The notes beneath the pieces were generated by a model, which saw only the letters and a program-made list of their open reading frames with translations, did not search any database and was not told where the DNA came from. A DNA stretch of 63,381 bases, the filler included, from Reticulomyxa filosa (lineage: Eukaryota; Protista; Foraminifera): NCBI GenBank assembly GCA_000512085.1. It is 11 parts of 11 records of this genome, joined end to end, with 100 filler letters (N's around TTAATTAATTAA, not from the genome) between each part and the next. Parts side by side here need not be neighbours in the genome. Positions count along the whole stretch, not along the records: positions 1 to 19,054 come from ASPP01000760.1; 10 more parts are not named here. One strand, given 5' to 3'. Each line of letters starts with the position of its first letter. Positions within the stretch are counted from its first letter, which is position 1. A program made the position numbers and the translations under genes. This document shows, piece by piece, positions 1 to 63,381 of this stretch.

Positions 1-1930
1 GGATGGCAAATATTCAACAGCATATATCTCGTTTGTATGTCCTTTGAAGATATGAATTTGTTTTCCTGTTCGAACATCCCACAGTCGAACTGTCTTGTCA
101 CTCGATCCAGAGCATATCACATTGCCGCCAGCAATACTTGTTTCATTTCTTGAATATTTTACATTTATTACGCAATTTTCATGTCCGTTGAAAACAATCA
201 ATTGTTTGGTGTTTTCGATATCCCACAAACGAATGGTTTTATCATACGATCCAGAGCAAATGGTATATCCAGCACCACCAATCACACCGATTTTATTAGT
301 ATCTTTACTATTACTTTGCAATGGTGAAAATTCAACACAGTAAATAGTATTTGAATGTCCTTAAAAACATGCAATGATTTCGATGTCTCAATATCCCATA
401 AACAAATGGTACTATCAGATGATCCAGAACACAAATATTTTCCACCAGTGAATGGTGAAAATTGAACGGTGAAAATACAATCACTGTGTCCTTTGAAGGT
501 CTGATATTCTTTTGCTGTTTTGATGTCCCAAAAACGGATTGTTTTGTCATATGATGCTGAACAAATGGTAGAGCGATTATGATTACGATGATATGGAGAG
601 AATTTTGCACTACGAACAGCACCTGAATGTCCATTAAAGATCTGGATTTGTTTGTCAGTATCCAAATCCCATATACGAACAGTGTTATCATGCGATCCAG
701 AGCAAAGAAATCGACCACCATCAAGTGAAGAGTATTGAAGATTACATATAAGGCTGGAGTGTCCACTAAAAATTTTGAGTAGTTTAGAAGAGCGAAGCAA
801 GTCAAAAGTGTAAGTGGAAGAGTGTTTGGAGTTGTAAGACAGAATATTATCATTTTCTTTTTGTTCATCTTTGTTGGACAGTTTTTGAATATCTTGGATG
901 AGTTTCTCATTCCTTTCTTCCAAAAGTTTAACTAATTTATCATAATGGGATAATAGCTGTTTTTCCTTTTCATTGAAATCTTTTTTGATAATTTCAATGT
1001 CAGCACGTAGTTTGAGTAATTCTTGTTGATATTCTCTTTGTATTTTTTTAATTTCATTTTCTTTTTCTGACAATTCTTTTTGTTTCAATTCCATTGTCTC
1101 ATTTATTTTGCCATTAATTGTATTGTTTCTTTCTTCAATGATGTATTTTCATTAACCAATATTTTATTTTCCTCATTCTTCATTTCATTGGATTCTACTT
1201 GTAATTTTAATTGTGTTATCTCATCCTATTTTATTTTTATTATTACTATTTGTAATTGCCTTTGTTTGCTTTTAAAAAAATGATTAACTTGATGAAGTTG
1301 GATTGTTTGTTTTAATGAATCAACAAATTTGACAACCAAATCAAAGTGTAATTTTAAATTTGAGACCAAATGTTGTTGTAATTTTTGTTTTGGACATGCA
1401 TGGACACATCCAAATGGTTTGTACCAACAATCGAATAATTTCAAAGAACAGGAATTATCCAGATGATCATTTAATTCTTTGACTTTTCCTTTAAAATCAC
1501 ATGTTACTTTTCCATTTCCTTCCTCTTCTTCTAGTTGTTGTCCTTGAGTGGTCGTCTGTGAATCTTGTTGAAATTGTCGTGGACATATAACTTGTAAATC
1601 ACCAATATGTAGTTGAGCCACTCGGCTTGGAGAATACAAACAACCATTATGAGGCTGAACAGGACAAGAATTAGAATTAATACTTAAGAATTGCTTTAAA
1701 CAATTCGCCCCAACAATAAGCGATTCATTCGAGTCTTGATGTTGTGAACAGCTTATTTCAATAGGATTTCTGGCAACTTGTTTGCAAATCAAACAAATAA
1801 AATGATTAATTTGCTCTTTCTGGTTCAATTGTAAAACCCACTCTTTACTGAAACAAGAAGTCTCTAAGTTTTCTGGAGACGCTCCAGTTTTTCTTTCTTT
1901 TGAAGTTTTTTCGTCTACTGTGCTGCTCAT
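1..1930 (-). CDS. Degenerate RING/TRAF-type zinc finger - coiled coil - WD40 repeat protein (3' end runs off the window)
   Basis: ORF 1226..1930 has CLIC...C..H...C...CP and TRAF-like CDFKGK...HLDNSC...CWYKPFGC...H motifs. Intron 1226-1288 (GT..AG) is followed by a coiled coil and GH...WD repeats (GHSSLIC...SGSHDNTVRIWD, GHSGAVR...FWD). Continuity needs single-A frameshifts at ~1114 and ~361. Confidence 0.85.
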
Positions 1931-2357
1931 TGTTCTAATGATTGCACAAAGATTATTGATTGTGTAAAGTTTTTTCTTTGAGTTTTTTTTTATGAACGAG
2001 GGAGAGCAACAACGAATTTGTGAACGAAATTAGAACAAGAATTGTGTGAGAAAATGGAGAATTTTATTTGTATACAAAAAATTAATTGTTTGAATAGTCT
2101 TTATTCACTTAGTATAAAGTTGAATGCAATAGAAAACAAACAGTTAGAAATCGCAATGGAAAATACTATTTTCAAAAGGACGATGAAAATATTGTATCAT
2201 AATCCAAGCATATTACTATCAATTTCCACAAAAAACTCTCGTTTTGTTATTTTATGGCAACAAAATGGACTTATTGAACAATTTTCATGTGAGAATTTGT
2301 AAATAATAAAATATGTTTATTTTCTTTTTGTGTTTGTTATATTTTCACATTCTTCTT

Positions 2358-2900
2358 TTATTGATAGAAAAACGATATTATCCCCAAAATGAAACGACCA
2401 TCTTTTGAACTATAACACAAATTAATATCACAATTACAATTACTTTTGTTGTCCTTTTTTAATTGTAGGAATTTAAGACAATACTCAATTATCTTTTTTT
2501 TATCTCCTTTGATCACATTCAATTCATTCTTATTTGATCGAATATCCTCATTTAATCCATATTCTATACTACTCATATCATTATGTCCATTGGAAACATA
2601 CAACGACTTGAGTGTTTCAACATCCAATAAACAAATTGTTTTGTCAAATGATCCAGAACATAAACATCTAACATCATTAACGATGACAACTCAATGCTAA
2701 ATAAAAGTAATAGTATTGGTATGATTGGTGGTAATGGATATACAATTTGTTCTGTATCAGATGATGAATTAAACAATTGATTGATTTTAAGATAAAGTGC
2801 AGTGAATATTGTAAAATATAGATCAAATGAATTAGAGATGGTGCAAATTCAATATTATCTGGTCTGAAGATTGAAGTGTTCGATAGACACGCGATTATGT
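2358..2900 (-). pseudogene. Degenerate WD40 gene remnant, paralogous to the 3' part of the 1..1930 gene
   Basis: Fragments IGMIGGNGYTICSVSDD, CLCSGSFDKTICLLDVETLK and NLCYSSKDG are spread over several frames with deletions and stops. Confidence 0.65.
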
Positions 2901-3995
2901 TGTAGGGCAAGTCCCTATTATACAATCTCAAATACTAATGGAACGGTGGGACCCCCGGTAGGTTAAAACCCTCTTCACAACTCACTTTTGTGTTTTCTTT
3001 ACTTGTTTTCTTTTCTTGTGTTGAAATTATTTTTGTTAATTTAATTTCCTTTTACTGAAGTTGCTTTTTGGAACTAAGTTCCTTTCGTGTTACACTTAGT
3101 CGCTAACTGTTCCTACAATGTGTACACTATTGAATATTCAATTTTTGTTCATTTTCCGTCAATAACTCTAAAAAACCAATGAAAACGTAAATCTGTAGTT
3201 GATGAACTATAAGTGGCTAAAAAACTCCAATTTTATATTATGAGATTGAGTTAATAAGCATGCTGTTGTAAATGGAAAATAAAAGATATTTAATTGTGGC
3301 TCTTCATCGAAAAATTAACCTTCTACATATTTAAAAATAATTCTATTAAAATAATCACTTCGTCCTAATTTTATCTTTAAAGTTTGAATCCAATGTCGAA
3401 TAGTGCATTTTATTTCATTTTTTGACTGTTCAATATTATTTATCAGCGTGCCTTACAACAATGAACCAGCTTGGAGCCACGTATTGATTTGCTCTTTTGG
3501 AAAGGCTAGAATCTTCCTCCATGATTTAGTCTAAAACCTTTTAAAGCGTGCAGTGCTGGATCATGAGTGAGAGGTCGGATGCTAATACAATCAGCAAACA
3601 AATATATTGCATTAAAGTGGTTTGATGACCAGAAAGGTGTAACATTTCGACCGTTTTAAGAACATCTTTGTTACAATAGTTTCAACGGAACACTTACTTT
3701 GTACTTGTATCGTTTGCCAAGTTCATATTACTTAATGATTTTTAGCTATTTTGTTTCATCAAGATCATAATAAATGAAAAATTATATCCTAAATATTTAC
3801 CTTTTTATTACATAAGCGAGAAACGTAAAAAAACTGCAGTATGACTATAAATTTGTTTTTTAAAACTTATCATTTTTATACTTATCGCTTCTTTTTCAAG
3901 TATAAACATTTATATATTACATTAAGGAAATAATTAACAAGTTAAACAATCTCTGTTTTTTGTCCAAAGAAACAAACGTAAAGTGAAAATATATA

Positions 3996-6900
3996 TCAAT
4001 TACATGAGCTGCGTTTAAACAACTCATAGAGATAGGCATAGCCAGTAGCGCAGTAATCCCAAGTGAGTAATTCTTTCGGAAAAAATTCCAACTCATTGTC
4101 AAAAAACATGATATTGTCTAACCAATTACTGAAGGGTTCTTTTTTGTTCAAGTCTCTTATATTTTGTCCCTCGCTTTGCACAACCTCTCTCCAGGCATCT
4201 AAAATTTGCTTTACTATTCCCAAAGGTGTCTTTTTTATCATTTCTTGCAGTTGTTGTTTTAATGAATCTGTTAAAGGTTCTCTGTACATGTCCAACACAA
4301 AATTGTTAATTGTACTTCTATCGACAAACTCCAACAGCACAGCATCGTGTAAAAGTCGCCATAAGTTGCACATATGTCTGCACAGTATGAAACCCTTTTG
4401 TTGCCCTTCCAAATTCACCAAAAATAGTTTGCAACTTTTCTCATCGAACAACATTTGTTTAAGTAACTCCACAAATTGCTTGTCTCTATGCAAAAAAAAA
4501 AAAAATTGTCAAAATATTAAGAAATACAGACCATTGTTTATTTGCGACTTAACAAATCAATAGTCTTGATATTTTGGGAAACAAAGACAATGACTTCATT
4601 TACGATTTCCAATGCCCTTTGCATTTCACTTTGAGATTTCAACGAAGAAAGAAAAGTCTTCAATAATGGCTGGTCCATTGACTCTTTTTTTTAACTCTGT
4701 ATTGTGTTCTTCGACAATGGCTACACAATTTTTGATATTTAATTGATTGGAAAACTGAAAAAAAGGAATATCAATTTCTAAGAATTGACGATTTTTAATA
4801 AATCGATAAGTAATCTCATTTTCAATAGCACTCAAATCCAAAATATTGTTTCGATTTTGATTAATGGCTCCGCATTCCAATGAGGGAAGACTCCATTGTC
4901 GAATAATTTCAGTCACCTGCGCTTTGTCCAAAAATACGACATCATTTCTGTGAATGTCGAACAGAGGCTTATTCTTGCCCATAACTTTTTGTACTTGATT
5001 GGAATCTTCATACTTCTCTTCATTGTTTGCATGCATTTTAGACTCTATCATTACACCTTCTAAAAATGCATTGTGTGCATCTTGTAACAATTGAATGATC
5101 TTCACAATAATCAATCCGTTTTCATTGTTTTGTGCAGTGGAAAACTCTAAACTAATTGAATTATCATCACACAATGCTGGAATAACGAATGACTTGCAGT
5201 CATTTTTTACCTTTTGGTTTGCCAATGCGTTCCAACATGTTTTGAAGCCACTCCATAATTGTCGGTAGGACTCCACTTCACTTTTATATCCTTTTTGTTC
5301 CCACTCTTCAATAGTCTGAGTAATGGTTTTGCCTTGGCACTCTCGCTGTGAAATTTGTCGGGAAAAGTGGAAATATACATGTTTCATCCATTGTCCAATA
5401 ACAGGCAAATATTTTACACTCCAAAGTTCATCCTTGGCACACATCACATGATACAGTAATGGATACTCACTTTCCAATGAAGGCTCAGCCATAAATCTGT
5501 GAGCTAAATCATCAAATGATATTTTATGGATAGTTAAAAACAAATGTGGGACATATTGTTCGCGATAGAATGAATCAAATTCTTTTTTTTCCTCGATTTC
5601 AGAGATCATCGCTTTCAAATCTTCCTCTTCATCTACAATAAGTTTGCTGCGATTGTTCAATTCACAGAATTGTGTGGTTTGCTCAAAAAATCCACGATAC
5701 CGGCTTTCAAACTTTTTTTCAAATTCATACGTGGTGGTAAGGTCTGTTCCATTTAATCCATTTGGATACCACTGATTGAATGTTTGTGGTAAGTTACTCA
5801 ATAATTGATGCAATGCCACAGATAAAAGCTCATCATTTAACTGAGTGATCTTTCCTAACAATCGAAAATAGCCAATTGCCTGTCTCTTCAAAAACTCAGT
5901 CACTTCTGTTGCATCCGTTTTTTGTAACAATTTTTGGAGCTCCTTGCACCCTTCTGAAATGGCTGCATTTCTGATCAACAATGCCAAATGAATCAACAAG
6001 CGTATCAATGTGCAAGATACTTCAGTGATTCGTCGAATTTGCGTAGCACCCTCGTACCTCCAAAACGAATCACCCACTGACAATTCTTCGTCTGATCCAT
6101 CCAAAATATATCCTTTAGGTATTTCTAGTTGCTTCAGTCCTGTGTCCTGACTTCTGTGAGTCTTATCACCAATTTCTCTGCCACATCCATCAACTGTACA
6201 AATTACCCTTTCTATTGGATGACCACAATTGTTGATGATGAATGGATGCATATTTGGACAATAGCGAATCGTGAAGGTGCCTCCATCTTTTCCTCCTTTC
6301 AGTGCGCGAGTTATATTCATCAGCAAATTTTCTGGCATGGATGGAAGATGACCATTCACATACTCTCCAGGATTTAAAATCAACATTCGAAATGGGTTTT
6401 CTATTTTTAAAGAAGGGTATTTTAGGGAAAAATAAAATTTAATGCACAAACTGTCTCAAAAAAAAAAAAAAAAAAAAGAAGTTGTAACTGGTCATAATTT
6501 GGAGTGCACCCAGAAAATGGAAACACAGCCTTGGAATATAGGCATCAGAAGCGTCACTGTCGTAATTCAGTCTTAAACTGGAGGCAGTTGGAGGGAGTTG
6601 TTCACTTAACAATACCTTGGCAAAGTTTTTTTCAATTTCAAAGTTTAGAACATTACATTGTAATAAATAGTCTACTGCCTCTATTTTTTGTTACAATTTT
6701 GGCAAAAGGTATATTAACTTGGACAGAAAAAACTCAATCTACAACAGAGGCACTTAACTTTTAAAATTTTCATTGAAGACAATGCCGTAGAGATTGGATA
6801 ATGACAGAGTTGCACCTAGCAATGGAATGAAATCATTTTTATCTCCATTGTACTGCATATCCATGTCATTTAGTTTATTCCTCTCAAACATTTGTTCCTA

Positions 6901-9900
6901 AAGTCAATATACTTATCTCCGTAAATGCCAATAAAAGGATCTGTACAGGGAAGATCAGATGGGCGATATTTGAATACAGAAAACACATCGCTCATTTGTG
7001 GATCAACAAAGATTGGATATCTTGCACGGATCTCTGCATTTGTGAAAAACATTTGTGTCCAATCCATGCCCTTGGCAATACAAAATTGCTTCAGGAACCA
7101 GATATGCAAACTATGCTGATAACATTTATTGAATTGGTCAAAATATATCAACAATTGAGATGTTTGATGCATTACCGCATTTAGCTTTTGATTATCCTTC
7201 ATCTCTGATATCTTAAGTGTTTTAGTAATGGACAAAATGGAGTTGATACATTGGAACAACTTTGTCTTCACATTTGAGATATTGGCAATGCTTTGATTGG
7301 GTCCATTATATTCAACATTTGGCGTATTTATATAAATACGCTCCAATACACGATTTAACAGAGTTGCTTTATACGTGTCCAATCCAAATGTATCATCGTT
7401 CCATTGATTCAGAACCAATTCCTCAAGGATTTGCAAACGGATCTTATCGGTTGCATGTTGAACACTTTGAGTCAATTCACTTGCATTGTGAAAGATATCG
7501 GTTATCACAGAGTGATAGACTCTCTTTTTATTTGGAGTGTCAAGTTCTTCAATGTTTTGTACTGTTGTTAATACATCTCGAACGAAATGTGGACGTTTGT
7601 CCAAAGCGAGATTTCCTCCTTTGAGCATACACTTTAAAATATCTGGTATCGTGTTTTTGTCATTCAACCATCCATTCTCTGATAACGACATTACACTAGA
7701 CAATGCTGTATTCAGCTTCTCTTGGCTAATCATTTGCCTTCCAAAATGTTTCGCTCCCAGGATTTGCATTTGCACTTGCCGGCACATGGCCAATATCGCA
7801 TTATATTCTTTGCAATTATCATACCAATCTTTTGCAAATTGTATAATTGTTGGAATTACACTTTCGACTGCCTCCAAACTTCTGATAATGTCACTCCATT
7901 CATTTTCTAATAACGCACATAAAAAGAAGGTAAGATTCTGATAAAGTTTTGCAGAGAAAAACAGAAAAAAACAAAAACAAGAAATGCAAAGGCAAACCAG
8001 ATGAAAATGAAATAAAATGTTTCAACAGCAAGCGAATGGAGCTACTCAGTCTTGTACTCTCATTCTCATTGTTCAATAATGTATGCAATTCCAAAACGAT
8101 GCCACTGCCATCTTGGCAAAGTTTCAAAAGTTTCACGTACGTTGCAAAAATATCAGGCAAAAAATGTAAGATGGACTCAATCATTGCAATGGATGCCTCC
8201 GAATTGAGAATGTAAATCATTGCAAACATAACCTTTGCAACGATTTCAGCCTTGTGCTGTTTCAAATTGTATTTGGCCGCAATGATATCCACAAAATACA
8301 TTCGACAATGTTCAGCATTACACATATTCAAATATTTTAATGCATTTTCACCGTCCATCATCACCTTTAGCAAATTGGAACTTTGAAGTACTTTACGATG
8401 GCTTTCTAATCTAATCTTATTTCCATTTTCGTTGTCATTGCCATTTCCATGTTGATTCTCGTATTCGTATTTATTTTCATTTTCACGTTCATTTTCTTTT
8501 ACGTCTTCATTTTCGTGGACAATTAAGTTCGATTTTTGAGCTAGAAGTTGGGTAACAGCACCGGCCAACTTGGAGTGACACCAGTTGTGCAATACGTGGC
8601 TCCATGGGAACATGGCCTCATATTGGATACTAACAGCACGTAAATCCGGCTCAATGCTCACTAATCTCTGCATTACATTTGTTAAGCAAGGGATTGTTAC
8701 CATTGAAGTATCTTGCATAACTTCCACAAACAATCGTGACAAATGCTCACAATTTTTTTCAACTGCATTAAAAAATATCTTTTTTTTTTGTACATATTAT
8801 TACGTGGTGATTTACGTAGCTTTGATTATGTATTTAATTATATCAAAAAAAAAAAAAAAAAAAAAATTTAACTTGGAAATAACAATTTTCATAAAACACT
8901 GACAAAATATTCATACAACCTATAGTCAGTAATCTGTCAATGATATTTTCATATCTTTCTAAAAAGCAACAACCCAATGATAAGACGTCTACATTACTAG
9001 GATTTTTGACTTGTATATTATTTAAAATACACGCAATTGATTTAGACACTACACCTTCTTTAAATAACTGTTTCAACCTCGACACGATTCCTTTTCGACA
9101 TTTCTCTGTCGCAATTGATTCTTTAAATAAAGTCGATAGCTGCTGTATAGCATTACCTCCATTCTTATTGACAGGGAATTGGAGCCGTGCAAATGCGCGT
9201 CGAATCGAATTGTGCAACCGACTATTTGATACATCCTTTCCAAGCACGTCGCACATGGTTTGTGAAAGTAGAGTCTTCAATTGTGCTGGCTCCGTTGAAC
9301 TTAAGCTATCAACATATGTGAATTTCCATTTTCTTGAGAAAATCAATGGAAAAGGATTCTTGAAAATTGGTGGTTTGATATGCACAAGCAAAACAGCCGA
9401 TCTTTGCCTCACTTCTTTTTCTTTTTCTTCTTTTTTGTCACAATAGTATTGATAATGTGCATGTTCTAACGTATGCTTAATGTGCATGAAATGACTGAAA
9501 TTTTTGGAGCCATGCACGTACTGCAGAATCAATAGGTCTTGAGTTGTATTATCCGAGCTGAAGAAGTGATTAATGGTCTGTTCAAAGTCACTCGACTTTT
9601 TGAATGATGCAATTTTCTTTGCTGCACCATTCCATTGATCTGGTAAATTGCACTCAAAGTCACCAGTGAGTATCAATGCCATTTGTTTGTTTGGTTCCAT
9701 TTGTTGCAGTTCGATAACTCTTCCAAAATAAGGGAATTCTTTTTGTGCAGCTTTTTCATACTCAAATTTTGCTCCTTGATCAATTGCAATTTCGAGAATG
9801 ATTTCTGGATTGCATAAAGGTTTAAATAAAGTTACAACTGCATTTTCAATTGCCTCATCAAATTCTGGTTTTTCTAATATTTCTAAATTAACAACATTAA

Positions 9901-12900
9901 ACCATTTTTGCTCTTCCTTTTTTTTTTCTGCTAAAATGTTGAACAATGCCGAAGGTATGGTGTCATTATCAAATCCACAAAACAGTTTTGCCAATTGTTT
10001 TGGAGCCACTCCGAACATTTGAGTTAATCTATCTTCTATTTTTGATATCCATGGCTCCGTTTCAGAGGGTAATGAAGTGCGATAGGATATCAACTGCTTT
10101 TCAAAACGGTTTAAAAATGCAATTGGCATTTCGGGTGCATACGCCGTATCTTTGTTAACAATTACTATGCACTTGAATTGATCCTTCACAAAACAATCCC
10201 TACTCTCACTTCCCAGAGCCACTCGACAATACATTTTTCCTATTTATTTATTTGCCTTTTTTTTTTTTTTTTTTGTTGTTGACGGTTTTTACATAAAAAT
10301 ATATCAAATTTTTAAAAATAATTTTACCAGAGGGCTTTTTTTGGTATCTCTGGTTAAGCATATCATATAAGCTTTCATAAATCGAATCCAATTTATATAA
10401 AATGACTCTTTTCCCAGTGTCCATACAATTAATGACTTTATTTAAATGTTCGTAATCCGAAATACTTGAAGTTTGATCATGTGCAAACTCACTTTTAAAT
10501 AAAAATACATCGTCATTTTTTAAAATTCCATTTTCTAACAAAACTTGCCAAGAATGCTCTAATTCACTGATCACCATACAATGACGACTGATAATATAAT
10601 TGTCTCCAAGCAGTTTTGAATTATTCGTTCGAGTATCCAAAAGATTTCGTTGAACGCAATTCATTGGCGTGAATTTACTCATTTTTTGGTAAACTACTTC
10701 TTTACTAAATCCCAACACGCTCTGAAAAATATCTCCTAAATTTTGGAGTTGGTCCTCTCTTGGAATGCCTCCAAAGTTTCTCATAAACCCTTCAAATGAT
10801 ACATTATAAGAAGGACTTTGGAGTTGGTATCGGATTAAAGAATAGAAATCACGGGCTCCAAAAAATCTTTTTTGTTCATTGATTTAAATGCTTGTGTATT
10901 GATTACTCGCTCATATACTTTGATGGCATTTTCAATTTCCTTTTCTAACCATCCGTTTATCAATTCACCTTGATATGAATTCACATTTTTTTGGTAGTGT
11001 TTCAGCATTTCCAAAGCGGTATTTTTTAACTCTTCTGTCGTCATCGGTGGGATTTGATGCATGATCACTCGATTCATTTTAGCAGCATCCAAAGGCCAAT
11101 TGGAAATTCCAACAAAAGATATCTTTGGATTTTCCAAAAGCTGATGCAATACTTTTAAAGGAGAATGCTTTGAATGTTCTGCCAATCCAATTTCGTCGAG
11201 CAACAATATAGGCTTGATTTGACTGTTCTCACTGTGACGCATTGTCTGATCCCATCGCTCTTTGATTCCTTGCGGTTTGCTATTACGAGTGCATTGGAAT
11301 GCAACGGTATGAATTGGCTTTACAGCAAATGGCAGACTATTCTTCTTTAATCTTTTTTCAAACTCCATTTTATCTTGATGCAGATTGTTACGAACAATTT
11401 GGAAAGATAGAGTCTTTGAGGTGCCTGGTTTGCCTACCAAAACAATTGGAGTGGTAGTCATAATCGACATAAATAAAATGAACAAGTTTTCTTTTAATCC
11501 TTGATTTAATGCAACTCCTGGAGGGATTGCAAATGATTTGCACAACTTGTCCACTTCTTGCTCCAAGAGTTTGGAAAATACAATATCCGCGGAGGACAAC
11601 TTTTCACTCAATTTTTGTCTTTTCTCACTATTTAATCGAAAGTAATAACATAATCCAATGGCAATGTTCAAACCTCGATCAATCCAAGGACTCTCTTTTT
11701 CATTATTCAACTCATCGCAATGCTGTTTCATTAACCACTCAAATATTTTCAAACATCTTGACACATCTCGCAATGAGACAATGATTTTATCTTTCAAACA
11801 TGTGCGTAAAAAATTTTGAGTGATTGTAATCTTTTCCAAAATTTTACTTTTCAATTTTTCAAAATCTTCATGCAATTCATCAGAAATCTCACTTTGCACT
11901 TGATTTGTCATTTCTGCAATATATTGTTGCTCATCCGAATCTGACAGTCTTCCAAATGACCATACGTACTCCTTCATGGTCTCACACAATGGATACACGC
12001 GATATACGTATTTGCTCAGTTCGTCATTTACTAACTGTCCATCATCTTCCCCATCACTCAATTTGCGTTGTCGATATGGATTGCACGCGGCAATGATTTT
12101 AATACCCTCTGGTATTTTCACTCCGTCCAATGTATGATTGCACACCAATTCATTCAGCCAACCAATATCTGGGGAAGTGTTGATTTCATCTAAAAATATC
12201 CATTGTTCTCGATCTCTCTCATTCTTTTTCTCATCGCTCTCCCATTTGTCCACACATCTTTTGACAATGTTTCGAAGATCCTCTCTTCCAAATCCACCGT
12301 GTACATCGACGGCTTGCAAGGAAATATCGGCTACTTTGGCTAGACATTTGATCAATGATGTCTTTCCACAACCTGTTTCTCCCATTAAAATAATCGGAGT
12401 ATTGGATCGTATCCTCAAATATATTGCAATCATTTTCAATATATTGTCATAAGTTAATACATAATGTCGAAACTCCCCGTCCTTCCTATTTTCGATTATC
12501 ATTTCTGGCTCTTTTTTTTCATCTGACATGAACTCCATTCCCCATAACTCCATTTTAATCTTTGTCTTTAGTGTTTCTTTTGTGCCAACAATGCGAAACA
12601 ATAGCTCTGTTCTTTTGTGTTTTTCTTCAATTTCTGCAGACATTTTTGGCATATTGTCTTTCTTTGTTAACTTAATTTTTGTAAAATGTGTATGTATACG
12701 TATGTATGTGCACAGCCTCTATTTCTCACATGTATATAATTTTATTGAAGAAAAGACCTTCCATTCGGTTGGGATTGAATCGTTTCGGGCTTTCATTTCT
12801 TCATTCCAGTTCAGGAGTGTAAAACCCAGATCGTGAAAGATTCGCAAAAAATGTCGAGATGCCAATTTTGTGTCGTTGATCAATGTTGAAATGGTACCTT

Positions 12901-15900
12901 TTTCAAGAAAGATATCGGCAAACTTAAAAAATTAAAATTTTTTAAAATTAGAAACACATTGGACAAACCTGCATCGTCCTGATTGACTAAATACAGAAAA
13001 TTTTTGGATTGTTGCCATTGCTTGCACAAATAAAACTCGTCCTCTCCTTTGCTCTCATCGACATCATCTTGGTTGTGCGCGTACAATCGACAGGAAAGAT
13101 CCGTGCTGATCGCAATAACCGACTTGGTAACTTCGTGTTTAAAGCGCAAAGGCCATTGTCGGCTTTCCTCGTCTTCATTCCGTAAAAAAACAGAGTCACT
13201 CAAGGGAACAAACTGATTAAATAGATACTTGTAAAAAGCAGTTTGATGCAATGGAGAAGCTTGTTCAATTTTTGGACAACAAGTTTTCATAATTTCAGTC
13301 ATTTCTGCGGGCTGCAGATCGACCATTTTTTTCATGTCAGGATCTTTGTCCCTATTGTTTTTATTGGTTTATTTGTTCGTCTGTTTTAATTGTGCACAAG
13401 ACAATACATGCAATCAAATTTTTTTTTTTTTTTTTTGCAAACTTTAAATTTCCAGCATTGAATTCTTTCATCCATTTGATTGCAAACCGAGCTTCTGGAC
13501 CGAATACGTACGGATTGGTTTTTTTGGACACTTTTACAATAGGAAGCTTTGCCGAAGAGAATACTGTATGCAATACCTTTTTGTAATCGTTATCAATTCC
13601 ATTCAATTTAAAAGGCATTTCAATTAAAAAGGCCATGTTCGTATTGACATGGAAACATTGTGATGCCAACACTTTCAATGTTGTGTTGACATGCTGCAAA
13701 AATAACAGCTCAAAAAAAAACGTATTTGCTGAAGCTGAAATACAAGAGGAAATATCCAAATGATATACTACCAGATTATCAACATGATAATTGAGTTTGA
13801 AACATTTGGTTTTGATATCAATTAAATTGTTTTGCACTTGCTCCTCAATTGTGCAAGGATGATGCCTCCAAAGCCCTTCCATTATACTTTTCCAATCCAT
13901 TGTGCCACTATTGAGTGCGATGCGCACTGCTTGCACCTTTGGATTCATACTTCGAATTGATTCAATATCTTGTTCAATCTTGAAGCTTTTGCCCATACCA
14001 ATTTGGTCAGAGATATACAATTGCACAAATGGCTTGTTGTTGTTGTTGTTGTTATTGAGATTGACAGAAGAATTTTGCAAAGCAAATGCTTTCAAATCGT
14101 TACAATACAATTGCTGAATTAAGAGATTTGGAGTCTGTTCGTTCATGGCAATACGCTTAGACAAGCGAAAGGGATTCAGTTTTTGAGATAGCATATTGTC
14201 GAGCGAGTTTGACATAACAATTAATAGATACGGAATTTTTTTTAGGTCGTCCAACGCTTTTTGACTTAATAACAAATTATGAAATAACTTGGTAACTGGC
14301 TCCAATGTTTCAAGTGGTAACATTTCCGGCCACATTAAGCAATACAATGAAGGGTGGGCTTGATTGGCCGAAGTAATGGCTCGGAACAGCAAGCATTCGA
14401 TTTCCTCTTCCGTCGTATTTTCTTTGCATATTAAAATGTGCTCGATACGAGGAGTGACTCCAAAATTTCTGAACAGCTCTAAAATATCAAGCATTTTATC
14501 ATAATCTTGAATTATTAAATTAGGTTTGCTATATTCAAGTCCGCAGAAGGGTTTATTACAATATACGTCATTAGAGTGTCTCAAATTAGTCCAAATTTTG
14601 GAAAACACAGCTCCGAATTGACTCAATACCTTATCCCCTTGTGCAGGTTCACATTCCCATTTTTCGACAAAAGGTAAGACATTGGAGAGAGTGGAGTCAA
14701 TACGTTGCAAAAATGGTAAAATAAATTTGGAGCAAAGTATTGCTCGATGTTCTTGGGCACAGTTTATAATATCATTTAATTTTTGAGAAAGACAACGTAC
14801 TTCATTGAATGTAAAGTAATTCAATATTGGATACTCTTTCCTAAATTTCACACATTCATTTTGCCAATTTTCTAATCTTTTTTTCCATTCGCTGTGCAGA
14901 TCTTTAAACTCTGCCAATGTCTTTTTCACGGACAAATGCAACTTGTCTGTCGCTTGTCGGCCACCTTTCCTCCAAAACATCGCTCGTAATGTTTCAATAT
15001 CCTTGCACACTCCAAACTTTTCAATCAGACTCTGTATCTTTTTCAACTCCTTTTCTTTGGAAAATCCCAATAATACACGATCAATGGCCTGTTCAAGTTG
15101 ATCGCAATTCAGTGTTTGTGATTTACTTTGATCGTTGATGGCTCCAATTTGCAAGATGAGCCTTTCACTTGTCTGTCCTTTCTCTTGCAATACTTGGTCG
15201 CATCCGGCAAAAGTCCATTGGGCATTTTGCGTTGCCTTTTCCAATATACGAAGGCTTTGAGAAGCTTGAAATCGATCTGCTTCATCGACAAGCAAAGAGA
15301 TACGATACAGATTCTCGCTGCAGCACTTTTTAAATTTGGCAGTGAAATCATTATCACGTTTGTGAATTTCCAAAATTGCTTTTGCAACTTGACTTGTCTC
15401 TTTTAAATCGGCATCCCAAATATGCTCGCGGATATTTTCATTGACTGCACGCAATGCACCTACCAATTGTTGGAAGTGGATTTCATTGCAATTGTCCAAT
15501 GTTTCCATTGTGTTTGCAAAATGCTCTTTGTTTGCAAAGTTTTGATTGGTTGCCAATTGTTTGATCAAGCCTTCATCATGTTTCGTAATCAGATCCAACA
15601 ATGTCTCACACTCCGAAACTTTATCACCAAAGCATCTCATGCATTCGTCATAACATGCGGACAAGTATTGAAGTGAAGACTCTTTACCTTCAATTGCGTT
15701 AACACTGTTCCGCAATGACTGCACAAAACGATACCAAGTGTCATCGGTTTTTATTGTGCAATTTAATTTGTGATATTTTTTTAAAATTTCGGTGGCTTTT
15801 TCCAGCTTTGTCCAGGGAATCACCATTTCTTTTAATTGTTTACTCTTTTCACATTCTTTACAGAAATCCTTTGCCATCAATTGCCTTTGTTGCTCAGACC

Positions 15901-18900
15901 AGCTTGGAAACAAAAACTTCAATTCCGAATGCAAATCATCTCCTTTGAACCATCTCAAATCTTCCACAGAATGTTTTTTTTCTAGCCTCTGTATCAACTC
16001 CCTCCATTCTTTGCTTACTTGAGAATAAAGTTTGTCAATACTCAATTTTTCTTGCTTTTTCATTTCTTCTCGACGCATACTCCATAACCTTTTAAACGCA
16101 TAGCTGTCTTGCATATTTGCCAAATGTTCCATTATGTCTTTCTGTTTTTGATACATCTTATGTTCATTCTGATATCTCTGACTTGCTTTTGGAAATGACT
16201 CCAAATCCCAATTGCTACACAAATTACCAAATTCGTTTAACCGTGCAGAGAAATCATTACGTGTCATATAATTTGTCAACAACATTTTATACAACGGCTT
16301 CAACCACACAAAATTTCTGTAGTCTTCCAACATGGTCCATAATGCATTGACTCTGTTTTTTGCAGTCTTGTTGTTTTTCCATCTAGGCAAAGATTGGCTT
16401 ATGGTTTCAATGTTACGTGCGTTGTCATCACGATGAAGAAGCTCGCATACACAAAATGTAATTGACTTATTTTCAATCATTACAAACAACTCCTCTAATG
16501 TCATTTCCACAAAGTTCTGCAAGTGTTTCAATCTTTCTACTTTCTTTAATCTATGTCCAAGCAATGGCAGCCATGGAATACACAAAAAGCAATACTCCAA
16601 ATGACATACCAATTTGTTTTTGTTTACTTTTTCTTCATTGTCCTCGCTTTCTTCATCTTCGTGTTCTTTCTTTTCCTCGATTGCATTCTTGCCTTTGTTG
16701 GCATCTCCTTTGCTTATACTGGACTCCATTTGAACGGGAAGGTCCACAATCACTTTAAATATTTCGTTCAATAATTTCAAATCAGTACATGTCCGTGCTG
16801 GCTCCAAAAATTTTCGCATTGACTCCAAAGATTTGTTGCTCCATTTCTGTTGGCTTAGCAATATTGTCTCTTTTTTCTTTTTAATTTCAGTTAAAAAAAT
16901 GTCTTTGTATTCACCGGGAAGACTCCAAAATCCTGAATGAGATATGAAATACATAAGCCGTCGAGGAGGATCAATATTTTTGCCTATCAAGTTGTCGCTT
17001 ATCCAGTCAATCAAACTTTGGGCCAACAAGTTTTTCAAAGTGTCTTTTTTTTCTTTTTGCGCTTGATACGTAAACAATTTCAGCCACAATCCGAAAGAAC
17101 TCTCATTTGATAGAAGACGCTTTTGCAATCTCTCAAACGCATCCTTGGCTGGTCTTTCAACAGATATATGACCAAATGAACAAAGTACACCAAAAATAGC
17201 CTTTAATGTATACGCGTCATAAATCATTTCCGTTTTGTCAATGTAATAATCCAGTGTTTGCAATACACTTTCCCAACCTTGCCAAATCACATCTTTGTGT
17301 CTCAGCATAAAATAAATGAAAGCAACGAAATTCTTATTTACTTTAACCACCGTATTTCGAAATTTATTGTCATCGAATATGTTCAACAATCTTTTGCGGA
17401 CTTGTTCATCCTTTAGCATGTCTATGATTTGAGGTCTCTCTACAAACTGGCTCCATTTTCCAAATTCCTGTTTGTACAAATTGCAAATGATGTGAACGAA
17501 TTTCGAGTCTTGGTTTATCCACAGTTTGATCCACGTCTCCATCGTCATAATATCTTTATTAGATAGCAAAAGATTCAATATCTCTTCGGATAGACTGTCA
17601 TTTTTTTGAAAATACAATATTTGCATTAAATATTCCACTGCGCATAATCTTGCATTAATATTGAGTAAACATCGAATTTGTTGATCCATCTCGACAACTT
17701 CTACATACCTTGCAGCGATATGCGGCACTTTGTTAAAAAGTTGGAGGTCGAAACTTTTCAAAAGCTCATTATTTGCTTGTGCGTTACAACTGCTTGCCAA
17801 AAGATTGAAACAAGGAATCAACATAAACAATTGAAAACCCTCTGCTTTGGCATGCTCCTTTTCCCCACGTATATTATGTTCCAAGTCACTCCAAAACACT
17901 TTTCTCGCAGTTTCAATTATGTTGCGTGTTTGTGTTGTCACCACACATTTCAACGCAACAAACAACTGCGGTGGAGACAGATATTGTCGTTGCTCTTCAA
18001 GTTGTTCATTTACAAATATAATTTGACAGATCATTTTTTTGCAAAAAAAGAAAAACCAGATTTGTACATTTACATATATGTATATATATACGTATACATA
18101 AGTCTTAACTAGTTTAATGTTTGCTTCGTTTTTATCAAACTGACTTATTATTCTTTGAGATATGCTTTGGAGATCTTTGATAGGCTTTTGAATCACTTCG
18201 ACCATATCACGCATAGCTTGCTGTGCAAATTGAAGTGACTCATTGTCGCCAATGCTTTCTATTAGATGACGAACCACAAAGGTATCTAGGGATTGAGAGT
18301 TATTTTGCACAATGCTATCTTGGAGATCGAACAAAATCTTCCGAGCTTCTAGCAAGTAACCTTGCGTTTTCAATTCAACAAAATAGGCACACTTGTGAGT
18401 CTCAATGTCAATGGATGTGCGTAAGGTGTGATATTTAATATCAACAGTCCAAAAAGTGTTCTTTTTTACTCGAAAATCATTCATGTACAAAAACGTAGGG
18501 TTATCGCTTGCGGGTTTCATTTGATACCATAACTCTACGTAAAAAAAAATTTTTTTTATCCAATAAAGAGCTACTCCAAAAAAAAAAAAAAAAAAAACTT
18601 TTTGGAATCACGACAATCGGCGTGTTTGTATCGTCTGGCTTGATTTCACGACAGAAAACATAAATTCTCACAATCTTGAAAGTATCATCGTTGACATATC
18701 CACTTGCGATGGCAAAATTTGCTTGTGCCTCACAACAGTCCATTTTCTCTTCAAGGAAAATATCGTCACACTTTTGTAACAAACATTGGCGATTGCTTTC
18801 TTCGGTCATCTCATGAAATTCATCCACGACTTTGAGCAGCTTCACGAGTTCTTCATTTTCTCCACTAGCATTTGTAAAATTTGTCTTTTCGTCGTCGTCG

Positions 18901-19054
18901 TCGTGTTTATCTTCTTTTGCATCTTGATTTCGTCTTGAAGAAGACAATGCACGCAACAGTGGATTCGGCGCTTGGCATGGCTTGCAAATGCATCGCACGA
19001 GTATCTCTTTGGCCAAATCCAATTGAATGGCTTTCTTTTTCCACATCACTTGCT
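3996..19054 (-). CDS. RNF213/mysterin-like giant AAA+ ATPase - RZ-finger E3 ubiquitin ligase (5' truncated, >~4,700 aa, multi-exon)
   Basis: RNF213-like motifs occur in the expected order: ISDQIGMGKS, VVYHLDISS..FFFELLFL, YVLTYDNILKM, GETGCGKT (Walker A, ~12360-12383), FLDEIN, AACNPY, VYRVYPL, VSLRDVSRC, GKPGTSKT (~11414-11437), LLLDEIGLAEHSKHSPLKVLH, GISNWPLDAAKMNR, FFGARDFY, RNFGG, YESLYDMLNQ, AFLNRFEK, LPSMPE, the RZ finger (6156-6260) and C-terminal FFP. Frame-preserving GT-AG introns: 18535-18598, ~18000-18110 (uncertain), 13352-13442, 12898-12968, 12671-12757, 10240-10327, 8779-8872, 7907-7997, 6681-6758, 6401-6488, 4486-4553. Frameshifts at 10860-10865, 6891-6893 and 4685-4692. Confidence 0.92.
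6156..6260 (-). other. RZ-type (RNF213/ZNFX1) zinc finger within the giant gene
   Basis: CPNMHPFIINNCGHPIERVICTVDGCGREIGDKTH matches the RZ pattern CPxxHx6CGxPx5Cx2-4Cx3IGx3H. Confidence 0.9.
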
Positions 19055-19154
19055 NNNNNNNNNNNNNNNNNNNNNNNNNNNNNNNNNNNNNNNNNNNNTT
19101 AATTAATTAANNNNNNNNNNNNNNNNNNNNNNNNNNNNNNNNNNNNNNNNNNNN
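19055..19154. other. Artificial contig-joining spacer (N44-TTAATTAATTAA-N44; stops in all six frames)
   Basis: The identical 100-bp motif also occurs at 30209-30308, 37698-37797, 38815-38914, 41180-41279, 49925-50024, 51599-51698, 54361-54460, 58585-58684 and 60506-60605. Confidence 0.98.
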
Positions 19155-19887
19155 GGGGGAGAGGTAGAACGGCAATGAAGACAACGGAGATAATATAAAC
19201 AAACTTAATCTTGCGCTTATCATTGGTATTTATAATGTTGATCGGCCTTCTTTCCACTTGCGAGTGACGCCTCTTGCCTATGAAATTATGGCCTGCATTT
19301 GCATTGGCGCTGCCCTTGTCACATGTTTTCAGTTTGGGCAAAGGCTTCTTGGACAGGTCATTGCCATAGAGAGAAGCAGATGATGAAGGAGGCCGAGGCG
19401 GAGGCGGAGGGGGAGGTGGAGGGGGAGTAGATGAAGGGGGTGGCGGTGGAGGAGGTGGAGGAGGAGGAGGAGGAGAAGTAGATGGAGGAGGGGGAACAGG
19501 ACGTGAATATGGATATGGATATGGGTATAGTTGGATATGTGGATGTGACATGGAATGTGAATGCGAGTGCAAGCGTGAACGTGAATGAAAGTTGGAGTGA
19601 GATGTCGATATACTATACTCTTTATCGTTCTCTTCTAATGTTGATCGATCATTGTCATCCAACAGGCTTATATAATTGGATCCACATGGGGATTTCTCTT
19701 TTATTGTTTTAATTGGCTTTCCATTCCATTTGTTATTCAAACATATCGGCTCCATTTCATTCGTACTTAATATACTTGTCTCTGGTATCGTTGTTGTTGC
19801 TTCATTTTTTATCTTTCCGATTATCGCTTCACTTACATTCTTCTGTGTGCAGTCACGTTTTTTAGTAAACACAACTCTCTTATTCAA
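19155..19887 (-). CDS. Hypothetical proline-rich protein (poly-Pro tracts, HS/YP repeats); 3' end cut by the contig edge
   Basis: ~240-codon ORF with poly-Pro tracts encoded by mixed codons. Confidence 0.55.
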
Positions 19888-20415
19888 AGCACATTTTAGT
19901 CTCTCAAAAGCACAAGGTTAGCCAAAAATAATTAATACATAGACATTGATTGTCAACTGAAAACATTGCTACGGAACAACCTTATGAAATGCTAGAGTTT
20001 TTCGTTCCAGTAGAGAAAGATTTTTCTTGCTAAGTTTCTAATCACTCTTTTTAATACTGTAACTACTTTGTTGTGTCTTAGGATAAGGAATAACTGCTTC
20101 ATGCTATTTCTAAAGAACTGAGAAACCACAACTGTTCGTGTTGGAGAAAAATTGAAACATTGCGGTAAATTAAAAGTTTTTATCAAAATACTAAACTTTT
20201 GTTATCCATGTTTTAAACCAAAATACTATTTCTGACAAAAATAATGTAATTGTGAGATTATGTGCACAGACGTATATTTCCTTTTGTGTCTGTTTTAAGT
20301 AAATTACGGGTAAGAAAACAGGTTGACAATTTTTGGGGACTTTTGGTGCAATAAATGACTTCATTAAAAAGTAAAAAAGATAGTGACAGAAATCGAAAAA
20401 ATAAACAAATATCCA

Positions 20416-22574
20416 ATGTCCCAAATTGCAAAATGTAACTTTGTTTTCTTTAACTGCACTTGTAACATTTTGCAGTAGACAGAGGAAGAGAAAACTATCA
20501 AACAAAACTATGTAAAAACATACAAAATAGATGTAAAAATATGTGCAACGACGTTGTGTGGGCCGTGTGTGACAAAAAAAAGCCATGCCCTTGTTGCAGA
20601 TCATGTGTGAATAATTTTCTCTGTGTTGAAATTGAGACACAAGTGTTTAACAAAGGGTTTAATCGTTGTTTGTATCTTTTGTGTAAATTTGGATAAAAAG
20701 GCTATGAAAAGGAATGTGCGAACATTAGCAAGATATATTGTGAATTTTGTGGCATTTACAAAGAAGATAATGAAAAGCATGAGCCGAAAATTATAAACTT
20801 GGATTTAATGTCGCTGTATACAGAGATTACTGATTCACTAATGTATTTATCAAATGTAAACGTTTTCATTATCATAATTTTTTTATGTTTCTGAAAAAAA
20901 GAGACATTTACATGGAGTGACTCTAACACTTTCCATTGATTATCGTAGGAATTATAAAAAAAAGAAAATAGGCAAAGAATCAACAGCGTCGACCGCAAGC
21001 AACCGTTCAATCGACTATCATTATCCTGATGTATTTAAACGGGTACAGTCATCACAACTACAATCGCAATCTAATTCAGTAGATGAAAAATTGGTTGATG
21101 ATGATACGCCTGAATATGATACAGCTGGGATAGGCATCTGTTTTGTACTGACCGAAAAAAAAATAGAGGGAGTGTTTGTTACGCGTAAGTAATGCATGGT
21201 ATATTACACATGTATTAAAAAAAAAAAAAAAAAAAGCAATACAATTTCAAAATCCGCTCTATAAGACGATTAAACTGTCACCACGAAGCAGGCAACAGAT
21301 GTTGGAATATGCACTGGGACTGTGCTACGGTGCAGGAATAGGAGATTCAATAGGCAGTTATTTCATATCATCACAGGGAGTGATAAATCAAGGAAGATTG
21401 AATGACGCGATGGAAATGAAGGGAGGGGGAATGAGGTACGGCAAAGAGATTCGAAGTGGCCAAGTGACTGATGATACAGAAATGGCACTTTGCATTGCTC
21501 GAGGTTTAATTCGCATGATTCAGGAACGCAAGAACGCCGAAGTACAGAGCGTTACTATGAAATATATTGCAGATGAATATTATATATGGTGGCATAGCAA
21601 TCCTGTTGATGCCTCAAGTGAATCCATGGAAAGGGCTTTCAAGAAAAAGATATCTATCGACGAAATACGCAAGATTGCACTCGAACACAATGAAAAAATT
21701 TGCAAAATGTTCGACCCAAAAGGAGATGCGAGTAATGGAAGTTTGATTCGATGCATGCCATTGATTATTTATGGTTAGTTTTTCTTTTTTTAGCTTGTTT
21801 CAATTAATAACAATATTGCATATATGTCATTTTTTTTTAATAGCAATCCGCTTACAGCCACTCCAAACTTTTAATATTATGCGATTAGAAAGCTCTTTGA
21901 CGCATGCCAGTTATTTAATATATTACAGTGTATGTGCTTACGCATTGACTGCTCAATATTTAATTCGACACCCGGAACAACGAGAACGTAACAAATTAGC
22001 TGTCCATTACGCAGAAAAATTTTTATCAGATTGTAAATCCAATACCCCTCAGCCAAAAGATTCACTCGTACATAAATCAGCAATTGAAGAAGTTGAAAAA
22101 TGGATTAAACAAACAAGGGATGTGGCAGATAAACATATTCAAAAATTGAGTACCCAGGGTCTTGACCCAAAAAAAAGCTTCGATCATCATTTGTATCCAA
22201 AATTGGAAGAAATTCGATTATTTAGTAGTCATATCATAATCAGTTTACAAAGGGCTTTCTACCACTTGCTAAAAGCGGATGAATTTGAAATTGCAATTAA
22301 GTCCACCCTTGGTGTCGGTGGCAATACTGACAGCAATTGTTGTGTTGTGGGTGGTTTGCTCGGTGCTTTCCATGGAATCACTAAATTAGACAAATGGAGA
22401 CAAAAAATCGACAACAGTAAAGTACGTTCCAGTAGACACATATATCAAGCCAAATATTATAAGGACTATGTTCCTTATTTATTTGATAATTCTCTTGATC
22501 CAAATAATTACAAATTAGAAGATAATAAGATTTCTCCTTACGATAACAAGAAATTCGCTGAATTTGAACTGTAG
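20416..22574 (+). CDS. ADP-ribosylglycohydrolase (ARH/DraG family) domain protein with a probable N-terminal RING-like Cys-rich finger
   Basis: ARH motifs GAGIGDSIG, GQVTDDTEMALCIARGL, SNGSLIRCMP, SSLTH and GGNTDSNCCVVGGLLGAFHG lie in 21237-22574 (intron ~21774-21843). Upstream exons from ATG 20416 can be spliced to give CKNIQNRC..VC..PCPCCRSCYEKEC..YCEFC. The ARH call is strong; the 5' exons are less certain. Confidence 0.85.
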
Positions 22575-22981
22575 GAAAAAGAGTAAAAAGTTGCACTTGT
22601 TGTCAGTTTTTAACAAAGTCAAATAAAGCGCAAGTAAACCTACGCTTCAACAAAAATCCAAGATGAAAAGGGCAAAAAAAAACATTTTTTTGAGTTCACA
22701 AATAACAAATTTTTTCTTCGAATGATGCCGCACTGCACGAAACAAAAATCAAAACAAAACATCTGAATAGAAACACTCAAAAACTGCCAAAAAGTGGGGC
22801 AATTTTTGGCCAAATATTGTTATTGGAAAACTGCAATTTGACTTTTACATAACAAGAACCATTGGACAAAACAAACACAAAAAGCCGACATGTACAAGAC
22901 GTAACAATATCACTGAGTTTTTTTCGAGCTTGAAATTTGGATGTTTTTTTTCCTTTTCAGAATGATATTGCTTTAATTTAT

Positions 22982-25750
22982 TATCTTCTAATTGGTTTTT
23001 GTAATATCGTCCAATAACAAACGTGTAATTTCTTTGCATTTTTCAGTTTGGAGTAAAATGTTGATGACACGACTGTGAAACACAATTTCTCATATTATTT
23101 TGTTTGAGTTAATTGTTTTAAGACAACTATCTCAACTTAAGACGATTAATTTCGTTGTTGGTGCGCTGAATCAATTTTAATTTGGAATCTGCAGTATGAT
23201 TCAATTGCTTTTTTAATTCCTCTACATGCACTGTCATTTGTTCTATTTCGTTTTTGTTATTAGATCCACTCTTTTCTTGTCGAACTTTTTCTTCAACGCG
23301 CTTTTCTAATTGTTGGGCTTGTTCTTTGCTCTCTTGCAATTGTTTTTCTACTGCTTTTTTTTCTTCTTCTAGTTTTTTGAGCCTTTCCTTCAAGTTCTGT
23401 ACCTCTTCTTTTGTCTCCTAGGATGTACCACAATTCAAAGATAATTTAAACATTGACGTAGTACAAACACTTTCGAAACTGCAATAATAATTGTCGGGTC
23501 ATCAAAACCTAAATTTGGAACTGGGAGAGATGATTCACGGCGGTGATGTGTCTGTATTATTGTTACTTTTTCGTAATACTGGTCAATCGGTAAAAAAAAA
23601 GACACAAAGATACAGCAAAATATCTTTCACAATCAACAAACAACTCAAATTAAACTTCCGTTTTTTCTGGAATAGGAGCAGCTTCTTTTCCTTTTTGACG
23701 ACCAGCTCGGTCCACCTACCAAAAATATTGTATTTTTGTTATACTGTCAATAAAAATAAGAAAAACAAAACTTTTCTTCGAGCTTCATATTCAGCATTTT
23801 TTGACTTTTCAGTGTCTTCATCAGACAAGTGTCCCTTATCTCCAACCGCTTTCATTAATGATTGTTTTCGTTGATGTATCCTACGCTCTTCTCGCGTAGC
23901 GTCATCTTCACTGTTATTGTCATGTTCTGAAGCAAAGAGATTTTTTGGAATGGCAACAGATTCTTTTCTGGCTTTTTTGGCTCTTTCTTCTCGAATTTTT
24001 CTTGCCTCTTCTGTATTTGCATAATCAGACTCAAACAGTCCTTTTGGAACTGCCCCTGATTCTTGGCGGTTGTGTTCTTTCTCCTGGCGCGCTTGGCGTT
24101 TCATTTTAGCCTCGTCTGTATTTCTCAATTCTTCATCCAATTTTTGGGATTTACGCCGTTTATTTGGCTGACAATTGTACATTCACATCAATTGCACGAG
24201 TATATAAAAAAGTTACATCGCAATGATCACCTCACAAGACGTGATTTTTTTTTGATATAACATACTCGACCATCCTCTTGCTGACCGTCTAATGTGTCAT
24301 TTTCATCAGCATTGGCTTGAGCATCGTCCTGACAATTGTCATTTTGTTTAATTGTTATCACGACCATAATAATAATAATTTAGTAAATATTATGTTATTG
24401 CCACAGTTGCAGTGTTTTTTTGTCAAAAATATGTTTTGGGATATTTTTGACGAAAACATTTGCGGGTTGCATAACTTCATTGTCGTCTTCTTCATTGGCA
24501 TTTTGGCTTGGATTCCAAAAACCATCGGGTTGAGCAACCGACGACTGTTGTCGGCGATGTTTTTCCGCTCTTTCTTCACGTTTGCGTTGTGCCTTTGTCC
24601 CAATTCATTGCAAATTCCAACAGATATTTTCATACATTACATTTTGTTACATTAGTCAGTGATGTGTTGCACTTAAGACAGCCCAAAAAGAATAAAATAA
24701 AAACTAACCTCGGGGCTCATTGCGTCAGGATGGATATCATTGTCATTGCCTGAATCTAGTGGATTCGATTGTTCTAGTAATGCTGCATTTTTCGCTAATT
24801 TGGCTAAATACAGTGCTTGACGATTTACCGTGTCAAGCTGATTTTACAAAAAAAAATAAGAAACACTTTCAATAGCTTATTATTAAAAAAACGAACGAAA
24901 TACTTATTACCAATGCAAAATTTTCGGTTCTTAAACTATGGTTCTCATCTCTAAGTTGATTCACCAATTCCTGTTTCATTTGTTTATTTAATTATTTATG
25001 TGTGTATCTGTTGGCTTATTCAGTTGTTTTGATCAAAATAATTGCATCAAAAAAAAAAAAATTAAATAAAGCAAATCCGAGAGAACTAAATTACAATTTT
25101 TTTAAAATAAAAAATGTTAATATGAAAAGTTTCTAGCTCAACCCCTTTTCGCTCTCAGACCTCCCCTCTTTTTTTATTAACTCTCAAGTCAAAATTTTCC
25201 AAAATTGTTCGCTGTGCTAATGCTTCTGCTTTTCGTCGCAGTTCCTTGTCTTCAAAGGGCGTGTTATCCACTCGAGCGGAATCCTGAGGAAGTCCCAAAT
25301 GGAAACGCAACATTAAATTTTCTATCACATTCTCTTTGTCTTGGATTAAAGTTCGCATGCCATTCAAATGCTCTTGTAGATATTTCACCTTTTTTTTACA
25401 CAAATAAAAAGCTTGACTATTACAAAAAGTTCAAAAACACGTATACAAACTCCCTACCCATACACCCCTCCTCATCCCCCTTTTTTATGTTGGTCGCTTA
25501 CTTGTTCACGGTAAATCTCATTTGCTCTTTCTGCCAGTTGTAATTTCCTTTCAATCGGCATCTCTTGATTTAATTCATTGCCGTCTGGTGTTTGAAGTTC
25601 CGTGTCTCCACGTGGGGTCTCGTAGGGCTGCCAGAAGTCCATAACAGAAAATCCACATGACGTTTCATATAAGCAAAACTAAGATAAAATCATTTTCTCT
25701 TTTCAACAAAAAACAAAACATTACTCAACTGTTTCAGCGTTGTCGTTCAT
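22982..25750 (-). CDS. Multi-exon coiled-coil protein of unknown function
   Basis: E/K/Q/R-rich exons (25155-25403, 23739-24182, 23127-23420 and others) are separated by GT..AG introns. There is a short internal repeat (ESGAVPKGLFESD / ESVAIPKNLFASE). Boundaries are approximate. Confidence 0.6.
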
Positions 25751-26377
25751 CTGCTTGTTCTATTAATTTCAAGATTTAAAAGAATTGGAAATCAATCTTG
25801 ATTATTAGCAATGATACTTTCAAAAGCAAACGTGAATCATTGAGCGGAAACCTCAAAATGGTATCCTTCTTCGGCAGACTTTTCGAAACCAAACTACAAA
25901 ATATTTCGAGTCTGTAAAATATGTTTTGTGTTAAATAGCTCTTGTAGGCAAACTATGTTGGTATTTAGAACGTACAAATGATAAAGGATTTGAAAACTTT
26001 GGGTTATCAAAATTTTTGAGTTTGTGGTCAGTTATATGTTTTCTTTCAAATGCTCGGTCGTATTTGTGACTCTGAAGAAGGTGTCACAAAAAAGAAATCG
26101 TAGCTACTTTAAGATCAAAACAAAAACAGAAAAAAACCTTAAGGATGCGTCAATAATTGAGTAAGTCTTCATATCACAAGAAATAAAAAATTAGAATGAT
26201 GGCCAATACTTTGTCTTTTCATACGAAAGGGTCACTCTTCACATTCAAGTCAAAAAAAACGAACTAAAAACTAAACTTAACCCTTTTATTTTTATTAATA
26301 AAAAACAAAACAAAGTAAATTTTTTCTCCGTTTTTGTTTTGATTTTCACATGTATTGTCAGAAAGAAAAAAAATGGA

Positions 26378-28051
26378 TCAATGTGGTTGTCCACGTGATT
26401 GCTGAGAAGGAACAAAGACCATAGCGGTAGTAGTGGTTTGAGAAGCAGCATTTGATTGATCCGAGTTCAAAGCAGTAGATGATGTGGATGGAATAGATGC
26501 AGGCGCGACTGAACTTAGCCAGTTCCAAGTAATAACAGGCGCGGATGTAGCTGTGGAGGTAGTTGTGGATGTGGATGAGGGTAGGGATAATGATGAAACA
26601 GTGGGTAATACGTAAGAAACGCTCGGACAAAAGAGGAGCGGAACATTGGACACGGTCATTTCATAGCCGCAACGAGGAGGCTGCAGCTGCCAATGATCGA
26701 TCATAGAAACGTTTGTGGAGGAAGAGGCTGAGGACGATTGCGAAGGATGCGTGGAGAGAGGTGTGCAAAGAGGAAACGGAAGGGGAAGTGGAAGTGGCAA
26801 CGGCAGTGATAATGGCAAGGGAAGAGGTAAAGGAAGAGGCAGAGGTAAAGGCAATGGCAAGGGAAGTGGAGGGGGTAATTGCAATGGTATCGACAAGGGA
26901 AGAGAAAAAGGAACAGGAAATGTGTGCGAAAAATTGTTATGGCCATGCCAATGATCACGGTCACGATTTGTTGACCCATTTGAAACATTGTGTGACAAAG
27001 ATACGCGACTGTCTGATGAATGATCAAGAGGAATGGGTGCAAATACCCAATTCAAATTGATATTATTATTATTATTATTATTGTTATTTGTGTTATTATT
27101 ATTATTATTATCATCAATAACAGTATTACTTGTAGCATGGCCATTATTCAAAGCATCATTGCCACTGACGTAAGCGGTAGAATGATTTTCAGTGTCATTG
27201 TTGTGTTGGTCGTCCTTTTTTTTTTGTTTTGTTTGTTTATTTGTTTGAGTGCAGATTCCCAACGTGTGATGTGAACATAGGAGTGAGAGATAGAGAGAAA
27301 AATGAATGATACCAAATACTGTTGATATCGCTGTTGATATTCCATAATGTCATCCGTGGTCAACACACGACGAATCATTTTGTCCGCCAAAGACTGTAAG
27401 GAATAGTTGATGGTCAATCCACCATTCCAGTTGTCATGGTTCACAACAATATGGGCGCGACAAATCGGGCATTTGGGTGGCGAATATGAACAATGCTTCA
27501 CATGGCCTTTCAGACATACGTAACAAAATGAATGTCCACAAGACAGTGTGACCGGTGCTGCAAATGTTTGTACACAGATTCCACACTGAATGTCTTGCTC
27601 AATTGAATGAAGTAGTTTCTCTTCTTTTTTATTATGATTATTATCATCACTCTGCTCATCTTCAATTTTATTTGATTTCTTTGCTTTTTGTTTTTTAATT
27701 GCTTTGCTTTTGCTTTTTTCCCTTTTTTTGCATCGAATTCCTCGTTCATTATTACTTCATCCTCTTGCTCGCTACAAATACTCTCCTCTTTCTCTTTTTC
27801 GTGACTGGGCAATGACAGAGTTCGGGGGCGTTTGCTCCATCTTTCAAAAGAAGTCGATGCCAAGGATGGCTCTGACACAACTTCACGGATTGAACGCTTA
27901 TGCGCACGCTTGGACCTGCTTGAGCCAATTGTGCTCATCCCGCCAATTGCGTCTGTCTGGTTTGGCTGAACTTGTTTACTTGTTTGTTTTGTTTTTTTGT
28001 TTTTTTTACTTGTTTGTTGCAAGGCTTTTATTTTCGGGATTTTTTTGGCAT
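26378..28051 (-). CDS. C3HC4 RING finger protein with a basic N-terminus and a low-complexity (poly-N, (PL)n, S/T-rich) C-terminus
   Basis: At ~27460-27590 the minus strand reads CGICVQTFAAPVTLSCGHSFCYVCLKGHVKHCSYSPPKCPICR. Linking it to ATG 28051 needs A-run frameshifts near 28040 and ~27705, plus an intron at ~27215-27312. Confidence 0.8.
26795..26880. repeat. Degenerate hexanucleotide repeat encoding (Pro-Leu)n
   Basis: PLPLPLPLPL in ORF 26378..27262, with variable third codon positions. Confidence 0.75.
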
Positions 28052-28446
28052 TGATGGGGTCGATAACTTAAACAATGAAGCTATCCTCCCTTTTTGCCCC
28101 TTTTTCTTTTAAAAAAAAACAGTGTGCAAGTGACAGTGTACATTCTTGTAAGAAAGCAAGTTAATAAGTATCAAAAAACAGTTTTGAAAGAGTAATATTG
28201 ATACAACTATAAACATCATGATTGAATTTACTTATTTATATGAAAAAAATATGTGAAATTTATAGAAAAAATTAAATAGGATAAGGATAACTAAGAAAGG
28301 ATGCTGTAAAAGAACACAAAAAACCAAAATTAACACACAAAACACGCAAAGGGCTTCAAATCCAAAATATTCAAATACAAATAAATACGTGTACCTTCCA
28401 GGAAGAAAGCTTGGTGTAGGCTTTCAATTTCCATTTTTGACTCTCA

Positions 28447-29455
28447 ATGAGCTCAGAACAACCAGAGAAAGAAGAATTGTGTCATGTCCGGCGAGCAAGT
28501 GAATCTGACTTGAGTACGGTACTAGAGCTTTTATCAAATGAACCGAAGAACCGGATAGTTGATCTTATCCCGACTGTAATGAGCAATAAAATTATTTATA
28601 TCAGCATGTTTATAGTCTTCCTACTATCTGCAGTGTATTTGACGCTGGCAACAATGTATGAGCGGCAAGCGTTGTACATTCACACCTATGTCATTATAAT
28701 GCTATGTCCAGCCCTGGTTGTGTATACTCTAGGATTAATACAAGGGTACATTACATTTAACAAGAGGTATCAAAAATTCCTCCAACTGAAGGCACACTTG
28801 CCAAAGGATGAAATTACTTCATTTATTAAAAATCGTCTAATTTTTATGGCTTTTCCACTAAAAACAAATAATGATCAAACCAGTTTTGTCCAAAAAAATA
28901 GTATTTGCTTTTTCGTTGTAAAATTATCCACAAAAAAAAAAAATAGAAGACGAGGGTCCATGTTTGGGTGTTTTGATACTGTCAACCTACCCCAAGTTTT
29001 GTGCAAGGATAGGGATAGACCCTTTGAATTTGAAGGAATTTTATTCGTGTTTGCATAACATCGTGATTATTGAGTGGATGGTAATTAACGAAAGAGTGTT
29101 GAATGATGACGAGAAGTTTGCAAGTGTATTTGAGCAAATGCTTCGGTATGTCTGTGGTTCGAATAATTTGAAGGACAATACATTTGGCATTTTGAATGAA
29201 ACAGCAATCTATTATGCATTTTGTCTTTCGGATGAAATGATGACTTGGCAACATGAATGTCTTGTTGACAATGGCTTTATACTTTTTCATTCCTGGGAAG
29301 ATTTACAGTTTTGTGGAATATCTTTTCCAACCAAATTTCTTCTCTTTATCAAACCTTTGAATGCTGTTGCCTTGGCTACACGCAATCATGCCAAGGCACA
29401 AAAAACAAATCCTACTACACAAAATGATGCCACTGCACAAGAAAAAAAGGACTAG
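28447..29455 (+). CDS. Membrane-anchored GNAT-fold protein, NAT8/Camello-like (divergent)
   Basis: N-terminal HVRRASESDLSTVLELLS, a hydrophobic hairpin, then CFFVV...GPCLGVL, IEWMVINE and LVDNGF, matching the NAT8-family layout. The two ORFs join by a frameshift in the A-run at ~28932-28942. Confidence 0.5.
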
Positions 29456-29660
29456 TGCAATCAATCATTTCATTCATAATACAACTCTTACTTAAGGTAT
29501 TCAATTAATTGTTTAATGTTGTTTTTTATATGATATTTTTTTACTCTCTTTGCAATCAACAAGTAATTTCTTTTTGTTTGATTGACTTAGAAATTTTCTT
29601 AACTTGTCCAACGCAACTTCACATACATTAGAATGCAAAAGAAAGTTGAAATATAAAACG

Positions 29661-29972
29661 GCACATTATATAGATGATCGATTTTCTTAATGGAGAAAAG
29701 ACATTCGAATCTAAATTTTGAAAAATATAAGACTTATGTAATTTTAATATTGTTGTTTTTAGTTTTTTATTAAATCTTTCAAAATTATTTCAGAATCTTT
29801 TTTCAAGACTAATGTTTAAATTTTGTCAAAAAAAAAAACGAAATTCTGAAACAATTAGGAAAGATTTAATAAACAACTAAAAACAAAACCATATTAAAAA
29901 TTATATAAGTTTTATATATTTTTCAAAAATTAGATTTAAATGTCGTTTTCCATTAAGAAAATCTATCATCTA
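29661..29972. mobile_element. Foldback/MITE-like element with ~125-130 bp imperfect inverted arms
   Basis: 29671-29797 (tagatgatcgattttcttaatgg...taaatctttcaaaattatttcagaat) is the approximate reverse complement of 29843-29972 (attctgaaacaattaggaaagattta...ccattaagaaaatctatcatcta). Confidence 0.8.
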
Positions 29973-30120
29973 CAGTAAGTTGTAAAGAAAACTGAACGCC
30001 TAAAACATATATTATGATAATTGATTTTATCCATGAAAAATCAACATTTAGACCTAATTTTTTTTTTAAAAAATATCTACAAATCTTGTAGTTTTAAATA
30101 TGATATTGGTTTTTTAATGT
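29973..30120 (+). mobile_element. Tc1/mariner-like terminal repeat, copy 1 (TA|CAGTAAGTTGTAAAGAAAACTGAACGCC...)
   Basis: Highly similar to 49778-49924. Begins with CAGT directly after TA and lies near a contig end. Confidence 0.6.
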
Positions 30121-30665
30121 TGGATAAAATCAACATTATTTCAAATGATTTTTGAAAATTCTGCGAGAATGTGTATCATTTGCACTTTTATTAAAATTAA
30201 GAAATTTTNNNNNNNNNNNNNNNNNNNNNNNNNNNNNNNNNNNNNNNNNNNNTTAATTAATTAANNNNNNNNNNNNNNNNNNNNNNNNNNNNNNNNNNNN
30301 NNNNNNNNCTCGTCCCATTCTCTTGGAATTGAAATATTTTCTTAACTAATATATCTCTTCTTATTTTAATCAAGATTTGGAGGGACAATGCATGCTTGAA
30401 AGCAAAGTTTTTGGTAGTTTGTCGTTTTAACAATACTTGATATCAAGTGCTCAACAAAACTAAAATCTCTGTTTTGGTAATAAATCTTGAGAAAAATTCA
30501 CAATGAAATAGCTGTTCAAACTTTTGGAGGGACTCATTACAAGAACTAACTCAACAGTTTGATCATAGATCATATCATTTTTTTTTCTCCTAAAAAAAAA
30601 CATTAGGTTCCAAGTCTCATTCTACAAATACAAAAGATTGTATTGAAACGACAAGTGACGAAGCT

Positions 30666-31854
30666 ATGACTGACGAAACTGAAAACAAACCTCGCCAAAC
30701 GTATATGGTAATACATTTGAATGACATAACAATTACGAAAAAGAAACAGCTTTTAAGAATTACTTTTTTAAAAAAAACCAATCGAAAATAGCTTGAAGAT
30801 CGAATACATATGATACTGGAAAATTGGACTCGCTCTTGTTCAATGCAACAAGCATGGGTGTATGATATCAGCAAGATTGTCGCAAAATTTGTTGAGCCCA
30901 TAGCTTTGTTGTTCTTTTTTTTTTTATTTCATTTGTTGCATTACAAACAACAAATAGGGACGCTTTCATAGACAGTTAAAAGTTTTTCAGTGTTATTCCG
31001 ACTTATTGACAAGTGCGAAATTGTCATCAGATTGCACAAAACTTGCATCGTCTTCACAGGGCAACACAATCCGAATATGGGATGTTGCGTCAGAGACAAC
31101 AACCCAAATATTGTATGGACATTTGAATTGGGTGGATGATGTGCAATTTTCACCAAAAGGAGATTTGCTTGTATCATGTTCATTTGATAATACAATTCGA
31201 TTGTGGGATGTAAAATCAGGCCAAGAGTTACATGTGATACGAGGACATACCAAAAATGTAACAAGTGCAAAATTTTCACCAGATGGTATTAATCTTGTGT
31301 CTGGTTCATATGATGAAACCATTCGGATATGGGATGTGGAATATGGACAACAGATACATATAATGAGAGGACATTCAAGCTATGTATGTGATGTACAATT
31401 TTCACCTGATGGCCAACATATTGTATCAGCTTCTGATGATTATACAGTTGGAGTTTGGGATGTAAAATCAGGTGAAAGGATATATGAATGGCTTGGACAT
31501 CTTGATTGTGTAAAGAAAGCACAGTTTTCTCCTTGTTGTCGCTATGTTGTATCTTGTTCAAATGACAAAACAATTCGAATATGGGATATGGCATCAGGGA
31601 AAGAGATGCAGAAATTTGAAGGACATTCCAGATCTGTTGTAGATGTCAAATATACAGATGTTCACACTATTGTGTCATGTTCAAATGATAAAACAATTCG
31701 AATATGGGATGTAAAATCAGGACAAACAATACAAACATTGAGTGGACATTCTGAATGGATTACAGGAATTGATGTTTCATTATGTGGAAACATTATCGTA
31801 TCGGCATCTCTTGATCATACTATTCGATTATGGGGATGGTGTATTAAGAAATAA
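30666..31854 (+). CDS. WD40 repeat protein (about 7 blades) with the N-terminal family motif
   Basis: Exons ~30666-30700, ~30792-30890 (MILENWTRSCSMQQAWVYDISKIVAKF) and 30958-31854 (repeated GH...FSPDG..VS.S.D.TIR.WD). Confidence 0.9.
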
Positions 31855-33353
31855 CAATTTATGCTTTTTTTTTTCTTTTTCATTTGGACGCACGTCCATC
31901 CTTTTCTATAGTCTAATTTTGTGATTGAAGTTTATTTGACTATTAAAAGTATTCTGATCGCTGTTCACAGATTTCTCAACGAAATTGTAATAATTGATAT
32001 TTCCCTCTTTTCAGTTTTGCATTTTTCACTTTTCTACTGCCGTTTCATCTTGGGAAATGCCAAAGCAAAACAATTTAATATTACTAGCACTTTCCATTTT
32101 GTTAAAATATTATAAATAGATCTAATCTTGTTCTTTGGTGGTGCAAAAGAAACGGACGAATTTAGACACATTTTACTACCTGCTATTATCTGATCTTGTT
32201 GCAATATTAAATGAGGACAATACGTGTATAAACATTTTTTATGGATATCACAGAAAACAGAAAAATATTTGAAAACATATAAACAGTAAAAGAAAATAGT
32301 GCCAGTTAATCATTTTTTATCAAAATTGGACAGATTGACTCGTGATTTATATTCGTTCATTGTCATATTTTTTGCTTGTATTTTTATGTAAAATAGAGAT
32401 TTTAAAAATTAGCAAATTCATAATCATACAGTAAGACTATTAACTTTTTTCAAATATAATTTTTGAACAAATTAAGGAAAAAAAAACAAAGACCAAGATA
32501 GCATTTAATTATCACCATAATGTGGTATTTTAGGCTTCAGCTTTTTTCTTTCTGCTGTATTTTTCATAAACTTTATTTTAATAATTTAAGCTTTCTAAAC
32601 ATTTAAATATTTCTGACTATCAAAAGCTATCTGAGTGCATTCCACTGAATAGGACCAACATGATTTTTTCGCGGATAAAAAATTTATATAAGATAATTTA
32701 AACACAGCGAGTAAAGAGATTTCTTGGACATTCTTATACTAACCCAGTACAATTTTCATCAGATGGCCACCATTGGAGACCAAATAATTAAAAGTTGGAG
32801 ATAACACGCAAAAAAATTTGGAAGATAAATACAGTCGTGTTATATCAAATGACTTTCCTTTACTGTTTATTTTTGCGTGATTCCATCTCACACAACGGAT
32901 AAAATAGTTTAAATATGTAATGTTAATCAGGAAAAAAAACGAACAATCGAACATTCACAAGAAAATATTTAATGTGAAAATTTTTCTGATTGTCAAGAAA
33001 ATATATCGTATTCAGCTTATGAAATAACATACATGCAATAGACAAGAATATCAGCAGTGAAAATTTATTGTTGCAAAAAGTTGGTTTTTTATATCAGGAG
33101 CCAGTCGAACCTTTGCATAACTGTACCACTGCATATCTTTTGAGCATTTTCCTTTTTTCTGGCAAAAACTTACAAATTTTTTAATTCTACGATAACTAAC
33201 AGAGAAACATGCTTTTCAATGATATTCTTTTAGCAATTAAAATAATTTAGGATCAATCGAATAATGACTTAAATGAGCACAAAATTGGCTGATCTCTCAA
33301 CGCTGAATTTTTTGGGTTGCAACGAAGAGGGGAAAGACATCAAGGAGAAAAAA

Positions 33354-35093
33354 ATGTCCGTTGTGAAAGAAGGATGGATAGAAAAATGCGGACCATTATG
33401 GAGTCCAACCTGGCATAAACGGTATTTTTTTTAATTTTCAAAAGAGTGAAAGAAGAGCTTGCTTAATATTTGTTTTTTTGTCTTTCCTGTACGCTTGCAT
33501 ATTCTGAACAATTGGAGTGGAACTGATTGTTATAGATGGCTAGTGTTGTATGAAACCAGAGTGGTAGAATACTTTTCAAACGAGGGAAAGAAAGATTTGA
33601 AAGGCGTGATTGATCTAATAGGTGCCGAGGAGGTGAAGTCTACCGAAAATGACCCTGGAAAGCTTTACAAACGAGGGTAAGGAGTTCAAAAAAAAAAAAA
33701 AAGGGTTGAAGATTGAGATTCACACAAACCAAGGGATCTCAAAAAAAAAAAAAAAGGTTTTCATTAACAACGAAATTTCGAGCATACCGATTTGCAGCAG
33801 ATTCGAGGCGAATAGATCGGAGTGGTGCGACAAATTGCGAAAAGCGATAGCAGGGACTCTGCCAAAGCGAAGAACAACACGAAAGCTGCTCCGTTCGCAG
33901 TCTGCAAACAGCAGTCCCACTGGTAAATTTGAACTTTTTTTTTTTTTTTGGTAAAGAAAGTTTTGACAAACAATTTCACACCCAATCAAATTTTTTTTTT
34001 AAAAAAAAAAAAAAGACAAAAGAAAAAGCGTGGAATCAATGTCAGTGAACGAATCACACGAGAACGGGAAAAAGAAGCGCAGTAGTGTCGACAATGAACA
34101 CTCGCTGCTTCTCAATGAAAATGAGATGAAAAGCGAGACAAAGGAAGATAACGACGCGGATAACAAAGTCAATAACAATAGCAATAGCAATGGCAAGCAT
34201 AATGAAAATGAAAAGGAGAATGGGAATGGAAATGAGAATGAGAATAGGAATGGCAATAGCAAGACCAATGGCAAGACGACGGAAAAGAGACAAAATGAAA
34301 TGATGAAGACGTGCATGGCATTTGCGCTGTCGCAAATCGTGTCGTATTTGTCCACGGTCGACGCGAGCGCGTTGTTCATCACCGCCAAATGGTTTCGACG
34401 AGATTGCATTGCCACTTTAAACCACGCCTCTTTCTTCCAGTACTATTCCTTCAAAGCGCTTCCTTTGAAGACGTTACGTCGATACTCCGCCACGAGGCAG
34501 ACTAGATTCCCATGGATTTTCGCACATAATTACAAACAAATTTGGGTTTTTGGAAACTGTCCTGAGGTTGGTTTTTTTTTTTTTTTAATTTTGATTTTAA
34601 ATTTTTGAATTTTTGCTCCCCCCTTTTTTTTTTTTTTTTTTAGTTTCTCTCAGAGGAAGCAAAAAAACCCAAAAAAAAATGAAAAAGACAAATTGTAACA
34701 GTTTAAATACTCGACATTGACATTGGCCGAACTGCAAGTGGACAAAGTGTGCCGATTGGAGTTGGACGACATAATGCTGTGGAACCCCGACGACCAAGAC
34801 ATCGAAGAAGTGCTACTGTTCGCAAAAAGCCGCGCGGACCAAATCCAAGACTTGCACGTCCGCTCGTACACGGAAAACCCAAAGTGGCTCAAACTACTGT
34901 GTCGCTTCCCACAAGTCAAAGTCTTGACGTTGAGCATGAAACTGCACTCCTTCTTATTCGACAGTCTAATTCGACCGGAAAATATCGTACACTTGTCACT
35001 CTTGCGAGTCGATGTCTATTCGACCGAATTGGAGAGTTCATATCTCGCTACTGTTTGAGTTTTCTCTATATTGTATATGTATGCCATATATAC

Positions 35094-35126
<33 letters not shown>

Positions 35127-35758
35127 ATATATATGCATATAAATATGTAACGTATAGTTATTTCCACGGTTTCGCAAATTATTGACGCTCCACTTGGAAG
35201 ACTCGCGGTGGAAAGGCACGTAACTGTGCCACCGCAGATCAAGTCTTTCGCTTTGTTCCGCTGGACCATTCCGTAGTTGATCTGCAACGTATTGTTCGTG
35301 AAGACGACGCTCGATCTCATGACTTGGGCTATGAACTCAATTATGCCTTGGATTTGATTGTTGATCACAAAAACTGGCCAGGAGGTATTTTCACCTTTTT
35401 TTATACACACGTATATACATATATATGTATATTATTTATTTTGCTGCGTTGGAGCTACTCCGAAATTTGTTGCGCAAATTTTTTTTTTCTTTCTCCCCCT
35501 TCTCCCCCTTCTCCCTCCTCAGTGTTGAATAGCTCATTGCGTAATGGTCATGAGGCGTTGAAACAACATCGCTTAAGGGTGTGGATTTTGCACAAACGCC
35601 AATGGGATCAGCAAGTAATGAATATCAACTATACCAAAAAGCCACCACCCTTGAAATTGTTTGAAGTCAATAATTGTTATAGTGAATTGGCACGCTTGGA
35701 CAATCTCACCGACATGAGCGCTCTGTGGGAAACCAAAAATGAAAAAAAACTTCCTTGA
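33354..35758 (+). CDS. PH domain protein with a downstream F-box-like motif and LRR-like region (multi-exon)
   Basis: PH domain: MSVVKEGWIEKCG..WHKR|WLVL..EYF...KGVIDL...RSEWCDKLRKAI. It is followed by an N/E-rich linker, F-box-like LSQIVSYLSTVDASALFITAKWFRR, and LRR-like FPQVKVLTLS / NIVHLSL. Joining these into one gene is inferred. Confidence 0.65.
35085..35145. repeat. Intronic (TA)n microsatellite
   Basis: Visible TA dinucleotide run. Similar runs occur at 37120-37165, 41280-41352 and 54655-54745. Confidence 0.85.
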
Positions 35759-36760
35759 AAACGTGTCAACTCCAGAATAAAAACAGCACCAAAAAACAAA
35801 AGAAAGCAAATTTTTTTTTTTTTTTTTGGACAGTAGTGGGGATATCTTTACAAGTGTTTTGTTTTTTTGGATATATGTGATGGCCAAGGGATAAAGGGAA
35901 CCTTAAGTTCGGAGTGAATGCAAATGTCATTGATAGGTTTTTCGATGTTCTTGCTAAAGGAATGTTATTTTGGCAATAACTTCCAATTTAAAACAATGTG
36001 TTTTTCTGATATCGTTATGACAGTTTGATGACAACTCGTCAAACTCCTTTAATTTTAGATTCGAAAATGAGGAACAAATTCTAAAACTCGCTGTCAATAA
36101 AGCCACGCTCTATGATTTATCAAATAAATAAGGAGGAGTGATGTAATCCAGACAAAAATCTATGTACAAATGGCTAAAATTTAAAGAATTGTTTCGTATT
36201 ACACTAGAGAAAATCCCATTTTGTATTTTAGGCAAAAAATCCATGTAAAATTTGAATATTAAATAAAGTTTTCATCACTTGACATTCATAACAGCAGTTT
36301 TCTTAATGTCTGCAATTATTTTTCAATCACAATGTTTCAGGTTTTTATAATTTTTAAATAATAATTATTTTAGTTTGAATTTGAATTTATTTGAAATAAA
36401 ACCAAAAAAGTTTAAAACAAACCAACAAACAAGATTTATAGTTAAATGAATGTGAAACAAATTCCAACATTCAAAAAAATAGTACAAAAGGTAGAAAACA
36501 TTTAAAAGTTTATATTTTATATGCCACCTTGCCTTTCTAAAGTAAAACAATATCACACGCTTTTCTAAGTGTCCATATAGTTTTCACTGGCGTCTAAAAT
36601 TAAACGCTATAAGTTATGCTAATAAATTACTCTCCTTCATTGCTGCAAAATTTTTTAGAACACTCTTAAAATTCAAATTTTAGCAAATTGTTTTGAAAGT
36701 GGTGAGTGGAACTTTTTTGAAAAACTTTGTATCCCGGAGAAAGAAATCAATATAAATCAA

Positions 36761-37697
36761 ATGAACTACATTGAAAACTATGGTACCCAACATAACGACA
36801 ATATTCAAACATTTCAAAGCAGATCGAACCAAGTTGCCTCCACACCGTTTTCGTCACGAAGTGTTCGCAACATTTTGAATACAGCAACCCCGTCAGCGCA
36901 CCTGTTCCGACGGCGCCGAGTCGAGCCGATCCAATCGAAGATGGAAGGGCCCCCACCAGCAGATATTTCGGACATCAACGCGAGTATTTTGGGTCCGTAT
37001 GAAATTGACAAACACCGTTTCTACGGATTTGCAGTGGCGTTGCTATTGTTGCTTTCCCTTATATTTTTTGGTTTGTCCACCTCAGTGCAAGGTATACAAT
37101 CAACAAAAAGTTGATATTACATATGCATATATGCATATATGTACATATACATATATATATATATTTTTTTTTTTTCCACCCAAAAAAACACCGAAAAAAA
37201 AAAAAAGGATTTGGAAGCACATTAGTGATGATGTTTTCGGTGTTGTCATTGACCGGGAGCATATACTTTGGGGTGAAAATGTTGGCATCAATGTGCATGC
37301 AATGGTGGATGGGACACAATTGGGTGCATGCAAAGAGTCGCGTGGAAGACCCATTGTATACGTTGCAAAGGCTGGACGAGCCGCATATTCATAACAATAA
37401 TTATAATAATAACTATAATAATAATCATAATAATAACTATAACAATAACCATAATAATAACTACAATAAGTATAGCAATTACAACTACAATACGCACAAT
37501 AATGTGAAGTACACCAACCACAAGACTTACAGCAGTTACAACCGTAACGACATGAGAAACAATCTGATTGGGAGCATCGGGACAAGTGCAATGCGAGCGA
37601 GACATGACGTAGATGACATTTTCCAACAACAACAACAACAACAGCAGATGCAACAGCAGACACAACGTCGAGGAGGAGGGGTAAACGAAGTTGAAAG
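36761..37697 (+). CDS. Hypothetical membrane protein with two hydrophobic segments and an Asn/Gln-rich tail (3' truncated)
   Basis: TM-like FYGFAVALLLLLSLIFFGL and LVMMFSVLSLTGSIYFGV are separated by an intron at ~37093-37207. (AAT)n and (CAA)n tracts follow. Confidence 0.6.
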
Positions 37698-37802
37698 NNN
37701 NNNNNNNNNNNNNNNNNNNNNNNNNNNNNNNNNNNNNNNNNTTAATTAATTAANNNNNNNNNNNNNNNNNNNNNNNNNNNNNNNNNNNNNNNNNNNNAAA
37801 AA

Positions 37803-37839
<37 letters not shown>

Positions 37840-37841
<2 letters not shown>

Positions 37842-38797
37842 TTGTAAATCAAAGATGAATCCTTGACAAAATGACTCGACGTGAATATTGTCCAGCCAGA
37901 GATTGGAAAGGGCAGAAGATGCGACGTGTATTTGTATTTTGTTATGAGAGAGACCGCACGTGCAGCCCAGTAATTTGGCGGCGTTTAAGCTGCCTTCGAA
38001 ACCGGTGATTTTCAAAAAATTGGAGTGTTGGAATTTGAGTGCTTTGGTTCGATCGACAGACTCGTACGTTAGCATCGCGACTGATTTGTTGTCGCTGATG
38101 TCAACACGTCGCAATTGTATGATTGCTGTTTTACACAAAGTGTGCATGTTACGCGTATGTGGTAATAACGAAAGGGAAGTTCAGAGTCATGTGTATGTGG
38201 CTTTTTTTTTTAAAAAAAAAAACACCTGAAGTTTGACTGGACTTTGGCAGACGAAATTTGATAAAGAGGTCGGCAAGGGAGAGCCACGCTTGTTCGAGGA
38301 AATAGGCCTTTGACTGAGGGTCAGCGAAAGAATCAGACTGCCAAGTGACTGTCTGCGCAATGAATTGGTTGATAAGCCAATCCACTGGCTGCAACAACTC
38401 ACGCTCCTCGTTCAGATTCAGCCCTTTCAAAAAGTTATTTGTGTCGTCGTGCTTCGTGTTGCACGCACAACAGTATCGTGTTCACGATTTGCTTGAATTT
38501 GTCGTGCGTCATCTCCCGCTTCTTCTTCTGCTGCTGCTCAAACATTAACGCACACAGCTTTTTCAAACGCTCCAACGTGTCGCGACTGGGATGATACAAA
38601 ATCAACGACAGTCCATGCAACCATCCCTCAAATAACGTCGTCTCTGTTTCCAATTCTTTCTCTATCTTTTCCAAACACTTTTCCACGTCCTTCTCTTCTT
38701 TCAGTGACACCAGTGCTTCCATCCACCCTCCTTTGCTCGTCTGTTGTTTTGTTTCCCCCCCCCCCCCCCCCTCCTTTCTTCTAGTTTTTGCGATCAC
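37840..38797 (-). CDS. Internal fragment of an unknown multi-exon protein
   Basis: Three consecutive, GC-richer minus-strand ORFs are linked by a frameshift (~38436) and an intron (~38150-38225). No family recognised. Confidence 0.5.
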
Positions 38798-38914
38798 TGG
38801 ACATTCATCGGTGANNNNNNNNNNNNNNNNNNNNNNNNNNNNNNNNNNNNNNNNNNNNTTAATTAATTAANNNNNNNNNNNNNNNNNNNNNNNNNNNNNN
38901 NNNNNNNNNNNNNN

Positions 38915-39640
38915 TCGAAACGATTGTGGCAATTTCAAGCGTGGTAGTTCGAAGCATTGTAAAGAACGTTTGGCATCAACTCGGGCTCATAAAAGTTTCT
39001 ACGGATAATGGTCGGCGCGGCACAGCACCAAAGAAGGTGTCAAACTGCGATCTATATGCGCCAATGAACGGGGAACACTTGGTCGTTTTGAAAATTGCGC
39101 TAACTTTGATAACGCAGAGATTGAGCACTCGTGCCAAAACTGGTCATGTGCGCACATTCGCAACTTTGGGTTTTGGATCGTGCGTATACTGATTGGAGGA
39201 ACCTTTGAGCTCGTGAAACATTGGACATTGATAATCGTTGCAGAAAGAAAGAGAGCTAGTTGCATTTTCCGAGTCCGTCGCTGCAAGAGTTGTGTGCATT
39301 GCGTTTGTCGAACAAACGACTGTTATCTTTGCCGAACTGCCTCCTGGACCGACTATGAGCCGCTGACGACGTGTTGGGTAGCAATCAAGAAAGCAAGAAG
39401 TGAAAGACGAAGAAGGAAAGGACGTGAACATGGTCAAAAAATAATCGACATTGCGATTGAGCAACCACTACATCGGGAGAATCGTCCTATGTAAGAATTG
39501 TTCAATTTAGCTGTGCGGAAACTTCAAGACACTGGCAAGAAAGAATAGAAAGAGGATGATGATGATGAAGAGAAGAAAAATAATATCAAGCCAGTATCAA
39601 GTTGGATTGTTTAAAGGGGAAAAAAAAAAAGAAAGCAGTT
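38915..39640 (+). pseudogene. Decayed CCCH-zinc-finger-like / SOCS(BC)-box gene, copy 1
   Basis: 39272-39358 reads SPSLQELCALRLSNKRLLSLPNCLLDRL*. Upstream is a CCCH-like remnant (DCGNFKRGS..CKE.VWH). Many stops and frameshifts. Confidence 0.5.
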
Positions 39641-39749
39641 GGCCGGCTTTATTAAAATTGGTAATTGATTTGTTCTCTACGTATCGAAACGCGCAAAATC
39701 GCCACTCGCGGACGTATACTAACTTCCCATAGTGCGCCCCAATGGAAAG

Positions 39750-40590
39750 TGTTAAATGAATATGGCAATGTCAGCAGCAGTAGCCCGAAGTATTGCAAAG
39801 AACTCGTTTGCCATCAACGAAAACAGACACAAGTCTCTGGCGCTGTGCCACGCCAATAATTAGCCGCAAAGTTAGTGTCAAACTGCGAGCTACTGGTGCG
39901 AACAATGGAAACTTGGTCGTAATGGAAATGGCGCGCTAATTTTCAACTCAGGACAACAATTAAAACTAGTTGTGTGCGTACGCACATGCGCGTGCTGATG
40001 GGAGGAGTGGTAAACTCGCAGGTGGCATTGATCATTGATAATTGGTGAATAGATAGAACTTGTCGCATTTTGTGGCTCCATCATTGCAAGCATTGTGTGC
40101 CTTGCGTTTGTGTACAAACGCCTATTATATTTACCGAACTGCCTACTGGATCGATTATTAACCACAGGCAACGTGTTGGATAGCATTCAAGAAGCAAGAG
40201 AGAAGAATAGCAGCGAATACATCAAAAATAAAAAATAAAATACAAATAGTATCCTCCTCATTGTATCGCCAATACAAAAATTGTTGAATGACGCATGTTA
40301 ATGGATGCGAGAATTTCCAATCACAAGAGCGACGAGACACAACGACAGCAGCGACTGGATTGGCCGAAGAAATGGAAGACAAAGAAAAGGATGATGTTTA
40401 GGAAATACATAATCACACATGGCAGTCGAGTAAGCACACTCTCACACGGGACTATTCTTCCGATATCGTGGATGCTTTTTGCGAAACTCCAATCCAACAT
40501 TACCAGCCAACAAGAGTAGGAGGATGATGATAAATAGAAAGAAGACTCAGAGGATACCGCGTTGGATCTGTTTTAAAAGAAAAAAGACCA
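39750..40590 (+). pseudogene. Decayed CCCH-like / SOCS(BC)-box gene, copy 2 (tandem duplicate)
   Basis: Colinear nucleotide similarity with copy 1 (gtgtcaaactgcga, cttggtcgt, ttgtgtgc.ttgcgtttgt, ccgaactgcct.ctgga, gttggat..gtt.aaa). Reads VAPSLQALCALRL, then a frameshift, then KRLLYLPNCLLDRL. Confidence 0.5.
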
Positions 40591-41393
40591 TCCGTCAACT
40601 TACTTTAGTCATAAAATGGCTTTTCACACCCGCGAGTGACGGCTTTGCACGCTCTTATGCACGGACTAATTTCACATATTGCACCTCCAAATGAAGCTTC
40701 TTAACTGGTGTGACAATGTTAAGCGCAGCACCAGTGATGATTATAGTGGCAACGACGAAACGCAGTCCATGACCTCTTTCTCTTTTGTCAATTGTTTCGA
40801 CATATTGTACTGGTACTGCGCGCCAATATTTGAGTATCGCTATTGCATTCCACGATTTGATTTGGTGCGCACTGAAAAGCTAATGTTATTGCGTATTTGT
40901 TACAAAAATTAATAACATCGTGCAGTCAATAATTGGATCGGTCATTCAAAAGTCGCTCCATTATTTAGCGAATAAAGAAAAAATTGTGGATATTGGCAAT
41001 GTGTTGTTGGCGCTGGGCCCTGTCGAGTGGATACATGAACAACATTTTATATCACCGCCATCTCCTTTTCCACACAGTATTCGGTTGGTCATTTATGTGC
41101 GCCTGTTCCAAGTTCCTGTTATCTGTCATTATAATCGTATTTGGGTCCATTACTTAAAAAAGTTTTTTATAAAAACATTNNNNNNNNNNNNNNNNNNNNN
41201 NNNNNNNNNNNNNNNNNNNNNNNTTAATTAATTAANNNNNNNNNNNNNNNNNNNNNNNNNNNNNNNNNNNNNNNNNNNNTATATGTATATATAAATATAT
41301 ATATATATTTATATATACATATATATATGTATATACACATATATAAATATATTTCTACACTTTTTTTTCCCATTATTTATTTACAAATCAAAG

Positions 41394-42312
41394 GGAGATG
41401 GCACGTGGACTGATCGATTGCAAAACTTTTTGCAAGCAATGGCTCCCAACCAAACCTATAGCGAGTTTTATCATTACGACGGGTTTAACAAACTCCCGAA
41501 GACGACCGGCCCCGACGGACGCAATCTACTATGTGTGGACGGACCCATGGCGGCGCCGACGCAACACTTGGGCGAGTACGGCACGGCCATGATCATCGCC
41601 GCCGGCATCGGCATCACTCCTTTACGTGCCACGCTGCAGTCAATCGTGTACTATCGCTTCAAACGCGGCATCGGACACTCGTTCCCTGACTACGCGTATT
41701 GCTTTTGGATCGTGAACTGGGAACAACTCGATGCCTATCGCTTTGTCATTCGCACGCTCAAGGAAATCGAAGATGAGTTGTTTGACATGCGCAAAAAGAC
41801 TCCGCAGATTTTGTCAAAGATACTGCAAGTGCACGTTTTCGTCACGAGCGCTCCCAAAAATCCGACGTTTGATGGCTCCGAATTGCTGACCAATGGCGAC
41901 AAACAGGCTGACTTGGCCATTTGGGGGCCACATTATGATGATCTGTCACATGACCATGGACGCAGCGTCGGACGGGAACAAGCGCCTTTCACCGAAGTTG
42001 ACATTTATCGCACTTTGTATTGTCCTCAAAATGAACCCATTGCCATGGGAGATATCATTGTTCATCGTGGACGACCGTCGTGGCCGGACATGTTCCAACC
42101 TATCCAACAACATCACAGTGGCGAAACCATTGGCGTCATGTTCTGTGGACCTGACATTGTGGCAAAAGAACTCGAAGTTTATATATACTTTTTTTTTTTT
42201 TCATTATTTGTCGTCATAGCAACTTGTGCTTTTGTTTGAACAGACGCATTGTGGCAACTTCACTAATTTCGATACAAACACTACTTTCATTTTGCACAAG
42301 GAAAACTTTTAG
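41394..42312 (+). CDS. NADPH oxidase (NOX/RBOH)/ferric reductase C-terminal FAD-NADPH-binding domain (5' part missing)
   Basis: GDGTWTDRL, VDGPMAAP, MIIAAGIGITP, YCFWIV, GRPSW, IGVMFCGP and the terminal LHKENF*. Intron 42177-42243. Confidence 0.93.
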
Positions 42313-42698
42313 TAGTTTGCACACGATTCTCACGTGGTTGGTGTTCATTGCTTGTTGTATTATCTTCTTTTTCTTCTTTTTTTTTCCTCCTTAAATTCAG
42401 CTCTGTGCAGAAACAAAAATATTGAGCACAATATGATCGAATCATTGCAAACACATTTAGTTTATCAGAAATGACTCACCATGTAAAATTCCATTAATGT
42501 GACACTCTTGAAAACTTTTAAGTTCCCTTTTCAAAAGTTTAAGGAATTAAGGTATACGTTTTGTTGACTCCGACACAAGTTCCGTCGGGGACAAAAACGT
42601 TTCAAAAAAGGATTTCTTAAAAAAAAAAAAAGTGGTAGTTCTAGATTGATACAAAAATGAATAGTACGGTTGGCGAGGTAAGTATAATACAAGCGACA

Positions 42699-44266
42699 AT
42701 GAGTGACACATCCAAAGCGATAGAAACGTGTCAATTGCCTTGTTTGGCTTATGAACAAGAAAAAATAATTGACGAAGAAAACAACACACGCGAAAGATAT
42801 GACAAGCTGGATAATTCGAAATTGCTTGCAGGTATGCCAAGTAGAAAAAAAAACTCTTATTGCGGATATTTAAATGTGTCTGCTTGGAGTCAAAAAAACA
42901 GTAAGTAAATCTGAAAATACATATTAGGCAATGGCGCGATTGATTTAACCAATGGTAAGTATAACTAATATTTAACGCATCTGCAGTGAAAAATAAAGTC
43001 TAAATACATTGAGCTTATTTGTTTTGTTTTTTTATAAAAGAAAACTATGAGCCATTAGACAAGGAAATATCTATTAAAAAGATTAAAAGACTCAAAAACA
43101 ATAAATCAAATTACGAAAATGGGGATCTTGCTGAAAATGAAATGATGACAGATCCAAATAAAACTAAAAAGAAAACAAAAAAAAATCAAAAAAATCAAAA
43201 AACAAAACAAAAAGGACAAGCTTAAGAATCTGACAGAGTTCAATTTGTCAGAAATCAAAATAAAAATTATAAAGAAAAAGAAAAAAAGAACTTTGAATGA
43301 AATTAGAGATGATGAAGTAATAATGTTGTTTGTTTTTATTTTTCATTATTGTGATGAATATTTGTTGTTTGTTATGGATACGCAAATAAAAACAAATAAA
43401 CAGAAATTTATAAGTAAACAAGGCATAATAAATGGAACAAAAGAGAACAGGTCTCCAAAAAATTGCCGTTTGAACAATGATGAAAGAGTAACTACAAACG
43501 AAATATATGAATGTGTATGTAAATATGCATTTTGTGTAAGTTATTATTGTAAAGCAACAAATAGCTCTTTTTGTGTTCCTTTATGTCGGCTAATATTATG
43601 TAGGTGGACAATGTTGAACAATTTGAAAAAATTCCAAAAAAATCAGCGTTTGAAATTCACATTGATTACAAACGAAAGTCACAAGAATTTTCCAACCAAA
43701 AAAATGTTTTTGCTATTGATAAAAATGAAGAAGAAAATGTGTTGGGACAAACACAAAACAAACATCTAGATGAAACGCTATCATATAATATCAATTCTAC
43801 AAACAAAATTCAAATATCAAAGAAAAATATAATGCCAAATTTGAATGATACTAATCTACAAAAGGACACTGCATTTGGAAAAGAAAAAATTATTCCAATA
43901 GCAGAAGAATGTACAACTAAAAATTTAGAAATAGAACAAAATACAAACTTACAGCAAGATAAAAGAACACAAATTGAAAATTATATTTTCAACAATAAAA
44001 CAATTCAATTATATAGTGACAACTCAGTCGACTTGAAGTTTAAGTGCAATAATAACACAATGACTAATAATGGACAAACATTTGTAAGGTTAGATTTATC
44101 TCCTGAATTACCAATTGTCATCAATCGAAAAAAGAAAGATATGCATATGATACCATTGTGGTCAAAAATTGAAAGCGATAAAACTGTAAAAGTAACTACG
44201 GTTGATAACTCTTTAAAGGGTTGTCATACAAGTGACAAAAAAGAACTACAACAAAAACAAACATAA
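42699..44266 (+). CDS. Hypothetical low-complexity Asn/Lys/Glu-rich protein (multi-exon)
   Basis: Series of plus-strand ORFs ending in the 220-aa ORF 43604..44266. No domain recognised. Confidence 0.4.
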
Positions 44267-44555
44267 TAGAATCGAGAAAAGTTACTTTTGGCGAATAATT
44301 GTGCAAAAATAAATATGATACGTAATGATAAAAATATTTACAAAACTAACAATTTGTAAATATTATGGTAAACATGGGAATATTTACATAAGCGTTTGTT
44401 GCGATGAAAAAAACTTTAACAATTATTTGATGAAAATTGAACAGAAAAATTTTGAAATGACTTATATTTAACACATTCTCCAAAATATTTATTTGACTTT
44501 TCAATGATGATATTCTATTTGAATGATGTCAGGAATAAAAAAAAGTTGGCAAAAT

Positions 44556-45120
44556 GCACATTATAGATATAAGCGATTTTCTCCATGAAAAAACAACACT
44601 TAATGAATTTTTAAAAATAAATGAATATTGTGTTGTTTTGGTTTTTATTCAATCTTCCAAATTTTTCGATAGCTTTTTTAATTTTAAGCGTTTGTTTATC
44701 GTTATTTTAATAATTTTTTAAAATTTTTTATATATCTTTTATTATATATTGGCCGCTCTTAACAGTTTTTTGTGCGTTTGCGTTTTTCTCGTGTTTTACA
44801 GATAGTGACGAAAGTGGCACCTTATGAAGATGATCGATTTTCTATTTGAAAAATCAACATTTTAAAAAAATTTATATATTTTTTCTTTGTTAATTTTGGT
44901 CTAATTTTGTGTTTTTATTACTTCTTCACTAGTTTGCATTTGCAAAAGCAGATAAAAACAAAAAATTTAATTACAAGAGTTTTTTTGAAAGCATGAATAT
45001 CAATTTTCAATTTAAAATAAAAGTAAAGAATCAAATTTCGAAGGAGTAAAAACAAAAAATACACAATTTGTGGACATTTTTAAAAATTTATTCAAATAGA
45101 TCGATTATCTATATAATATT
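44556..45120. repeat. Degenerate copies of the foldback/MITE family termini
   Basis: gcacattatagatataagcgattttctccatgaaaaa (44556), gcaccttatgaagatgatcgattttct (44817) and a reverse-oriented gatcgattatctatataat (~45099) resemble the left terminus at 29661. Confidence 0.55.
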
Positions 45121-45557
45121 ACTTTATATATTTTTTTTGTTTTACTATTTGATGACTCCCAGTCACGGATTTGCAAAATAAGTGCATTTAAACAATCTCA
45201 AAAAATATCAAAAAAAAAATTTATTGGATAGTTGAATTTTTATGAAAATAGTGAATAATGTTATTGAGTGAATGTGTCTAAAATTGTCAAAGATTAATTT
45301 AATTCGACAAAATTTAAGTTTTGCAAACTTATTAAGGTTTAGTTGTACAATAATGTGCATTTTCAAAATTAAAAGATTTATTATGGCAAATTTGTATAGG
45401 TATATTGAAATGTTAAAATTTAGAGTTTAATGAATTTTTTTTGTTAATTTTTTAAACAAACGTAAGAGCTTTTAACTTGCTCGACACTTTTAACTGGGTC
45501 GTTTTTCTTCCATTAAAGACTCTTAGAAGAAAAATACGAAAAACTAATTTATTCTTC

Positions 45558-47724
45558 ATGGCAAAACAAGATAAATCCCTTTTTGAATATCTATCCTCTT
45601 TACCTCCCACTGTGCGTGGTGATACTCCGTCTGTAGTTTATAAAGACGAAATACTCTTTTGTGGTGGAACAGCAAAAGATTGTTATTCCTACCATACATC
45701 CAGAAATGAGTACAAATTTATCTGCTCTTATCCAGGGGATGTAGAATTATGTGGACACTGTGTTGTGAAACTCACGGATGATAACAACTTTAATGGTATT
45801 ACTTTATTGTCATTTGGTGGATTTGTTAAACATACATTAACGATGCGTTACATAAGTGTTTGGGATGACACTATTGAAAAACCAAAGAGTGACAATCAAT
45901 GGCTCCCTTTTACCGATAAACATAAGAAACAAGTTTTTATTGGTGTAAAGGAAGATAATTATGGTAAGGCCTGTGCATTGATTGGTGGCAGTAATAACAA
46001 TTTATTATTTATTACATATTTTCCAAAAAATATTGCAGTATTTGATTTAAATACATTTGGATATGTCAATCGCAGCACTTTATCCATCAATGATGTCATA
46101 ACTGAGCATTATTTTATCGCAAAGAGTAGTGATCACAAAAAAATAAGTGAAATGCTATTATTCCATAAAAATATTGGGTTAGCAATCGAGTATGATGAAG
46201 AAAAAAACACCTTCCAATTTCAAAAATTACGAGAATGCAAAACTATTGGACTAGCTTATGCATGTGTCCGTGTTAATGGCAGTGTATTATTTTTTGGAGG
46301 GGATAATAATTTTGGAGTGGGTAAATCAACAGATATATACAAGTATTCGATAATAGAAAATGAATGGATGAAATTTGAAAATAATTTACCATCTTCATTA
46401 AAGTATTGTGGTGCAATACTAAGTGAAGACAAGAGTTTTGTGCACGTTACTGGGAGTAATTCTCATATACATGTGAAAACAAAAGTGGAGCTATGGATGC
46501 ACGAAAAAACGGAGCGTGAGAGGCAATGGATTGCGATAGAAGAGGAAAAGACGCTTATTGAACAAATGAATGCAAAGGATCAACAATTTAAACTAGATAT
46601 GTTAAAGAAAGTTAGGTGCTATGTTATCATTTGAAATGCTTTCATCAAATTGTCCGGTAACACTACACAAAATAGAAAATTTTAGAAATTGAAATAATTG
46701 TTAGATATTGGAATCGATTAGCATCAATTAAGATAGGATGGCTCGATGACTTTAACGTCATTATTTCACAATATATTCTGGTATTCTCTTTCTGTTCTGC
46801 ATGACATACCTTTAGCTTCTTACTTAAAAAAACAAATAGCTGAAGTACTTCAAACCCCTGAAAGTTCTCCAGGGGCATATCGATTATGTGAAAAATGTTA
46901 AATTTTCATCAGACGGAACCAAAATTATTTCGACTTCTGAAGATAGAACAGTTCGTATATGGGATGTCATGTCTGGAAATGAAATTCAATTGTTTGACAG
47001 ACATCAAGATGAAGTGAATGACGCACAATTTTCACCAACTGGAAACATGGTTGTATCTTGTTCAAAAGACAAAACAATTCGATTGTGGGAGGTGAAATCA
47101 GGCAGAGAAATAAAAAAATTACAAGGACACGAGGCTAGCGTTACAAGTGCTCAGTTTTCACCTGATGAAAAAAATGTTATATCGTCCTCAGCCGACAACA
47201 AAATTATTTTATGGAACGTAAGTTCTGGTAAGGAAATAAAAAGGCTGATTGGACACGGAAACAAAATTAACAGTGTGCAATTTTCATCTGATTGTCAAAT
47301 ACTTGTGTCAGCTTCTGACGATAACAACATTAAAATATGGAATGTGCAATCTGGCGAATGCGTGTGCACATTGAAAGGACATTCCAATATTGTTTTTGGA
47401 GCACATCTCTCATCGGAAGGTAATAAGATTGTGTCCTGTTCAAAGGACAGCAAAGTCAGGATATGGGATGCAAAATCAACAAAAATGATCAAAACACTTT
47501 TTGTAACTGATGTAAGAGGTGCGAAATTTTCACCAGATGGCCAAACAATTGTATCCTGTTCTAGTGATAAAATCATTCGGTTATGGGATATAGAATTTGG
47601 GATGATAACACAAACATTAGAAGGACATCTTAATAATGTAACAGGGATAGATTTCTCTCCAGACGGAAATACAATTGCCTCTTGTTCTATTGACAAAACA
47701 ATACGATTGTGGGGATCCTTGTGA
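45558..47724 (+). CDS. Kelch-like beta-propeller + linker motif + WD40 beta-propeller fusion protein
   Basis: Kelch-like GG motifs (ILFCGG, LLSFGG, LIGG, VLFFGG..IYKYSIIENEW). Intron 46611-~46675, exon IEIIVRYWNRLASIKIGWLDDFNVIISQYIL, intron 46781-46839, then in-frame LKYFKPLKVLQGH and WD40 repeats. Confidence 0.85.
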
Positions 47725-48198
47725 GATCTAAATGATTCTAAGAGAGCTTAAAAATGTAGGTTGGCCAGTATAACTAAGTTTAAATTTTACTTTTGTAATT
47801 GAACAAATAGTTCAATTTAATTTGAAATAGGATAATCAAAGTTTTTATTGAAAAAATTCAAAACATTTCAAATCAACAGTACTTAAACTCAAAATACTAA
47901 TGTAAAAAAAATGAACAAATAAACAAAAACAAATGCGTCAGATTTTGAGTGAATCAATTTTGTTGTACTTTTAGTTAAATTATTTTTTAAAGAATGGAAA
48001 GAAATGTGTCCCATCATTAAAATACGGTAATAAACAACAAGCTATTTCATATTTTTATAAAAATCAGCACAACTTCTTACTTTGTAACATCAAAAGCATG
48101 ACATATACGACATAAAAAAAGGTGTGTTTAATACAATAAAAGAGCAAAAGTTATTTACATCCAATATTGATTTGATATAGACAACAAGAAAATTGTAG

Positions 48199-49351
48199 AT
48201 GAATACTGATATCAATCAAAAGGTGATACAATATCTGGTAAGTTTTTATCAATATTTCAGCGTAATCAAGTAAACGAAATTTCGGTTTAACAAAAAACAG
48301 TCAGAAAAAGAAATGAAAATAATCATTCAAAATTGGCTCCGAATTTTTGACATTAAATTAGGGTGGATCAATGAGTTCAACAAAATTGTTGTCAATTACG
48401 TTATGTTATTTATTTTAATTGTTCAAATTAGAGTGACAATATTTATGGTATTAACAATTAATATTAACAAAACAGGCTAAATATTTTCAATTGTCACAAA
48501 CTTTACAAGGACATAGAGCTACAGTAAAGAGTGTAAGATTCTCACCAGATGGTTATAAAGTTGTTTCAGCATCAAATGATCGTACAGTTCAGATATGGGA
48601 TGTGATAATCGGCCAAAGAATTCGAACCTTCTCAGAACATATGTATGCGGTCAACTATGCAGAATTTTCACCGGATGGAAATACTGTTGTATCGTGTTCA
48701 ACTGACAGAACAGTTCGATTATGGGATGTAGAAACAGCACAAGAATTGATGCTGTTGACAGTACCCTCAAATTGTGTAAACTTTTCTCTAGATGGTACAA
48801 GTATTTTATGTGGTTTAGAAGTTAACACAATACTGTTACATGATATCGAATCTGGGAAAGAGACTCAAAAACTAGCAGGCCATTCAGCCAATATAAATAG
48901 TGTACATTTTTCACCAGGTGGAAAAATGATTGCATCAGCATCTTATGACAAAACAATTAAATTATGGGATGTAAAATCAGGCAAAACATTGAAACAATTA
49001 AAAGGGCATTCTCATTATGTAACGTGTGCAAAATTTTCTCACAGTGGTAAATTTGTTGCCTCCTGTTCATTAGATAAGACCATCCGAGTGTGGGATGTAG
49101 AATCAGGAAAAGAAATAAAAACATTAAAAGGGCATTCAGATTATGTGAATGAGGTGAAATATTTCTCAGATGACAGAACTATTGTATCTTGTTCTGATGA
49201 CAAAACAATTCGATTATGGAATGTGAGATCAGGAAATGAAATACAGAAATTGGAAGGACATCTTAATGCTGTATTAAGCGTGGATGTATCATCAGATGGA
49301 AATACAATCGTGACGTGCTCTTATGATATGACAATCCGAATTTGGAGATGA
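48199..49351 (+). CDS. WD40 repeat protein with the N-terminal family motif
   Basis: Exons 48199-48237, 48301-48399 (IIIQNWLRIFDIKLGWINEFNKIVVNY) and 48476-49351 (GH..FSPDG..S.D.TIR.WD repeats). Confidence 0.9.
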
Positions 49352-49777
49352 CACAACTTGTACAAACAAACACAATATATTTTTTACGCTTACATTATTT
49401 TTTTGAATTGCTTAAATACTTTCTAAATGATAAATTTAAAAAATTTCATGCAAGTGGTACAATGACATCTTTTTCCATTTAAACACACGACTTACCGATA
49501 GCTTAAAAAAATGCAATGTTACACATCTCTTTTGAAAAGGATCAAATGTATTATATTTCATCAATCAATTGGCAGAATTAAGACGCTAATCTGTAATCAT
49601 TGTAATTTCATTATAGGCTGAGACTATATTATCCATTCCTGTCGCCATAAAATGCGATTGGGAAAGGCAACCAAGTTGACGTAAAGGCAATATAAATCAT
49701 TTGATTCTTCATCCAATCGCAAAGATGAAGCCATTGAAGATAATACTTTCGTAACCAATCGATTTAAGTGACTTATA

Positions 49778-49924
49778 CAGTAGGTTGCAAAGAAAACTGA
49801 ACGCCTAAAACATATCTTATGCTGATAATTGATTTTCTCAATGAAAAATAAAGATTTAAACTTAATTTTTTTTTAAAAAAATATCTATTAATCTTGTAGT
49901 TTTTAAATATGAAATTGGTTTTAT
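49778..49924 (+). mobile_element. Tc1/mariner-like terminal repeat, copy 2 (TA|CAGTAGGTTGCAAAGAAAACTGAACGCC...)
   Basis: Homologous to 29973-30120. Similarity begins exactly at TA|CAGT and runs into the contig end. Confidence 0.6.
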
Positions 49925-50679
49925 NNNNNNNNNNNNNNNNNNNNNNNNNNNNNNNNNNNNNNNNNNNNTTAATTAATTAANNNNNNNNNNNNNNNNNNNN
50001 NNNNNNNNNNNNNNNNNNNNNNNNCCCCCCCCCCCCCCCTCCCCCTAATTTTCCCCCCTTTCATTATTTTCCACAATTTTTAAAAATAAAATTAACTGAT
50101 GTCCATGTCGCTGCCTTCCATCCTATAAACAAAAACAAAATAACCTGGTACACGATATCAGGATCCAATCTTCATTCCTGTGATAACACTAACACTTTTT
50201 TTTTTTTTTTATGTTTGATATATTAAAAAAAAATAAATAAATAAATATATATATATATATAATATATATGTTGCGCGTTGTCAGGGGGAATTCCTGTTGC
50301 ACAACAAAAATAACATTATTAAAAAAAAGAAAATTTATCAATACAAACAAACCTATATTTCTCCTTTCGGAGACGGGGGGGATTTCTACCCCTTTTTTTT
50401 CTTTTTTCTTCTTTTTTTTTTTGTGTGGAGAGGGGGGAAACAAGAGCTGGTCCAATCTTTGCGTCTCGGGTGAACTATTGTTTTACAAACACACAGCAGT
50501 TAAATATATTAAAAAAAAAAAGAAAAAACAAACCGGAGTTTCTCTTTCGGAGACGGGGTTCGTTCTACCCATTCTTCTTTTTTCATCAAAGTTTTTGTCC
50601 TATGTAAAAAGCACAAACAAACTATCATTTACAAATAAATAAAGTATAGACAAAAAATAAACTTACATTGTTGTCGCAG

Positions 50680-51381
50680 TGGCCGATGTGGCTATCAACT
50701 TTATCAAACAATAAGTACCCTCCCAATTGCTCCTTCTCGCCGTCATCATGCGGGACATTGTTGGCACTTGATTGCATTCCCGATGACCTTTTGCGCCTAT
50801 AATATTTTTTTATTATGTGAGTCACAACAACATATACGTTTCATAATGTCACAAGTTTATTTGAATTTTTTTTTAAATAAAAAAAAAAAAGTATGTACAT
50901 ATAATTGTTTGTTTGTTTATACATCTTATGACAATTAATAACGTATATCAAAAAAAGAAAAAGTATACTTTTTACCTGTTGTTGACTTTGACGCACTGGA
51001 GTTCGACGATTGGTATTGGGACAGGCCATATTGAGAATAAATAGAATTGGCCTTTTGTGAGTTGGACTTGGCCGGCGCGATTTGATTTGAGTGGAGGCCT
51101 AAGTGGTGGGAATTGTCTTTGCGCTGAGACAATGATGAGCTGACGATGGCACGCTTTATTCCAGAATTGATAATATTGTAGAAGTGCCTCGCTCAGTTGC
51201 CTCCAAGCGTGCACCACCAACTTTTCGATTTTTGCTCGTTTTTGAGCCCACATATATCGTTTTCCTTTTGGTGCTTCTTTGCCATCTTATCGATTGTGAC
51301 GATTGGGCATTGCGGTGGGATTTCTGCGTTTGATTTGCTAAGTGTCTATTATATGTTCAAAATATCAAACATCAAACATTA

Positions 51382-51416
<35 letters not shown>

Positions 51417-51598
51417 TTAAAATATTGTTTTTTTCTTCACTGAACAGTTTCAACAGCGGCCATCACGATCAAATTTCCACAATCGATACTTTCTTCTTTG
51501 GCAATGAGCTCATGTTCTTGAGATACGCACGTTTCGAGCTTCGTATCGATGTTGCTCCCTGTCGTCCCGATGTCGTTCTGTTCATTTTTTTGAATATT
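50680..51598 (-). CDS. Fragment of an unknown multi-exon gene
   Basis: GC-richer exon-like blocks are separated by AT-rich introns with homopolymer tracts. The frame was not resolved. Confidence 0.3.
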
Positions 51599-52249
51599 NN
51601 NNNNNNNNNNNNNNNNNNNNNNNNNNNNNNNNNNNNNNNNNNTTAATTAATTAANNNNNNNNNNNNNNNNNNNNNNNNNNNNNNNNNNNNNNNNNNNNAC
51701 ACACACCACACTAGCAAGCAAATAGAAATGGTAGTCATCAAATTATATCATTGTTAGAAAAAATAGTACGAAAAAACATTAAAAAAAAAAAGACGTTGAA
51801 AAAAAAATGAAGAAAGTGAATGGAACAAATATGACAAAAAAAAAAAAAATTGCAAGTGGTGAGAAGAGCAACGGGAGAAAAAGTTACAAAGAAGACAATA
51901 ATGAGCAAAGAGGGAGAAACAAGTGCAAAAGGTGATAAAGCAACGGATACACACACACACACACAAAAAAGAAAATAGCAGGGACAATCGAAATGACAAT
52001 ATCGACCAAATAATAATAACATGAGAATCTATTTAAAAAAAAAAAAAGAACAATCAATCTAGTGATTTATTTAATTTCAAATAGTAATTAGCAGACATAA
52101 CTTCGATATTCGGATAAATGTAGTACAACGACCGTCGTCAGCCGATAGACAACGTAGGCGCATTATGGCGTAATATAGCCTCTACATCCCTCTGTTAGCA
52201 CGGCGCACTGCCGGCAACACCAAGGGGGAGACTCGATATAATGTCCATC

Positions 52250-52520
52250 CATAGATGGACATTGCCACGGTCCTGCAAGGTTATCTGTCGGTGCTGCGAT
52301 TCAATTTCAATGCAAACTTTTCATGTGGCCTTTGTTTGCCTTTGCAAGCACCGACGCGCCTGTCGCACGCGTATGTTGCGATAATACATCGCAGTCGTGA
52401 TCAGCGCTGTAGTAGTGCGCTGCGGCTGACCTGGCTACTCAGCAACGAACAGGAATACCGTAATACAGGAATCAGCAACCCAATAATGATAACAATAATA
52501 ACAATATACCAGTCTGCAAT
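52250..52520 (+). pseudogene. Decayed RING finger (RBR RING1-like) remnant
   Basis: The frame from 52262 reads ..VICRCCDSISMQTFHVAFVCLCKHRRACRTRMLR*YIAVVISAVVVRCG*PGY. Confidence 0.35.
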
Positions 52521-54519
52521 TACAATGACACGGGACTCAAATCGAAACGACACCGATCCAGAGCGAAATCTACTACGAACGATCATCGACTCCTTTTTTT
52601 TTTAAGTGGTGTTTTTTCTCAGATCCAAACTTTTAATCTTTGAAAAAACAAAAGAGTTGTTTGAGCTACTTCTTTGAAACGAAATGAACGAGGATCAACG
52701 ATATCTTCACAACCGGCGCTGGGTACTGGAACAAACTTGGTGCAAAACTGTAGAAAAAGGGGAAAAAAAGTTCCTCACTAAAACGTTTGTTGATATTTAA
52801 AAATTTTTCTATTTTAAATTTGAAAGCACATCATATCACAATTTGATGCAGAATAAATAAATATCGAAAAAAATTTGATTTGCTCCGTTGTGCTAGAGTT
52901 GTCCGTTGCAGATTTTTATAAAATTGACATACCGAGCTGGAAAGCTAAAATCTTTCAGAATAGTACACTTTAATTCGTTAGATGTGTCAACCACCTCTTG
53001 GAGACAGGAGGCAATTTACTCTTATCGTCAATTGATCTTTAATTTTAATTTTTTTTAAGACTGAGCGAAGCTTGTATTATTTTAGAGTGAAGCGATATTT
53101 TGTATTTTATTTTGATCTTTTTTCTTGACAACATTATGAAAGCATAAAGAATTGCTGAAGACAAAAAAAGCCAAGAGCAAAAATAAAATGTGTAATACAT
53201 CACATAAGACCCGAATTAAAAGGCTATGTCTTATGCTCATTATTCAATTTATTTTGATAGATTTTGTTCTTTTTTTTTTTTGTATTCTCTGTTTCAGAAT
53301 ACATTGAAAAATGATAGCATTTAATGATTGGATACGTTGTAGAGCTTGTCATCATCGGCTTGCCTACAGTGTTGTTTGTTGCGATTATTGATCGCAACGA
53401 TAATAATTTTTAAAAATATGCCGATAGCTGACTTCTTGCAACACTGAAACACACAACAATTCAAATAACCAGGAATCCACAATTACTATCTTCACTACGA
53501 ATACAATCTTAGTCCTATTTTATTTGATGTGATACCTTTATCACACACTCCAAACTTTAGTTTTTCAAAACAAAAAAAAAAGAAAAATAGTTAAGCTAAC
53601 TTGACAGAACGATATCGGCACTCAATCACTCGTAATCATAGCACCAACAGCTTGAACAGTAACGACGACAGGTAACAACTTCAAAAAAAAAAGGGAGAAA
53701 AAGTTCAACCTTCAACTTTTAAACTCGTACAAAGCACTCCTTTTGACACGAGATGTTTGGCTAGTCTGTAGATGATGATGTATCATGCATCCTTATTTGA
53801 GGTTTCAAACCAGGTTTTTACTTAAAAAAACAGTGGAGGAGCGGTCTTGAATATATTAATGAATTCTTTCGTGAAAATGTTCATGTTTATTTTTTCAAAA
53901 GAGTCTATTTCCTATTTTTACTGTAAAAATATTGAAATGATTGATATAACATCACAATTAAATCAAAACATTATCGAAATTGTCTGGATGTCGTGTAAAA
54001 GATTCCGTATTTCATAAATGCAAACAGATGTATAACTGTTATTGCAGGCATGTAAGAGTACAGCCACTTTTATTTCTTAATTTCTTGTCATTCGCTATAA
54101 TAATCTTCTTTTAAAAAGAGTGCAATTTTGAACGATTACATTTACATTGAAATACGTATTTTCATTAATTTGTAAAAAAACATCACATTTTCAATAATTT
54201 AATCAACTTAAAAATAACTAAATATTTAAAATCTGGAGCCTGTACAGCGAACGCTAGTCAAAAGTTAAGTGAAAAAGGAGATTACCAAGTTTTGAGACGA
54301 ACTTGTCGTTACCAAATATCGTGCTCTTTTTACAAATATAATTAATTGAAAATTTTTCAANNNNNNNNNNNNNNNNNNNNNNNNNNNNNNNNNNNNNNNN
54401 NNNNTTAATTAATTAANNNNNNNNNNNNNNNNNNNNNNNNNNNNNNNNNNNNNNNNNNNNAAAAAAATATACGCATACATATTGTCAAACATTTGGCAAA
54501 TCCATTGCTTGCATTGTGA

Positions 54520-56397
54520 ATGACGAGAGAGCAGAAAGCGGATAAGAAAGAAGAAGAAAATAAAAGAATCGAGGCAGAAAAATCTCTCAGTTCATACAAG
54601 GAAAAGGCTTCATTGATCTTGTCCAAACAAAAAGAAGAGCTTGATAGAGTTACATATGTATATGTGTATACATGTATATGTATATGCATATGTGTGTATA
54701 TGTATATGCATATGTGTATGTACATTTATATCAATTTGTGTATGTTCATTTGCGTAATAGCAAAAAGAGAGCATCCAAGCAATGGAAGCATTGAAAGAAG
54801 AAAATGAAAAGTTACGAGTGGAGATAAAGAACTCATCGACCGACGAAAATTGGAAGGAAAAATACGAAGACATGGAAAAGCAATTTTTGGAGAAACGAGC
54901 AGAGGTGCAAACTCTCAAAACTGAATTATCCAATCTCCAACGCATCCTCGCCCAAAAAGAAAGAGATTTCGAAACCATTCAACTTACCTTTCAAACTGAA
55001 AAAAACTCTCTTTTGCTCTCTTTTGATGAAAGTTTTGTCTTTTCACTTTTTTTTATTTGTTTGTTTGATCGATTTGTATACACAATGGTCTACACCACAT
55101 AAAATGCATACGTAAAGCACTTCGAAAAGAAAGGGAAAAACTGAAAAACCAGTTTTCCGAATATCGTGAAAAAGCCCGTGTGATGATGCAAGAAAAAGAA
55201 AAGGAGTGTGCTACACTCCGACATAAACTTCGAAGAGTTTTGTATTTTTTTTTAAAAAAAAAAAATGTTTTTTAAAACTAGCAAAGAAACAAATTCAATC
55301 TTAAAATAAATAAAAAAACAAAGCAACTCTTATGTGTTATGTGTTGCTATTATTTGTAATTATATTAGCGCGACAATAATGATGACTCCCAATCCCCTGT
55401 GGAGGTTCCATCCCCAACTCTGAACTTTTTCAACAGTGTGGACAAAGAAACTCAGACCGAATTTCCATTTGAATTGAAGTTACCTGCTCAGCACATCGAG
55501 AAAGAGGGTATTCCTTCTCTGTTCGTTGGATCTGGAGCCACACCGGCAAGTGACAGTCAAAACAGAGTAGCTATCAGAGAGGGCAATTTGACAAGTATTA
55601 CACGTATGTATATGTATGTATTGCCGCCTGTTTGTTCAATATATCCTATGTATCGACTTACTGACATTTGCGATTGTGTATGTATTTTTTATTCGTTGCG
55701 ATTGATGAACAGCAAATACGCTGACAGATATGGTGGCGCAATTACAGCCTCCTTTAACTCAAACCGGTGAGTCCTTGCTGTCCCCAACTGGTGACAAATC
55801 CACAGCCCAAAACGAGACCGAAGATCCATTGTCGAAATGGCCAGAATCCAAGCACAGCGAGATCAACAAATTGCGGAATCTCAATCCAGAATTCGTAAGT
55901 TACAAGAACTTTTGCAAGGCTCACAAGACACTCTGGTAAGATAAATTGTAACAATCTTCATTTCATCTTGTCTTTTGTTCTCATGTTATTATTATTGTAT
56001 CTTTTGCTTGTTTGTTTTATTTTGCTAAAATCAGAAATCGAAGGAATATGAATTAGAATATCTTCGCAATCAATTACAGAGAATGGAAGAAGCACAAGAT
56101 GTGAAAAAATCGGCGGATAATAGTGCGTATCTCAAAAACGTGTTGATGGGTTATTTCGAAGGCAAAACAGATGAAAATGTTAACATTATATTAAAAGAAA
56201 ACATAAATAAACAAATCACACATTCCAAATTGAACTCACTGACGAATATGCTTGTACACAATCTTTTTTTTTATTTCGTATAGACAATGTTGGCTGTGGT
56301 TTCTGCGGTTCTCAAGTTTTCTCCTGAAGAACAAAAACGAGCTAAACAAAGCAGACAGAAACGCACTTCTGGCCTGACGAACTTGTCATGGTGGTAA
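54520..56397 (+). CDS. GRIP-domain golgin (coiled-coil trans-Golgi protein), possibly 5' truncated
   Basis: Coiled-coil exons, then C-terminal AYLKNVLMGYFEG...|TMLAVVSAVLKFSPEEQ...LSWW*, matching the GRIP consensus. Confidence 0.85.
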
Positions 56398-57068
56398 AAA
56401 CTCCCTTTTTTAACTGCTTTTTGAGACTTTCTTGGCGTTTAAGCAAATATTTTATTCAAAAATGACAGCAATAATATCAAGGAACAAAAAAAAGCACAAA
56501 CTTTTTAAAATGTTTTTTTGTGGCCATGTTTTTGATTCTAAAAGTTTTCCAATTTTTTTAACTCTCCAAAGCATTTGAAAACTATCAAAGGATCATCTGA
56601 TGAATGGGAATGCAAATAAATGTTCTGCATCGTTAAAGGAAAATATTAAAGTTTCATTTAAAAACAAAACCATATGAAAAAATTATAACAGTAACGCATT
56701 CAAAAATTATCTTGTCAACAACTTTTTTCTTTAATAAAAAAAATTAAAATAAGGTTCAAAAGTTTACTGTTTACAAAAATTTTTAACGGTGTCACACTTG
56801 AGAACAAGTTTCCTTTTAAAAAATTTTATCCTCATAAAAAAGCCAGAAAGCAAACATTTTTTTCTATTACGCCATCGAAGATACGCAAAAAAAACAAGTC
56901 GCTCATTATTTTTGTCATATGTTACTGAATCAGTTAGAAGAAGTTTAGAGTTTTTGACTGTGGCTATATTTCATTATTTAAGAAGTGGAAATAAACACCA
57001 ATGTTCTGAATGTTGTCTTTGAAATTTTCAAATAATACTTAGATTACATACATACACTCAGTCTAGCT

Positions 57069-58493
57069 TTATGGCAAAGGGCAGAATTGTGAGCCCAAAT
57101 AGCTAGAAAAAGCAGCCAAAGACCTTTCTGGTTGTGTTTGTGGGATCATATGTCCTGCAGAGTGAACTGTCACGAAGCAGAAGCTGGCTTGAGTACTTGT
57201 GTTAAAAGCTGTATAATATCCTGCAACTTGATTGTTGACCTGCCATGCTTGCCAGTTGGTCTTAGGATTTGCAGGGTATCCCAGATTCCATATCCAAGTT
57301 TGAGTGCCAATTGTACCTATTTAACACAAACCATTGAATAATTATATACATTTTCCTGCTTTTTTTTTTTAAACAGAAAAGTAGTTGATGAACATACCAC
57401 AAACGGAATCATCGTCTCCGCTCACTACTGTCATTCTTAAATTACTGTTGCTAACGAGCCATTGCCAGACAGGTTCCATTGGGTTCAAGCCATCCGATCT
57501 GTTATAGTTGAGTGTGTCACTGCAATCTGTCCAAATGACATGTTGTTGAACATGAATGGCCTCTTGGACATCAGGTCTGTTCAAATATTCCGTTGCATAG
57601 GCTTGGGCGCATTGTTCGTAGCTGGGATCTGGGAATTCTCCAGATTTCAATGCTTTTGATCGTTCTTCTTTGGTCATGCTCGACATTTTTGCCGAATAAT
57701 CATCATGTTTTTGGGCAATTTGTTCATATTGTTTTGGCAATGGTCTTCCCAACATGTCTCGAACCACTTTTTTCAAAAACCAGTATCTGTTGCAATTTCC
57801 GCCACCAGACAACAAATAAACAAACAAGCAATAATAATAATAATAATAATAATAAAAATTAAAAGCAAAATATCACACTATGGAATGCAACTTCCCAAAT
57901 CACTTTTTGTTTTAGTTCTATTGTACTCAACTGATTCAATACGTTGTTGCAAACAGGGTAATCCAAGGCATAAGGGTCAAGTCCGTTAACCTCCTCGTTC
58001 AATGCAATAAGGGCCTCATCACAAGCGATACCACTTGTGTCACCATCGTCACATTTCAAGTACCATTGGTGCCAGGATGGGTACGATACAAGTTGGTGTC
58101 CATACCATGTGTCATACATTCCTATTTTACATTGTTTTGTTTTCATGTTTCAAGGCAATGTCAGTCACACAGTCCCCCCCCCCCCCCTCTCTCAACGCGA
58201 TAAGCAACACTACAACAAACAACAAAATCGCCATAGACTTGCCTTTTGCGTTTTCGTAAGGATCAGTGTAAGGGTTGCCAACAAAGACGCCTATATAATA
58301 CACGAGTCAGCAAATCAACAACTCAAAATCGTTCTCAAATGTTTTACATTAGATGACTAGAGAACAAATACATCAGATACAAATTACACTTTTTACAAAT
58401 GAAAAAACAAACCTTTAAAGTTAATTTGTGGTGTGTTGCCTTGCTTATTTCCTTGAACGATCTGTTTAGCCAGGGTAGGCATGTAGTGACCAC
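57069..58493 (-). CDS. Serine carboxypeptidase (peptidase S10), 5' truncated
   Basis: GHYMPTLA, FVGNPYTD, YLNRPDVQEAIHV, VSGDDDSVC (catalytic Asp), QVAGYY, FVTVHSAGHMIP..QPERS (catalytic His). Confidence 0.92.
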
Positions 58494-61326
58494 CTATAAC
58501 AATGCGTTACACAAACCTATTTTCTTTTTCGAACCTCAAACACGAAGAAAGGGGAGGAAAGAGAAAATAAAGAGAGGGGGGGGGNNNNNNNNNNNNNNNN
58601 NNNNNNNNNNNNNNNNNNNNNNNNNNNNTTAATTAATTAANNNNNNNNNNNNNNNNNNNNNNNNNNNNNNNNNNNNNNNNNNNNGTTTCTAAGATTTTTT
58701 ATTAAAAAATGCATTGAAACAGTTTAACATATTGGGCAATACGTAGTAATGTTGGCAACTGAGGCTGCTTTGCATAATGGAGTTAAAAAATTTACTGCTG
58801 TTTTTTAAAAGAACAAACAATTCTCTTCTCCAACAAAACATATCATTTTCGTGTTGTTATCATTAGGATAGTTTATAGTAATTATGACAATCCATCCATA
58901 CAAGAAAAATCAAAGATTTATGCCAGTTTTTTTTGAAGAAGGATAAAAAGTATTTACTATCTTTGCGGATATTGTTTTCGATTTTAATGCTTTTTTAATT
59001 TTTGCTCATTTAAATTTGAGGATTGTATATTGTTTTGATTGAATTGCCTTCACTTAATCCTTCGTACTCTTTTTCAAGTCAATTCTAATCTAAAAAAATC
59101 AAACTGAAATTCCAAAATATTTCATTGACCATTCAATTATATGTTGTTGCAAATGAAAACTGGCGTACTTTAATTATGAACATAAAGATTTCTTCGAACT
59201 TTCTCACACAAAAGCATAACGATAAATTGAAACAAAAAAGTAAAAAATTTTTAGATTGCACTTAATGAAATAATATCCTAAGCCCAGAATGGCACAAAAG
59301 GAAGCAAAATGCCTTCTATATTATTATAAACTCATCCAATGATGCAATACAAAAATAACACTACAAGCAAGATCATCTGAAAGGTTAATATCAGTTAAAA
59401 AACTCTCGAAGATTAGTTTCAAACAATTGCATCGCGATGCAGCTCTTATTACCTCATAAATACTTAGATATGTGTTTGAAATACTCCTTTATTATCCGTG
59501 TTGTTATTGTGTCAACAATGACATCTCACTGTTTCTTTGTACAAATTATCAAAGTTAGAAAAGAAGGAAAAAACAAATTTCCACATAAAAAAAAGATTTA
59601 AATTCGATTATATAATAAACAATCGACACAATAGTTTATCAAAAAGTAGCTTAATAGCAAAATAATAAAGTCAATAAAAAAATAAGTTTAATGCTAAAAA
59701 ACGATCTATAAGAAAAATGTGAAGTAATGCAAAAATAAAAAAATGGTGCGAACAGCTTGTGATTAATGGCATGTTTCCTGGCTGCTGTTCCTGAAATCAG
59801 TTTAAGCTTTCCATAGGCATGCTACAACCAGAAAGCTCATTAAATGACTTGTGCTATAGCGTTGACAGTAAAATGATTAATCATCTAACTTTTCTTTTCA
59901 TTTTAATTTTAAACGTCATATTTAATATAGTATGGATGATCAGTGAATTTTTCAAAGAAAAGGATATTGAAACGCCCAACAGTTATGTCACGGATTTTGG
60001 AAAAAGCAATAGATGCTTTACACAATCTCTCTTCCAAAATTATTCTCATTTTTTCAAATTTTGATCGGTTATGGTATATCCCTTTAACTCTTTTCTACAT
60101 TTTTATTTGCATATTCATATTGTTTTGAATATGAAAGATTACCAATTTGCTTACTTTGCATTATTGCACTTTTTATTGAAGAATGAAATAGTCTTACACA
60201 AGAAAGAGTTAATGGCGTGTGAATATTCAATGGAAATCTATGTATCTTTTGCATAGAATATACTCTAGAATGTAAAAATCAAAAGTGAGCATTATATTCC
60301 AAAAGAATATTTATATCCATTATCTAACTTCATTATGAATGATCATGTAATTGCTTTAACATATGGATCGATCAGTAATCATGAATCAATATTGAAACAT
60401 GCCAAATTATTCTTCTTTAATTATTAATGAAAATTTAAAACTATATCCTGATTATTCTTTGCGAATAGATATTCAAATTGTTTGAAAAGTTTAAAGTGTG
60501 TTTTTNNNNNNNNNNNNNNNNNNNNNNNNNNNNNNNNNNNNNNNNNNNNTTAATTAATTAANNNNNNNNNNNNNNNNNNNNNNNNNNNNNNNNNNNNNNN
60601 NNNNNACAAATAAATCGCCTATTTTCAATGCAGTTATGAACTGTAGAATTTATTTGATTGCATTACTGAAATATTATGTTATTTTTTTTAAGTGCATCTC
60701 AAATTTTTATTTTTATACAAACACATAAAAATATTAAATAGTATTTTCACTAATTTGCCTGACGATAGTATTTGGTTCAGTTGTATTGTTATTTTTTTTT
60801 TGTCCTTTTAATTGCATATTTTGGAAATCGCCATTTTTAATTTTCATTTTTTTTTCCTTTTTTTTTAAAGGCAAAAATTTAAGACAGCTTGTTCCATTAT
60901 CTTCATTTGTTTCCTTTGATCACATCTAATTCATTCTTATTTGACTGAATATTCCAAAAACGAACTATTTTATCAAATGATCGAGCAAATAAATTAGCTG
61001 TCAAATGTTGAATGAAAAGCGAAAGCTAATTTTGATAAAGTAAAGATTGATTTATTTATTTCTTGTTTGCTTCTTTTTTTTCTTCTTTGTGTTGATGATT
61101 TAATTTTTTTGATCAATTATTTGTAATCTTGATTTAATTTGGAATTTTTCTCTTTATTTAATCACTCACTGTAGATGTTTCTACAACAGCATCTTTTCAA
61201 AAACTAGTTTATTTTCTCTTCGTGTTTTTGTTAATTGTTATCTCGAAATTTCCATTTTTTAAATTTAAACAATAATTTAATTGATAATAATTTGATCAAA
61301 ATCATCGATTCGTTCTAATTTAATCT

Positions 61327-62034
61327 TTAAAGTTCGTATCCAATATTGGGCTTTATTACGTGCTTTGCATAGTCCTTGCACATATCCTTGTTCTCCCAAC
61401 ACCAGCTGCGCTTATAGTCGAAATCAATGTCTTTCTTAAGAATCGCATCCAAGTATTGTTTGCCTCGAGAATTTCCAAAACGATGCGCCGCAGCAATAGA
61501 ATTAAAGTTTAACGACCTGGGCGGAAGTGTCACTCCAGCCAATAACTTCGTCATATGTTTCATTTTTTGCGTGGGCAAATAATAACACGCAACTGATCAC
61601 CTCCAGCCCCTGTTCAATGTCTGGAGATATGCCAGCGATGTTGGCTTTATCACCTTTCAAGACAACACCGGCTCTGTGCTCGATGTGGTGAATCCATTCA
61701 ATCCTTCTCCATTTAATCTGTTCGTTGACAGTCTAGTTTCAAAAGTTCAAAATCACACCACCCCAAAGAACATTTTAACTTTTTTTTTTTCTGGAATAGC
61801 CTCCTTCTTTTTTGTTTTGTTTCTTAAACTGCATTTTTGGATGTTTTCGTTCGCATCGGCTGTGTTGGTAGTGGTCTTTACATAGAACATTGCAACAATA
61901 ATATCAATAACGCTGAAAAGAAGTATAAAAAAAAAATAGAATTGAATCATCGAACCAAACTGAAGTAATTTAACTACACCAATGATGCTGCCAATGTATG
62001 AGCAAAAGATATCTTTTTTGGTTTGACATATCAA
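61327..62034 (-). CDS. Hypothetical protein with an N-terminal transmembrane segment
   Basis: Hydrophobic FYFFFILLFSVIDIIVAMF, then a GC-richer exon (61327-61733). Exon phase unresolved. Confidence 0.35.
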
Positions 62035-62777
62035 GATTTAAAGTCAATTTGTAATTTCTCTTGTGCACGTGTTCGCTTTTCTTTTTCATCTGTGCGATGC
62101 ACATGCAATTGAAAAAAAGCCTAGTCGAGTTCGTAGATGTATTGTAATGGTGTATTCAAGACACATTCTTTGTAATAACGACTTGTCACGTTCGTTCAAT
62201 GATTTACTTGCTCTTTTTTTTTTTCCTCCTTTTTCGTGTTTTCTCGTTGCCACGACAACAAAAAACATTTTTGATTATAAAAATACTGTTCCAAAATAAC
62301 TTGAATATGATATATTTATTATCTTTCTTCTTGAGCCATATGGAATCAGGCAAACGTTTGGAAAACCAAAAACATGACGGATTGATAAAATAGAATTGAG
62401 AAAAAATAAATCGAACAAAATCAAACAAACACATTTTAAAATTTCGGAGAAAAAAAAGTAAATAGAGTAAGTCAAAATCTATGTAAATCCAAATATTTTA
62501 CATTTAAATTGCATTATTAGAGATCATCTAAGAGTTAAAAAAATTAGTGATCTATCAGCAAACATTTCGGTAATGAGATATAAACAGGAATTGATGTTGT
62601 GAACTCATTTACATATAAACTTTTTCCTGATTCTGATTTTCCTTGTGATATTACCAATCGTGTGAATTATCAAAGATTTTTAAAAGAAATAAGCTCAAAA
62701 GAGTTCTTTGTCATCTCAAAAAAAAAAGCAAAAGCAATCACATTAATTATTAATAAGTTTTATTTTTGTTTATTATC

Positions 62778-63311
62778 CTATATTTCTCTATTTTGCTGCG
62801 AAAACAAATCAAGAATCCAATCAGCTTCATCAATGTCAAACCACTTTTTATACTCCTCCACTTTAGTATTATCAATTTCCATAATCTCGACAACTTTTTG
62901 AAAAAAAAGCATTATATCAATTTTTTTGGGATTATGCCAATTGTTATTATTTGAATAACGGAATTGTTCGTCTTCTGGATTTTCAAAATCAGCCATAAGA
63001 GGTACAATGTCTACGTTCCTTGGATATTTTAATAATTGTTCGAAATCTTTGTAACATACTCCTGGTTTTTCAGCAATTGTTTGCCTGAAGTGTGCAAAAT
63101 GAGATGGAGTGGTAACAGAAAAGATCGAGTTATTGGATGTCAAATCGTGTATAGTATTGCTTTCTGGGACTGCACAAAGTTGCACATTACAAGGTTTTGT
63201 GGGTGAAAATAACAAATCATTCCAGTATGCAATCGTTTGTGATCCAATCTGCAACCAACCAATTTTTAGCATTGTTTCGGTCGGCCATTTGATAAAAGAA
63301 GCGCCAGCATC
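62778..63311 (-). CDS. Exon of an unknown protein (5' part beyond the window)
   Basis: ~175-codon open frame beginning after a poly-A + AG acceptor at ~63311. Confidence 0.45.
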   Translation of the reverse strand, partial: DAGASFIKWPTETMLKIGWLQIGSQTIAYWNDLLFSPTKPCNVQLCAVPESNTIHDLTSNNSIFSVTTPSHFAHFRQTIAEKPGVCYKDFEQLLKYPRNVDIVPLMADFENPEDEQFRYSNNNNWHNPKKIDIMLFFQKVVEIMEIDNTKVEEYKKWFDIDEADWILDLFSQQNREI

Positions 63312-63381
63312 TTTTTTTTTTTTTTTTGTACATTAATTATTTCATTTTTATTTTTTTTTGTACAAATTAAAAAAAAAAAAA

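Follow-up and report, generated by a model that had tools for sequence, protein, structure and literature searches.

A predicted N-terminally truncated, giant RNF213-family gene without a RING, in an expanded family of the foraminiferan Reticulomyxa filosa

Animal RNF213 (mysterin), the Moyamoya gene, is an immune sensor that ubiquitylates LPS. To our knowledge, work on RNF213 is almost confined to vertebrates. In the literature searched, RNF213 was neither paired with Reticulomyxa nor discussed in protists, and it was not mentioned together with Dictyostelium, Tetrahymena, Acanthamoeba, Naegleria or choanoflagellates. The window analyzed here, a stretch of 63,381 nucleotides (filler included) from R. 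filosa, contains a locus that, judged from its sequence, is very probably one multi-exon minus-strand gene for an N-terminally truncated giant RNF213-family protein without a RING, a member of an expanded family.

Compared with vertebrate RNF213 (PDB 6TAX, 7OIK, 8S24 and 9G08), the predicted protein is alike in its giant size, in its dynein-like AAA ring, where AAA1-2 are similar and AAA3 and AAA4 carry the catalytic motifs, in an RZ finger composed of four metal ligands, a Cys nucleophile and a His base, and in ~400 residues around this finger that align to the E3-shell/C-terminal region. These parts follow the same order as in human RNF213, with a similar spacing from AAA4 to the RZ finger of ~1,480 residues in Reticulomyxa and ~1,600 in human. 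In contrast to the vertebrate protein, the Reticulomyxa protein has no RING and no detectable similarity to CBM20 or to the N-arm. No resemblance is recognizable in the stretch from the AAA ring to the RZ finger or in the final ~220 residues, and even the best region is only ~35% identical. The two also differ in copy number, with ~30 or more paralogs in Reticulomyxa and one or two genes in vertebrates.

Gene structure at the locus

The predicted gene is a single giant colinear unit of ~11 exons on the minus strand of R. filosa contig ASPP01000760.1, running from 19052 to 3996. It was assembled from stop-to-stop open frames, all on the minus strand: A (19052-18504), B (18607-13364; 1,748 aa), C (13368-12883), C2 (12931-12722), D (12718-10838), E (10883-10251), F (10243-8846), G (8796-7903), H (8021-6873), I1 (6897-6757), I2 (6690-6442), J (6455-4629), K (4690-4541) and L (4508-3999). 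The gaps between segments, which we interpret as predicted introns, are 35-94 nt long, have GT..AG ends and join the flanking segments in compatible frames. Together, the predicted exons comprise 14,330 nt, and correcting three frameshifts adds a net 1 nt, so that the coding length is at least 14,331 nt (4,777 codons). Similarity searches were run exon by exon.

Exon 1 (18599..19052; segment A) is partial and runs open to the contig end, and it is matched by paralogs C33963 (62% identity) and C28422. Because the contig stops at 19054, the 5′ end of the gene is missing. The paralogs are similar to one another for ~1.5 kb upstream of segment A. Exon 2 (13398..18534; segment B, ~1,712 codons) encodes a helical N-terminal arm followed by AAA1-AAA2, which occupy its last ~400 residues. 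Exon 3 (12958..13351; segment C), kept in paralogs and in the metagenomic relative P0009, lies between predicted introns at 13397-13352 and 12957-12923. Exon 4 (12730..12922; segment C2) is also kept in paralogs, with the donor GTGAGA downstream at 12729. AAA3 and AAA4 are encoded by exon 5 (10328..12657; segments D and E), and the AAA ring continues into the AAA5-6 region in exon 6 (8873..10239; segment F). Exon 7 (7998..8778; segment G) is helical, carries an E/N-rich low-complexity insert with a tandem 6-mer repeat at 8419-8514 and is kept in paralogs. Exon 8 (6759..7906; segments H and I1) encodes an all-helical domain in the position of the RING/E3 shell of RNF213; the donor GTTAAG is found at 6758, and the introns around exon 9 (6489..6680; segment I2), which is kept in three paralogs, are predicted. 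Exon 10 (4554..6400; segments J and K) contains the RZ finger together with the E3-shell/C-terminal region on its flanks. Exon 11 (3996..4485; segment L) encodes the C-terminal ~162 residues, is kept to its end in five paralogs and closes with a stop codon at 3996-3998.

The earlier note had proposed that one protein of >~4,700 aa is spliced from 3996-19054. The open frames lie where it had placed them, all on the minus strand, and amount to at least 4,777 codons. Its splicing picture has to be amended, as the D/E, H/I1 and J/K junctions are 1-nt frameshifts and not introns, and the 5′ end is absent. A separate neighbor gene lies downstream on the same strand (285..2029). Its product has a RING-like CxxC..CxH motif, a TRAF-type zinc finger (Pfam zf-TRAF, 4.8e-7), a coiled coil and WD40 repeats (3e-24).

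AAA+ ring, RZ finger and regions placed by position

With ORF B as a single sequence, no match was obtained in PDB by phmmer. A profile built from B residues 1032-1723 and paralogs matched mouse RNF213 1764-2067 (E 6e-28), which comprises the inactive modules AAA1-AAA2. This match lies upstream of the AAA3-4 match and is colinear with it. Segment D (query 62-540) matched human and mouse RNF213 with E 2.5e-66 (phmmer, PDB), and Pfam AAA, AAA_5 and AAA_7 were matched in exon 5. An exact look-up of the AAA ORF among contig records had no match. Both modules keep their active motifs aligned to those of human RNF213, namely Walker A GETGCGKT and Walker B FLDE in AAA3, and Walker A GKPGTSKT and Walker B LLDE in AAA4. 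The Walker A lysines correspond in the alignment to human K2426 and K2775, and the Walker B glutamates to E2488 and E2845, residues whose roles in RNF213 have been described (PMC11549300). Segment F had no direct match in PDB by phmmer; in the homologue set, it was found colinear after E in 79 long RNF213-like proteins (phmmer, best E 5e-18).

The RZ finger was recognized by Pfam ZnF_RZ-type (PF20173; E 4e-10, 39.6 bits against a cut-off of 27), and the finger proper (CPNMH...C...C..C...H) maps to 6144..6275 on the minus strand. Segment J (query 18-414) matched RNF213 in PDB with E 3e-10 and aligns to human residues 4463-4844. All six Cys/His residues are present, corresponding to human C4505, H4509, C4516, C4525, C4528 and H4537, and the same six are retained in paralogs C28422, C26980 and C1449. 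In human RNF213, C4505/H4509/C4525/C4528 are the zinc ligands and C4516/H4537 the catalytic residues. Altogether, ~400-450 residues around and after the finger align to the E3 shell/C-terminal domain of human RNF213. The nearest ESM Atlas cluster to exon 10 was 'RN213 ligase (Fragment)' (score 0.95, TM 0.52). The last ~220 residues (K and L) did not match RNF213, and the profile of segment L with its paralogs found no match in PDB.

For this gene, no RING-like Cys/His pattern was seen in a six-frame check of the window and of ten paralogous contigs, and Pfam gave zero RING matches across all segments. The predicted introns at the place where a RING would be expected are <100 nt. CBM20 was not found, as the Pfam scan of A and B was empty, with the N-terminus itself lying beyond the contig end. 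The N-terminal ~1,300 residues are helical, and similarity to RNF213 was not detected in them; paralog-built profiles of B160-660 and B660-1030 found no RNF213 match in PDB, and an ESM Atlas search with the N-terminal 1,100 residues yielded nothing usable. The model of B160-660 is all-helical (pLDDT 71.8), with ARM/HEAT-like matches only in the fold search (TM ~0.25). Likewise, the ~700 residues ahead of the RZ exon (G, H and I) are helical with no RNF213 match detected, including with profiles built from paralogs of segments G and H against PDB. The exon 8 (H) model is all-helical as well (pLDDT 84.5), and it gave generic helical matches only in Foldseek-PDB and VIA-align wide; these empty fold searches for H and B160-660 do not prove that the folds differ from RNF213. 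Segments G, H, L and B1-1030, about half of the protein, are tied to RNF213 by position only. The 'full architecture' previously ascribed to the locus holds for AAA1-2, AAA3-4, the RZ finger and ~400 flanking residues. It is not supported for the RING, which is absent, for CBM20, which was not found, or for the N-arm and the pre-RZ region, which are without detectable homology.

Paralogs, relatives and alternative readings

In the R. filosa genome, at least ~30 AAA-core loci were found (at least 84 AAA-core matches on ~70 contigs), together with 31 RZ loci. The count of paralogs, proposed as a check in the earlier note, comes to about 30 or more, an expansion that the note itself had overlooked. 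The A-to-L order is repeated on eight other R. filosa contigs at 25-80% identity, which argues for a single gene unit. Every segment tested, the non-AAA ones included, has a dN/dS of 0.15-0.40 against paralogs, indicating purifying selection. Among the paralogs, divergence is fastest in the N-terminal arm and in the helical region ahead of the RZ finger. In a quick tree search that did not include vertebrate RNF213 sequences, 13 of 14 Reticulomyxa copies formed one clade outside animals. Sequence comparison places the gene in a Reticulomyxa-specific expansion. The GenBank paralogs include ETO01874.1 and ETO35633.1, both assigned to R. filosa, in line with the guess that the host is a foraminiferan. 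As had also been anticipated, annotation splits the family, and the entries for paralogs are no more than incomplete 'hypothetical protein' pieces. Reticulomyxa does not serve as a genetic model organism.

Three relatives, Diplonema papillatum KAJ9468376.1, Diphylleia rotans EP00002_P032595 and the metagenomic P0009, share with the Reticulomyxa protein a RING-less layout in which an RZ finger comes after the AAA core. P0009 is colinear with it from AAA1 through the pre-RZ helical region and groups with the Reticulomyxa paralog C5072 in the quick tree. In contrast to the Reticulomyxa gene, these relatives are uninterrupted ORFs or transcripts, and a large expansion is documented in none of them. 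The closest AAA cores (~40% identity) belong to RNF213-like families of amphioxus, echinoderms, coral, Lingula and Diversispora. These invertebrate and glomeromycotan proteins are also long (3,000-5,700 aa) and often multi-copy, but their clades are separate from the Reticulomyxa copies. At E <= 0.01 (Pfam), the RZ finger was not found in amphioxus P0020 and P0164, in the Diversispora members tested, or in the metagenomic P0011 and P0014, which by their AAA cores fall with echinoderms in the quick tree.

The segments could also be read as several independent genes lying head to tail, one for the helical N-terminal part, one for an AAA ATPase and one for a protein with the RZ finger, as GenBank models the paralogs as separate partial products of 480-1,600 aa. 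However, order and spacing are kept on the eight paralogous contigs down to 25-30% identity, and the AAA-to-RZ order is found in single uninterrupted ORFs of P0009 (3,510 aa) and Diplonema (5,181 aa) and in one Diphylleia transcript (4,817 aa). Moreover, the gaps are short and frame-compatible, with intron-like ends, and a promoter or start of its own would fit only at the first segment. We consider separate genes highly improbable and reject them on the colinearity and the single-ORF relatives. Scarcely any credence remains for a generic dynein/midasin-type AAA+ protein or an animal contaminant in place of a foraminiferal RNF213 relative, even though midasin and dynein are also among the PDB matches and the closest named relatives by identity are invertebrate animals. 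Midasin reaches only E 2e-18, over the P-loop (query 80-120), compared to 2.5e-66 over ~480 residues for RNF213, and similarity specific to RNF213 extends well past the AAA core into the RZ finger and C-terminal region, so that the relationship to RNF213 claimed in the earlier note is upheld. Midasin and dynein heavy chain resemble the protein in having a concatenated AAA+ ring in one polypeptide, but the similarity is at the P-loop level, with no MIDAS domain, microtubule-binding stalk or linker, and no MIDAS or dynein-specific Pfam matches were found outside the AAA modules. Contamination is contradicted by the clade that the Reticulomyxa copies form apart from animals, and by copies on ~70 contigs from one genome of 35% GC, which GenBank assigns to R. 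filosa. With the E-value gap and the RZ finger, these points effectively refute both identities. ZNFX1, an SF1 helicase with NFX1-type zinc fingers, is alike in that its RZ finger falls into the same Pfam family; the Reticulomyxa motor is a dynein-like AAA ring instead, and no helicase-core or NFX1 zinc-finger Pfam matches were found beyond the generic P-loop in segment D.

The state of this particular copy is less clear-cut, with three 1-nt frameshifts relative to paralogs that are either draft-assembly errors or recent decay. At D/E (near 10868), three paralogs have one base more at an A/T run, and D and E form one open frame in paralog ETO01874.1. At H/I1 (near 6880), one base is missing outside any homopolymer, and at J/K (near 4686), there is one surplus A in an A8 run. 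If the frameshifts are real, this copy would be a non-functional pseudogene from which no full-length protein is made. Decayed members are usual in large gene families, paralog C26980 has 8 within-segment frame changes, and the indel outside homopolymers means that the copy may be recently decayed. We regard a pseudogene as possible but, on the evidence, unlikely. None of the homologous segments contains an in-frame nonsense codon, including the 1,748-codon frame of segment B, and the low dN/dS speaks against decay. Two of the three indels are at A/T runs, and most paralog contigs of the draft, which comprises 50,809 contigs, show frame changes at differing positions, a scatter expected of indel assembly errors.

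Possible function and evolutionary meaning

The predicted protein consists, in order, of a helical N-terminal arm, the AAA+ ring, a RING-less helical E3 region, the RZ finger and, last, a C-terminal domain. If it works as RNF213 does, AAA3/AAA4 would bind or hydrolyze ATP and thereby switch or recruit the protein, a charged E2 would dock on the C-terminal domain and on the shell surrounding the RZ finger, and ubiquitin would be passed to the RZ cysteine and then onto the substrate. Bacterial ubiquitylation by RNF213 is unaffected by deletion of its RING, and the E2 is recruited by the E3 shell and the C-terminal domain (PMC11549300; PMC13015453). Since the RING is dispensable in RNF213, the RING-less form is plausibly active. 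The sequence establishes homology, colinearity, the kept motifs, the missing RING, the number of paralogs and purifying selection; what we infer beyond it is E3 activity, the kind of substrate, a part in immunity, which the earlier note put as antibacterial (xenophagy-type), and transcription into one mRNA. The fast divergence of the N-terminal arm and the pre-RZ region would suit a role in recognition or defence that has diversified in this bacterivorous syncytial amoeba.

A wider reading, which we offer as speculation and hold to be rather doubtful, is that ligases combining an AAA ring with an RZ finger are ancient pan-eukaryotic cell-autonomous immune sensors whose ancestor had no RING, that the RING was added later in the animal RNF213 line, and that the Reticulomyxa copies are a diversified receptor repertoire. 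The ~30+ copies with fast-diverging N-arms, resembling an NLR expansion, would then ubiquitylate non-protein surfaces of ingested or invading microbes.

As far as sequence can tell, Rhizaria retain the catalytically relevant core, i.e., two AAA modules with active motifs, a complete RZ finger and the flanking shell. The RING-less layout is also present in Discoba (Diplonema) and CRuMs (Diphylleia). Its presence in these three groups supports the dispensability of the RING and suggests that ligase activity originally resided in the RZ finger; it also points to an origin of the family near the base of eukaryotes, or to several transfers. Some 30 or more copies with conserved enzymatic parts and fast-changing arms are the pattern of an immune receptor family, and this expansion makes the marking of intracellular microbes by phagotrophic protists an approachable question.

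Gene model and reading frame of the RNF213-like gene

Positions 1–19054 are the whole of contig C760 (GC content 28%–38%) of the Reticulomyxa filosa assembly (101.9 Mb, 50,809 contigs). Open frames on the minus strand follow one another from 19052, at the contig end, down to a stop codon at 3996–3998. The stop-to-stop segments were labeled, from 5′ to 3′, A, B, C, C2, D, E, F, G, H, I1, I2, J, K, and L, of which B by itself comprises 1,748 codons. The A-to-L order on one strand recurs on eight further R. filosa contigs (C28422, C33963, C26980, C1449, C46428, C1149, C37485, and C38546), with identities from ~80% down to 25%–30%. In relatives outside R. filosa, one continuous ORF or transcript spans both the AAA and RZ regions. 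Both observations favor a single gene.

Ten short minus-strand introns (donor-acceptor) were predicted from frame-compatible GT..AG pairs and from where paralog homology stops: 18598-18535 (64 nt), 13397-13352 (46 nt), 12957-12923 (35 nt), 12729-12658 (72 nt), 10327-10240 (88 nt), 8872-8779 (94 nt), 7997-7907 (91 nt), 6758-6681 (78 nt), 6488-6401 (88 nt), and 4553-4486 (68 nt). In several of them, the donor reads GTTAA or GTAAA and the 3′ end is T-rich. The predicted exons total 14,330 nt, which, with a net +1 nt for three frameshifts, corresponds to exactly 4,777 codons. This agrees with the earlier note, which had proposed large ORFs and small exons spliced into a protein of more than ~4,700 aa, except that the D/E, H/I1, and J/K junctions are 1-nt frameshifts and not introns. 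The 5′ end of the gene is missing: frame A reaches the edge of the contig without closing, and similarity between two paralogs extends ~1.5 kb beyond segment A in the upstream direction. All similarity searches were performed exon by exon. A degenerate tandem 6-mer (ATTTTC, 16 copies, 8419–8514) encodes an E/N-rich low-complexity insert in segment G.

Compared to the paralogs, the D/E frameshift (near 10868, minus strand) lacks one base at an A/T run, J/K (near 4686, minus strand) has one extra A in an A8 run, and H/I1 (near 6880, minus strand) lacks one base outside any homopolymer. This last indel leaves room for the window copy being a recent pseudogene, which we nevertheless consider rather unlikely because dN/dS against the paralogs is 0.15–0.40 for segments B, D, F, H, J, and L, and no nonsense codons are present inside the homologous segments. 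Moreover, most paralog contigs (C26980, C1149, C28422, C33963, and others) carry 1–8 frame changes, at differing positions, within segments that the window copy reads in one open frame. Such changes could represent either widespread indel errors or many decaying copies; their varying positions in most paralog contigs of a fragmented draft suggest indel errors.

A separate gene is located directly downstream on the same (minus) strand, at 285–2029 and possibly on to position 1. Its product combines a RING-like CxxC..CxH motif with a TRAF-type zinc finger (Pfam, 4.8e-7), a coiled coil, and WD40 repeats, a predicted TRAF-like architecture beside the RNF213-like gene. WD40-like fragments also occur at 2361–2934. 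Of the paralog contigs, C46428 alone has WD40 sequence downstream, and there on the opposite strand, which gives no indication of conserved linkage.

Regions similar to and different from RNF213

In database searches, segment D came closest to R. filosa ETO01874.1 (RFI_35566) and ETO35633.1 (RFI_01430), which confirms the foraminiferan host suggested previously. In the PDB, segment D (query 62–540) matched all solved human and mouse RNF213 chains with E 2.5e-66 to 6e-64, followed by midasin (E 2e-18, P-loop only). The Walker A/B residues of its ATPase modules AAA3 and AAA4 align with human K2426/E2488 and K2775/E2845 (numbering from 9G08 after subtraction of a 40-residue tag offset), the roles of which in RNF213 have been described (PMC11549300). 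A profile made from the ~700 C-terminal residues of segment B, together with paralogs and the metagenomic protein P0009, matched mouse RNF213 1764–2067 (E 6e-28), the AAA1-2 region. Segment J contains a Pfam RZ-type zinc finger (39.6 bits, cut-off 27), and its residues 18–414 align with human RNF213 4463–4844 (PDB, E 3e-10). All six RZ residues are present (human numbering: metal ligands C4505, H4509, C4525, and C4528; nucleophile C4516; base H4537) and are likewise retained in three paralogs. In the ESM Atlas, J has 'RN213 ligase (Fragment)' clusters as its neighbors in features (0.95) as well as in structure (TM 0.52). Long RNF213-like proteins are also matched colinearly by segments E (209 proteins) and F (79 proteins). 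The three direct PDB matches have the order and similar spacing of RNF213, in line with the proposed colinearity of motifs, and the similarity is not confined to the AAA core, since the RZ region of J also matches RNF213.

In contrast to RNF213, the window protein is without a RING. No segment of the gene gave a Pfam RING match, no CxxC-rich stretch was found within segments F–I, and a relaxed RING pattern was absent from all six frames of the window and of ten paralog contigs. A RING exon could not hide in the introns at the expected position, which are too short for one. Profiles of segments G and H gave no PDB match, and neither did the C-terminal segment L. The model of segment H is all-helical (pLDDT 84.5) and matched generic helical proteins only (Foldseek, VIA-align). 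The sole link of the G/H region, weak and colinear, was to P0009 (E 0.001). Profiles of B160–660 and B660–1030 did not match RNF213; the predicted fold of B160–660 resembles an ARM/HEAT-like helical solenoid. A CBM20 domain was not detected in the contig, outside which the extreme N-terminus lies. Thus, of the full architecture claimed in the earlier note, the enzymatic core and RZ region hold, whereas the RING is absent and about half of the protein appears related to RNF213 by position only.

Paralogs and distribution of the family

The AAA core ORF gave at least 84 scored matches on ~70 contigs of the R. filosa assembly (41%–81% identity; 315 first-look candidates). The paralog count proposed earlier came to ~30 separate loci spanning the AAA4 Walker A region and 31 loci for the RZ model; on four contigs, AAA and RZ are 4.5–6 kb apart on the same strand. 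Paralog divergence is greatest in the N-terminal third (45% identity to C28422), followed by G/H (57%–58%), and least in D, E, F, J, K, and L (70%–87%).

A quick maximum-likelihood tree of the AAA3-4 region, which includes neither a vertebrate sequence nor an outgroup and has long branches that call for caution, placed 13 of the 14 Reticulomyxa copies in one clade (SH-aLRT 100). The fourteenth, C5072, clustered with the metagenomic P0009 and P0068 (support 97). The Reticulomyxa copies, P0009/P0068, and Diplonema were split (99) from animals, Glomeromycota, and Tetrahymena. The C5072 locus (5602–10490) represents a second, deeply divergent RNF213-like subfamily in this genome; its AAA core is 33%–37% identical to the window copy and resembles P0009 and P0068 more closely than it does the main Reticulomyxa clade.

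At E ≤ 1e-30, the AAA core was found in 832 representative clusters, whose named members include many invertebrates, Glomeromycota (Diversispora, Entrophospora), Tetrahymena malaccensis, Diplonema papillatum, and Diphylleia rotans. An RZ finger without a RING was found in Diplonema (E 1.4e-12) and P0009, and in Diphylleia just below the cut-off (25.1 bits). Neither domain was detected in the amphioxus, Diversispora, and Tetrahymena members tested, nor in P0011 and P0014, unlabeled metagenomic proteins that the tree groups with echinoderms by their AAA cores. The T. malaccensis protein KAL4475077.1 (7,271 aa) has two nearly identical RNF213-like AAA cores (~2149–2650 and ~6144–6661), which could be tandem duplicates that the annotation has fused; neither an RZ finger nor a RING was detected in the parts scanned. 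P0009 is the closest full-length colinear relative of the window protein. It is encoded on a gene-dense, apparently intron-free metagenomic contig (ENA ERZ23488602, scaffold_14, 49.8 kb), where two giant AAA+RZ genes (3,510 and 4,843 aa) lie beside FHA- and BRCT-domain genes. The source of this contig could be either an intron-poor protist or a giant virus. In the paper library searched, nothing links RNF213 to Reticulomyxa or to any of five protist taxa (Dictyostelium, Tetrahymena, Acanthamoeba, Naegleria, and choanoflagellates); homologues are not discussed in the few papers that name RNF213 as well as protists.

Putative function of the RING-less protein

The best-supported reading of these similarities is that the gene encodes a RING-less member of the RNF213 family. 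Such a protein would act as an ATP-regulated giant E3, with ubiquitin loaded onto the RZ cysteine and the E2 docked via the shell around the RZ finger and the C-terminal domain. RNF213 itself uses this RZ-cysteine/shell and C-terminal domain route independently of its RING (PMC11549300; PMC13015453). From the expansion pattern and RNF213 biology, it is reasonable to infer that the R. filosa protein may mark microbes. Although its locus is of draft quality, the RING-less RNF213-like gene of R. filosa may bear on the evolution of cell-autonomous immunity.

Follow-up and report, generated by a model that had tools for sequence, protein, structure and literature searches.

A giant RNF213-family gene of Reticulomyxa filosa with a conserved RZ finger and no detectable RING or U-box

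The minus strand of a stretch of genomic DNA from the foraminiferan Reticulomyxa filosa (GCA_000512085.1) probably encodes most of a giant protein of the RNF213 family. As read from homology, the protein would have a long N-terminal arm, followed by a dynein-like AAA core in which two units are ATP-competent, then by an E3 region that is helical and divergent, an RZ finger and a C-terminal domain (CTD), with neither a RING nor a U-box. Such a RING-less build would be ordinary in the family outside one animal clade, and a ubiquitin ligase route is proposed for it by analogy with mammals. The window, i.e., the whole stretch of DNA analysed here, is 63,381 nucleotides long and is made of 11 parts joined end to end. 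The gene lies in the first of these (positions 1 to 19,054, from ASPP01000760.1), which is referred to below as the piece.

The RNF213-like gene and its AAA core

The gene is split into about 12 exons by GT-AG introns, which are roughly 45-100 nt long. It is read on the minus strand, with its stop near 3999 and its start past 19054, where the piece ends. The gene and the nucleotide-binding motifs of its AAA core are located as follows.

3999 to 19054, minus strand: RNF213-like gene, drawn from open segments, junctions and collinearity with the R. filosa proteins P0001-P0004; its 5' end is beyond the piece edge.
12359 to 12382, minus strand: Walker A (GETGCGKT) of the AAA3-like unit, with the Walker B DE at 12185-12190, by alignment to human RNF213.
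11411 to 11434, minus strand: Walker A (GKPGTSKT) of the AAA4-like unit, with the Walker B DE at 11192-11197, by alignment to human RNF213.

With a phmmer E-value of 3e-66, the exon at 12652-10835 is aligned to both AAA3 and AAA4 of human RNF213, and both Walker A/B pairs are intact. Judged by homology, the gene is a true member of the RNF213 lineage, i.e., a genuine RNF213 homologue. When the exon carrying the RZ finger and CTD was searched against 1.84 billion representative proteins, 203 matches were obtained at E<=0.001. The best of these 203 are R. filosa proteins with 47-76% identity (43-76% for the same pairs in blastp), and the species holds the RNF213-like family in multiple copies. 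One such protein, ETO16154.1 (P0003), can be followed collinearly along the window, starting where the AAA core ends and reaching the RZ finger.

About 2100 residues of the N-terminal arm precede the AAA3-like Walker A within the piece, and no Pfam family and no PDB chain was matched by this part of the arm. CBM20 was absent at Pfam E<=0.1 from the 1719-residue N-arm exon and from the 5'-most exon in the piece, the exons being searched singly.

Two other features are seen downstream of the gene. A separate gene with its own ATG occupies 1-1930 of the window on the minus strand and runs past the low end of the piece. It combines a TRAF-type zinc finger (PF02176, E 5e-7) with WD40 repeats, which is a TRAF7-like layout, and it also contains a RING-like Cys/His stretch that starts with CxxC and is not called as a RING by Pfam. 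Between this gene and the RNF213-like stop, there is a 110-codon open stretch at 2361-2690 (minus strand) with faint WD40 similarity (E 0.05), which may be a remnant or an unmodelled exon.

Frame breaks in the assembled gene

As assembled, the reading frame of the RNF213-like gene is interrupted at two points.

6870 to 6881, minus strand: apparent one-base frame break (GGAAT, ~6881-6873), followed by the stop TAA at 6872-6870; the homologues read through.
4685 to 4692, minus strand: apparent one-base frame break in an A8 run; R. filosa P0001, P0002 and P0004 continue in the other frame.

The first break precedes the RZ finger by about 130 codons, and the second one lies downstream of it. In tblastn, the frame shifts within 18 nt near 6879, which is too short for an intron. 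The first-pass annotation, made from the DNA letters before any database search, had described the RZ finger as intact. This holds for its residues, all of which are kept; in the gene as assembled, the frame is broken twice, and the 5' end falls outside the piece. An 'intact E3' depends on both breaks being assembly errors.

The breaks could also mark a recently inactivated paralogue; were both of them real, translation would end at 6872-6870, and the RZ finger would no longer be made. Such a pseudogene would be in keeping with the frame changes at ~6879 and 4685-4692, which are seen relative to every Reticulomyxa homologue, and with a multi-copy family in which some paralogues are already without the catalytic dyad. 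It fits poorly with the remaining exons, which are open over 1748, 627, 466, 383, 609 and 170 codons in DNA of 35% GC, and with the intact catalytic residues and Walker motifs. Short A-rich stretches and homopolymers are typical places for base miscounts in an assembly; the first break is at GGAAT, a short A-rich stretch with two A's, and the second is within the A8 homopolymer. Given the open state of the other exons and the intact functional motifs, miscounting of bases in A-rich stretches during assembly is clearly favoured over a pseudogene, which is considered unlikely.

The RZ finger and the C-terminal domain

The RZ finger is encoded between the two breaks, and 6260-6156 of the minus strand is the exact translation source of the 35-residue peptide quoted in the first-pass annotation. 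The finger and its residues are given below.

6156 to 6260, minus strand: RZ-type zinc finger, by Pfam PF20173, a homologue profile and alignment to human RNF213.
6260-6258 (Cys), 6248-6246 (His), 6200-6198 (Cys) and 6185-6183 (Cys), minus strand: zinc ligands of the RZ finger, by alignment to human RNF213.
6225 to 6227, minus strand: predicted catalytic Cys (human C4516, mouse C4462), by alignment; role from PMC12075652.
6156 to 6158, minus strand: predicted general-base His (human H4537, mouse H4483), by alignment; role from PMC12075652 and PMC11549300.

The peptide scores 39.6 bits against the Pfam family ZnF_RZ-type (PF20173, cut-off 27, E 4e-10). A profile made from 24 homologues, none of them foraminiferal, also matches this stretch (E 3e-20). 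In a phmmer search of PDB chains, the peptide was aligned to the CPNGH... segment of human RNF213. The human construct in the PDB has 5247 residues, and its numbering is presumably shifted by 40 relative to the native protein. Once this offset is subtracted, the first Cys of the finger corresponds to human C4505. All six defining residues of the RZ finger are kept, being aligned to human C4505, H4509, C4516, C4525, C4528 and H4537. In the human protein, C4505, H4509, C4525 and C4528 are the metal ligands, C4516 is the nucleophile, and H4537 is the general base (PMC11549300, PMC12075652).

The dyad residues of the window stand at the exact RNF213 spacing (+11 and +9). The last two zinc cysteines form CxxxxC and not CxxC, owing to a two-residue insert. 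The insert is also present in at least 7 other family members, and the CxxxxC variant co-occurs with an intact dyad in distant ones. On the evidence of these alignments, it is a tolerated variant. An intact RZ finger with its Cys/His pair, a first Cys equivalent to human C4505, a preserved terminal His and an insert of two residues between the last two cysteines had all been put forward in the first-pass annotation, and each of these points is confirmed.

In three R. filosa paralogues, P0007, P0008 and P0011, the four zinc ligands are retained and the Cys/His dyad is gone, and in a fourth, P0001, the ligands are retained and only the dyad His is gone. These four proteins, all from R. filosa, resemble non-catalytic 'pseudo-RZ' copies. 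Since sister paralogues are without the dyad and the window gene keeps it, its retention points to selection for catalysis.

The RZ exon runs on into a CTD of the RNF213 type (E 3e-10 against human RNF213, query residues 18-414), which is completed by the last exon.

3999 to 4508, minus strand: last exon, end of the CTD; aligns with the C-termini of 20 or more family members and R. filosa proteins.

In mammalian RNF213, the CTD is the E2-docking domain, and in the mouse, the E2 contacts are F5093, W5097, Y5106 and E5108 (PMC12075652). The last exon of the window has an aromatic/acidic patch that is out of register with the vertebrate E2-contact motif, and in the alignment, the aromatic contact residues of the mouse CTD and the residues of this exon do not correspond one for one.

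It is conceivable that the RZ finger is only a structural or binding zinc knuckle, in which case the protein would work as an AAA machine and not as a ligase. The fold can be used non-catalytically, as seen in the Reticulomyxa paralogues that have the zinc ligands and no dyad; further, the CxxxxC spacing is unlike that of the mammalian finger, and the E2-contact residues are without recognisable conservation. On the other side, both dyad residues are held at their exact spacing here and are lost in the sister paralogues, and CxxxxC recurs alongside an intact dyad in distant members. A purely structural or binding role is judged improbable, and a catalytic RZ finger is preferred.

Absence of a RING or U-box

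In the stretch that begins with the AAA core and ends with the stop codon of the gene, no RING or U-box could be detected. At Pfam E<=0.1, neither was found in any exon of the window, and the RNF213 proteins of fish and bird, used as controls, were matched by eight to nine RING families where a RING is expected. A family-specific RING/U-box HMM was blank on all window exons at E<=10. When the three relevant exons were compared with a RING/U-box profile by hhalign, there was no match (E 0.5-0.9); the positive control reached 5e-14, the control sequence being itself among those that build the profile. A scan of the coding frame from the AAA core to the RZ finger found no CxxC. Exons and short introns fill all the DNA from 10243 to 4629; this DNA is thus fully accounted for, and no hidden exon is possible in it.

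Two candidates were set aside. A Cys-rich open stretch of 33 codons at 6815-6717 is intronic and without homologue support. The Cys/His stretch near 1795 belongs to the separate TRAF7-like gene.

The first-pass annotation had seen no C3HC4-like cluster in the exons that separate the AAA core from the RZ finger. All four approaches (Pfam, the family HMM, hhalign and the CxxC scan) are in line with this, the controls P0122 and P0128 being positive, and the RING scan is negative on all exons in the piece. Its wider proposal of a naturally RING-less, RZ-only transthiolating E3 stands as far as the intact RZ finger and the lack of a RING or U-box up to the stop are concerned, whereas transthiolation remains a prediction from conserved residues. 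It is very improbable that a RING or U-box nevertheless exists, whether in the 5' part of the RNF213-like gene, which lies outside the piece, or in trans in a partner, for example the gene that follows on this strand (from 1930 downward), where the RING-like stretch starting CxxC is followed by zf-TRAF and WD40, for in every relative that bears a RING or U-box the domain precedes the RZ finger by about 460-510 residues and is never N-terminal, the full-length Naegleria homologue has none anywhere, the about 2100 residues before the AAA3-like Walker A in the piece hold none, and the TRAF7-like neighbour, with an ATG of its own and a Cys/His stretch uncalled as a RING, lies 2 kb beyond the RNF213-like stop.

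The divergent E3 module

Two exons, termed A and B, are putatively assigned to the E3 module.

7998 to 8796, minus strand: exon A, hinge/E3-back-like, collinear with P0003 414-675.
6903 to 7904, minus strand: exon B, helical E3-shell-like region, by AF2 model and MAFFT alignment.

Exon A contains an N/E-rich low-complexity insert of 34 residues (8416-8517, minus strand). The insert is longer than in P0003, the alignment lengths being 301 and 262 residues, respectively. For exon B, the AF2 model based on a 30-sequence alignment has a pLDDT of 85 and a pTM of 0.80 and shows helices only; the AF2 model of the exon 6870-7877 from a single sequence (pLDDT 38) was unusable.

In the MAFFT alignment, the animal RING and the U-box that two other relatives carry share a single site, at which the window and P0003 have a clean gap, between codons 7595-7593 and 7592-7590. 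The RING/U-box site is tentatively placed at 7593/7592 in exon B. The placement is tentative because only the last ~63 residues can be aligned to other clades and the fold searches missed RNF213. The hhalign comparison of foraminiferal with animal E3-module groups gave marginal E-values (0.076 and 0.012), as did the last 63 columns of the module (0.002-0.012). A family HMM built without Reticulomyxa matched only the RZ exon in the window. Sequence searches of the PDB with the exons 6870-7877 and 7900-8742, the 1719-residue N-arm exon and the last exon returned nothing relevant. Similarly, the exon B model retrieved generic helical bundles and repeats, and not RNF213, in Foldseek against the PDB and in VIA-align wide. 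By these comparisons, the foraminiferal E3-back and E3-shell are too divergent for statistical alignment with animal RNF213.

Distribution and evolution of the family

Across the relatives compared, being RING-less appears as the ordinary and common condition in this family, one animal clade excepted. Among the matches with enough sequence upstream of the RZ finger for the RING site to be visible, some of them counted as cluster members, a RING is present in 20, a U-box in 4 and neither in 54. The RING carriers are vertebrates, hemichordates, Lingula and some bivalves, and the U-box carriers form a cluster that includes an Ectocarpus protein. The RING-less members are from Naegleria gruberi, the amoebozoan Clydonella, Picozoa, the fungus Acaulospora and Reticulomyxa, together with scallop 'rnf213-alpha-like' proteins. 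The RING-less giants share the AAA core of the window (E 1e-36 to 1e-91), and in the full-length Naegleria homologue (4882 aa), Pfam finds RZ and AAA only. The first-pass annotation had compared the RING-less gene with animal RNF213; the gene is foraminiferal, and by the counts the RING-less state is the commoner one and no oddity. Its view that RZ and RING are separable is upheld, as both occur independently of each other across the family.

Two RING-less AAA-RZ giants, P0044 and P0072 (3787 and 3861 residues), come from metagenome contigs of 12-17 kb, are apparently intronless and rank with the strongest hits to the AAA core of the window (E 1e-78 to 1e-91). The U-box (PF04564) was located at residues 1701-1760 of P0031 (E 7e-9) and 1876-1938 of P0094 (E 2e-14), about 500 residues before the RZ finger and at the alignment site of the animal RNF213 RING. 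The Ectocarpus protein in the P0031 cluster is 4958 aa long.

The E3 modules of the Naegleria type and of animals are aligned by hhalign with a probability of 99 and E 2e-18, the RING appearing as an animal-side insertion. A quick maximum-likelihood tree of the RZ/CTD region, rooted at the midpoint and with SH-aLRT support only, unites all RINGs in a single clade (96) and the U-boxes in a different one (99), and it places the window with Reticulomyxa (99). By fewest changes, these sequences favour a RING-less ancestor with separate gains of the RING and the U-box. Two gains at the same site would be a coincidence, which keeps alive the alternative of an ancestral domain with many losses.

A broader scenario, to which we give somewhat less than an even chance, can be advanced. 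The AAA-RZ-CTD giants would be ancient and pan-eukaryotic (the span named here covers Discoba, Amoebozoa, Rhizaria, stramenopiles, Picozoa, fungi and animals), and their original E3 chemistry would be that of the RZ dyad alone. The RING in animals and the U-box in a stramenopile-centred clade would have been inserted independently in the same E3 loop, and the foraminiferal gene would represent the primitive state. If this is true, the RING, which gave RNF213 its name, is a late and lineage-specific add-on.

Proposed mechanism

In mammals, the E3 is activated by the binding of ATP to the AAA core, E2~Ub binds on the CTD, and the transfer is carried out by the RZ Cys/His; the RING can be dispensed with, catalysis being the task of the RZ dyad (PMC7311170, PMC12075652, PMC11549300). 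By analogy, the binding of ATP to the AAA core of the foraminiferal protein would switch on its E3 module, and E2~ubiquitin would dock on its CTD. The ubiquitin would then pass to the RZ Cys (codon 6227-6225) and from there to the substrate, with the RZ His (6158-6156) as the putative general base in the transfer. Except for in-register aromatic E2 contacts in the CTD, every element of the mammalian route that can be checked at the sequence level seems to be kept in the window. The ligase activity, including transthiolation, is inferred from these conserved residues only.

Comparison with known systems

That the RING is dispensable and the RZ finger catalytic has already been published, and RING-less relatives are already present in public databases, unremarked, under such names as 'hypothetical', 'ring finger protein' and 'RZ-type domain-containing protein'. 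In the literature searched, which is a limited collection, no description of natural RING-less RNF213 homologues or of their protist spread was found. The gain is modest because the biochemical point has been made, because ZNFX1 already shows the RZ finger working outside RNF213, and because of the similar proteins in the databases. Nevertheless, natural RING-less homologues are the evolutionary counterpart of the mammalian experiments on RING dispensability. They may offer smaller and simpler scaffolds for studying how the RZ/CTD mechanism works and how ATP controls it. The presence of the family across protists suggests an ATP-gated ligase that is older than animal innate immunity.

The closest well-studied system is human and mouse RNF213 (mysterin; PDB 8S24, 6TAX, 7OIK). 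The window gene resembles it in the AAA3-AAA4 Walker A/B motifs, the four RZ zinc ligands, the identical spacing of the RZ dyad and a CTD that is homologous over about 400 residues (E 3e-10). It differs in being without a RING, in an E3-back/shell that cannot be aligned at the sequence level, in two extra residues between the last two zinc cysteines of the RZ finger, in an N-arm that, within the piece, is without CBM20 or any other Pfam domain, and in being about 200-250 residues shorter between the AAA core and the RZ finger.

The engineered RNF213 deltaRING is likewise an RNF213 scaffold without a RING. In mammals, it keeps autoubiquitination and LPS ubiquitylation via the RZ finger (Ahel 2020, PMC7311170; Otten 2021, in the form cited by PMC11549300). 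It is, however, a laboratory deletion, whereas the absence in the window gene is natural and common to whole clades.

The nearest natural counterparts, ETO16154.1 (P0003), ETO35632.1 (P0004) and XP_002682051.1 of Naegleria gruberi (P0168), have the AAA core, RZ finger and CTD, and no RING. P0003 shares the CxxxxC insert, runs collinearly with the window (57-76% identity) and shows RZ as its sole domain. None of the three is identical to the window over the compared exons.

Lastly, ZNFX1 has an RZ finger with the same Cys/His dyad and is without the RING of RNF213 (PMC12075652). In two preprints (bioRxiv 10.1101/2025.09.05.674436, 10.1101/2025.10.14.682297), it is reported to be an E3 ligase that is coupled to an ATPase. 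Its RZ finger is carried on an SF1 helicase scaffold with NFX1-type fingers, unlike the dynein-like AAA ring and RNF213-type CTD of the foraminiferal gene.
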